Shown here: positions 1-64,000 of the stretch, piece after piece | Layout of the letters: each line of letters opens with the position of its first letter | Numbering within the stretch: the stretch's first letter is position 1 | Origin: Sminthopsis crassicaudata | Lineage: Eukaryota | DNA: 64,000 nt | Assembly (NCBI RefSeq): GCF_048593235.1 | Contig: NC_133622.1 | Span: 177,754,001-177,818,000 of the forward strand | Direction: 5' to 3' | Made by a program: the position numbers and the translations under genes | Notes under the pieces: model-generated | What the model saw: the letters and a program-made list of their open reading frames with translations, nothing else | The model's database searches: none | Told to the model about the DNA's origin: nothing

Positions 1-56
1 ATGAAGCCCATACTTTGTGGTAGGGACACATGTTCCTTTCTTTTCCATTGGAAAGC

Positions 57-1310
57 AAGTTCCTTGATACTCTGTGATCTAGCAATACCACTACTGGGTC
101 TGTATCCCAAAGAGATCATAAAAGGACCCATATGCCCAAAAATATTTGTAACAGCCTTTTTTTGGCATCAAGGAATTGGAAATTGAGGGCATCAATTTGG
201 AAATGGTGGAACAAAATAGTGGCATATCAATGTAATGGAATACTATTGTTCTAGAAGAAATGTTCTAAAATACTATTGTTCTAGAGCAGCTTTTTATGGT
301 GGCAAGGATTTGGAAAATGAGTAGATGCCCATCAACTGGGGAATGACTGAATACGTTATGGTATATGAAAGTAATAGAATATTATTGTTCCATAAAAATG
401 ATGAACAAGCTGATTTTATAAAGGCATAGAAATATTTACATGAAGTAATGCTGAGTAAAATAAGAAAAACCAAGAAAACGTTGCATACAGTAACAGCAGA
501 ATTGTGCAATGATCAACTGGTTCTTCTCAGTGGTTCAGTGACCCAAGGCAATCCCAATAAATTTGAGATAGAAAACACCATCCTTATCCAGGGAGAGAAC
601 TATGAAGACTGAATGTACACATACTATTTTCACTTTTTTTTTTTCCCTCTTGATTTTTCCCTTTTGTTCTAATTTTTCTCTTCTAATGATACTGATATGT
701 GGAAATGTTTAAAAATGAATGGATATATATATATATATATGTATAAAATGAAAAATTATTTTTATATATAACTGGAGAAAATAAAAATAATAATTAAAAA
801 AATAAAAATTTTTGAACTAAAAAAAAAAATGATGTGCAGGCATATTCCAGAAAAACTTGGAAAGACTTGTATAAACTGATTCTGAGTAAAGTGAGCAGAA
901 CCAGGGCAAGATTGTATATAATAATAGCAACACTGTACAATTATCAACTGTTATAGAAATGTGGTGATCCAAGACAATTCTAATAGATATGGGTTGGAAA
1001 ATGCTTTCTGAATCCAGAGAAAGAACTATGAAGACTGAATGCAGATTAAACCATACTATTTTCACTTTTTAATTTTTTTCTTATGATTTTACCCTTTTGC
1101 TCTGATTTCTTTCACAATATGACTAAAATGGAAATATGTCTAGCATGATTGTACATATGTAATCTATATTAGATTGTTTATTGTCTTGGGAAGGGACAAG
1201 AGAAGGAAGCTAAAGAAAAAAACTGGAATTCAAAATCATAAAAAAAAATGAATGTTGAAAACTATTTTTACATGTAGAGAAAAAATACTATTAAGTTGTT
1301 TTTTTTTAAG
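57..1310 (+). mobile_element. Stack of three L1 ORF2-end/3'UTR fragments
   Basis: Repeated L1 motifs (gatctagcaataccactactgggtctgtatcccaaagagatc; gcccatcaactggggaatg; agaactatgaagactgaatg twice). Confidence 0.8.
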
Positions 1311-1733
1311 GAAACCAAGTTGCTTGAGAGTAAGAACTGATTCATTCTTTGTCCCTGTATCACTAGTACCCAACATAATATCTGACACATAATATTTCAT
1401 AAATGGCTGCTGATTGGTTTCATATTTTAATCACTTGCTTCATTCCTATGGTGTTTTGTTCAAATGAGAGGATTTCTTAATATGCTCTGGAAGAATCTGA
1501 TTCCCTTTATCACATATAAAAGGGATTTAATTCTTTTGGCTATTTCAAAGGCAAATAGTCTTCAAGGATTCTAGCTATCTGACCATCCCCTCAGAGCTAA
1601 ACACAATCCTTAGGCCTCTCTAAATAAAGTGACACTGGCACATGAGAATGACAAACACAAGAAGAATAATTTTGGTTTTGATCAAAATGAAAAAGGACTT
1701 TCTTTCAAGGGTGCTTTTAAAGATCTGTCATGA

Positions 1734-1892
1734 GGGCAGCTAGGTAGTGCAGTGAATAGAGCACCAGTCCTGAAGAAGGGGGAAACCTGAGTTCAAATCT
1801 GATTTCAGACACTTAACACTTCTTAGCTGTATGACTCTGGGCAGGTTGCTTAACCCAATCAACTCAGCCAAAAAAAAAAAAAAAAAAAAAAA
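1734..1892 (+). mobile_element. WSINE1-type tRNA/CORE SINE with poly(A) tail and TSD
   Basis: gggcagctaggtagtgcagtgaatagagcacc head and A-tail; TSD atctgtcatgag at 1723-1734 and 1893-1904. Confidence 0.9.
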
Positions 1893-3429
1893 ATCTGTCA
1901 TGAGCACAAGGCTATAGTAATATTGTCTAATTGTGATCCCCAAACCCTCATTAAGTTTGAGGCCATTTGGATAGGGAGGATTGCAAACACAGCAACCCAG
2001 TAGAGCCCAACTCCATGAACAGGTCACCCTTTACTTCTATGCTATGTGAACTGAGAGTTGTGCCTACATTCCCTTGAGACTCAGATACAAATAAACATTT
2101 CGATTTTATGCGATGAAAACATTTGTATGGGCGGCACTGTGCTCCAAGTTAATGATTATGACATGTTGTTTACAGATGCTCTCCCCAGGAGCTGGAAGTG
2201 GTATGATGGAGTTCTCTTCATTTCCTCCCCAGCGTATAAAGAAAAACAGCTAATAGAAACATGTCGCTCAGCACATGCCGATGCTGTCTTAATCTTCTTC
2301 AAATGACTACAGGCTAGCTTATCTGCAGAGCTTTCTGACCCTAACTCTGAAGTCCCAGGTGGCTTGTTGGGCAAAGCTAAATAAAAGAAGGCAAGAAAAG
2401 GAGCTTAGGACAGGTGGCAGGCTAGTTGATTCAAGAAGGAACCATTTCATCATTTTTGTTTATTTCTGGAATCTTGATAAGCATCAAAGAAATGGGTTTG
2501 TCCTCATCCACGGGTCATGCATCAACTTCCAAATTCTCACCCACTGTGATCTAAAACATCTTTCAAAGGAATGGTGACTCCTAGCTCTCTGTGTTGGGGA
2601 CTATTCCCTCATTAGACCAGGAGACCCATTGTGTTGCATGGGACTCCACATATACACACAGTGAAGGTCCTTAATGACTGGTGGTATTTTGGGCATGGTC
2701 CCTAGCTAAATTAGGCCATTTTGGATAAACACTCCCCGTAAAATGGTCTGGACTCTCACTTTCTAATGAAATCACTTTGTACTACTTTAGATATAACTAG
2801 ACTTTGATACTGCACATAATGAATTGTGTGAAGTGGTTGCAAAATTCCCTCTGCATATTTCCACTGGGATAAAAACAATTCTCACATTTTGCAAATATAC
2901 AACTCCAAGCAATATAAGTTCAAATATAACTGACCATGCACTAATAAGGATATTGCTGTGCTTTGTTTTTACCTGTCTATATGTTGTTTTCTGATATTAG
3001 AATGGAAGTCCTTGAAGGACAGGAACTGTTGTTGTTTTGTTGGGGTTTTTTCTTTGTAGACACTATACAGCACTTACCATCTGATAAAGATGTTGCCATG
3101 CTACAGCCTCTCTAACTGACCCTAGGAACAGAGAATACATTAACTCCATCAGAGATTTTAAGCTGGAAAAGGCCTCAGAGATGTCACCTAGCCTGGTCTC
3201 AATTTACCCGGATCTTTTTTCTTGCTAGTAAGGCTGCAGTCTTATGTTTTGGGGTGATGGGGAATTGGAGAGGTTAGGACTTAGTTCATAGACTAATATC
3301 AGCATGAAGATATTCTCAATGTAGAAACTCTCTCCACCAAGACAGAATTATAACTCCTTCCCTCCCTTACTTAATTCCAAAATTATAGGATTTATGAGTT
3401 CAAGAAACATCAGTGGTCACCTTGGCCAA

Positions 3430-3800
3430 CCCAAAACATGGCCATATGAGATGGAGCATTGCTTGTGAAGAAAAGCAAAGTCATTGGACTGAAGAGTATG
3501 TGCAGGGGATAACTTGAAAGGCAGATCTTAGCTCAATTGTAAAGGGCTTTAAAAAAAAGTCAGAATTTTGTATTGGATCCTGGAGACAATAGGGGGGCCC
3601 TGGAGTTTACTGAGTAGGAGCATGACAAAAGTCCCTTTGGTATTATCTATGGAAGATGGACTGGAGTAGGAAGGACTATAGTAGGAGAGTGGGGTAGAGC
3701 ACAATTAAGAGACTAGGATAAATATATAAATAAGATATAAGGACCAGAAGTAATATGATTGTAGTATGACCAGAGATAAGGTGACACACGACAAAAATCA
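3430..3800 (-). mobile_element. L2 LINE fragment
   Basis: gatcctggagacaatagggggccctggagtttactgagtagg resembles the L2 antisense consensus. Confidence 0.6.
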
Positions 3801-3879
3801 TAGAAGCAGATCATTCCTGACTGGAGTTTGGTTTCTCATGCATCTACCTAATTGAGAAGGAATCTCATAAGAAAACACA

Positions 3880-4030
3880 ATCATAGCTTTAGAATTGGAA
3901 GGGATCTCAGGGGTCGTCTAACCCTCCCACTTTGCAAATGAGTTAACTGAGAACCAAAGGAGATAAGTGACCTAGTTAAGGTCACATTGACGGGATTTGA
4001 ACCTTGATCCTCAGAAACAGTATTCCTTCC
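3880..4030 (-). mobile_element. MIR SINE
   Basis: tagaattggaagggatctcag...actgagaaccaaaggagataagtgacc core. Confidence 0.65.
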
Positions 4031-4530
4031 ACTATGTCGAATTGTCTCCAACTTGATATCATTATGTATAGCTAATCATTTTATGCCAAGAAATGGTTTG
4101 ACTATTCTATCCAATAGCAATTCATCTCAGTCAAATTCTTAGGAAGATTTCTTTGGTTTGATTAATTGAGATATTATTTGGATATCCCATGGCCACAGAA
4201 AAGACAATATAGCTATTGAGGAAATATGTGCTACAAAAGGAAGATGAGGGACCATGTGGCAAGTGAGGCATGACAGGCAGAGAACCAGATAATCAAATTG
4301 AAAACCTAGGTTTACAGATGAGAAAACTATGACCACATAATTATTATCTTATGTGCGATTTGAATATAGGGTTTTTCCCCCCACTCTCTTTTTTTCATTA
4401 AAGCTTTTTTATTTTCAAAACATAAACATGGATAATTTTTTCAACATTAACCCTTGCAAAACTTTGTATTCCCTAGATGGCAAGTAATCCAATATATATT
4501 AAACATTGTAAAAATGTATATGTTAAATTG

Positions 4531-4653
4531 GGGGCAGCTAGTTGGTATAATGGATAGAGCACCAACCCTGAAGTCAGGAGAACCTGAGTTCAAATCCAGC
4601 CGCAGATACTTAACACTTCCTGGCTGTGTAACCCTGGGAAAGTCACTTGGCCC
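4531..4653 (+). mobile_element. WSINE1-type SINE nested in L1 (3' end in gap)
   Basis: ggggcagctagttggtataatggatagagcaccaaccctgaagtcaggagaacctgagttcaaatcc. Confidence 0.85.
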
Positions 4654-4856
4654 NNNNNNNNNNNNNNNNNNNNNNNNNNNNNNNNNNNNNNNNNNNNNNN
4701 NNNNNNNNNNNNNNNNNNNNNNNNNNNNNNNNNNNNNNNNNNNNNNNNNNNNNNNNNNNNNNNNNNNNNNNNNNNNNNNNNNNNNNNNNNNNNNNNNNNN
4801 NNNNNNNNNNNNNNNNNNNNNNNNNNNNNNNNNNNNNNNNNNNNNNNNNNNNNNNN
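4654..4856. other. Assembly gap (N)
   Basis: N run. Confidence 1.
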
Positions 4857-7258
4857 CATATATATTTATACAATTATCTTGCTGCACAAGAAAAATCAAA
4901 TCAAAAAGGGAAAAAATGAGAAAAAAATAAAATGTAAGCAAATAACAAAAGAGTAAAAATGCTATGTTGTGATCTACCCAGAGTCCTCAGTTCCCATAGT
5001 CCTTTCTCATCTGTAGATGGCTCTCTTCATCACAGATTATTGGAACTGGACTGAAAGATCTTATTGTTGAAAAGAGCCACATCCACCCGAATTGATCATC
5101 ATATAATTTTGTTGTTGCCATGTACAATGAGTCTCTCCAGGCCTCTCTGAAATCATCCTGCTGATTGTTTCTTATAGAACAATAGTATTCCATAACATGA
5201 ATATAGGTTTTGCTGACACCAAATCTAGCACTATATCTACTGTCCTCTGCTTCCCCTCCAAAATGATGAACAGTATAAGGAAACCTCAGAATTAAGTGAC
5301 TTGCCTAAGACCTCATGGGAAATAAGCTGCTGAGTCAGGATCAGAGGCAACAGCTGTGGGCAGCTTTCTTACAGGAGGTCTTTGAGACCATCTGCTAATC
5401 CAAGCACATGGCTTATGTGCTCATACGGAAGAAAGGTGAACAATTCCCCAGTAAAAAAGAGGAAAAACCCACCATAAGCAAAGTGAAACTTAGGAAGCAA
5501 CAGATCCAATGAACATACAGTATGCCATGGGTATTAGCCACAATGGTCAGAAAATAGAGAATATCATTTCTAACAAGCACAACACAAAGGGAGATTTCCA
5601 TTGACCCCCAGGGAGTGTACTAGGCCTGTGTTTGCACTAGTGTCAAGTTACAGCTGTGTAGGCAGAAAGTGTCTCCTTATGAGGGAAGGGAAAAGAAATG
5701 CAGGACTGACTCTCTACTTTTGAGGTTAACAGAGAGAATAGAATGCTACTTTCAATTTTAAAAAGGAAAATGATTTGAGTTAAAATAAAGAAAAAACAAT
5801 CTGAAGAGGCAAAGAGAAACCTTAACCTAATAGCAGTTAGATAGCCCAGTGAATAGAATACCAACCTTTCAGTCAGAAGGATCTAAGTTCAAATTTGGCC
5901 TCCTACACTTAACATTTAGTATTTATGTGACTGGGCAAATCACTTAACTAATTGTCTTGTTAAAAAAGATTCAGTGGAACAGCCCTCTTCTATACAAGGT
6001 CTTTTTTGATCCTCACATTTTCTAGTATCCTTACTCCTTTAATTATAGTGTATTTGTTTTATATATCTTCTGCACACACAAAAACACACTCGGCACAGTA
6101 GGTATTTAATAAATGCATTTTGATTAATTGATAGAGGAGATTTTCCATTGAGGATAGAACTACATGCCTGGGGAACCTTAGTTTGTTGTGCTTAAGTATT
6201 TAAGTTGAAAGGCAGAGATAAGATGGAGAGGTAGTAAAACATACAATAGGCTTCCTTTCACAAAATTCCTCCAAATAGATTGAGAAGGGGGGAATGCAGT
6301 AGTGTAGGAAATGACAAACTGGTTGGTTTAGAAAAACATGGACTCATACTTTAGAACAAAACATATTCACATCTATATATACATTTACATATACACATAT
6401 GTATATAATTCATAACATATACTTTAGATACATATGCAAACACATGTAGAACATGACTAATGTGGACCTTTGTTTTTGTTTGATTGTTTTTTAATTTTTT
6501 TTATCTTTAATTTGTGGAATAAAACAAGCATTTCCATAACATATCTTTAATAAAGTAGATTATATCCCATGAAACTACAAATCTATTATATATAATTTGC
6601 TCTTCCTTTTCATTATGTTATAAGTTTCTTCTTTTTTTTTTTTTTTACTACTTTTAATAGGTTTTGTTTTACTTGTTTTTTCAAAGGGGGGAAGGGGAAG
6701 CATGATAAAGAGAATTTTCATTGATTAAGAAACAAAATAAATATTTTCAAAAGCATTTAACAAGTACACACCATATGTCAGGTACTGTGCTAAGGAAGCA
6801 TCATGAGAAGAATACAAAATAATTGCCATGAGAGGGGCAGTCCAGTCCTATACAGAAGAGATGCTGGTGACCCCTCTGCTGAAGAGTGACTAGGAATCCA
6901 ACTGCAAGAGTTATTAATGGACCAACAATCATTGTAGAATTGGGGGGGGGGGCATACAGAAATTCGAAATCCTTGGCTTTCCTTAAAGTGTCTCTATAAG
7001 AAGCAACATGCTAAGCCCATCATGTAACAGGTCAAAAAGGCTTGGGAGAGCGGGAAGCCAATAATCTTCATTTCTGCTTCCTAAAGGATTTCTAGTTGTC
7101 TTTTTGTGTGGATTTGGGGTTTTGAATGATTTTACTTTCTCAGTCCCCTTAAAATGAAATATGGTAGTTTTTTAGCCAATAAGGACCCCACTTTTTTCCT
7201 ACATCAATTAAAAATGCAATTTCATTGCATTAGTAAGTCACAGGTAAGCACACATGCC

Positions 7259-7286
7259 TGTATGCACATGTGCACGCGCACACACG

Positions 7287-7333
<47 letters not shown>

Positions 7334-7334
7334 A
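7259..7334. repeat. Alternating purine-pyrimidine microsatellite (TG/CG/CA) with (CG)5 core
   Basis: Read directly; 76 nt of uninterrupted alternation. Confidence 0.9.
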
Positions 7335-7714
7335 AGGTTATATGGAGCATCTCCAAAGGATGCGAATAAGAGATAAATAGGGCCCTGAAATATATTTCTC
7401 CTGGTGTCTTTTTCTTAAGTAAAATAAAGGAAGGGTAAAATACATTTTTATAAGGCAGGAACTGCTGTATATAATGTGTATGGTGACCAAGTGATTTCAG
7501 CTCTCTAAAAAGCTCATTTATGGTTCCTTTGGGCCCTGTAAAGGAGCTTCGATTATAAGTGACAAGGTTTCTCTTCCATCCTCTCCAACCATGAACAAAG
7601 AGCCTTTAGCTGCAGGGTCATTTCATTCAAGTGTCAGACAACCAGAGGCAGATAGGCCCCTCGATTAGGAAACAAGACCCCTACAAGGCACTGTAGGATT
7701 CCTTGGAGTACACT

Positions 7715-8750
7715 AATTAGTCTCCCTGTTTCTGTCTCTCTCGTGTCCAATTCATCCTCTCTGCAGCTGCCAATTAGGATGCCTAAAGCAGAAAAGTCTA
7801 ACCATGTCACTCCTTTGCTCAAGAAGCCTCAGTGGATCCCTGTTGCTTCTGGGATCAATCACAAATTCCTCCATTTGGCCTTCAAAGCTCTTCACCATCT
7901 GGCTCTAAGCTATCTTTCCAGACTTGTTTCACACTATTTATTCCTTCTCACGTACTCTCTGTCCCTGCCAAATTAACTTATTTGCCATTCCCTGTGTAGG
8001 ATGCTCCATTTTCTGCCTATCTACCTTTGTTCAGGTTGGCCCTCGCACCAATGGTCTCCTTTCTGAAATCCCTAACTCAATTGCAACTTGAGCTCAAGTA
8101 ACATTGCTCACATAATACCTTTCCCTATCTTCCCATTTATTAGTGTTCTCCCATCTTCACCATGACTAGAAAATTAATATCAGTTATACTTATATGTTCT
8201 ATATCAGCAGTTCTCAAGATAAAGGCCCAAATCAGGTAGATTCTTTCAGGGTCCTGCAAGAGTAAAGCTATTTACAATACTAATACCCAATTTCTAATAT
8301 CAATAAGTATAACCCATATAGACAAAAACTCATGGTGAGGAAGAGACAGAAGAGAAGAGAATAAATAAAAGTATAAAGGAGTCTTGAAAACAAAGTTTTA
8401 GGAAGGATTTGTATATCTATATCTACCTAGCTTCATGCATGTATATATGTATATATGCATGGATGGATGGATGCATTCATGTGTGGGGATATATATGTAT
8501 TAATTTATTTTGTTTTCAATTCATAGAACAAAACAAGCATTTCTACAAAACAGTGCAATTAAAAAAAAAAAAAAAAGATTGTGATTTATCAGTGTATATT
8601 CCCTTTCTCCCTCCAGTTCCCAATCCTATAGAATGTGAGCTTGTCTGAAGGAAGGGATTATTTTATTTTCTACTTAATATCTGAAGCAATTAGTAGACTT
8701 TTTAGCCCACAGTAGACTCTAATTAAATGATGAATGAATTGAAACAAAGT
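7715..8750 (+). mobile_element. L2 LINE 3' region (interrupted ~8200-8620)
   Basis: ctaaccatgtcactcctttgctcaagaagcctcagtggatccctgttgc...ttcaaagctcttcacc, with the L2 tail at ~8620-8750. Confidence 0.75.
8204..8340 (+). mobile_element. hAT-Charlie (MER33/MER58-like) MITE fragment
   Basis: cagcagttctcaag terminus and atttctaatatcaataagtataacccatatagacaaaaactc. Confidence 0.45.
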
Positions 8751-9599
8751 CAGTGGGAATCAACAGACTGAACACTCCTCTGTTGCTCTTTCTTGGACCC
8801 AAGATAGGTATAGATCATTGTGAGCTAGTGGAAACCTCTGAGTTTCCTTTTTGAAAAAGAGCCTCTCTGACTCCCAGTCATCTCTTAAGTGATTCAAGCT
8901 GGTGACATGCTGCTCTTGCAGTCCCAAGAATGGGACCCAGCCATGGCCAGAACTAGAGCCAGCTCTGATAACTGCTTTCCTAAACAACCCAGCTGCTTTG
9001 GTGAGTGTTCTGTGCCTCGTCACAGAGCAAACAATGAATCCATTTGGAAGACATGAAGCAAATCCAGACAAACAAAGCTCACCCCCCCACACTCCCACCC
9101 CCCAACTCTCTTTGATCCACTCCTTGGGAGACTATCCCAGCCAAAAGCAATTTAGCTCATGATTTGGGTTGGAAAGCTAATGGAAGCTTGGAATCAGCTT
9201 TAATCTGCTCTAAACTGAGACTCATTGAAACCCATGGGAGAATGGTGGTGGAGTGATTTAGTCGGCAAGCTTTCCAGGTTGCTAAATGCTTTGCTTTAGG
9301 GGTTGACACACTAGACTATTTTAAAGGCACAAGTTGTATTTCCTTCTTCAGCTTAATGTTCCCGAATGCACTGAGGGCTGCCTCTACAAGACTAATAAAG
9401 GTTTATCTTTTTGTTCACAAAGAATGATTTGCACAGTTCTCCATTATGAACCAAATAATGATCTTGATGTAAGTGGGGGAGGTGGGGGGGAAGCACAGCA
9501 CTGGCTGGGGTCTCAGGAGAACTGATTTCTGTCACTTACTACCTATGTGACCTTAGGTCAATCATGCCTCTCACCTTCAGTTCATGCTTCTGTATAAAA

Positions 9600-9790
9600 A
9601 GGGAATTGGACTAAATCACACCTTTTTAAACTTTTTCCACAAGAAATTTTTATATGACCCCAAGTATATAAATATATAAAATAGGCATACAAATCAAACA
9701 TTTACTGATAATAAATCATAATTTTGTGATCCCACAATCAGTTAAGAGATCCCATATGGAATCACAAACTGCAGTTTAAGAAGCTGGGGC
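9600..9790 (+). mobile_element. hAT-Charlie-type MITE nested in a MIR
   Basis: Degenerate TIRs (tttttaaactttt ... gtttaagaagctg); MIR sequence resumes on both sides. Confidence 0.5.
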
Positions 9791-10609
9791 AGCAGATAAC
9801 CTCTAAAATCAATTTTGATTTATCTGTTCTTACTCATAATTTGCATTGGTCTGATGAACCACAACTGAATATGTTGTGCCTCTATTCCAACACAGTCATG
9901 TCATTTTGGTCTTCTTCCAGAATGTAGGACAACAACCATTAACTCCTACCCTATTACTAAGGGGTAGCCACCAATGAGCTACTGAGATGTTTGGAAATCT
10001 GGCTTTTCCCCTCAAAGGACTTTGTTTATCTGGGAAATTCTTTGTCTTTTAAAGGGGACAACTCCAAAATGGTACAGAGAGTTCCAATCGTATCAACCAA
10101 GAAGCAATCTGGCTATGTTATGCACTCAAATGAACATCATTATCTAGTCACAAGATTCTTTCTTTACTCACTTGGTTATTCTTGTGTAGATGCCAAGTTG
10201 AACTTCTTTGAGTGGATGAAGATAAAGATCTCTTGTAGGAAGCTTTCCTATGCTCCAGAACCTAATGCAACCTACCCAATGTCAGTTGCAAGGAGTAACA
10301 ATTGGACAGGCTTATTATCTTCAATGTCTGTTTTATTACTAAAATGATACTGATGATGAGACAATGCTCAAATTCTCTATTTATATTAATAAATATTGTC
10401 AAGAATCTTGAATGATTTTGATATAGGAGTAGAAGACATCTTATTTATTGTAAAAGAGCCTTTGTGGTAGATTTTTGCTTTGTTGAATGAAATATTGCTT
10501 TTTTTCTCCTCTCAACAAAACATTTAAGTTTCTTTCCATTGCTGACTTTATATGAACCCAATGATGGATAATCATGAGTAGAAAAAGAAACAATAGAAAG
10601 TAAAGTCAG

Positions 10610-10855
10610 TTTGTTGTTGTTGAGCTATGTTCAATACTCTGTTTATGGGGTTTCAGGAGTGACAGGCCATTTTCTTCTCCAGATCACTTTATAGATCTGA
10701 GAACTGAGGCAAAACAGAACTGCAAAAAAGAACTGAGATAAACAGGTTAAGTGACTTTCCCAGGGTCACACAATTAACAGGTGATTGACATGAGATTTGA
10801 AGTCAGGAAGACCAGTCTTTCTGATTCCAACCTAATGCTCTAGCACCTCCCTACT
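10610..10855 (-). mobile_element. MAR1-type SINE
   Basis: (ttg)n tail, ccattttcttctccagatc, aacaggttaagtgactttcccagggtcacac. Confidence 0.75.
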
Positions 10856-10984
10856 ACAAAGCCAGGTTAGCGCTATCTTTTTTTATTGAAGCTTTTCATT
10901 TTTAAAACATATGTAAGGATAATTTTTTACCACTGACCCTTGCAAAATCTTGTGTTCCAATTTCTCCCCTTCCCTGTAGTTTAG

Positions 10985-11165
10985 AGCTATCTTGACAAGA
11001 CATCTAACTAAGTGAAGTCATACCAAAGGGAACTTAGGAATGAAAATGTGAAGACAAACAAAAGAAAAATCGAAAAGATTTGCAGAGACTTTTACAACAT
11101 ACTTCTTGAACTATCAAGAACAGTAAATTTGCCACTCTTGGACTCTAAAATCATAGTGCCATATG
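10985..11165 (+). mobile_element. RTE-clade LINE fragment
   Basis: Track ORF 11012..11233 contains KTNKRKIEKICRDFYNILL..SRTVNLPLLDS, resembling the RTE ORF linker (..MEKICxDFYNKLFSS..). Confidence 0.5.
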
Positions 11166-12044
11166 GACATACTTTTCAAAGTGGTTTTTGTCTGTTTGAA
11201 AGTAAAATGAAATTAAATTCCCAAAAAGAATAAGGGTAAATATGAACATACTTTCTCTACCTGAAGTCTACAGTGGGAGAAGAATGTTGGTCAAGTAAAT
11301 TTAGTAGAGAAAGCACATTTTGGGATGTTAGATTCATGATTAACCTCAAGAGGAACACAATTTCTTAAAGGGTACTCTAAGGACAAGCCCTTACTATAAT
11401 CTTACTGTATCAGTGCTGGACCAAAATGAATCTTTTCCCCAAGGCCAGATGATTAGAAATCATTATTCTAAAGTAAAATGTTAGCAAATGGTCTCTCCCA
11501 CTCCAGGGCTTTATCTATGATGAAATATTCTAACATGTGCCTGGTATTCCACATAATAACTCTCTTGTGCCAAACCTATTCAAATTTGGAACCAAAAACA
11601 AATAAAACATCATCAAAGACCAGGGGCTCCTAGACAGTGCCACACTGCAGCTCAAGTGTTCAGCAGCTTTGGGAATTTAAACAAATAACTCTCAAGAAGA
11701 CATTGCCTTTGGCATGCAAACCACCAAACTAGCTAATGCTTACAGGCTCACTTCAGAATAGGGATGGTGTCTTTTATTTATGATCAGAAAAGGGGGGAAA
11801 ACTCTACCCATGAATGTTTTATGAATGTCTAAAACCAATCAAACTTATTATTACAGAAAGAAATTAGTTTTCACTAATAAGACCAAAGGCTTGGTCTTGT
11901 TGCTGATAGCCAGAACACAAAGTGTGCTAGTCCCATTAACTAGTAACCTTTTAAGTCCCTCCCATGTCTGTTACTCATCAGTAGCATGAGTCCTGCTGAC
12001 TGGGCACTGTTAACGGTGCTTTTGTATCTTCAAACAAGGGGAAT

Positions 12045-12281
12045 GGAATAATGCACTATATACCAGGCACTATGCTAAAATATTATTTCACTTAATCCTG
12101 ATGAAAAGCCTGTGAGGCAAATTATCCTTATTTTATAATTGAGGAAATTGAGGCACTCACACAAGTCTATGAATGACTTGCCTAGGTCACATAGCAAGTA
12201 AATGTCTGAGATCACATTTGAACTCAGGGCTTCCTGAATCTAGATACAGAACTCTATCCACTGTACCGCCAGCTGCCCCTC
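12045..12281 (-). mobile_element. MIR/MAR-type SINE
   Basis: gaggaaattgaggc...gacttgcctaggtcac...tttgaactcagg...ctctatccactgtaccgccagctgcccc. Confidence 0.8.
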
Positions 12282-13722
12282 TAACAGGCAGGCATGAGAG
12301 CTCATATTCCTAGAGAGCCTTCAATATTTACAAAATACTATCCTCACGCCTTCTATGTGAGTCAGAAATGTAAGTATTGGATTATTAAGAGCAATGAGGC
12401 TCAGGAGTCAAAACTGAGGTCACAAAGCCATTAAGTATCAGGTCACACTTGAATGCAGGTCTTCAGAATCTGCGTTCAGCAGTGGGATTTCTAGTGCAAC
12501 ATTTTGCCTTTTTTTCCCCCTTCAATGCAATAGAGTCTTAATTTTTATGATATACTAAAAATCCTACGGGGAGAGGACATTATGGAGAAGAAAGTCACAT
12601 TTACCCTGTAAGCTTGCTTAAACAGTGTCTGATGAAAAGGAAGGTTAGGACTTTCTGGAGCCATCTTTGCTTCTCACCTCTACTTCCCTCCTCCTCCCCC
12701 CTCCATCTCCCCAAGCTTTAGCCTCCACTACTGTACTCTCTCAGATAACACACAGACTAGTCACTGAAGACCATTCATCGCAGGTTCAACTTCTTTAGGA
12801 TCTCAAAGCCAGTTAAGACTAAAGGACTAATTCATCCTTGCAATTTCAATAACCATCATTAGTGCCCGGACCCTGATTGCTTTCCTGTGCTCAGATAAAA
12901 GATATTCTATTAATCTTATTCCCCAACTCAAGCTCTATCAAGTGATTAAAGAGTCCATTGGGGTGAAGTAGGATGATTGTGTGCAATGACACAATTCAAG
13001 GCCTGCTTTTAAACCAGGCAGCGGATGAAAAAATGAACAGTAGCAGGATATTTATGACTTGCTATTATTTCCTTCCTTTCTCCCCATCATCACTACCCAG
13101 GATCTAGGAGAAGCCATTCCTATCTTAAGGCTGCATGAATAATTCAGCAAGCTCCACTGCATGGAAGAGTGGATCACCATGCTGCAGCTACATCTGCATC
13201 TGTTCTAAAAAGCAGCCCAGAATTCCAAGCAGGCAGTGGGGAGAGTACTGAAGATCAGGTCATCTTATAGGCACACTGCAGAAGGGAAACAAGTCCAGGG
13301 CAAGTGGGATTCAAGCACCCTGCCCAAATCACACAAAGCCCCTCAAATACTCACATCATTTTTATTCAGAGAAAGTAGAGAGCTGAAAGAGAAAGATGCA
13401 AAGACATCCACAATCCTAGGGACCAGGAATGAATTCTACAAGGACAAGCCCAGCCTGAAACATCACAAAAATGGCAGAACCTCATGACCTTGGCTGAGCA
13501 TTTGTGGAAAAGACTAGGAAGTGACTGCTGAGTTCCTAACACAGTGGTCCAAAGGAACTGGGGAAACATGAGTCAAATTGACTTTAGATTTCACTAAGGA
13601 GGGATGAAGAAAACAGAGTTTTGATCAGAGAAAGCCATTTAGGGTTATAATATTGGAGAACTATAGGCACCAATGTCCCATAGGCTCCCAAATTTCCAAG
13701 ACAGAAGTGATCTCCCAGTCAT

Positions 13723-13725
<3 letters not shown>

Positions 13726-13778
<53 letters not shown>
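13726..13778 (+). repeat. Poly(A)53
   Basis: Counted directly. Confidence 0.95.
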
Positions 13779-13781
<3 letters not shown>

Positions 13782-14429
13782 AGCCAAGAATATTAATGAG
13801 CAGAGTCTTAAGCATAGATCATGGAATTATAGATCAAGAGCTATACAAGTCATCTAATCCACTTTTCTCATTTTACAAAGGAGGAAGATGAAACTCAAAG
13901 AAATAAAATGACTTGTCCAATATCACACAGGACCTAAAAGGCAGATCTGATGATTCTTCTTCATCTATCTCTATACTTATTATTCTTTGACTAACAATAT
14001 ACTGCTTTAAGCTCATATCTTTGGATGTCTCCTTATATATTGATATTGCTGACTAAAGATCTCCCTTTGAATGCATTGATAAAGCTTCCCTCTTCTGCAG
14101 CAGTTGGCAGAAGACTCAATTTTCCCCCGTGAGTATGCTTAGAGCACACTATTTCATTTTCTTTTTTGTCTCCATCTCCTTCTACACACAACTTAAATGT
14201 ATCTGTCAGACCTTTTCAGTTGCTATTTTGCTTCTCATTTCTTGGAGGAGAATCAATTTTGTAGTAGAAATGGCAGACACCAACGTCTAACAAGGACTCA
14301 CTATCCAATGGGAAGTAAGATAAGAAAGCACTCACTTAGTTTGTCTTGCGGTATTCAAATCACCTGGCCCAAATAAGGTTTATCTTTGGGCATAGCAAGA
14401 ACTTGCAAACCAGACTGCTGAGTCACTAT

Positions 14430-15925
14430 CTTTGACATATAAAAGACCATGGGAAATAGGAGAGGTGTTACAGGGCTAAAGAAGGGCAAATGCTATCTCA
14501 GTATTCAAAAGAAAAATGGGGCAGCGAAGAAGTTACAAAGTAAATGCCAGTGAGACTCTCTTTGATTTCTGGGAAAATAGAAGGAATGTGAGAACAGATC
14601 ATCACAGATATGGCAAGTGATATGATGGGAACAAAGTCCTCATGGCTTCTTTAAGAACAGGTAATGCTAGAAAAGAGTTTCATTTCCTCTTTTGATGGGG
14701 TCCTGATACCAATAGGTTAGGGGAATGTCATAAATAAAATGTACCTGATTTTGATAAAGCATTTCACACAATGTCTCTTATGGATAGAAACATGTATATG
14801 ATAACTCTTAAGATATAAATGGAAGTGACTTAAATACTAATTACTGGTTCAATGTTACATCTGAAATATGTGTTCTGCAGAAGCTGTGTTTGCCCAGTGT
14901 TGCTTAACTATTTTTTAATCAAAGGCTTAGATAAAGAAGAATGTCATCAGCTATGCAGATGACACAAAGCAAAGAGAAAGAGAGTTTATGGGCTGGATGG
15001 CAGAATCAAGAGCCAATAAAATGTTGACAGGTTAGAACATAGGGCTAAAATTAAGAAATTGAAGTTCAACGGGCATAAAAATCTTACACTTGAGTTCACA
15101 ATAGTATCTTAGCAAGTGTAAGATGGGGATGGCAGAACTTTAAGCATTTGAAAATAATCTAAACATTTAGGGGGAATGCAAGGTCAGCATCAGCAAGGTG
15201 ATAGTGCAACTAAAACAGCTAGTAGGTTCTTGGATTATATTAAGAAAGATGATGGCTTCTAAGGATAAGAAAGGAACAGTTTTACTGAAGTCGGTCCTGC
15301 TCAAATCAGATGTGGGATATTGCATTCATTTCTTGGCATCTATTTAAAAAATAAAACTGATAAGCTTGTGGAATATTCATCAGAAGGTCATTAAGATGGT
15401 CAGCCAACAAGCATTTATTATATGCTTACTATGTTCCAGACATTGTGGTAAGAGCAGGAGATTAAAAAAAAAAAGGCAAAAATAATGTAACCTTTGCCTT
15501 TAAGCAACTCACATTTTAACAAGTGCAGATTATAAAGGGCCTTAAGTGATGATAAGAAAGGGATAGGCTGAAAGAATGTTCTATTTGGAGAAGAGACTCA
15601 GGGAACATATTAGATGTGTTCATAAAGGGCTTTCTTGTGAAGGTGGGATTAGACCTGGTTTGTTTTACCTCAAAAGGCAATATCAAGGGACAAGTAATTC
15701 AAACTACAGAGATATAGATTCAGGCTTGATACTAAAGGGCAATATTAATAATCAGAGCTGTCTAAAAGAAGAATGGACTACCTTGGGAGGTAGACAGTTT
15801 CTCCTGACTGGATGCTTTCAAAAACAAGTTAGTTCAAGGGTCAGTTATGTGATAGTCTGGATTGTTTCCATAGATGGGTTGGACTAAATGATAATTGAAG
15901 TTTCTTTCAATCTTAGGATAATCCG
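14430..15925 (+). mobile_element. L3/CR1 LINE RT and 3' end (with L2 tail insertion ~15400-15510)
   Basis: Degenerate ANV.PIFKKG, QHGF.KNR, YLDF.KAF and .ADDTK motifs; CR1 tail gatgggttggactaaatgataattgaagtttctttcaatct. Confidence 0.8.
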
Positions 15926-16724
15926 ACACTGATGCCTGCTTCCCTCATCAGAATTAATTAACAAATTTCCCAAGAGCAAAGACTTTGTCATTTTTTTTCC
16001 CACTTCTGCTTCTTAACCCCTAGCAAAGTATCTTGTTTATTTTGGTATTTGTTCCATTGAGCTAAATTGAATTCCTTTTAGAATTGAGACTTTTTCAAAC
16101 TAAAGATCCATTTTGGCCTCTCTCAGCATCACCCTTCTCACCCAGCAAATTGACACTGCTGAGAAATATCACCTTAGGGCTATCATCTTCTCATTGGTGA
16201 CTTCCTTCATGGGGCCACCATTTTAAGAAGGACCCTAACCATGAATCTCTTCACTATCACTGGAACTGTTCTTGGAATCTTCTTCCTAACTTACTATAAC
16301 CAGTCATCTCCTTCTAGTTCCCCCTTATGAATTTCCTTCTAGAAAATTAAACCTTAGAAATCAGCAAAAGCTATAAATCAGGGCTTGATTTATTGTTTTG
16401 ATTATATAGATTTCAGACAATGATAGAGATGATGTTAATTATGCAGATTAAAATTGAGAGTGTTCTGTGTATATTGCTCCCTCTTCTTCCCCCACCTCCA
16501 TAGGTCAGTTTTTATACATTTGCCAGAATACCACTGCCTTTCTGTGTTGTCTTCCCTTCCTGTCATATAAGTTTGATGAGGGCACAATCTGTCTCGTTTG
16601 CTTGGATTTGTATCCCTACAAGTTAGCGCACAGTAAATCCTTAATAATAATTACATTCAATAATATGTTTACCATGCTTTGAAAACCTTTTTCATGTTGA
16701 TCCTAGCTATAATTTTAAATCAAT

Positions 16725-16806
16725 CCTTCCTTCTGTCCTTTCTTCCTTCTTTCTTTCTGCCTCCCCTTCTTCTCTCCTTCTTTCCTTGATTCCCTCCCTT
16801 CCTTCC
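16725..16806. repeat. Pyrimidine-rich (TTCC/CT) low-complexity tract
   Basis: Read directly. Confidence 0.8.
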
Positions 16807-17439
16807 TAGAAAAGTCTGAGCAAGGACACACTTGGGTCTTTATAAGTAAGTGGAAATGGAATGGATTAAAATGGACACAACAAAAATAGCTGATAGGAAT
16901 CTGGAACAAGAGATAAATAAGAAAGTGGCAAGACAGTACCTCCACACCACACAAAATCAGCTTAAAAAGATGAGTCCCACATCTCATACCCTTAGAGTTG
17001 TTCCTGGGAATATGGAAACAGCCATGGAATAGATGTAGCTTAGTCCCTCATTTTATGTTTCTTTTAATAACCAGTAGCTCTTATTCTACCATCATAAAGA
17101 TTCCTAGAGGTGTCCCCGGTGTGCCCAGAAGGTCAGGTGACTGGTGTTTCCTTTCCTTAAATTGAAGCACATATCAAAGACTATAGCTCTATTTATTTAC
17201 CTCTTTTGAAAATCACACTGCCTCTAACAATCATAGGCCAAGTAGGAGTTGGGAAATTGTCTGCATAGAGCTGACCATCTTGAAGCAAATATGTTTATTG
17301 CTTAACTTATTTAGGCAAATTAAAGAAATGGATGACTACATCTTTCTCTTTGTATGAATGGATATAACTACAAGGCTTACAATTTTTTTTTCAAGCAGCT
17401 GAGTATAAGACCTTTGTCTTTTTTCTTGAAATTCAGAAA

Positions 17440-17770
17440 CTGCCTAGCATGATGGAAAAGCTTCAGCTTTGCTCTCAGAGGATCTCCATCCAAGTCCAGT
17501 TCTGCAATTAATTATCTGTGTAGTACGCCAGCAAGTCCCTTAACATTTCTGGTCTCAGTCACTTCATTTTCCATACTTAAGAAATGAGGATCTTGACTAA
17601 GTGATCTGTAAGGTCTCTTCCAATTCTTAATCTATTGTTCTAGATGAAGAAAATGAGGATAAAAGGTAAAAAGTGACTGTTCCAGGTTAAATGGCTAATA
17701 AATGTCAAAGTTGGAATTTGAACCCCGATTTACAGATTCCAAAGTCAATATTATTCCCACTAACACAAAG
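17440..17770. mobile_element. Two MIR SINEs in opposite orientation
   Basis: MIR core on + (caagtcccttaacatttctggtctcagt) and on - (atgaagaaaatgagg...tttgaacccc). Confidence 0.6.
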
Positions 17771-18708
17771 TGTCCTTACCATTAAAGGCATTTCCATGCC
17801 TTTGTTAAGCTTTTGTACTGACTAATTCTCAGATTCCTCATTGCTTGCTCAGAGTCAACTTAAAAATCAATAATTTAAATTTTTTTTTTTAAGAAAGACA
17901 TTATGCACAATGTTACTAACTGGAATGTCTATTCTTCTAAGGTCACTTTGCATCTGGTACTACTGCAGAGTGATTGAATGGGTTTTAAACAGTACAAAGA
18001 GATTTAATATATTATCTTTTCATTTACCAAAAGTAGACTGTATGCACTGATCTATTGATTTCCTTTTTAATCATGAAATATTGCTTTCCTTAGCACATAG
18101 CACATACATCACCCAAAGTGCATGGGTAAAAAGCTTGGATGTTGAAAATACAATCACAAGGAGCATTCTCTCCAAACCCTACAGTTACAGCTTTATTTCT
18201 AAAGTGATATTTTCCAGGAATGAAACTCATTTTGGAAAAATGTATTAAGATGTAGTCACCCCCACATCAATATCATTTCAAAAAAGCCAAAAGCAATTAG
18301 TTTGTAATGTTGTCCTAGGATCAAAATCTTTCACGGAAGAGGAACTGGAAATTCCACAGACTATCAGACAGGCACCATTTTTGACAATGATCTTCTAGTC
18401 CTGCACTATGTCTGAGTACTAGAACAAATACAACATTTAATTAGAGGAATTGATATACAATTTACAATTGGAAATTTAGGGCAAGTCCATCAATATTGAC
18501 CCAATCCCTCAGGCAGGAAACATTTATCAGCTTCCTTTTCTATAAAAAGATTAGCAAATTCTTACCACCAAATCACAAAGAATGTCAATATGGAGAACTA
18601 TGACCAATCGCCACTTGGATAAGCTATACTCCAAAATATTACAGTGATATCCATTTATGAAAAAATGGGTTAAACTAAAAAATAAACCTGATTAAAATTA
18701 ATGAGTTA

Positions 18709-18768
<60 letters not shown>

Positions 18769-18771
18769 ACA
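18709..18771. repeat. (TC)6(AC)n compound microsatellite
   Basis: Read directly. Confidence 0.95.
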
Positions 18772-20673
18772 AACCAACCTATAAAGAGAAGTATTTCCAT
18801 GAAAATATAAGCACACTCTGCTTGTTATCCTAATTCTCCATTTGGTGCATTTTTGAAAATGCAAAGATATACTGTATAAATCCTTGAATGAATGGATGTG
18901 CTGGATAATTCAATTGCTTATTCATTTACCAAGTATTTGAGCCTATACTTTGTGGATAAGAATTTCCCTCCTCCCCCATACTTCTGTCCTATTGAATCAT
19001 TCTTCATAATCATTCATATTCCTTTCTCTTTATTTCTCTCTCCATTAGTTCCAACCTCCTAGAGAGATGAGACCATTCTTACACAGTTCCATAAACTCCC
19101 TATGCCAAAAGCCTCAAGAACCCTTTGTAAAAGAGAGATATTCCTGTTACATATCAAACATAATTCGAATAGTTAACAAATAAAGAACAGAAGAATAGGA
19201 ATCTCAGACAGGAACTTTTTAACCTAGAAAGGACATCCCATGGGAAACCTCAAGGGAATGAACCGCCTCTAAGAAAAAACATTGACTATTCAAGTAGGCT
19301 TTCAGTGTCCTCTTCTGCAATAGCTTTAGCTAACATTGTAAATCTTCATAAACTCTATGTTTTAGACAAACCAAATGACCAGCTCTTCTCCAAATGAGTT
19401 AGTTCATCTCTCACACCCATGTATTTGCACAGGCTATCCCTAAGGAAATTATTTAACCTCAGTTACCTAACCCAACTAGATGGGATGCAGTGAAATATTT
19501 TCTATCTTACTCAAAGGGTTGTATCAGGATTCTATGAGATTTCAGATGTGAAATCAGTTTGCAAAAGTTTTTAAAGATTCTATCAAGTACCAATAATGAG
19601 AAGAATTACTAGTATTATTTTTGGATTACATTTGCAGAGCATTCTCAGGCTTACAAAGCACTTTTTGCACAATATTCCTATGAAATGAGTTAAATAGTTA
19701 TTATTAGCAATGATATCAAAGAATTATGGCTATCATCATCATTAGTCTCCCCTTTCACCTAATGATTGTTCTGAGTATACTTTATGTGTTCCTCATTTTC
19801 CATAAAAACTAAGATTCCCTCCACTTCCTTCCCCTCTCCCCCATCAAGGGCTAATATGATTTCACTCCTCATCATTTTCCATGATTTTTTCCTCTAGGGA
19901 GTATTCAATTGAACAAAAAAGGGAAAAAGAAATATTTTTCTAGAAATATCAATATCCATTAGGAAATAGTATTGGCACCTTCTAAAGGCTGAGAGGAATA
20001 CAGATGGGTAACCTGACTTAGGCCAAGAATCTTATATTTACACTTGAACAATGGAAGTCATAGGAAAGGGAGAGTTTTCTGGATTCACTTTGGGACCACT
20101 GGTGCCATAAGAACAATCTTCAGAGTATTCTGAGCCCTAGCTCTTGAGACACATATCCAGGAACACCTACGTGTGCAGCAGCTATACATAGAGAGCTGAT
20201 AGGACTAACCAAGTTAGGCTAGGGAGTTGGAGTGACTGGGGGACTAACTATATGACTGACACAATCCCAACTAAAGCTAGGGAAGTATCAAGTCTGAGGA
20301 AGACCACAAAATTAACTCTAGGGATTCAAGTTATAATGCAGACCTTGTTCTCAAGAACAGTTGCTGAAATAACTACAACATTAAGGAAAATGTGCTAAAG
20401 AAAAGAAATCAAATCAAAGTGGTTTGAAAAATTTGAAGGACAAAAGATTACATCCATTGGTAAATGAAATGTAGGAATATATTGGGACCTTATGAATACT
20501 TAAGTTTTAGTGAACTTAGCTGAAATTTCAAAAATTCATTTCTGACCCCAAATTCAAAATATTTCTAGCTCCTTCAGACCTTCTAGCATGTCTACTCTGT
20601 TGGGTCAGCTTTCAAATACCTAAGTCACTTAAATCTCTCTACCTCTATTTCCTCATCTATAAAAGGAAGGACT

Positions 20674-20822
20674 GGGGCAGCTAGGTGGCGCAGTGGATAG
20701 AGCACCAGCCCTGAATTCAGGAGGACCCAAGTTCAAATCTAGTCTCAGACACTTAATACTTCCTAGCTGTGTGACCCTGGGCAAGTCACTTAATCTCAGC
20801 CTCAGGGTGGGGGAAATATATA
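20674..20822 (+). mobile_element. Young WSINE1-type SINE inserted in a MIR
   Basis: Near-consensus head with CpG retained; 16-bp perfect TSD tataaaaggaaggact at 20658-20673 and 20823-20838. Confidence 0.92.
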
Positions 20823-20959
20823 TATAAAAGGAAGGACTTTTTGGACCCTAAGTCTCTTTCAACTTTAAATCAATGATCCTATGATCATATCTTCTTCATT
20901 TCATGATATTACTTTGATAATTTAAAAAGAATGGTTAAAAATGTTCATATTTTATGATT

Positions 20960-21640
20960 GGGACAAGTATTGTGATCTAAATAGATATATCAATAATGAG
21001 ATTAAAAACCCCAACAACCCCCAGAAATGCTCTTAGAAATACACAATAATCATAGCAGCATTGGGGGGGGTAGCAAAACACTGAAAATAGTGTGAGTGTG
21101 CATTAAATGGGTAATGATTAAAAAATTATAGTATATGCATAAATAATGAAATGCTATTGTGCTGTAAGAAAATACAAACAAGAGGAAGTCAGAAAAAAGC
21201 TTCTTAATGCAAAGTACAATATGTAGAACTGAGACAATTGTACAATGACTAAGACAGTATTCATGAAAAGAATATGAAAATGAAAGTGAATGTTGTCTAA
21301 TTGCAAAGACTAATCTTTGTCCTAGAGAAAAGATGAGAACATATATCTTTCTCTTGTCCTAGAATATGGGAAGACTATGGATATAGAATGTTACATGTAC
21401 TGCAAAGACTACTATGACTTGCTTTACTTAGTTTTTATTTTCCTTTTCCCATCACAGAGGAAAGCTTACTGGATGGATATCTGAGTTTTACCTGGAAATG
21501 ATGATTTTTGTAAATGCAAAAAGTACCAAGCAAAATTAATTGATAAAATGAAATAATATGAAGTAGTTAGGCTAAAAATAAATATTAGGATGGTTCTGTA
21601 AAATGCAACCCAATATTTATTACTTGATTTTTTGAAACTC
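20960..21640 (+). mobile_element. Old L1 3' end
   Basis: catagcagcatt...tgaaatgctattgtgctgtaagaaa...gactatggatatagaatgttacat. Confidence 0.6.
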
Positions 21641-22829
21641 TCTCTATTAATTATATTTCTGCTGTAAAAATTAAAATGCATTGTTTTTTAATCCATGGTG
21701 TTTTGTTTTTAAATTATTTTGGCAGTTTTCCAGGAGTATGGGACTTTTTTTTTTTTTTAATTTGGCAACTCAACGCTCACTAGAAGTGAATCCAAGATGA
21801 ATTGGAAACAGATGCCATTCAATGTGTGTGTCCCTCCTATCATTGTGATGGCTAATAAAATCAAAATTGTTTCCCTGTTGGAGTTTGAGCCTGTTTAATG
21901 TGTTGGCTTTATCATTATTCAAGCTTCCTGATTTTATCTAATTGTCTAGTTCTAAAAACAAAAGGTTTTTTTTTTTTTAATCAAATAAGTATACAAATGG
22001 ACACCTGTTTTTTTGGAAGCATTCTGCTGGTACCGAGTAATATTGCCTCAGGTCCAATTGAGCATACTGTAGAATGACTTAAATGACTTATTCTAGAGTA
22101 ATAAGAGACTATGTTTTTAATAATGTCAAACCAATGTGATTCTCTTCATTGACTAAAGAACCATTTCACTGCATGTTATAATCTTCCATCATAAATGTTA
22201 CCCCTGTAGAATTGCATGGATCATTTTAAATAGCATGGAAAATACATGCAGAGTGTATTCATAAGGGCCATGACACTGATCCACCCCTAAGCCAACCACA
22301 GCAACTCAAGATTTCAACTGATAATTCTTGTACTATGAATGAATTAATCTATCCCTCTTCTGTTCACTGAAGTAGAAAACTAAGGACAGGAGTAATTCCT
22401 TTTTACATATAGTTCTTTTTATATAAAAATTTCTGTATACATGTACAAGGTAAGGCATTGCTTATTTACTATTACATACTATTTCTTCTCCCTTTGAAGT
22501 ATTTGATTCAAAGATATCTTTTGATCAAAGATATAACAATTTCATTGAGTAGTTCCAATAAGGAGTTATGAGAATAGCAGAGTTCAACTCTGATAAACCA
22601 TCCTTAAGATTCACTTTTTTAGGAATCCCAAAATCCATGGGATTTGAGATTTCACAGACTTTCAGAGATAGAGTTTCGACTCAGGAAGTTCTACAAGGCT
22701 ACTGATGACTAAGGTAAATCTCAGTCTATTGCTGTTGTAGCATGCTTTTTCAAAATGTCATTGATTTGTGAGATCCCAGAGTCCTCAGAACACAAACTCA
22801 TTTTATAACTTAAGGAAATGAGTTATAAA

Positions 22830-23930
22830 ACTAAACCATAGTTGGAAGGGACATAAGAAGCTAACTAACCCAACGCTGAACTAACAGTCACTCTAATAAT
22901 GGGCCCCTCCAATGGGCCCCCCAAGCCATCATCTAGCCTTTGTTTGAGGACTCCTGAAGAGTAAGAGGCATCACCCCTCAATAATGCCAATTTTACTTTT
23001 GGATAGCAAGATTTAGGAAGTTGTTGAGGCTTTACCCCCACCTACTTTAAGTCTAGGTTTTCTTCCTTGCATCTTCCACCTGCTTGCTTGGACTAAAAAG
23101 AACAAGCCTGATCCCTGTTATACAAGATGACCTTTCTAGCCCTTAAAACTATTTCCTCTTCCCTAGCCTTCTCTTCTCAAGGCTGAATATCTCCAAATTA
23201 ACTTAAAGCAATCCTCATATGACTTGGTTTCCAAACCCTTTACCATTTTAGTGGCTTTCTTAAACTGTGGTAACCCTAATTGATCCCAAGGTTTTCTAAC
23301 CCAGGAAGGATACAACAGAACTCTGCTCCAGAATACACAATTTCTTTTACTGCAGCCCAAGATCTCAGGAGGTTTTTGATTGCCCCATTCCATTGCTAAC
23401 TTATATGCAGCATATAGTCCATTGCAGGCCTCAGATCTTTTTCAGACAAGCTGCTGTCTAACCATGCTTCTCTCATCCTATGTTTGGGGAATTAATTTTC
23501 TTTGTTCCTAAAGATGGGATTTTACATTTATACCTGCAGAATTTCATCTTATTTGTTTAAACCTAATGTGTAGGTGTTTGGGATATTTTTGGATTCTGCC
23601 CCTATCCTTTAGGATGCTAAGCATCCCTCTGTTTTGTGCCTTCTGTACATATGATGTACAACACAGATGTGTCCCTTTATCCAATTTGGTGATAAAAATG
23701 TTAAATAAATAGCAAAGGACTCTACAAGCATTTCAGTTATATTTCACTATAGGACTCCTTTTAATCTGATGTTGAACTATTAATATCTCCTCTTGGTGTA
23801 TGGCCATTCAAAGCAATTCCAAACTCATCTCAATTAATATCATCTAATCTCCTTCTCTCAACATCCCTCTCTGTACCATAATATACTTTATGAAATGCTT
23901 TGTGAAACTCTAGGTATGCTCTGCTTAGTA
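22830..23930 (-). mobile_element. L3/CR1 LINE
   Basis: Track ORF 23163..23393 ends KKATKMVKGLETKSYED...LRREG (CR1 ORF2 C-terminus); CR1 tail at 22830-22870. Confidence 0.8.
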
Positions 23931-24986
23931 CAATATTCCCCTTGGGGGACACCTGAGTAAGCCTGTCTAAAAAAGCAATATTCTAAACATTAACAGCAAA
24001 GGGCCAAGCACAAATTGAAAGATGACAAGGTAGTCTAATCTGTGGTCAAGGTCTCCCTTTTACCTTCCTGCCATCTCTCCACTATGAAATTATATGACCA
24101 TTCAGGTGATATATAGAATCTTTGATTCCTTGGCATAAGAGCTAAGCATCCAGATCTCAACCCCTTTCATCTGTATAACAGGAGTAGAGGGAGCAATTGG
24201 AATCAGGAAGAGAAGTGGGATGATTTCTGGGAAGATGAATAAAGAATATATAAAGGAGGAAATGAAGAAGTTTGAATGGTGAAATGAAATATTGTCTATA
24301 CCCCACATGGTCATAGGCCATGAGGGGAGGTGGGAGCTGAGAGGCCTTTGGCATCTGGTTGCCTTTTTCAGAAGAATTCTCTCTCCATAAATATATGAAC
24401 CATTCAGCCCACTACCACCACCAGAGGCACCCTAGTTGGTCTCTCTGAAGATCTAGATAAAATCATGGGCACTAATGGATGAAAGATTGTTTCAAATGAA
24501 AATGACTAAAAACATTTTTTCCTTACTGGATCATTACATAATGCCAACAGCAATAATCCCATTTCTGTAGTGCTGTGAAGGTAATTTTTCTTGATTTTTT
24601 TTTAAAAAGCACTTACCTTAGAGTGGAGGTAGGCAAATAAGGGAAATGTGAGAAAAGTGATACATTGTTTATTATCCCCATTATAGAGATGAGGAAACTG
24701 ACAGGCTATTTGACTTGACTAGAGTCACTCATGAAGTTTAAAGTGGTAAAACACATCAAATCAAGTCCCCCATGGCTGGACATTTATAGGTACCAATTAG
24801 GAAAACTCTAACAATGTCCCAAAGGAAGAACAGTCAGACACTGATTTACACAAAGCCTATTTACACTTCTTTTTCACTGTCTTTTTGATGGAAGATAAAA
24901 AATATTTTATGAAATAATAAGCCTTTCATTATTATTTATTCAATACCATAATGTCCACTGGTATCTTTCCCTCTTAATCAAAGAAA

Positions 24987-25373
24987 TGTGACAATTAAAA
25001 AGTTCAAGAGACAAAATTTCTGGGTAATTTAATAACTTTATTAATTAAGTCAACAGATTATTAATAAAAAGATGGTCATTTGGGCGTTTCTTAGACCAAA
25101 GACCCCTAATGGTGGCAAGGTCACAGTTTATGTGCCCTTTGAAGACGAGGTATTCCTGAGAGATGGCATTGTTTAATGCAATGTGAAATGGATGATCTTG
25201 GGGGTATACGACTTAAGTCTCTCAATGAGACATCAATTTCCATTTTTTCTTTCTTGATAATAGGGAAATTCAAACACAATTAGCAGGAATAAACCCATTA
25301 ACAGATATTTAGTATTTCTTTTACTGTCTAATTAGATCTTGGCTGGGTATATTTCTAAGAGAAATTTCCAACA
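24987..25373 (-). mobile_element. Probable solo LTR (sense to NRG1)
   Basis: Minus strand begins TGTTGG and ends GTCACA, with CATAAA TATA-like box and AATAAA (25037-25042) ~50 nt from the end. No TSD found. Confidence 0.45.
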
Positions 25374-27019
25374 CTGGTTTCTGCATAAGGAAGTAGAAAA
25401 GAGGAAAAACCTTGGTCCTAACATAATAATTAGTTACCCCATCCTAAACCACAATGTGGCAGATTTGAGTGTTTAGAGCAAATCTACCATTTTTTTTTGT
25501 TAGCATACCTAAAATGATTTTCTCTAACTCCTTTGGTAAATGTTCCCTTTTCTGATATTCCACTAGCATTATTTTAAAGAAAATCTTCTAAAAGAAAGCA
25601 CTCCCATCATTGTAGCACTAAAATTGATTAAGAAAGCCTATGCCTGTCCAGTGAAAGATCTTTGAGTTCGTATCTCTGAAATAAAAAAGCAGGACTCTTG
25701 AGGGTATGTTTGTGGATAGGATGAAAATGATTATTACTGCTCTCTTTTACAGTAAAAAATTTCATAGTTGTTTTTTTTTTCAATTTTTGAAACACTTTCT
25801 AAAGTATCCTTCCAAAACAAAAAGGCAGCTGCCTGCACCAAAAGGGACAATCTTTCTCTGAAGCAGGGACTGAGGCCCCTTTCTGAGAGTCAGTGTGATT
25901 TCCTGGAAAAAGCACAGGGCTGGTCCAAGTCTGGAGACCTGATTCCTAGCATTGCCTCTATCACTCATTAGCCATATGACTTCTGCACATGGTACATTCC
26001 CTCAAGAGAATTAAAGCTCCATAAAGGCAGAAAATGTGGGCTTTTTAACTTAGCTTTCTCCTCCGAGCACCTAGCATAGTAAACAGCAGGCTCCTGATAA
26101 ATGTGTGTCAATTTGGCATAGATTAGATGAAGTAACTTTTCACTGGATATCAATTTCCTCATATGTAAAATTAGGATAAAACCACAGCCCTATGAATCTT
26201 ATATAGAATGGCTGTAAGGAAGGGAAATGGTATTTAAAAAAAAACCCTTTGTAAATTGTGACTGGTTATATAGGACAGAATATCTTCAGAAGCACCTTAG
26301 TATCCAAGCATCCTTCCCATGAATTTCAGAAGCTTATGAAAATATTTGTGATGAATGATCCCTTAAGAGCAAAGTATCACTTTCTCAAAACTCAGAACTT
26401 GTAAAAATGTTCTGATTATCTTTAAAAGAAAACGATCTTAATAATTTACTCCATGATGTTAGTGCAGTTGAGCAAAGGCCTATGAGATTGAGGCCATGAA
26501 TTTTCTTTACAGAATTCATTGTCTTGTATGTCTCTAGCTTCAATGAGTGCAGTCTGATGTTTGAATGGAATTTAGACACTCTGTGTCTAATCACACATTG
26601 TCCATATCAGAACTCAAAGAGAAAACAAAGCCGGTATCAGTGAATGAATCAAACAAGCTCCCATTTCTGTAAGCTTATAAGTTTTACAAAGAAATGTTAT
26701 CATGACCATACATTGAGGGAGAAAATACAATTATGATGGTCCTTTTCCCATAGACAAGCAATCAGAAGTAATGGCAGATTATGAGTTACTTTTAGTTGCA
26801 GGGTTAGGAAAAAATGAGACCTAGGATAGAAATCTGGGGCTCTCTCTCTCTCTCTCATCTTGGGGCCTTTCCCAGTATCAAAATTGGAGTCAATAAAGTA
26901 AATTTACTTAGGCCCGGTTGAGTACCAAAATGCAACTGTACCAAAAAGGCTATTATCAAGAGAAACTAAGAGACATTTAGGAAACAAGTGGAAGAGGGAG
27001 AATGCATGCCAGACATTTG

Positions 27020-27305
27020 CTATTACAAATAGATTATATTAAATTATTAAATCCTCCTTACAACCCTGAGAGATGGATGCCATTATTATTCTCCATTTCA
27101 CAATGGAGGTAACTGAGGCAGATAAACATTAGGGACTTAGCCAGGGTCACAGAACTAGTAAGAGTCTGAGGCCAGATTTGAACTCTAGTCCAGACTCAGT
27201 GCTCTGTGTACCAGGTCTCCACCTAGCTGAGGCCAGGTTTGAACTCTGGTCTTTTAATTCCAGACTCAGTGCTCTGTGTACCAGGCCTCCACCTAGCTGC
27301 CTCTA
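27020..27305 (-). mobile_element. MIR/MAR-type SINE with tandemly duplicated 5' head
   Basis: Core gtaactgaggcag...ccagggtcac; head units at 27167-27227 and 27228-27297. Confidence 0.8.
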
Positions 27306-29047
27306 AATGAAGACCAAGAATCCTCAAGGATCTCATTCATTTGACATTTTCTAAGAACTTAGTATTGCTCAGGGTCCGAAGACCTTTTAACACAAGGAGC
27401 TTCTAACTTATGGGAGAAAGAAAAGTAAAAATATGATATATGGGTGAACTGAATGTAAAGAATTGAGCAGAGAGAAACCTTTTATGGAGGTGGCAAAAAG
27501 GGTATCAGGAAAAGATTCAAGAGCAAGATGAAAATTGAGGAAGGTTTGAAAGAAGAGCAGTGTCCAGAAATAAATGATGCAAGGGTAGAGGAGAATGTAG
27601 AGGCAAGATATGTACAGGGAACAGAGAACAATACATAGTCCATGGGAAGGAGACACTTCTCTTAGGAAAGCATTATAACTTCTTTCCTCTCTCACGACTC
27701 TCTAGCTCTGCTTATCACTCTGGTTTATTCCCACACCACTCCTCAGGCTCCAAAGTTCCAAGAGATTTCAATATTTCCCCTTCCAAAGGCAAAAAGGAAG
27801 GGTGTCAAGGTCCTGGCAGAGGGAGAGATGAAAGAGTCAAATGTTGCCCAGACTGTTAGTGAAAGGAAAGGTCCACAATTATCCTAGCCTCATGGTCATT
27901 AGTGTGGTATAGAAACATAGTCATTAGGGAACTGACCTCATATAGAGGAATTGTCCCTGAAGGGGAAAAAAGGCCTATCTCTATTCTGGCACTGTATTAG
28001 TATTCATGAGCTCTGTGTGTCTACACAGTCTAATATGATGAAAGTATGATATTATAGGAGTTTGCGAAAAGGGAAACATCTACCTTAGGGAGGTTGGCAA
28101 GCCTACCATGCATGAGGGTAAATTGAAAAACTCTATTTTGCCTTTTGCTGCAAGAAAGCTGAGAGAAGCTTGTAATTTAGAGTAGGAAGCCGAGTCAAGC
28201 AGGACAAGAGTAATTCTAATATTGATATAATACAACCCATCATCAGAGAAGGCAGACTGGTCTGGGGGCTAACCCAGCAGACACAATTACTGGGATTGTC
28301 TCTCTTCTCTTCTCTCCGTCTCCAGGATAAAGACGAATCAATTAGCCCCCAACACACAGTGACCTTGACAGCAATACCTCTGAACAGAATATGCTGAGGC
28401 AGAGAGAAAAAGGAATGAGAGGGGAGAAAAGTGTTCTGAAATCCACTGCCAGCTGCTTTTCTGAGCAATCCTTCACTCCGAACCATGATGCCTGTGACTT
28501 GCTTCTAGCCAAAAATATCTCATTTGAAAGGATATACACCTCTCCTGGCTGTAAATAAACAAGGATTTCTCAGATGGGAAGAGAAGAGGCAATGAAATGC
28601 AGAAAAGGGCATGTTCTCACCAGTGTAAACAAACATTAACAGAATCAAGGATTGACTAGCACCTACTTCCTGAAAAGAAAGCTGGCCCAACATTGCACCC
28701 TCCCCCTACTTCCAAAGAGAAATGAGATGGCTTTTTGACCAGATAACTTTTAGAGATACAATAAAAAGGGAATAAAGGAATAACAGACTTTGAGAGTTAA
28801 GCATCTAGAAGTTAGCTGTCATAAATCCTTCACCTGGGGAATCCAAACAACTATTCTGTGGTCATTGTGTTTTTTTAAAATAAAGTTTCTGATCAAGTGC
28901 CACTTTTACACTAAGCTTTTTCTGACACTCTACCCCCAGTTGTTAGGAAATTCTCCCCTTAGATTACCATGTATTTATTTTGGGTATTTCAATGCAAATG
29001 TGTATGTGTGTGTACATATATACAGACATATAAAAGCATGTGTGGTC

Positions 29048-29050
<3 letters not shown>

Positions 29051-29090
<40 letters not shown>

Positions 29091-29093
29091 TGT
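29051..29093. repeat. (TG)n microsatellite inside an L2 tail
   Basis: Read directly; followed by the L2 terminus cctaacacatagtaggcacacaataa. Confidence 0.9.
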
Positions 29094-31289
29094 ATACTTA
29101 TGTGTTGTTCTCCCAGGCAAATGTGAGTCCCTTGGGAGCAGAGACTATTCCATTTCCTTACCTTTGCATCACCATCACTTATCATAGCACCTAACACATA
29201 GTAGGCACACAATAATGACTGGTGAATAAAATGATTTAATTATTTCCCAGCCATCATTTTCAGGCTCTTGATAAAATTTAAAACAGAATAATATAATCTT
29301 GCATTTGTTCTAGGGAGCCATAACTCTTTTAATTGAATGAGAATGAGATCAAAATCCCTTGTCCAACCCTTGGAGAAAGGCATAAAAACTATATGGGAAG
29401 TATAATAACTTAAGATACTTTATGGGAGGAAATTTGCCTTCAATTTAAAAAAATTGTTTTTTTAAATTATGTACTTTTGTCATGGTCTTAATCAATAAAC
29501 CATGTATTTTTAAAAATCTCCCAAATCTCCATATAACACATTTCAGAAGGTCCTTCCTAAGGGTACATTTTTGTTTTCTCGCCCCTACGTCAGGCTAGCC
29601 TAATCAGAAAGGTGCCCTATCTTTTCACTGAAGCATCATATTTCATATCAGACAAAAGAGTAACCTTGCCGCCCATGCGGAACTGTGCTGCTTTGGGAGC
29701 TGCACACTCTGCACCACTTGTTCCAGGCAAGCCTGTCGCATCTGGTGGCCAGGTGGGAGAGGCCGAGGATGTCATGATGTCTGTCAGCCCTTTAATGGTG
29801 CTCTGGGGATCTGAGAGAGAGATGCAGAGTGGTATCTGAAGAAAAAGACTTTCTTCCCTGATGGTACCTGGAAAACAAGTCTTTCAGTAAATCTGTCTCT
29901 CCCTGAATGGGTAATAGTAAAATGAACATGAGAGAGACTTCACAAGAGCCAAACTAAGTTCTTCTGTGTTGATACAGCTCTATCTCACACTGAACAAAAT
30001 CATCAGGGTACATGTATACGGAGGGAAAGAGTTTTGTTTGTTTGTTTGTTTCCTCCCTGATGTTTAGGGTATGGGGAGGGAAGAGTTTCATAATAACATT
30101 TCTTTCTTCCTAAAAGGAAGTAAAAATTAAAACCTCTAAGAGAATATATAAGTACTAGATTTAGGAGAAGATTCAATGAATCTTTTTTTTCCCCTCTACT
30201 AAATAACTTTTCCATCTCAAAGAGGTGAAGCTCAGGGACAAAAATAAAAGACAAGAGTTACATTCAGAAACCTGCTGGAAACTTCTTTTCATGCAAAAGT
30301 TTACAACCAAGTGACTCACAGGATTTCTTCCTTGTCTTCCTTTCCTCTGTTGCCCGTGGGCCTACTCAGCATCTGGACAGCGGCAGTCTGCCTATACTAG
30401 GTCTAGAGTCTCAGCTTTTTTCAGAGCTTATTACACTGAACAGGGGCAGTATAAGTACAGGCTAAAAGGATACATCTCCCAAAAAACTAGGTATCCTTCA
30501 AGTGGATTGGACCCAAATCACTGTCAAGAAAGCTCTAAATACTTAATCACCCAACACTGGCCTAACGGGAGAAAGCACTCTGACAGAATCATGCAATATC
30601 CTGAATATTCAACAAAAGCCCTACCTAAGCAAAAGCTGCCAAAGTACCGGTGGAGAAAGCAAGAAACCTTAGGCAGTGAATGGGCCGAGTACCTTGATGA
30701 AGTCTACAAGAGGAATTAGCAATTAGAACCAAAAGGGTAACAGAACCTTGCTGAGAAAGCAGGGTAAGGGAGAAGGAAGGGGTGGGGGAACAGTTGCCAA
30801 ATGAGAATAATGAGGACCAAAGGGCTTTGGGCCAGGACTGAGTGGAAGAGAGGGGAATAAAAAGTAGAGAAAATCAGCATCATGGAAAGAGAAAAAAAAA
30901 ATCAAAAATATGTTCATTGAGCATTCAATCCAACTCAGATTCTTTTCTGGGACATAAAAGGAACCCATTTATCACACATAACTCAGGGGATAGTCCTTCC
31001 TCCTGCTATTAGGTATGTTTCATACCCCACAGAGGTGCTACCTGCCAAAGTAGGATCTCTGGCCATAGAGAGCTGCTGCTGCTATTTCATGAGAGCTCTC
31101 CCAGAATTGCTTCACACATGTTCTTCATGTGCCCCCCCCAACAAACAGCTTGCAAAATGCTTCCACTAACTCTTCAGCAACAACCTAAACATCTTGGTAT
31201 ACATGAAAATGCAATTTAAAATGAAGAAGAAAAGGGAGGGGGTAAGCTGTTTGCCTTGAAAATATAATTTTCGTTCCCCTCTTTTCAGT

Positions 31290-31293
<4 letters not shown>

Positions 31294-31379
<86 letters not shown>
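31294..31379 (-). repeat. (GA)43 microsatellite on the sense strand, starting 13 nt into the intron
   Basis: (TC)43 on + strand, counted directly. Confidence 0.95.
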
Positions 31380-31383
<4 letters not shown>

Positions 31384-31386
31384 CTT

Positions 31387-31395
31387 ACTTACAAA
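31387..31395 (-). other. NRG1: 5' splice donor of the type III exon (TTT|GTAAGT)
   Basis: Minus strand reads CCA AAA GTT T|GTAAGTAAGAAAT. The +1..+6 match is perfect, and phase 1 is what the downstream EGF exon requires. Confidence 0.9.
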
Positions 31396-32050
31396 CTTTT
31401 GGAGCACTTTGAAGATTCGTTTCAGTGGTTGGTGCCTGTGATGCTGTCATGGGTGTTCTCCCCTCAAAGTCCTGGATGGGAGGAGGGAAGGATGGTGCAG
31501 CAGAAGGCAGCAGAGAAAAGGCTAATGAGGGGTTCTGTGGGGATGGTGGGGCCAAAGGGTCAGAGGGCACTTGGGAGCTGCCACCCTGCATTGTAACACC
31601 CTGGACTTGGCCCTTGGCTTCCCGGTGGGCCCCAGGAAAAGAAGGTGAGGGGTAAACCTCTGAGGGGTCCCAGACGGTGGAGGCAGCAGTAGGATCCACA
31701 GCAGTGATAGGGTCCTGGCCTATCCTCCCTGGGTCGAGGTGAGTAGGGGTGTCATACTCAAATATCTTGTCCACAAACACCCACTTGAGACCAGCGATGC
31801 AGAGACAGAGGCTGACCAGGCAGGCCAAGATGGGCACAATGCAGATCTTCTCCGAGTTGAGGCAGCCCCGCAGGCGCTCAGCCTCCAGGCAGACACAGCA
31901 GGGGATGGCCAGGCCCACCATGGCCCCTTCTCCCCCATCCTCGGCCTGGGCCCGTGACATTGCTTCAGCTGTGGGGAGCCCATCCAGAGATGGATCTGGA
32001 CTCAGCTCAGAGGAGGGGCTGGGACAACTCTCTGCAGCTCCCTCCGACAT
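31393..32050 (-). CDS. NRG1: Neuregulin-1 type III (SMDF/CRD-NRG1) first coding exon, 219 codons + 1 nt (phase 1)
   Basis: ORF 31385..32050 reads MSEGAAESCPSPSSELSPDPSLDGLP...CCVCLEAERLRGCLNSEKICIVPILACLVSLCLCIAGLKWVFVDKIFEYDTPTHLDPG...TTETNLQSAPKV. The 8-Cys CRD, hydrophobic N-terminal TM segment and terminal TETNLQ.APK match the NRG1 type III exon. The ORF runs into a GTAAGT donor after GTT T (31393); the final C-K-stop is intronic. Confidence 0.96.
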
Positions 32051-32098
32051 GTCTGAAGCTCCCGTCTCTACAGGCTCACTTCCAAGAGGCCTGGACTC

Positions 32099-32182
32099 TC
32101 ACCACCAGGCAGGGCCCCCCCCAACAATATGAGACAGCATCTTAGAGGGGAAAATCAATAGGTTGTCTTTGGCCAAGACCAT
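32099..32182 (-). other. uORF C (27 aa, MVLAKDNLLIFPSKMLSHIVGGGPAWW*), in frame with the main CDS
   Basis: ATG 32182 in strong context (ATC ATG G), second ATG 32140, TGA 32101-32099, then 16 sense codons to the main ATG 32050. Confidence 0.6.
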
Positions 32183-32311
32183 GATCCAAGTCAGGAGGAG
32201 TTGAGGAGAAAATGAGAGGGGGGCTGAGGAAGAAAAGCAAAAACTCTTCCTGACAACAGCAAAAGGAAGGTGATTAAGCAGTTATCCGGCGTCTGCTCCT
32301 GGGCCACTTTT

Positions 32312-32338
32312 CTAGTTTCTGGAAATACCTCTGAACAT
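32312..32338 (-). other. uORF B (8 aa, MFRGISRN*)
   Basis: CCGGG ATG TTC AGA GGT ATT TCC AGA AAC TAG; G at -3. Confidence 0.55.
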
Positions 32339-32425
32339 CCCGGCTCCGCTTGGGCAGAGGGCAAAGAAGAAATCAAGGAGGGAAAAGACAGAAAGCAAGC
32401 AGAACAGCGGCCGGGCGCTGTGCGA

Positions 32426-32476
32426 TTAAGTGAACCAGTAGCCCAGGGCAAAAGACAGGGCTCTCACCTGGACCAT
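32426..32476 (-). other. uORF A (16 aa, MVQVRALSFALGYWFT*), extendable upstream to ATG 32656 (76 aa)
   Basis: Translated by hand from ATG 32476-32474 to TAA 32428-32426. It is the C-terminus of track ORF 32426..32842. Confidence 0.6.
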
Positions 32477-32573
32477 CTGAGGCAGGGGGCTGTTGAGCGG
32501 AGGAAAACAACTGGCAATCGGGAAGAGCAAAAGGCAAAACCCTGAGAAGAGGAGCGGCCGCGGGGGCAGGAGA

Positions 32574-32643
32574 GGCGGCAGCGGCAGAGGCAGCGGCGGC
32601 GGCGGCGGCAGTGGCAGCAGCAAGGGGAGCGGCAGCACAGGCA
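32574..32643 (-). repeat. Interrupted CCG/CTG trinucleotide tract in the 5' leader
   Basis: + strand ggcggcagcggcagaggcagcggcggcggcggcggcagtggcagcagc; (GCG)5GC at 32593-32609. Confidence 0.85.
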
Positions 32644-32817
32644 GCGGTAACAGCATCCTGCTCTGTTTCAGCAGCGGCGGCAGCGGACAGCGGCTGCGAG
32701 GGGCTGAATCATGAGCGAGCAGCAGGTGCCTGCTCTCCGCGCATCCCTGCCAGCGGCGGCATCGCAGGGCAAGGCTGAAGGAGGAGGGCTGGGGCCAGGA
32801 GGGCTGGGTGCCTCCCT

Positions 32818-32827
32818 GCCCCGCCCC
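32818..32827 (-). promoter_or_regulatory. GC box (Sp/KLF site)
   Basis: Exact GGGGCGGGGC on the minus strand, at the upstream edge of the CpG island. Confidence 0.6.
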
Positions 32828-32978
32828 CCACCCGCTGCGCACACCCTCCTCTTTGTCCTTCTGGAGGGAGGCACGAGTACATAGGCACTTTCTGGCTTTC
32901 CAGCTCCTTCCTTCTTCACAGTCCCTTTCTCCTTGTCATCTACACTCTCTGTCCTGTTCTATCTCTTCCCTCCTCCCC

Positions 32979-33154
32979 NNNNNNNNNNNNNNNNNNNNNN
33001 NNNNNNNNNNNNNNNNNNNNNNNNNNNNNNNNNNNNNNNNNNNNNNNNNNNNNNNNNNNNNNNNNNNNNNNNNNNNNNNNNNNNNNNNNNNNNNNNNNNN
33101 NNNNNNNNNNNNNNNNNNNNNNNNNNNNNNNNNNNNNNNNNNNNNNNNNNNNNN
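32979..33154. other. Assembly gap (N) in the proximal promoter
   Basis: N run. Confidence 1.
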
Positions 33155-34048
33155 AGTATACCCAGCAACACAGGACTACCAGTGCCACTGACTTCCTATT
33201 TTATCCAATTAGAAGGAATAAAGGCTATCGAATCAAAGACAAGCAGGCAGGCAGCAGTTCTGCTTAGTCTCCATCCCTCCCCCCCCCACTCTCCTCTCTC
33301 TTTTTTACTCTCTTCCTTTCCCTCTAGTGTGCCTATTGCAACTTTCCACCCCAACCTTGCTTTCTCTCAGTCATATTTGTTCTTTTCCTTTGAGCCAAGG
33401 TTAGGTCAGGAAAAGGCAGCGATCAATGCCCTCCATCTAACAAAGCTCTGGTTGGGAGGGGATGTAGGTGGGACCTCATGGGCTGAACCAAAGGCTTAGA
33501 GCAAAGTCTGATATTTGATCCGTCCCCAGAGAGGGAAGCTTTGCAGTAGCAACTTCTTCCTGCCTGCTGCCTGCAGATTCCACTCCTTCTTAGCACTTTA
33601 ATAAGGTTCACTCAGGGAGAACACTAGCATTATTTGACTTTTGCCTGGCCTTTAGAAAAATTCTACCTGGACAGTCCCACATTCACACTATTAAAGATGA
33701 ATAGTTTTTTTTTTAATCTTTATTGTGATGATTTTGAAATAAAATGCTTTTGTGAAGTAAAAGTAGGCTTCTCAGTCTGGTCCCTGAAATGGCTTCATCC
33801 CTTTGAGTCCTCAATACTAAACTCCCCCAGAATGACCTCACTTTAATAACAGTCAGGAAGTAACTCAGTGTGGTTGGGAGCTAACAACACCAATTCTTGT
33901 CCTGTAATATTTCAAAGAGGCCTCATTTCTCTGGCTTATATTCCATCCATTCCTATCACCACTAGAATGGCCAAATACCTATAATAAGAAATGTATTCCA
34001 CATAAATATGATTAAATCTATGGAGTTCTCAGTCTTCCCTTTTTGAGA

Positions 34049-34340
34049 NNNNNNNNNNNNNNNNNNNNNNNNNNNNNNNNNNNNNNNNNNNNNNNNNNNN
34101 NNNNNNNNNNNNNNNNNNNNNNNNNNNNNNNNNNNNNNNNNNNNNNNNNNNNNNNNNNNNNNNNNNNNNNNNNNNNNNNNNNNNNNNNNNNNNNNNNNNN
34201 NNNNNNNNNNNNNNNNNNNNNNNNNNNNNNNNNNNNNNNNNNNNNNNNNNNNNNNNNNNNNNNNNNNNNNNNNNNNNNNNNNNNNNNNNNNNNNNNNNNN
34301 NNNNNNNNNNNNNNNNNNNNNNNNNNNNNNNNNNNNNNNN
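34049..34340. other. Assembly gap (N)
   Basis: N run. Confidence 1.
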
Positions 34341-35029
34341 TTCCAGCATTCATAAAATGTAAAAGTCTATGACAGAGATCCCAAATGAGTAACAACAACA
34401 AGAGCACTGAAAAGAAAAAAAAAAAAACCTATCACAAATGGTTTAAATTCTCAGTGCACAGACTTCTCCAACAGGACATCTCAATGGATTCCTAGGAACT
34501 ATTTAATCTACCTCTGTCAATAGGAATCTAAAAAACAAGTCTGGTTCACTCTATTTTATCATTAATAGCTTCTAGGTAGCACCATTTTTTTCTTTGAAAA
34601 CTGACATCAATGAAGTGATTTACAAGTGTTTTTAACTCTGTACACCCTGAGAACTCCTAAATTTTTTTAAAATTCTAAACAGGTAGAAAGTCATTCTGGC
34701 TACCATTTTTCAAGACACATTTATTTTATAATTATAAATGATTCAAAATATGTTGATCGCCAAGTTATGATTTCAGTCCTGTTACTTCAAACATGCCAGA
34801 GCCAATTGGCCTGACTGAGCCAAAGCTCCTGAGAATTATGCTTAGATCCCCCTCAATAAATCCTGCAGCAGTAAGCTGAGAACAGTAACCATCCCAAAGC
34901 CATTTGTTTCAATTATTTTGTTTTAATTTCAAACATCTCCTGATAAATGAATATTCTAAGGAACTGTATTTTGGGGCAAGTAAGACAAATTCTTCCACTG
35001 GTGTAGAGCATAACCTGCCTATGGGTCAG

Positions 35030-35400
35030 GCAAGTGCTGTTAGGTCAGTTGCACAAAGCTCAGAAAAGCTGAGTAATTTACTAAGGGGTTAAATGGCACT
35101 TCAGGGGCAGAATTTGAACTCAAGTCTTTCTAGCTCCAAACTGGACACGGTTTCAACTAAATTAAGCTTAAGTCAAGTTAGATGGCACAATGCACAATAG
35201 ATTCAAGATATTAAGTTCAAATCTTGCTTCCAATATTTACTACTATTCCAACATTAACCTCTGTCTGCCTTAGTTTCCATAACTATACAATAAGGATAAT
35301 GAGAACACCTATTTTCCAGGGTTATTATAAATATTGAGTGCTAAATATTATCACAGTACCTGGCATATCATAGCCATTATAGAAATACTGGCTATTTCTA
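35030..35400. mobile_element. Head-to-head MIR pair
   Basis: MIR minus ~35030-35160; MIR plus ~35170-35400 with tail gtgctaaatatta...tggctatt. Confidence 0.6.
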
Positions 35401-36389
35401 TTGCAAGCATCATCATCAAAGAAGGAGGAAATCTACATATCCCCAGTGTTAGGAAATCCTACTCTCCATACAATGGAATCATTTACTTTGTAATAAACCA
35501 AGTCACATCAAACAGAAAATCTCTGATGGGAAAAGGAGCTTTCATGCACCAAAAGGGAGAAAGGAAGACGGATAGCCTTGGTGTAGCCCTGATTTTCATA
35601 AAATATTAAAGGAAACACAAGACAATCACCAATGGCTCAGAGATGCTCCATAGAAGATTCAAAGAAGTCCATGAAGAGAAACTGCAGAGGCTGCTGGGAT
35701 GTGGATGGACTAAAACCCACACTAGGGGGAAAGAGAATCCCTTTTCAGAAGGTGGCATCACAGAGTCATCCAATCCATCCTAAGTCACATCACAATGAGT
35801 TTCAGGAAATATTGAAACCATGCTAGAAAGCAATCAAGTACCAAGAAATAATCACTTACCAGGCACTGTGTTCGATACTAGGGGAAAGAGGATGAAGATG
35901 AATAATACCTGGGCTCCAAGAATTTTCATTATATCTGGGCAAATCACACACACATAAACCACAAATCCAAAATAAGTAAACACAAACATATATTCAATAG
36001 GGTATTTTTATCTAATTAGGAGGAGCTGAATACACAAGTGAAGAGTTGGGGAGGTAGGTGAAGAGGCAGAGCAGAATTCAAAGGATTTATCCATACATTA
36101 GTTTTGTCATCCAAATCGACTGCTTCTTTAAAGGCAGATATTACCTCTTGTATGAGTCTATTGATCTTTGTATCTCCTATGATGCTTAGAACATTGTTGG
36201 CCACACAATGCTAGGCAGCATTCTATTCATTCTTGACTCTAGATAAAAGTGTCCTTTTCAGCAAAAAAGGAAGGAGGACAGGATAGGACTTAGGGCTTCT
36301 AAAGGACCAAAAGCTCAATGTTAGCAAATTTTAAAAATTTAATTCAAATAGCAAATTCAGTAATAGGCTGCCCCAAGAAAGAGAGAGAA

Positions 36390-37240
36390 GGAATTATCCT
36401 GTTATCCTCTGCTCAGATCAGACCACAATTCTAGAAGTGTGATTAGTTTTGCTATCATTTTTTTTAAAAAGGGAATGAGTAGAAGGATGTTCAGGAGTCA
36501 GCCAGAATGGGGAGATGATAATAAACTATGCCACCAAAGGACAGACTGGATAAGTTTGAGGTTTTTAGACTAGAGAAGAAAAGAAGGTAAAGGCATGAGA
36601 GGGGACTGCAGTTAACTGAAGGGTTCTCAAGTAGGATAGATTAGGTTTATTTTGCTTTTCTCTAGAGGATTTTTTTTGACATTTTGTTTTATTTTATTAA
36701 ATTAGATTATAGCTCATTACTGAGGGAAATTTTCTGTTCAGTTCTTTCAGTCCTGTTTGTAGTTGTTAAGCTACTATTTTTTCTATTTTTTGTTTTCTTG
36801 CATTTTTTGTTGTTGTTGTTGGTGTTTTGTTTTGTTTTTTTGCAGGGGGGATAAATACTGAAATGGTTTGTCATTTCCTTCTTTAGCTCATTTTACAGAT
36901 GAGAAACTGATACAAACAGGATTAAGTGATTTGCCCACAGTCACACAGCTAGCATCTGAAGCTGAATCTTCCTGACTCCAAGCCTGACATTCACCTAGCT
37001 GCCCCTATACTGGGGAAGAGAAGAGTAAGACAAAAACACAAGAAAACAAAAACATAGTAGCTTAACAACTACAATTGCTCAAAATAGAAAAAAGCTTTCT
37101 TGAGAACTGAATAATCTCCCCTTACTAGATATCTTTAAGTAGAGGCATATTTTTCTATGAAGCCATAGATAGGGTTGATGCTATAGGCAGGTATGAAAAA
37201 ATACCTCTGAGACCCCTTCCATCTCTGGTATCCCATGATT
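36390..37240 (+). mobile_element. L3/CR1 3' fragment split by a SINE
   Basis: ctctgctcagatcagaccaca...ctagagaagaaaaga and tail cctctgagaccccttccatctctggtatcccatgattc. Confidence 0.6.
36810..37005 (-). mobile_element. MAR1-type SINE
   Basis: tactgaaatggtttgtcatttccttctttagctcattttacagatgagaaactga...cacctagctgcccc. Confidence 0.8.
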
Positions 37241-37814
37241 CTTGCTCACTTCCTAATTAATCAGTTCAAGGAATACTGTGTTTTGAGATCTTTTCACTCA
37301 AACCCATGTATGGTGTGAATATTAAGGGAGCAGAGAATCTGATAGGAGGAGGTACAATGGAAGGAGAATTGGCGCTGAGGTCAGATTGCCTGGGTTTATG
37401 TCTCTGTCTCTGATACTTAGTACTTATGTGACACTGGACAAGCCAATTCACTCACATCCTTGGATCTCAGTTTCCTCATCTGTAAAATAAAGAAGTTGAT
37501 CCAAACAGCTTCTGATTCTATAATCATTTTCCCTTCTTGGCCATGTCTCAATTTGGATAGTGTCCATTTTGCTCTGTGATAGTGTATCCAATGCTGAGTG
37601 AGTGAATGTCTTTGACTTTCCTTCTCCAAAAGGATGATCAATGTTGTCTGGTACATTGTATTCTTCATGAGGCCTCTGCCATTTTTACGCAAGATCCCGG
37701 AAAAGGTGTGAGAGCAGTAGATATGAAAATGTCTCCAATTGGGGGTGTCCAATGTTGAGGAGTTATCTATCTTACTGAGGTGGCAGAAGGAAGAAGAGGA
37801 ATTTATTTTATTAG

Positions 37815-38366
37815 TGTTATGCCACAATTCTCTTTTATTGTCCTGACTCAGTTTCCCTAATTATCCTGATCCAGTCATGCCTTGTTCTGCTTCAGTTTAT
37901 AATTGTCTGCTCAATCCTGCAAAGCCTCCCCTCCCTCTTTATCAGAATATTTGATAAGGATAAATGATCTTATGTTTTAGAATATCAGAATGCCTCTCCC
38001 CATCCCAAGTTATCGAACTGTCAAATACCATCTTGTCAAGATGCCTCTCCCCATCTCTGGGATTTCTCCCCCCATTAGGTCATTTCATCTCCTATGTCAT
38101 CCCATCTCACCACACTCTGTCAGAGACTCATTCTTGCTTTCAGCACCCTGACTCCACCCCTGCCTTAGTCTATCCCCGAGTCTGAGCCATGTGTACATAT
38201 ATGTCATTGAAAACTCACATTATTGGCTGGATTCTTGGAGATGATAGTCTCATTCAGCCTTGAGACCAAACCATAGATCCATTTGGTCCCAGTAAACCTC
38301 TCCCTTTTAAATAAATTATTAAATACTCTCTAATCTCTATCTTGCCTCAGTTTCTCCAGCATTACA
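37815..38366 (+). mobile_element. Solo LTR (552 bp) with 5-bp TSD
   Basis: TGTTATGC...GCATTACA termini (7/8 inverted match); TSD ATTAG at 37810-37814 and 38367-38371; AATAAA at 38310-38315; internal direct repeat atgcctctccccatc. Confidence 0.88.
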
Positions 38367-38779
38367 ATTAGGAACCTCTTCATCATTCTCTTAGTCTATG
38401 AGTATGACTACTTGTCAGACCCATAGGATTTTGGAGCAGGAGGGGACTTTAGAAATCATAAATTGTTTTCCAACACGAGAGGTTCCAATTTTGTACATAG
38501 GGAAACTGAGGCACAGATGTAACTTGTTCAAAGTTACACACACAAGCCTAGGAATTAAAGCTAAAAAATATCTGAAAGATCCTTTATTCTGATCCCCTCA
38601 TTATACAAGACACTGAAGTTCCAAGAGGGAAATGATTTATCCAATGTCACAAAACAAGAGTCACATCTAGAGGTAAGAGAGGTGGCATGTGGAGGTAGAG
38701 AGTATCTGATTTTTATCATCAAGTCATTTTAAAAACCAGCATGCTCATCTTTATGTCCTTCCGTCTGGATGACAAGATT

Positions 38780-38936
38780 GTATGTGCATGTGTGTGCATG
38801 GTGCATGTGTATGTATATATTCACATTTGCATGTTTGTTTATAAATTTCTTACTTATATATTCAAATATAAGTATATAATTAATGTTCATATATATGTAT
38901 GTGTGTGTGTTGTATTGTGTCGCATGCATTTATACA

Positions 38937-38968
<32 letters not shown>
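38780..38968. repeat. TG/TA-rich low-complexity region ending in (TG)n
   Basis: Read directly. Confidence 0.85.
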
Positions 38969-38969
<1 letters not shown>

Positions 38970-40319
38970 CTCTGCTTGTTTGATCTCACCACTTCTAATC
39001 TTTAGTTGAAAAAGGCAGATAGTAGCCACTCCTCCATTTGGACTCTTGTTTAATCACTGGTAGAGAAATCAAGGGTTAGTTTGAAAAAATCAATAATCTT
39101 TATCAAGATTACCAAGACTAAAGCCTTTTATTCAGGGGGTAGGGGGAGATTTAACATAGGTAAAGTGCCTTGAAAAGTTCCAAGCAGTATATAATTGTTG
39201 GGTGTGGCTATGACTATGATTACCATTACTGTATTTTCAGTCAAACAACCATCTTGATGCTCACATACCTGTGCCAACATAGTAACACACCCCAGCAGGT
39301 ATGAGGCTGAGGATGTCTTATTATTACAGGGACAAAGCAGGCAGGACCTTTGAGGTCAGTTGGGGTCTGTGAAGGGAAGGAAGGACAATCCAAGAAGGCA
39401 TCTTGCCTTATATGACCACCCTTTAAATGCATCAAAATTGAACAAGAATGAGATACTAGAATAGGCTTCTATTTGATAAGTATTTGTGGACAAAAGAACA
39501 TGATAGGTATTAATTTATTTCAAGTTAGGGTTTCATGGACTACCATTTATATCTATTAAACAAATTGTTTATTTTGAAAATGATTTGGGAACTAGCTTGA
39601 TGAGAAGCAAAAGATATGTGTGTGGGGGAGTGTTGGGGGGGGCGCTGCATATTTGTGTACATGTACTACACACAGAATTGGTATACAAATTGCTCAGGTC
39701 CAATGTTCCAGAGAAGATATTCTTGAATAGTAAGTGTGGGTGTGTTTCCTCTCTGTGATTTCTTGGTTCTATTCCCAATAACAAGAACACTCTGTAGGTC
39801 TCTCTGGATTTAAAACAATTACCTTGTCTTTGCCAGAGTGAAGGGTGACACAGCAATTTGTCTTTGGCAGTGACATAATTAATTAAGAGAATTCTAAAGC
39901 TGCCATCCGTTAACGTCTGAAGACTTTTGAAACATAGATGGAAATTTCAAAGCTAGTTTTCAGTAGGCGTTTTCATTTCAAAATTTTTGATCAAAAAACA
40001 AAAAGGAATAAGTTTAGCAGTACCCCGCCCCGTCATAGATAGCCTGAAATTCAGTAGCTTCATTAACAACCCCCCAACCATTTCCACAAGGTTCCCAAGA
40101 AATAAGGTATTCAAGAAGTAACACAAAAGAAATTAACTTCATGGAACATGAAGCTACCACTTAGTGGCATTCACTCTCACAAGATCTTATCCTTCTGTGG
40201 GCTCCAGTCTCCTCTTCTGTACAAGCAGAGGATGATCATTTCTATATGTGTGAAATTATCATAATTTTCAAAGATTCATCTCCTTCCCTCCCTTTATTTG
40301 CCTTTGAAAAGGAATCACA

Positions 40320-40505
40320 TGGGTTCAATTCCTGCTTACTAATAGTTTGACCCAGGTCAAGTCACATCCCTATTTGCCTCAATTTCCTCATCTGTAAAAT
40401 GAGCTGGAGAAGAAAATGACAAACCGTTCCATTGTCTTTGCCAAGAAAACCCCACATGAAGTCATGAAGATCTGGACATGAATGAAATGATGCAGCAAGA
40501 ATAAC
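40320..40505 (+). mobile_element. MAR1-type SINE
   Basis: tttcctcatctgtaaaatgagctggagaagaaaatgacaaacc...ttgccaagaaaacccc. Confidence 0.8.
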
Positions 40506-41539
40506 TTTTATTAACTGTGTGATTTTTTTCTCTACCTAGATTCTTCTCCATAAAAAAATAAGCATTTTGGGTCAGATGATTTCCAATGTCCATTCTCACT
40601 AGTTCAGATATTTTAAAATGTCTCCCTGGAGTTCTTTCTCCTCTGGGATATGATCTTATTAGTCACAGTATAATCTGTGAATCACGGTGAGGTCTGATTA
40701 GTGCAAATGAATTTCCCTGAAGTGATAGTATTATTTGAATTGGCACTGTATATTTCCACTGGGCTGGGAGCTGATGACTATGTTTTACTAACTATAATTT
40801 CCAAATAATGTGGATTCAAATACATGGAAATACTTCAAGGGTTTCACTATTCACACAAACAGGAGCTGGCCGTGTCTGAAAATGTGGACTAAAGAATGGG
40901 TGAAGAACAGAGCACATCTCATAAAGTCAAGGCTGGACACAATCCGACTGTACCAATTAAATGCAAACAAAGCTTAACTGCATACCACTTTAAAAACAGA
41001 AACACTATAATCACAGATGAAAGGAACAATTGGAGCAGAAAAACTACTTGATGGTAGTAGAGGGGGATGGGTACAAGAAATATGAAGGTGGAATCAAAAA
41101 GATTTAACAATTGATTGATAGGCTATGGGAAACAGAAAAGTTAAGGATGAACCTAGTGCTCAGAAGGAGGAAACACAAGTAATTTGTTCTGGAGACGGGG
41201 AATGTTTTTTGTGTAGGGAGCTTTTTTGAACCTTTGACTTTTACTGTTATTGAGTGATTAAATATATTACATCAAGAATAAAGATTCCCACAATGTAACC
41301 TCATAACTTGATTACAGTGGGGACTTGGACACCTAAGAGAAACTCCACCATTACAGAGTACTCTTTACAGGTCTCTTGCCTGGGTCCTGTACATGTGGCA
41401 TTTTGTTTCCTAGGTTTAGTTTCAAAACCTGATACTCTTTCATGACTGGTCAACTGGTTAGATTTCTAAGTGATATAAATAAGGGGGAGTGAGTAATTCT
41501 TTGATTAATGAATTCTTTAAGTACAGAAGGCTGAAAGTC

Positions 41540-42420
41540 ATTTGTCAAGGAATTAATGGTCAAAAGATTTGAACAAACAGTTTTCAAATGAGAAATCACA
41601 AACTAATAACAACCATATGAATGGTTATTCCAAGTTATTAATAATAAGAAAAATGTAAATCAAAACCTTAATATTTCACCTTAACACCAACAAATAGGCA
41701 CAAATGGACAAAAGATGGGAATAGCACTGTTAGAAATAGCACTGTGGACAGTCCAGGTAAATATTGGTTGAGCTATGAAATGATCAAATATTTGTGGAAA
41801 ACAACATGTAAACATTAAAAATAAGTAAAATGTCTTCCAGTGATAGAAATATAATCAAAAAGTTCAAAGAATGAAAGGAAGGTCCCATAAAGAAGAAAAT
41901 AGCCATTACAATATTTTGTGGTAATAATAAACAGGAAACAAAGTAGAACCTATTGCCTGAATGATGGCTCAGCCAATTGTTTTACTTGAATGGAACAATC
42001 ATATTCCACCATTAAGAAATGCTTGACACATATGAAAATGTTTATATGAACTGTTGCAAAATTAAATAACAGAAAGAATACAATGTACATACTTCATAAT
42101 CACTGTAGCAATGTGAATAGAAACAATAGCTATACCAAAATAAACAAATCCTGAACATTTATAATAGAAGATTAGAGAAAATGGAATTCTGCAAACTTTA
42201 TATCAGAGACAAGAGTCTATGAGTAGAGAATATTATATATACTGTCAGACAGGGTAAATATGTTGATTATCTGAGTAGTATTTTTTTTCTTTCTTTTAAA
42301 ATCTTAAATCAAACAGTGGCTAAATAAGTAGGAGGGGGTAAAGGGACACATTCATAATTGAATGTTATAAAAACAAAGACAGTAATAGCAAGATAATCTA
42401 TGATAAAGAGGATATTATAT
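41540..42420 (+). mobile_element. Old L1 ORF2 C-terminus and 3'UTR
   Basis: caaaagatttgaacaaacagttttcaaatgagaaatc...ggaaaacaacatg...gagtctatgagtagagaatattat. Confidence 0.7.
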
Positions 42421-43257
42421 CATGTTTATATTTAGAGCTATTGCATTTATCCAGCTTAGTTGGCCTAACTATTCTGCGTATCACCTATCTCTATCTATCT
42501 ATCATCTCTATCTATCTGTCTGTCTCTTCCAGGTCAGGATACCAGCTTCATTCTTCTAGACTAAATGGAAATGAAGCTTGGATTGCTTCTGACCTTCTGA
42601 TCCTGGGAATACTCTGCAAACAGACACAAATCCCCGGAAGTAAAGCCTGTAATTTGATGAGTGAGCTTTTTTCCCTGCTGTATTTCTCAAACATTGACCA
42701 GCCATCCAGTCATACACCCACAGACATTTTATAAAGGTATTACATATTTATGATCCAGCACAAAGACCCTCTAAAAGCATCTGTGTTTAACTAAATCATG
42801 TCACTGACAGCGAGAAGCCTGCAGGGCAATTTAGCCTCCTAGGGAAAGTGTGTTTACACATCACTTGTGATACAGTGGCTTTCAAATAGTCACAGACTCT
42901 CCCACCTCAGCCCCTCCCCCTACCTTCCCCATCTCCCCAGAAAGAAAAGGAAAATAATTCTCTCGATGTCTTTTAGGGTTTTGTCATGAACTGTGGACAG
43001 TTGAGTCACAAAGATTTCTCACAAGGCTCTCTATTGTTGTCATTCCTGGTATATGAACTGAATTGTATGATCCCCATCTTAGGGTCATACATTCAAAAGC
43101 CAAAAGGACCTCAGAAGTCATCTAACCCAAACCCTATATTTTTCAGATAAGGAAACTGAGACAGAGAGGTGAAATGACTTGTCTAAAGTCACAAAGGTGG
43201 CAACCAGGCTTCAAGGCCAGATCTTCTGACCTCAAATCCATTATATCAGGGATGCTT

Positions 43258-43400
43258 NNNNNNNNNNNNNNNNNNNNNNNNNNNNNNNNNNNNNNNNNNN
43301 NNNNNNNNNNNNNNNNNNNNNNNNNNNNNNNNNNNNNNNNNNNNNNNNNNNNNNNNNNNNNNNNNNNNNNNNNNNNNNNNNNNNNNNNNNNNNNNNNNNA
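43258..43400. other. Assembly gap (N)
   Basis: N run. Confidence 1.
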
Positions 43401-43601
43401 ACCTATGAACTGTTTAATAAAACTGCTACATAGAAAACTTACAAAGGAAATCAATTCTATTGAAATAAACATTTTTTTCCACATTCAAATCTTAGGACTC
43501 TTGGAAAGTTGATGACAGATCAAGTTGATCACCTATTCTAAAGGCAGAGTTAATAATGTACCAACCATTTCACCCAAATGTCTTGTTCAAACCCTGAAAG
43601 G

Positions 43602-43634
<33 letters not shown>

Positions 43635-44309
43635 GAGATGGAAGTAGAGGAAAGAAAGGCCCCTAGGGCCAAATTCTTATCCATTTCTATCCATAACAGA
43701 CAGTGAACTGAAAAAAAATGATAGAAAAGAGGTTTGCAAGAACATTGTGAGCTGCCCCATTCAGAGGCTGATTTCTGTGGTTTTCTTGAGAGTAGTTTAA
43801 ATGTTCTGAGACTTTTCATATACACAGCAACAAGAAGATCAAACTTTTCCAAGAGGAGTAGACACTCATAGACATAGGCTACTCAAACATTCAAATATGT
43901 CTCTGTGTTCCTCCAGACGCTGAGGTTTTTAAAAAAGGAACAAAATATTCATAACCATGAGACTGCAAAGGGATGCAAAGCCAATGGGTTGTTATTAAGA
44001 CTGTGTTTATTTTTTCCCTTTCATCAAAATGTAAATAGTTTGGGTTGATGGTTAGATGTGGGACAATGTCCCTGAGTGTACTCGTTTGTTCATTTGTGTT
44101 TATTATGATTAGTATGAGGATAACTGAAAATCACTTTGATATTTCCAAGATCTGTGATTCTCTCAGTGATAGCAATATGTCCTTTGACGCAGCTCATGGC
44201 CAACCTCACCCTGATGGCTCTCATGTTCCTGGATTACTACAGCCAGAAAACATCAGGGGGTCAGTGTTTGGGACATAGACAGTGTTTTGATTAGTTACAA
44301 AAGAAACAA

Positions 44310-44567
44310 AGAGCGGAGGAACAGAGGGAGAAGTGAGGAAAAGAAAGAGAAAGAAAGGAGAAGGGAAGAAGAAAGGAGAAGAGAGAAGGAAGAGAGGGAG
44401 GAGAGGGGAGGAAAGAAGAGAGGGGAGAAGGAGGGAAGGAAGGAGAGAAGTAAAGGATAGAAAGAGAGGGAAGTGGGAGGAAAAGAGGGAGGGAGAGAGG
44501 AAGAAAACGAGGAGGGATAGAGGAAGGGAAGGAAGAGGGGAGGGGAGGAGGGAAGAAGGAAGGAAGA
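44310..44567 (+). repeat. Polypurine (G/A) low-complexity tract
   Basis: Uninterrupted purines at 44335-44450 (116 nt). Confidence 0.9.
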
Positions 44568-44654
44568 TTCAACTGCTCTCCACCCTTTCAGAAAAAAAAT
44601 AACAGACATCCATTCTTGCATATTACAACTTTAAGATAAAGAAACGGGGGTGGG

Positions 44655-44870
44655 GGGGCTTGGAGTCAGGAAGACTCCTCTTCCAGATCTGAAACAATTG
44701 CTAGTTGTGTGACCCAGAGCAAGTCACTTAACCCTGTTTGCCTCAGTTCCTCATATATAAAATGAGCTGGAAAAGGAAATGGCAAACCACTCCAGTATCT
44801 TTGCCAAGAACATTCCAAAAGGGGTCATGAAGCATAAGACATGTCTGAAATGATTGAACAAAAAATAAAA
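44655..44870 (+). mobile_element. MAR1-type SINE
   Basis: gcaagtcacttaaccctgtttgcctcagttcctcat...ggaaatggcaaaccactccagtatctttgccaagaa. Confidence 0.85.
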
Positions 44871-47800
44871 ACCAGTGTTCCCTTCAATCTCAACCCTTGT
44901 ATTTGGAGTCAATAGTTGAGGACTCACTGGCAGGCTTACCAATTGCCTCTTCTGTTCTCCACACCCTTTTAATTCACCAATGAAACTTGTTGGTGAGAAA
45001 GACCCAGAAATTAACAGAGCTGCTGAGCCAAAGCAATATCCTATAAATTTAATAAACAACTGTTAAATAAATGAGCAACTTATGTATTGGGGTTGGACTT
45101 GATGTTTTCCAAGGCCTCTTTCCAGAACTAGAGGTATGATTCTGGGATCTGATGAAATCTTAACTTACAGCTGCATGTATTTCCCAAAGCAGCTTTAGAA
45201 GGCAATATTTTCATCCTATGCCTATTTTCCCACACTGAAAGTCAACCTGTCATAATCTAAATTCAATTCTTAAAACAAACAAACAAACAAAAAAAACACA
45301 ACCAAACAAATAACCTTCAAAGCCTTGATATGCCCATCAATGAGCTAGGTGCTTGGGATATAAGGAGAACAAAGACATAATCCCTATCCTCAAGAAGCTT
45401 ACATTCATCCTATATGGCCTCACTTTGGCCATGTAGAAACCAAGCCATCTTCATACTCCAGGTCTTCATGATGAAACCCAGAGGTTTTGTTGGTTTGTTT
45501 GTTTGTTTTGGTGTTTTCATTCACTGTGAGTGATGCTGAGGGAATGTGACTTCATGGACAGAGAAGTAGCATCAGACTCTAGATTCATTTCCTAACTCTG
45601 GAACGGACTGTGTGACTTTCGACAAGTACTGCCCATCCTTAGATTTATAGAATGCTATGAGAAGAAATCTGGATGAGTCAGAGGAACTGATTTAAATCCT
45701 GGATCTGTTCTTTACTCCCTATGGGATACTGATTCTCTCTGGGCCCTAGTTTCCTTAGTTACTGACAGTCATAAAATACAAAGATTAGATTAGATGATTT
45801 TATGATCTACTAAGTTATAGACAGATGTGATGTCCCTTAATGGTGGGATTTCATGCCTCTCCAGGTACCCACGGTGAAAAAAATCACAAATTCTATGAGT
45901 ATTGGAATAAAAAACCCGCATAAAATAGGTCTGTTACCTAACTAAAGGTGACAAGGAAAGCAAGCAGAGCTGACCAAAAACACATGTGCATCAAGATAAT
46001 TTCTTATTTCTTTTTAAAATTTCTAATCCAAAGCTAAATGAAGGATAGTGTCATCCTAGCACTTGGAAATTTTGTACATTTACAGCAAATTTAAAAGATT
46101 TGACTGCAAGGAACTGTACAGGTCCCAAAATCAAGCCAATACTGCAATGCTCATTGGTTTTCTGCCCAATTGGCTTTTTAATTTAAAATTTGCAATGGAA
46201 GCCTCTTCCAGAGCTTTCTTGCTTTCAATCTAACTATAAGATCCCACCAAGACTTGGGAGTGGTGAATTACATAATTGAAGGTGCCAGTGAGGATTTCCA
46301 GAGTCAAAAGGATATGAGGCAATGTGAAGGCACACGCTGTTTGTGAGTGACAACATTTCTACCAGGTTGACAATGCAGGGAAAATAGGATTAGCTTTGCC
46401 CATCAGGAAATGCTGCTAGCTGCATGTCTTGAAAATAAATGTATCAGTATCTGAAGTCCATACCCCTTTTCTCCCTAACCTACCTATGGACACTGGAGAA
46501 ACCAGTTGTAAAAATGTTTTCTTCTGATAAGCTTTTGTTTTGAGTAGTGATAAAAGAAGAATACCAAGACTTTAGGACCAGCTGGGGCCATGTTAAGGCA
46601 AAAGTCTTTTGGAGGTTTTGGACAATCAGAGGCAGAAAAACATCGAGCATCTGTTTCTCATCTTGGTTACCATTCATCCCTAGCTCTACAATAGGAAAAT
46701 TGAAAGAGAACAGACAAGTGTACCTACTGTGTTTACCTCCTCAGTCACCAATGCTACAGTGATGAAAATAAAACAGTTCTTAATATCACAAAACTATTTA
46801 GCAAGATCAAAAGACTAAGAATGAGGTGATCAAAACAGGCTTTCCAAAGATGGTCAAGTCCAGTGTTGAGTTATCCTAACTTATAAGATCTCTAAAACTC
46901 ATTTCAGTTCTAAACTTGATATCTTATGTAGGCATTTTGGTGTGGCAAAATTTGTCCTCAGGGCTTCCTCCCTCTTGCCTCATCCCTGACTTTAGTCCCA
47001 CCAGCTTGAAGAGCTATAGATAAATATGTGTTCCTGGGGGCTGTTGCTGACAAACTGCTCTGGATTGTGTAGTCTTTATCCTGGACACACCTCTGCTCTA
47101 CACCTAGAGAAAATAGGACCATTATGTCCTATTCTGCTATTTAGGACCTATGTGATCTTTAACACATGACAAATATGAAACCCTAAATTCATGACTGCTA
47201 AATCTCATCATATCAAATTCTCTCCATATTTTAATTCTTTTAGGGGCTCAATTGTGTGTTGTAATGAATTATTACTCTCTTGGGGCTTTATGTCTTTGTC
47301 TACATTTACTACCAATGAACGTCTTTAAATCACTGAAAAAAAAATTAAGCACAAATATTAAGCAAAGGGGGGAAAAGGTGTAATTGTAAATCAGAAGACT
47401 TGGGTTCAAATCATCTATAAGTAGTTCTGATACTTAAAGTCTCTGTGATATTGGGTAAATGAATTGACATATCTGGGCCTCTATAAGATAGTAGGTGGAT
47501 TAGGTGGGCTCCAAGATCCCTTGCTTTTATGAAATATGATCTTATGATTCAATCTGCTGGAAGTTGGTCAGGAACAAAAAGCAAGAATACCTGCCTAAAG
47601 GTGAAACTCTTCCTTCCTGTTGGACAATTCAGATTACATATGTATAATGTTTGGGCTAGCTTTCTAGAGGTCCTCTGGACAGGCCTTGGTCTCAGCAGGA
47701 TAAGTACCATGAAAATGCTCAAGAATAAAGTCTAGATTCTTTATTCTGGCCCAGTCTTGATCTTAATACAGGAGGCATGAGAGCCACCATGAGGCTGGTC

Positions 47801-48479
47801 AAAGATAGAATGTCTTTCTTCCAGTACTTCTTAGCCCTTATATACCTTATTGTAATTATATCATTACAGAATACTGATTAGGTGTGAACTGAGAACCATT
47901 ATATTACCATGCTAAGTACTAAGTATATATGTGAACTCGAGAACCATTATCTCATCAATTCCACTAAGTTAACACCTTATTTCAAGTATACTTCTCCAGA
48001 GTTTTGGGCTCTCTACATATATGCTTTTCTTTATTTAGGTGACAGCTGTTTTCTATACAATATTTCTGAACTCCCTCACATTGACTCTACAGTCTCATCT
48101 ATCCACTGTTTCTAGGTCGCATATAGTTCATCAAACCCTGGGGACATGAAATGCTAGAAAAATTTGTGTACTCTTGTTTCTACAGTCCCTCCTCAAATTC
48201 ACTTCTCATTCTTTGGGAATATGACTTTGTATCACTCATTTGATGTTGTTCTCTTAATCTCTTAATTGGCCTATCTTCTCAAGCTTCATTCTGTTGGACT
48301 CCTCTAAATCATCTGATATTAGTGACTACCCTCTTTTCTTAGACATCTTTCCTTTGGCTTACTGTGAGTCTGCCCACTCATGGTTCTTTCTCCCTGTCTG
48401 GCTATCATTCATAATCTCCATTTCTGTATACATACATATGTTTTGGTGCTGGCTATGAAATAGAGTGGTGGAATAGATT

Positions 48480-49980
48480 AGATACATAAGAAACAATAGT
48501 TAATGACTATGGTACTACTATTTGATTCCAGCTTTTGGAATAAGAACTCAATATTTGATGAAAACTGGAAAATAGTATGGCAAAAACTAGGCATAGATCA
48601 ATATCTCATACTCTAAACAAAGATAAGGTTAAAATGGGTACATGAGTTAGACATAAAAGGTGATATCATAAATAAATTGGGTGAGCAAGGAATAGTTTAC
48701 CTTCAGATCTATGGGAAAGGGAAGAATATATGACTAAATAGGAGATAGAGAACATGATAAAAGGCAAAAATGGATAATTTGATTATATTACATTAAAAAG
48801 GTTTTGCACAAATAAAACTAATGCAACCAAGATTAGAAGGAAAGCAAAAAGTTGGGAAACAATTTTTGTAGCCAGTGTTTCTGATAAATGTCTTATTTCT
48901 AAAATACTTAGAGAACTGAATCAAATATACAAATATGCAAAAATACAGGTAATTTACCAATTAATAAATGGTGAAAGTATATGAATTTTTCAAATAAAGA
49001 AATTAAATCTATCTGTGGTCACATAAAAAATGTTCTAAATCCCTATTTATTAGAAAAATGCAAATTAAAACAACTCTGACTAACACTTCACAATGATCAG
49101 ATTAGCTAACATGACAGAAAAGGAAAATTAAATGTTGGAGAAGATGTGGGGAAATTGGAAAACTAATGAATTGTTGATGGAGTTGTGAACTCATTTAACC
49201 ATTCTGGAGAATAATTTGAAACTATGTTCAAAGGGCTATTAAATTGTACATACCCTTTGATTCAGCAATACTATTACTTGATCTGTATTGGTTCATTAAA
49301 AAGGGAAAAAGGACCCAAATGTACAAAAATGTTTATAGGAGCTCTTTTTGTGGTAGCAAAAAAAAAAAAAAAAAAAAAAAAAGGAAATTGAGGATATATC
49401 CATCAATTGGAGAATGTCTGGACAATTTGTGGTATATGAATATAATGGAATATCATTGTTCTATAAGAAGTGATGTGCAGGTAAATCTCAGAAAAACCTG
49501 GAAAGATTCATAAGAACTGATTCTGAATAAGAGAACATTGTACATAGTAACAGCAACACTGCAGGATGACCAATTATGATAGATATAATTCTTCTCAGTA
49601 ATACAATGATCCAAAACCATTCCAAGGGACTGATAGAAAAGGCTGACCACATCCAGATAAAGAGCTAACGAGTTTGAAAATAGATCAAAGCATTCCATTT
49701 TAACTTTTTTTGTTGTTTTTCTTTCTCATAAATTTACCCTTTTGTTCTGAGTCTTTTTTCACTATATGACTAATGTGGAAATATGTTTAACATGATTGTA
49801 TATATATATATATGTATAACCTCTATCAGATTACTTGCTATCTCAATTAGGATCAGGAAAGAGAGAGAAAAAGGGAAGAAGGGAGGAAGAAAATTTTGGA
49901 GTTCAAAGACTTAAAATATAAATATTGAAAATTATTTATTCCAATAATTGGAAAAAAGTAAAATAATTAATTTTTAAAAA
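48480..49980 (+). mobile_element. 5'-truncated marsupial L1 (ORF2 3' part + 3'UTR), decayed
   Basis: gaaaactggaaaatagtatggcaaaaactaggcatagatc...gaaatgcaaattaaaacaactctga...taccctttgattcagcaatac; multiple stops and frameshifts. Confidence 0.9.
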
Positions 49981-51439
49981 GAATTGAATCCCCAGGTCCC
50001 CTTGTTTTACTTCCAAAATCACTAGTTATAAGAAAGGAGAGTATTTCCTTTTGGAAGTTCTATTATTCCTATGTCAATTCTCATTCTTGGAATCAAAATT
50101 CTACTTTGAGAAAAAAGCAATTGATGGCAATTAGTCAAATCAATAATCAACTAATCAGAACTAACCTCATGTTCCTATCTTGGAACATAGCTTTTCCTTC
50201 TGTCAGCTAGTTCTGATAAAAATGCCAAATGTTATGGACAAATATATTTCTCAGTTTACAACGTCTGAAACCACCTGAAGTTTTGATTTGCCAAATGTAT
50301 TTTAGTGCTGTCATTTTTCAGATACCTAGGGATGAAGAAATCTTTAACTCAGATGAAACCCTGTCCATTCCTTCTCCTCTTTTCTAATGGATTTCTTTCT
50401 TATATAATGAATCAATGAGCCCAGAAGCTTAATATCACTGTGATAGAATTAAACTTAAATCAGGATATTGCTAAAAAATATTTTTATTAGTAGCATGTAT
50501 GAATACAATATTGGACCTAAGGTTAGGAAGGCCTAAAATCAAATTCTGCTTTAAACACTTCCTTAGTTTTATGACAATGGGGAAGTCATTTAACCTCTGT
50601 CAGCCTCAGTTTCCATAACTGCAAAATGGGGGTAATACCTATCTCAGAGGTATAATGCAGATTAAAAGATAATATGTAAAGTATTCTACATTTCTACTAT
50701 GTTAACAATATTTGCCATGATAATAATAATAATAGGGAGTGTTATCACTAGAAGTATCAATTTGTAGCTTTTAGACATTAGGGATCATAGAGTTGAATTC
50801 TTATTTTACAAATGAAGAAGCTACATATCAGCAAGGCAAGCTGTGGTGTCTATAGCCACAGATCTAGGATTTCAGCCAATGTAACCAACTCCAAATCCAG
50901 CCTTCTGCCCACTGCATCACTCAGCTTTATTTGAACATCACTTGCCAAAGTACTATTGGTTCTCTATTACCTTCTCTGCAGCTCAAAAATCAAACTATGT
51001 ATGACTGCAATAGGAATGCTTAGTATGCCTTTGGAGATTGAGAGGCTCTACGCTTTGTCTATCTATCAGCATATACACTTTTTCTTATAGGCAGAAACTG
51101 GTTTTTGATGACAGAACTGCCCAGAGGGCTTTGCTCCTTCACAAATTGTAGATACATTTCATTTTTCTGTTTAGATAAATGTGGAAAGAGTATATACACA
51201 TAGATCATGTGAATTCCAGAGGGACATAGAACTAAATAAACAGGAAGCAGAATGGAGTGATATTTTTCATGCTGGTGCTCCCCAAGAGCTTGCTGTTAAT
51301 GTCATTGGTAATATTCATATGGAACTAAGTGGAGATTTGGGGCAAAAGTTTTTTTGGACAGTTCCCTGTCTATACAGAAATCTCAGTGTTGATACTAAAA
51401 CATTTCTAGATAATAGACAGACAGACACACAGATAGATT

Positions 51440-51570
51440 ATTAGAGATAATCAGAGTTAAGTCACTTGTCCAGAGTCACACAGCTAGTGAGTCTGAAGAC
51501 AGATTTGAATTCAGGTCCTTCTAACTCCAAGGCCAGGGTTCTATCAAATTGCACCACCTAAGTTGCCTCC
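51440..51570 (-). mobile_element. WSINE/MAR-type SINE
   Basis: gttaagtcacttgtccagagtcacacagctagt...tttgaattcaggtcc...caccacctaagttgcctc. Confidence 0.75.
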
Positions 51571-52299
51571 TAAGATTTTTTTTAAAACAAACAAACCAAA
51601 ACTTCCATTCATTTAAACAAATACTTATTAAGTAAGGTACAATACCAGGCACTAAGATTCATTTTATCCAGATGCAAAATGCCAACCTTTCTTCCAAAAT
51701 CAGTCCAAATATTTAAAGTCTGTGTATTGTTTCATGTGAAACCCCCACATTAGGGATAAAGAGAGGATGAGAACTTGTAGAAGGTTCTCTCCCTGTCCAT
51801 TCCCTCCAATAAGAGGAAATAACATCTGAATTCTCAAGGCTTCTGTAGTTTAAGAAAGGCAGTTCTATCCATTGTTGATATGGACACAGGAGATGGACAT
51901 TTCAGCTGTACCACTCACCCTGTCCACCTCTGGCACTCATCAGCAATCAAAAGCAATGCCGAACCATTACAAGATGAAAAAGAATAAAGCCTTGAAAATA
52001 GAGGAACCAAGTAAAAAGTCTCATACTAGATCTTGCCTCTCTCCCATTCTTCCCATTGTTTAATGCCCATGGAAACCTGGGTCCATCAGGAAGCCTTGCT
52101 TCTCTGGTCATTCTGCAATGTTAAGAAGTTCTTCTTCCTTGACCTTAATTCTAAACCAGAAGGAAGAATAGGCATTTGTTTTTATTTCCAACAAAACTTT
52201 CAGATCTTCTGTTTACTGCCTTCACTAAGCTACCTTGGTCCCTGATCTCAAATATTTTGCACCATTTCTGATCTGTAAGTTCAAGTACTTGTAAAGGCT

Positions 52300-52860
52300 T
52301 AACTTAAAGAAAAGAAGACTTAGAATAGACAAGAGAGCTGTATTTAAGTGTCTGGATAGCTAATATGTTGAAGAGGAATTAGACTTTTTTTTTGTTTGGC
52401 TCCAGATGTCAGACCCTGCAGCAATGGGCACAAGTGGCAAAGAGTTCAACTTGGTCTTGATATCAGACAAAAACAGACAAAACCCTTCCAAACTATGAAA
52501 GCTGTTCAAAAGTAGAGTGGATTGAATAAGTTGTGGGTTCCTTTTCAGAGGCAGATAGATAGAACAGTAGATAGGAAGACCTGCCTGAATTCAAAGCTGG
52601 CCTTAAGCACTGACCTGCTCTATAATCACTTCATCTTGTTTACCTCAGTTTCCTCATCTGTAAAATGAGCCAGAGAAGGACATGGTAAACTACTCATATC
52701 TTTGACTACTCCGAGCACTACTAAAAATGACTAATTGCATTCCTCAGTGGAGGTCTTCAAGTCCAGAATGTATAACCACTATTCCTGGTTTCATTATAGT
52801 GGGGAATCTTTTCATAGGTGAGTTGATAGCTGATAATGAAATAGTTGTTTCTTCAAATTC
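52300..52860 (+). mobile_element. L3/CR1 3' end with nested MAR1 SINE (~52545-52740)
   Basis: gagagctgtatttaagtgtctggatagct...tggaggtcttcaag...ttcaaattctaagattct. Confidence 0.6.
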
Positions 52861-53610
52861 TAAGATTCTTTGACCCTAGTATAGTTTTTTTTTTCCCCCA
52901 AAGACTGTATACTATCTAGCTGAATTCATCTCCTAACTATTCCCTGACTTTCAGATTGTCTCCCAAGCCTGGAATTCAATCTTTTTTTTTTATCCTACCT
53001 TTTAGAATCTCTAGTTTCATTCAAAGTTTAGGTCAAGTATCAAAATACATAAGAAGGCAGTGTGGGTTATGAATAGTATATTAGATTTAGAATTAAGATA
53101 TTCAGATCTAATAAATGCCCCTGATACATTTCTGTTGTACCACTGTGGGCAAGAGACACTAACCTTTCTAAACCTTTTTTCTCATCTGTAAAATGGGGAT
53201 AATGATATTTGTAGTACCAACCTCACAGACTCAATCCACATTGATAGAGTGATTTACAAACTTTGGACAATTATATAAATGCCAGTTTTAATGACAAAGC
53301 TTTCTGGAATCCCTTTAAAAACTCTCTGGAATCCCAACCAATCATATATTTATGCATTCATAAATGGCTATGGAATAGAAGTTCTTAAAGATCAGAGACT
53401 AACATCTTTGTCTTCCTAATGACTATAATAAAGTTCTACTCAAAGTAGATGGTTAATCTGTGTTTGAGTGAAAGGAAATATTTACAAAGAAACAGCGTGG
53501 TATTGGTCACAGTTTTAAGATCACTGTAACTATGGAAGATTAAAGTGAGAAGAAAGAAAAATCTCAGTGCAATGGGAAAAATATAGGCAGTGGAAGTAGA
53601 GAACCTGGCT

Positions 53611-53747
53611 NNNNNNNNNNNNNNNNNNNNNNNNNNNNNNNNNNNNNNNNNNNNNNNNNNNNNNNNNNNNNNNNNNNNNNNNNNNNNNNNNNNNNNNNNN
53701 NNNNNNNNNNNNNNNNNNNNNNNNNNNNNNNNNNNNNNNNNNNNNNN
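53611..53747. other. Assembly gap (N)
   Basis: N run. Confidence 1.
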
Positions 53748-56700
53748 AAATGAGTTGCACAGTCACATATCTCTAACTGAAAAATCTTAAGAGTCTCAAC
53801 TAGTGTTGTAAAACTTCCTTTTACATCTTTGCCTTGTTTTCATTGTCATAGGAAGATAAAGTTGTGATATAGTTTCCCAGAGCCCCAAAATTGGGTCAAT
53901 AGAACAGAAAGCAGATCAAAATATCAAGCCCAGGGTGTCAGTAACAGGGGATAATGCTAGCATATTATACCCTGTCATCTGCCCTTCACAGTATATGACA
54001 AGTTGATTTTTTTTTTGGTGACTCTCAAAAAAAATCATTATGTTTGCCCTTGGATTTCTGGGAGGAAGGAAAAGGAAACCTTTAGACATGAACAGCAGAT
54101 AACCATTTGTACTTATATCCAGCACTATTATAATACTACAGATCAATGGCTGACATGCCAAAAGCCTCAAACAGAACTGAAAGACATGCCAGAAAGGCTC
54201 TTCTTTCTATTCAAGCACTGCCAGTTCCTCCTGACTTACCAAGCCTGAGGCAGACGCAAGGACAGCAGGAGACAGAGATGTGGTTTTCCTTGTTATAAAC
54301 AAAATCAAAACAGACCAAATAGGTCCATTGAGAGAACAATGAGACTATTCAAGGAAAGAATTATTTGTACTTCTCCAAATAGTTAACCTTCTTACTAAAG
54401 GATATTTCTGCCAAGTCAGAAGATTTAGTGTTGAGGAAGGACTATAGAGATCAGCTGGACCAACTCTCTCATTTCATAGAGGACAACATCAAAACCTAGA
54501 GAGGGAAGAAACTTCCCAAGATCACACACGTGGCCAAGTATCATAGTTGTTGATTGATCTTTAGACTCAGTATTTCCTTCCACTATTACACTATTTTATT
54601 TAGTGCTAGAAAAACACATGTCATTTATATTTGAAAGCCAATATGGTATGTTCAAGACTATCTGTTCTTCAGTCCACTGGACTTTCCATTTCTTCAGATG
54701 ATTTGTTCTTCAGTCCCCTGGACTTCCCATTTCCTCAGCTGAAACACCCAGGAGACCTTACAGTAGTGTCTCTCCATCTTCAAATTCCCACAGGCATTCT
54801 TAGTAGTCCAAATAGCCTCAGGTACCTGACAAACAAGACTATGGCACTGAGGCTTTTCACCTACTGAAGGAACTACAAACAATGACATTTGTTTCTCTCT
54901 TTCTTTACTGAGTTCACTAAATTAAAAAATCCCTACATAGAGCTCAAAGAACAGACCCCTTCTGTGAAGCAGGCCAGATCTAAAAGATAGAAGTAATCAT
55001 CTCTAATTTCTTTATGTAACACTAAGAGACATTTCATCTATGTATTTCAGAGCAATTCTGTCTCTCATACTCATCAATTAATGCAACCTAATTGGCAATG
55101 CAATGTCATTAAGACCCTGCCCTAAAGAGACCTTTCAGCACCACAGATCAGGACAGCACCTATCAGAAAAGGTTCCCTCAGAATATTTTGTAATAATTAT
55201 ATCAAGAGTATAAAAATCTCATAAGGCAATCTTTCTATCAAGATTTCAAGTAACTTCCTTTTGCCCTTGCAAAATAAGGCCATTGGCTTTCCAAAATGAA
55301 CATTAACTTTCCTTTTGCATCCTTACTTCTCCCATGGGAGCCTACAGAGTAGCAGCTGTGTTGATTTTTTTAAAGGTATTTTACTGCAAGGGAGATGAAC
55401 AGTTTTTAGACCTTAATGCTCTTTACCTGCACAGTAAACACATTTTTAAAAGGTCTCCATATGCCCTTATGTGACCCAAATCCTTCTGCTGGCTTATCTC
55501 ACTGTCACACAGATTCTCATTTATACATATAAAGTCATTCTCCTGCACACATAACCAATTCATCCTAAATTACACACAGCATGCTCATTTTAAGATAGTT
55601 TTTTTTTAATTTCTTACAGATGACTTTAGGAAGGTCTAAACAAAACAATATTTGTCTATTGCAGCATTAGTGAGGCTAAACTAAAAAAAATATGAAAATG
55701 TAACACAGTAATATTCCAGTGTGTGAACCAAAGGAGAACATGAAGCATTTGTCCAAAAAGCACAAGCCTCCTGAGGTCATTTTAAAAAATGAATTTCCTT
55801 TGGAGAGTCACATAGGTTTCATTTGATTTCACATCTCCCTCAATCATAAAAATATACTATCTGACAGGGTTGACTTTTCCTCCTTTTGTTGAGATTCATA
55901 GCCATTGTGGATGAGAGTAGGCAGGAAAGAGATGACTGGAATGAGTACATATAGGAAGCATCTGAATGGGAAAAAATTCCTCATCCACTGAACAGAGAAA
56001 TCTGTATTCTTATTTACAGTAATTTGGTTGGTATCCATTTGACTGAATATAGATTAATCATTTTCTATATGAGAATGGAATTTTTTTCACTACATAAAAG
56101 GTCTGTTTTTGACTTTCATAACAATGATTACCCCATGCTATTATAGAGAGGGTCAAACATTGGCTTTTGTGTATGTTTTCCTTAGTACATATTCATTTCT
56201 CATAGATAAGCAGTCCTTGAATTTTTGATCAAGTACAGCAGCAAATTATTGACAATTATCTATTTCCCTTGCATTTGAATTTCAATAGAACCAAATCTAA
56301 TAAATAGAACAAAAATCTATAAGTCTGAGTATTTTACATTTTAATAATTAATATTTCCTTAACTGTGTTAACTTTCTGGATAAGAATATATATTGCAGTA
56401 TCTAAATATGATAGAACTTCTTTGCTCCTTCTATTTAAATTCCCAAAACCCAAGAGTTAGAAGGAATTTCAGAGTCCATGCAATCCAATAAATACCGGAA
56501 AAGGAATGCCCACCATGACATAATTTCCAAATAAGAGCTGCAGTAAGATCTGCAAGGAAGGGAAACTCAATAGCTCTTAAGGAAACCTCTTTCTACTTGT
56601 TAGGAAGTTATTGATTTTTCCTGACACAAAACCTAAATTTGTTTCTTTGAAGCTTCCACTCATTATCCTGGTACTGCTTCTGGGGCAAAGCATAGCAAGA

Positions 56701-56827
56701 CTAAAATCTCTTCCATTTGGGAGAGCTCCAAAAACTTGAATAAAATTATCAATGCCCCTTACAGTCCTTCTCTAGGCTGAATATTATGTTCCTTCAACAG
56801 ACCCGTGTAACAATATGGTAACATATT

Positions 56828-56830
<3 letters not shown>

Positions 56831-56902
<72 letters not shown>
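56831..56902. repeat. (AT)25(AC)11 compound microsatellite
   Basis: Counted directly. Confidence 0.95.
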
Positions 56903-56903
<1 letters not shown>

Positions 56904-57083
56904 TAATATATAACATTATATATAACTATATCTATATATTACATATCATATATCTATATATATTATATGGTAACATTTCAATAACCTGTGGTCCTTCAAC
57001 ATCCTAGTGATTCTTCCCTTGACTCTCTTCATCTTATCAATATTCCTTCCATACTGAGCCACTTCAAACTGACTACACTACTT

Positions 57084-57229
57084 TTTTTTTTTCCCCCTGA
57101 GGCTAGGGTTAAGTGAGTTGCCCAGGGTCACACAGCTAGGCAGTGTTAAATGTCTGAGATCACATTTGAACTCGGGTCCTCCTGAATTCAAGGCTGGTGC
57201 TTTATCCACTGCGCCACCTAGCTGCCCCC
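57084..57229 (-). mobile_element. Young WSINE1-type SINE with TSD
   Basis: Near-consensus with CpGs retained; TSD ctgactaca(c/a)tactt at 57069-57083 and 57230-57244. Confidence 0.9.
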
Positions 57230-60114
57230 CTGACTACAATACTTCAATGAGTATTGGACAAGTATATAACAAGGGTGGAAGACAAAGGAACTATCACTTT
57301 ACTGTTCCTGACCTTTTTAGTGAAATCCAAGCTTGCATTTGTTCATTCCTGGCAGCCATCTCATGTTGAATTTATAAGCCACCAAACTTGTCAGATATTT
57401 TTAAAGGCAAACAAATGTCTAATCATGCTATTTCTATCCTATACCTGTGATATTGATTTTTCAACCAGAATGTGAAACTTAAAATCTATTCCAGTTGAAT
57501 ATATGCCTTTGATCTCTCTTTTTTGCATACTGATGCTACTAGTACATTAGCTCTATCTTTTAGCTCTATCTTCCAGGTGGGTGTCATCTGTCAATTTGAT
57601 TAACATATCACATTTAAGAAGAGTGAAACTATGGAAGGGGTTTCCCAGGAGGATTAAATATGTGTAAATATTAGCAACAAATTTAAAAACGACCCTTTCC
57701 ACAAACTTGGTTTTCTTCAGAGAATATAATGGCAATATGAGCAAAGATACTAATTGGATCCATATCCTCACCCTCCCTTAAAAAGATAACTATCTTCTTG
57801 AACCAAAAGTGACATAATAATGTTCCAGAAGTTCTTAAGTATTAGAGATAAAATTAAGAACTAGAGAAAGTTGGTAAATTGGTAACACAGGGTTTAAAGC
57901 TAAGGACGATCTTAGAGATTGTCTAATGTCACTTAAGTCTTCAAGTGAGGAGGGCAAATAGTAGGAAGTAGAAACATTTAGAACTCCAGTAGCAAAGCCA
58001 TTATATCAATTTGCCTCTCATTTTCCTACAGTGACCCTGCAAAGTTGGGAGTACAAATATTGTAATGCATATGCACATTTTACAAAAGAAGAACCTGATG
58101 TTCAGAAAACTTAAATAGATTGCTCATGATCACACAGTTAAGAAAGTGACTGAAGCAGGATTTGGAGCTTTCATTCAACTACGTGGGACTGGCCAAAACA
58201 TTTGGAAGTGGCTCATCTGGGAATGTGAAAAAACATGAGAAACAGAAGACCTGTAAAGGTGAACATAGACCCCATAACATTTTCTTAATTATGCAGCTGT
58301 TTCTGAAAAAGAAAAATAAAGGTACACATCCTTCACAGATGCCCATACAAATTTACCAAGATAGGCAGTGATTGGTGCTGTCTACCAATGGTGCATTAAT
58401 GACAATCAGGACCCATCACAAAGACAGCACCCAAGGTTTAGGAGTGACAACTCTGTTATCCTAAGTCTACAATTCTCTTCCCAAAGAATAAGCAAGAGAA
58501 GGCTGTATATATTGGGTGATTTTTTAATTACTCTTATTTCTGCAGGACACCTGGTGATTTCTTTGCCTTTCTATGTGCAAGTTTCAGTCTTCTGATTCTC
58601 TCTACCCACAACATGTTCATAGAAATCTTCAAAACCCAATTTGCATCCAATTAGAATAGAAGCAGCTCCCCAAGGGTGACAACCATCACTATTTGCCCCT
58701 GACAAAAAAAATTTGAAATATAAATTTTTTTTTAGTTTAGAATTATTTAGGAAAATTCCCAGGAGCCATGCCCACCAGTAAAATGGGTAAAAATGGTTGC
58801 AGCTTTCAATGTCATAAATAAATCATAGCACCAAGCCTTGCTAATACATCCAACAAGACCTGGTCTGAAAGGTATCAATATCATTAATTAACAGCCAATC
58901 GGTTTGCTTTTCTTGAGTGGAATCAAAACAATGGCTTCACAGACATGCTTGATGTTTCTTTAAGTTGTTTTGGTTTTTTTTTTGAGGGGGTTACCAAGTC
59001 TAAAATGGGACTGTCAATTATTGTTGGAAAACTATTTAGATCACCTCCTTTATAATGCATCTTCAATAATAAGATGCAGAAGCAATTGAACATAGCAATA
59101 AAGTGTTCAGTAAACTCAGGACAGCAACTATTGTGATAAGGACTGCCTATTTCAAAAACAAAAATTAAACCTGCTCAGAAATTTTAAAAAATGATCTTGT
59201 AGAAAACAGATTACAACTAGCATTCTATACAATATTCACCATAATAAGCTCCAAAAGGGTAAATAATCTTACATATATGTGTGCATGTATGCATGTATTT
59301 ATATATGTCACGTCACTTTTTAAAATTAAGAAGGATGAAAGAAGGTATTTTGCACATCTACATTTCAGGGGAAAAAATCTGAGTTTTAAAATGTTTCTTT
59401 TCTACAATGTCTCTTTAATAAAATTGGTTAATTTGATCACATCAATTTTAAATAAAGTTTAACTAAGATTAGGTTGGCAGAATCAGAGTAGATTTCCAGA
59501 GGCAACTGGAATTTGAAGGGTAAGAAATAGGTTAACTGCTCTGCTAAAAATAAATAAAGCTCACTTCAAAATTCTATTCAATATGACTTTGGTAAACCTT
59601 TTCAGTATTGAATATAAGTTAATACAAATGGCAAACCTTCCAAAAATCTAGTCTGCATATTTATTCTATAACACCAGTCAACAAACAATAGAGGACATTG
59701 ATGGAGATTGCAATACCTATATTCAGTTCAACAAATATTAAACTATTACTATGAGGAAAAAAAAACTTGTGCTAAGTACTAAGGATGAAAAAAATTAATC
59801 ACTGTCCATGGGGAGGTTATATTCTAAGGAAGGGATAAACTATGTAAATAATGAACTATGAATTGAAATATGTATTGTTTTATAACTATGGAAATAGAGG
59901 TGAGAGAGAGCATTAATGCATGGGTAAATTAAGGAAGGTTTTGTGTGAGAGATGGAAAGAATTTGATATTCTGAAAAGCAGCAATATCAAAAAAAATTAA
60001 AGCTGCTGATTTCAGATTGAAGGTAAAATTTTAAATTAACAGCCCAACAGCATTAATAATGCTGGGTTAGTTTCACTTTAAAATTTCCTGAAATCCATGT
60101 TCTTTCTCCTTCAA

Positions 60115-60177
60115 CACACACACATACACAGATAGACAGACACACACACACACACACACACACACATAAACACACAT
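60115..60177. repeat. (CA)n microsatellite
   Basis: Read directly. Confidence 0.9.
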
Positions 60178-60572
60178 ACCAAGAAGTTAGAAGGATTGAT
60201 GCACAAATTCAGCACCAAAAAATGTATTTTATTATAATCCCCAGAGGAAATTACCATCCTTTGTCTTGAATAAGTAAATATAGACATTTCAGGGTGAGAG
60301 GAAGGGGTTAGATTTCACACAATGAATAGACCTTTAGTATGAGATCCATTTTGGGTATCTACAGCTAGGACAAAACAAGCAAAATGTTATTTCCCTTTCA
60401 TAACTGCTCAGATGTGCTTAAGGACAATGTCCATCATTTCTGCTAATGAAGAAAGGAAGAGCTCCAGTTTCAGGAAACTAAATCACTTTATTCATTAAAT
60501 CCTGCAGAGAAAATTCATATCAAACAAGTGGCAAGAAGAAACTCTATGATTTGGTTTCAAATATTAAGCACT

Positions 60573-60720
60573 TAATATTTATATTTATGTATATAAATAT
60601 ATATATACATATTTATATTTACATATATATTTAATATATTTAAATAATTAAAATAAATTAATAAATTTAAATAATTAAAATAAATAATTAAAGAATATTT
60701 TATATTTATATATTTATATA
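60573..60720. repeat. Near-pure AT low-complexity tract
   Basis: Contains a duplicated tttaaataattaaaataaat. Confidence 0.85.
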
Positions 60721-61257
60721 CAAAATCAAACAATAGATATCATAATCCAATAGATATCATAACCCAAATGGACTATAATTCAGACACTAACTAGGAAATA
60801 TGCACAAAGCCACCACACAAAATTATAAAACACAAAGAATATCAAGATTGTCATCTTGGAGAGGTGCATAGAACCAAAATAAAAGAACATAGAAGGAGAA
60901 ATAGTCTCTCTGATTGCCATAAATTTAGCTAACTGTGCCAGATAACCTGAATCTATATAGATAACCCAAGCAGGCAAATGGATTAGATAAGCTAAAAAGT
61001 GATATAAATAAGAATATGGGACCTATCACAAGAATGGTCAAAAATCCAAGATAAATCTTTGGCCTGAACACTATATTCATATCACATAGCCACAGCTACA
61101 GTGCTGCTACCTTGGGAGAAGAAGGACTAGGGTCAGATGAGTCTCAAATTAGGAGAAAATTGGACAAATCAAGATATGCTATAATAAGTTCCAAATGGTG
61201 CTTAACTAATTTTGACAGATTGGTGGAAAGAGATAGAGATATATACACATATGCATA

Positions 61258-61509
61258 TGTTGTTATTTAGTTATTTTCAGTCATGTCTGACTCTTTGTTC
61301 CCCCCATTTCAGGTTTTCTTGGCAAAAATACTGGAGTATTTTGCCAATTCCTTTTCCAGATCATTTTAGAGATGAGGGAACTGAGGCAAACGTGTTTAGG
61401 TGACTTGTCCAAGGTCATAGAGCTAATTAAATGTCTGAGGCTAGATTTGAATTCGGGTCTTCCAGAATTTAGGCTCAGTACTCTATCCACCAAGCCAACT
61501 AACGGCCTC
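61258..61509 (-). mobile_element. MAR1-type SINE
   Basis: cagtcatgtctgactctttg...ttcttggcaaaaatactggagt...ctctatccacc. Confidence 0.85.
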
Positions 61510-61860
61510 ATAGACCTACATTTGGATAAATAAATACATAAAGGTATAATTATAGACATGATAACATATATATATATGAATAAAGAGATATTTTAAAATA
61601 GAAATATATATTAAACAAATATCATATAAAACAAATATACATATTTTTTTAAAATGTAAAGATATAGTTTTATTTTATGTTAAAAATTATATGAAAGAAA
61701 TAGGGCAAAGGGGAAAATTTTGAAGCAAACACAATAAACAGGGAGACCAAAAAAACAAATCCATAAAAACATTTTGATTTTTTTTTCATAAGAGAAGTTG
61801 TTGAGTAGAAGGAAAAACTGTATTTCAACATTTGGTAAAAGTTTGATATATAAGATAGAT

Positions 61861-62115
61861 AGGGAATTTTGGTATAGTGAACAGGAATGCTGAATCTGGA
61901 GTCAGGAAGGCTGGTGATAGACACTTATTAGTTGTTTCACTCCAGGCAAGTCCTTTAACTTGTTTGCCCTAGCTTCCACTATTCTAAAATGGGGGTAATA
62001 ATAATACCATTTTGCAGGGTTGTTGTAAGGATCAAAGAGATAACAATTCTAAAGCCCTTAGCATGGTGCTTAATACATTCTAAGCACAATAGAAATGTTA
62101 GTTATTATTGTTGTA
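61861..62115 (+). mobile_element. MIR/MAR-type SINE
   Basis: ctggagtcaggaag...aaaatgggggtaataata...cccttagcatggtgctt...atgttagttattattg. Confidence 0.75.
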
Positions 62116-62149
62116 GCTGCTGCTAATTATATTATGTGGTCTAAGATAA

Positions 62150-62740
62150 GCATAATTTTCAAAATGAAGAGATGCACACATATTTTACAAAAGAAAAAGA
62201 CCTCAAATCATTCACAAACACAAATTAGAAGAGCTGAAATTTTCCCTCGATATCCATTAAATTGACAAATATGATAAAAAAAATAGTCAACATTAAATAT
62301 GTTGAGGGAAGACAGGGACCTAATTTACTAATGGTGGAACAGTAAATCAGCTCAACAACAACAACAAAAAAAAACAATTGGGAAGTGCATGAGAAAAGTC
62401 ACTGAACCATCCACATCCCTCTACCAAGTAATACCCCCTTCCTGGGTAGATAGTAGAACCAGTTCAAAAACCAAGAAATACGCATATATCAAAATATTTA
62501 TGGCATAAGGTTTTATAATAGTAACCTAAAAATAGAAAAAAACATGACTATCAATCAATTGGGCAAATTATGAATGCAATGTAATACACTTGTATCATAA
62601 GAAATGCTGACTATGAAGAAATCAGGAATTATAAGAAGGCTTCTGGGAGCTCAAGCTGAGTGAAGTAAGTAGAGCCAGGAATTACTACAAAAGTATAAAT
62701 GAAAATAATAATAAAAGGCAGTCAAGTTCAGATCGATTTC
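62150..62740 (+). mobile_element. Old L1 3' fragment
   Basis: ttcacaaacacaaatt...ggtggaacagtaaatcagctcaac...gagctcaagctgagtgaagtaagtagagccagg. Confidence 0.55.
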
Positions 62741-62769
62741 AACAACTGTTTTGACGCTATAGGACAGGT

Positions 62770-63200
62770 GGGGAATTATATTTCTCTTGTCTTGGTAAAG
62801 ATGCAGGGACTTTGTATGCAGAATCCCATTTCCATCATGTCTGTTCCATGCCTTCTCCTTTCTCCTGAAGTCATTACTGGTCTGCTCATAACTGCCAATA
62901 TATACATCTCCCACCTTGATGGTATTTTTTCCCTTCTAGTTTCTTTCTTATGCCTGAAATGCCCCCATCTTCTCCAGTCTTTCTTATTCAACTACTATTT
63001 CTGATAGCTTACCTGAGCCCTGTAGTATTTAGTCCTTAGTGTTCCATGGAAAATAATTTGAACTATTTATTTTAATTTTCTATGTATATGCTATTTTCCC
63101 CTCAAAAGAATGCAAGCTTTTTGTGGTTAGGGACTATTTAATTTTCATCTGAGTTTACGATAGCCCCTGGCTCATAAAAAATTATATTTTAAAGGTAAGC
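62770..63200 (+). mobile_element. L2 3' fragment
   Basis: ctgttccatgcc...gaatgcaagctttttgtggttagggactattt...gccctggctcataaaa. Confidence 0.55.
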
Positions 63201-63685
63201 AGCTTCCCCAGGGTCTCACTGCCTATACATACATGAGCTAAGACCTGAATTCAAGTTTTCCTGGAGTCAAGGCTAGCTCTCTATTATATCACATTGCTTC
63301 ATCACTCTTTAATGGAGTTTTCAGCAAATAAGTCTCTTCATATATAAAAGACATGGGTATACATACCCACACATATAAGAAAATGTTTGCCTGTGTGTGT
63401 CACATATATGTATATAGCTAAAAATGTATTTGCATTTTTCTCATATTTTGGTTGATTCTGAAAAGGGTTGCTTATATTTAATTATGCAAAATTTATCAAA
63501 CTGAACACAGTTTCCAGTTTTAAATAGTTACCTGAAAACTGGTGGAGTCTGTAATTACAGAACTCTTTGCCCAGAGATCTGCTAGACTGCTCCAACACTT
63601 TCTTTGGAATCTGTACCTCACCAACCCTATACTGTTCATCTTCCTGATAAGCATCAAGGAGTTTTTGCTAGATTTTCCTAATTTT

Positions 63686-63828
63686 TTTTTTTTTTTGCTG
63701 AGGCAATTGGGATTAAATATCTTGTCCAGGGTCACACAGCTAGGAACTGTTAAATAAGATCAGATTTGAACTCAGGTCTTCTTGATTTCAGGGCTAATGC
63801 TCTATCCACTGCACCACATAGCTGCCCC
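63686..63828 (-). mobile_element. WSINE1-type SINE with TSD
   Basis: T-tail, gagg caattggg, ctctatccactgcaccacatagctgcccc; ttcctaatttt flanks at 63675-63685 and 63835-63845. Confidence 0.88.
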
Positions 63829-64000
63829 AAGACCTTCCTAATTTTATCAGCTCCCCTGGCATCTAGCTAAGAGCAACAATCCATTTCATACTAATACTAC
63901 CCTTACAAGACCCATTCCACATTAAAAAGGTGAAAGATAAAATTGTGGCCAGGAACGTGCTGCTAATACATTTCCCAACTAGTTGCTATCTCTCAAATTT

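Follow-up and report, generated by a model that had tools for sequence, protein, structure and literature searches.

ATF4 and GCN4 are delayed-reinitiation systems with two uORFs, and the leader of NRG1 type III resembles them in that tetrapods other than the marsupial studied here carry two consecutive uORFs near the main AUG at a fixed spacing. It differs from them in that the marsupial has only one of the two and in that the last uORF stops short of the main ORF in every species compared; furthermore, we know of no stress-dependent behaviour of the NRG1 type III leader. In the case of programmed readthrough at UGA-CUAG, the likeness consists in the single in-frame UGA between two open stretches of the marsupial locus, whereas the CUAG context is absent here, the type of stop is not conserved, a coding signature is missing from both flanks of the stop, and relatives possess extra stops. 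To our knowledge, the known readthrough cases are C-terminal extensions of a CDS and not fusions of a uORF with a CDS.

The BACE1 leader with its multiple uAUGs (Nucleic Acids Res 2007, PMC1888809) shares with the NRG1 type III leader a uAUG in strong context whose short ORF terminates ahead of the main AUG. Repressive uORFs of the BACE1 type, which are ordinary AUG-initiated uORFs of dosage-sensitive genes with long leaders, are also alike in that further uAUGs are present in the same leader and in that the start is conserved and the peptide is not. In contrast to them, the uORF predicted here is situated in frame 0 with the CDS, leaves a gap of 48 nt, and displays nucleotide constraint at all codon positions. 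A full-text literature search found no description of NRG1 uORFs, and NRG1 is unmentioned in the main text of an animal CPuORF survey (PMC7530721).

Materials and Methods

The window, i.e., the whole stretch of 64,000 nucleotides that was analysed, is from Sminthopsis crassicaudata, the only marsupial in the comparison (n = 1). Its leader was compared with leaders obtained by exact-protein look-up, namely those of four non-human placentals (L002, L004/L005, L006, and L011), two birds (L001 and L007, the latter Pterocles), three squamates (L003, L008, which is Gekko, and L009), and a more distant vertebrate (L010). Taxa of the compared Logan contigs were inferred from the encoded proteins only. 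Leader positions are given relative to the ATG of the MSE start. Nei-Gojobori counts compare the marsupial with three placentals over 26 shared codons, which hold only about 18 synonymous sites.

Results

The Type III Exon of NRG1 and Its Start Codon

The following features of the window define the exon and its start.
31393..32050, minus strand: coding part of the first exon of NRG1 type III (CRD/SMDF), with the main ATG at 32050-32048
32051..32098, minus strand: spacer from the uORF-A stop to the main ATG, 48 nt, 16 sense codons, frame 0
32069..32071, minus strand: GTA codon, by alignment the homologue of the ATG that initiates MEIYSPD in placentals

Judged by its sequence, this ORF is the first exon of NRG1 type III (CRD/SMDF). 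Its best match is the pro-neuregulin-1 isoform X6 of the tammar wallaby (P0001, 91% identity). Orthologues occur throughout vertebrates, and with the N-terminal exons of type III (CRD/SMDF) in placentals, birds, and reptiles the identity is 54-67%. The exon ends at a donor GT in phase 1 (31392-31391; ttt/gtaagt), and a Pfam scan of its protein part matched no model. Placental type III proteins (P0002-P0009) begin with MEIYSPD, seven codons upstream of the MSE ATG, and the last seven codons of the spacer are homologous to this segment in the same frame. Because a GTA occupies the site of the placental ATG, the dunnart CDS begins at MSE, as do the proteins from wallaby, bird, and turtle. Between the stop of uORF-A and the main ATG there is no in-frame ATG and hence no upstream start of the placental type.

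Two side observations concern the exon. The intron that follows contains a long (GA)n microsatellite (about 31381-31295, minus strand), which starts 10 nt past the type III donor. Also, the placental contig L011 has an intact leader, but its type III ORF gives way to unrelated sequence after about 126 residues (contig about 1134-1553); the break could reflect a chimeric assembly, a deletion, or a change specific to the lineage.

A uORF in Optimal Context

Upstream of the spacer lies the uORF studied here, termed uORF-A, with two internal features.
32099..32182, minus strand: uORF-A, ATG at 32182-32180, 27 sense codons, TGA at 32101-32099
32138..32140, minus strand: second in-frame ATG within uORF-A, in the context AAGATGC, kept in all placentals
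32115..32122, minus strand: run of eight G (G8) within uORF-A, read from the sequence

An earlier note on this DNA had described an ATG at 32182 in a better context than the main ATG, opening 27 codons that end in GGGPAWW and a TGA and are followed by 16 sense codons and the main Met, so that uORF and NRG1 CDS share one frame with a single TGA between them. All of this agrees with the minus strand to the base. The uORF-A start (ggATCATGGtc) has an A at -3 and a G at +4, whereas the main ATG (GACATGT), with a G at -3 and a T at +4, is in an adequate but weaker context. As its in-frame stop precedes the main AUG, uORF-A is an AUG-initiated, non-overlapping uORF. The total length of the homopolymer (G8, or G7 then C) is identical in five independent mammal assemblies, which argues that the frame of uORF-A is not a homopolymer artefact.

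Taken alone, these features are within chance. The motif RNNATGG occurs 295 times in the 64-kb window versus 301 times expected, an open frame of 27 codons has an estimated chance of about 0.3, and placement in frame with the CDS one of 1/3. It is the conservation across the compared sequences that marks this uORF as real.

Retention of uORF-A Among Vertebrates

The leaders are arranged as follows.
This marsupial: uORF-A with ATG at -132, 27 codons, TGA at -51, frame 0; no uORF-B; CDS from the MSE ATG (0)
Four placentals, with the same layout: uORF-A with ATG at -141 (ATAATGG), 26 codons, TAA at -63, frame 0; uORF-B with ATG at -61, 11 codons, TGA at -28; CDS from the ATG at -21
Birds: uORF-A with ATGATG at -163/-160, 14 codons, TGA at -121, frame +1; uORF-B from ATG at -61 to TGA at -28; CDS from the MSE ATG (0)
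Squamates: uORF-A ATG missing from the aligned site, a mini-uORF of 2-3 codons in varying frame; uORF-B present; CDS from the MSE ATG (0)
The more distant vertebrate (L010): uORF-A not aligned; uORF-B with ATG at -61, 14 codons; CDS from its own ATG (0)

By this comparison, uORF-A is evolutionarily retained in the marsupial, the four placentals, and the two birds. All five mammals share its ATG together with the A(-3)/G(+4) context, and both birds share the ATG. The uORF is not universal, as the aligned site holds no ATG in two squamates. In our reading, the squamate mini-uORF motif GATGCTGT(AA/GA) may correspond to the internal mammalian ATG at 32140; the MAFFT alignment set this motif in an insertion. 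In all four placental loci, uORF-A ends in TAA and sits in frame 0, and 22-25 of its 26 residues match the putative human string given in the earlier note.

The frame of uORF-A relative to the CDS is thus preserved in mammals but not in birds. The frame 0 common to marsupial and placentals needs no selection, since very few indels separate them, i.e., one net difference of 9 nt. No vertebrate without a stop was encountered, as an in-frame stop is present upstream of the main ATG in 11 of 11 loci, and additional or nearer stops interrupt the spacer in six of them (TAG at -48 in the placental L006, TGA at -12 in Pterocles, TGA at -9 in Gekko, TGA at -21 in L009, TAA at -33 in L010, and TAA at -48 in L003). 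A bird protein that seemed to be stop-less (P0011/P0023, MIELRPF... ahead of MSE) was rejected because its "M" is a GTG that a prokaryotic gene caller had taken as the start, with an in-frame TAA three codons upstream.

A Second Conserved uORF and Its Loss by a 9-nt Deletion

Two further features of the marsupial spacer region become apparent from alignments with other tetrapods.
32076..32078, minus strand: +1-frame TGA, the homologue of the uORF-B stop, at -28 relative to the main ATG, with no preceding ATG here
32095..32104, minus strand: site of a net 9-nt deletion relative to other tetrapods, seen in alignments, the junction being ambiguous by a few bases

The second uORF, uORF-B, is common to placentals, birds, squamates, and L010 and is missing in this marsupial. 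It was seen in L002, L004, L006, L011, L001, L007, L009, and L010, starting at -61 (or -67) and ending in a TGA at -28, and in placentals, birds, and L010 its start is located exactly 61 nt before the main ATG. It begins with GGTAATGGAC or ATGATGGAC, with a purine at -3 and a G at +4 wherever it is present, comprises 10-14 codons (2 codons in Gekko), and encodes MDRERxQAFWR in placentals and MDCxRVKAFWR in birds. Its TGA lies within GGAGGTGAGC, conserved as GGA(G/A)GTGAGC, and uORF-B stops 25 nt short of the main ATG. In other tetrapods the spacer region is read in the +1 frame by uORF-B, and the placental uORF-A stop shares bases with the uORF-B start (TAATGG).

In the one marsupial genome available here, the deletion removed the conserved GGTAATGGAC, which carries the TAA of uORF-A and the ATG of uORF-B. 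With the loss of TAATGGAC by this net 9-nt deletion, uORF-A has become one codon longer, ending at a new TGA, and uORF-B is gone.

As a separate observation, the spacer motif GGA(G/A)/GTGAGC (32081-32072, minus strand) resembles a 5' splice site, which would be in phase 1 in frame 0, the same as the real donor. Judged by eye, a splice donor at about 32081-32072 was discarded, as squamates lack the GT and such a transcript would have no leading ATG.

Constraint Acts on Nucleotides Rather Than on the Peptide

Identity between marsupial and placentals amounts to 70-90% from -150 to -30 and to 30-67% from -240 to -150. Within uORF-A, 78-82% of the nucleotides are identical, and only 16-17 of 26 residues are shared. 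In the frame of uORF-A, pN/pS is 1.08-1.28, compared with 0.34-0.38 for the whole exon CDS and 0.06-0.07 for the CRD/TM part, and pS is 0.15-0.21 in uORF-A versus 0.48-0.54 in the adjacent CDS. The low pS relative to the CDS suggests that the nucleotides are constrained, and the pN/pS above 1 suggests a peptide without constraint. Substitutions in uORF-A are spread evenly over the codon positions (about 5/6-7/3-5), and the purifying selection on amino acids expected of a conserved peptide or micropeptide was not found in it.

Searches for a structured RNA, either as a curated family or as a stable, covarying fold, were negative for the leader. Rfam yielded no family match and only sub-threshold miRNA noise, shuffled controls fold more stably than the single sequence (z = +1.87), and the alignment fold (-20.85 kcal/mol, covariation term +0.67) joins the uAUG region to the main-AUG region through invariant columns only.

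Discussion

We consider uORF-A to be a conserved, probably repressive uORF, i.e., a brake on NRG1-III that would depend on the start codon and not on the peptide, and we assign to this reading a probability of roughly 0.6. Of the two readings that the earlier note had left side by side, this corresponds to the repressive uORF, which is favoured by the retained uATG with its context and by the constrained nucleotides, whereas the N-terminal extension is not. Owing to the optimal A(-3)/G(+4) context, scanning 43S complexes would mostly initiate at the uORF-A ATG. Ribosomes would then translate 27 codons whose amino acid sequence is irrelevant and terminate at the UGA 48 nt before the main AUG, and NRG1-III would be made only by those ribosomes that leak past or regain a ternary complex within these 48 nt. 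Capture at uORF-A together with limited reinitiation would lower and buffer the output of NRG1-III, and uORF-A could add uORF-dependent decay of the mRNA.

The uORF-A of other tetrapods extends no further than the TAA overlapping the ATG of uORF-B, and uORF-B would there be the last gate before the CDS; in the marsupial, after the 9-nt deletion, uORF-A would stand alone as the last gate. It is possible, although we propose it only tentatively, that the last ~150 nt of the leader function as a translational gate of two uORFs that was rebuilt in the marsupial lineage as one longer uORF, a compensated turnover preserving dosage control. Myelin thickness is governed by the axonal level of NRG1 type III, and changes in NRG1 expression are associated with schizophrenia risk. 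If the proposal is true, compensated uORF turnover would preserve dosage control of a gene of myelination and schizophrenia risk. Several retained uAUGs in its leader would provide NRG1 type III with a post-transcriptional control of dosage. On its own, uORF-A is one more of many uORFs in vertebrate leaders and a modest finding.

Among the alternatives, the one that survives best is that the conserved block is a non-coding regulatory element, be it a transcription factor site in DNA (promoter-proximal or intragenic) or a protein or microRNA site in RNA, in which the ORF is incidental. Constraint that ignores codon position, with synonymous sites as conserved as others, fits an element at the DNA or RNA level equally well, part of the block persists in squamates, where the ATG is missing, and the placental L006 keeps a far-upstream conserved block without its ATG. 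However, every mammal compared preserves the ATG triplet with its two context positions, both birds preserve the ATG, neither a stable nor a covarying RNA structure was found, and an AUG in strong context within a leader gets used by scanning ribosomes regardless of other roles of the sequence. We regard an incidental ORF as rather unlikely.

Less likely still is that transcription of type III starts downstream of 32182, which would leave uORF-A outside the dominant mRNA and devoid of a translational role. In favour of such a start, the G+C-rich island extends only over about 31000-33000, but blocks conserved between mammals and birds, further uATGs included, reach beyond 600 nt ahead of the main ATG, as would be expected of a long transcribed leader. 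In placentals, the leaders of type III first exons are several hundred nucleotides long.

That uORF-A encodes a functional micropeptide of 27 residues, or a nascent chain that stalls ribosomes, is very improbable. Some residues do recur in mammals and birds (M-x-L-x-x-D-x-L and a P at position 12), yet the pN/pS above 1 and the few residues shared at high nucleotide identity speak against selection on the peptide, the frame has only 14 codons in birds and is absent from squamates, and a Pfam scan of the uORF-A peptide gave no match.

Hardly credible, finally, is the suggestion derived in the earlier note from the retained frame, namely that readthrough of the TGA at 32101-32099, programmed or conditional, yields a 44-residue N-terminal extension of type III NRG1 or did so in the past: the shared frame 0 of marsupial and placentals and the single stop between uORF and CDS here would be by-products of history, since the stop differs (TGA-GAG here, TAA-TGG in four placentals), the bird uORF is in frame +1 and already stops at -121, the uORF frame shows no coding signature, and the spacer is closed by stops in L006, L007, L008, L009, L010, and L003 and is read in another frame by the second conserved uORF of other tetrapods. 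The earlier remark that TGA-G is not a classic readthrough motif was correct, and neither TGA-G nor TAA-T is a known leaky context, so that no leaky stop context is conserved among these relatives.

To return to the leader as a whole, at least five uATGs are present besides that of the putatively repressive uORF-A. Five of the eight leader uATGs in this marsupial are in frame 0 with the CDS (-606, -426, -288, -132, and -90); as the homologous placental uATGs are in frames 1, 1, 2, 0, and 0, the shared frame 0 here looks like a coincidence. Mammals, birds, and Gekko share the uATG at 32656 (minus strand, -606) together with its surrounding motif CAGGATGCTG. The Leu/Pro-rich ORF that starts there crosses a CTG/CCG-type repeat (32560-32650), which varies in length from lineage to lineage. 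Furthermore, a uORF of 16 codons is conserved in the marsupial (window 32476-32426, minus strand), placentals (-385 to -337), and birds (L001, about 251-301). Its C-terminal LGYWFT-TAA is invariant with apparently synonymous changes (TAC/TAT and TTC/TTT), and it may thus be constrained at the level of the peptide. In the placental L006, an AGG replaces the ATG of this uORF and the block is kept. A conserved motif of the leader, CAG/GTGAGA (32468-32460, minus strand), resembles a 5' splice site.
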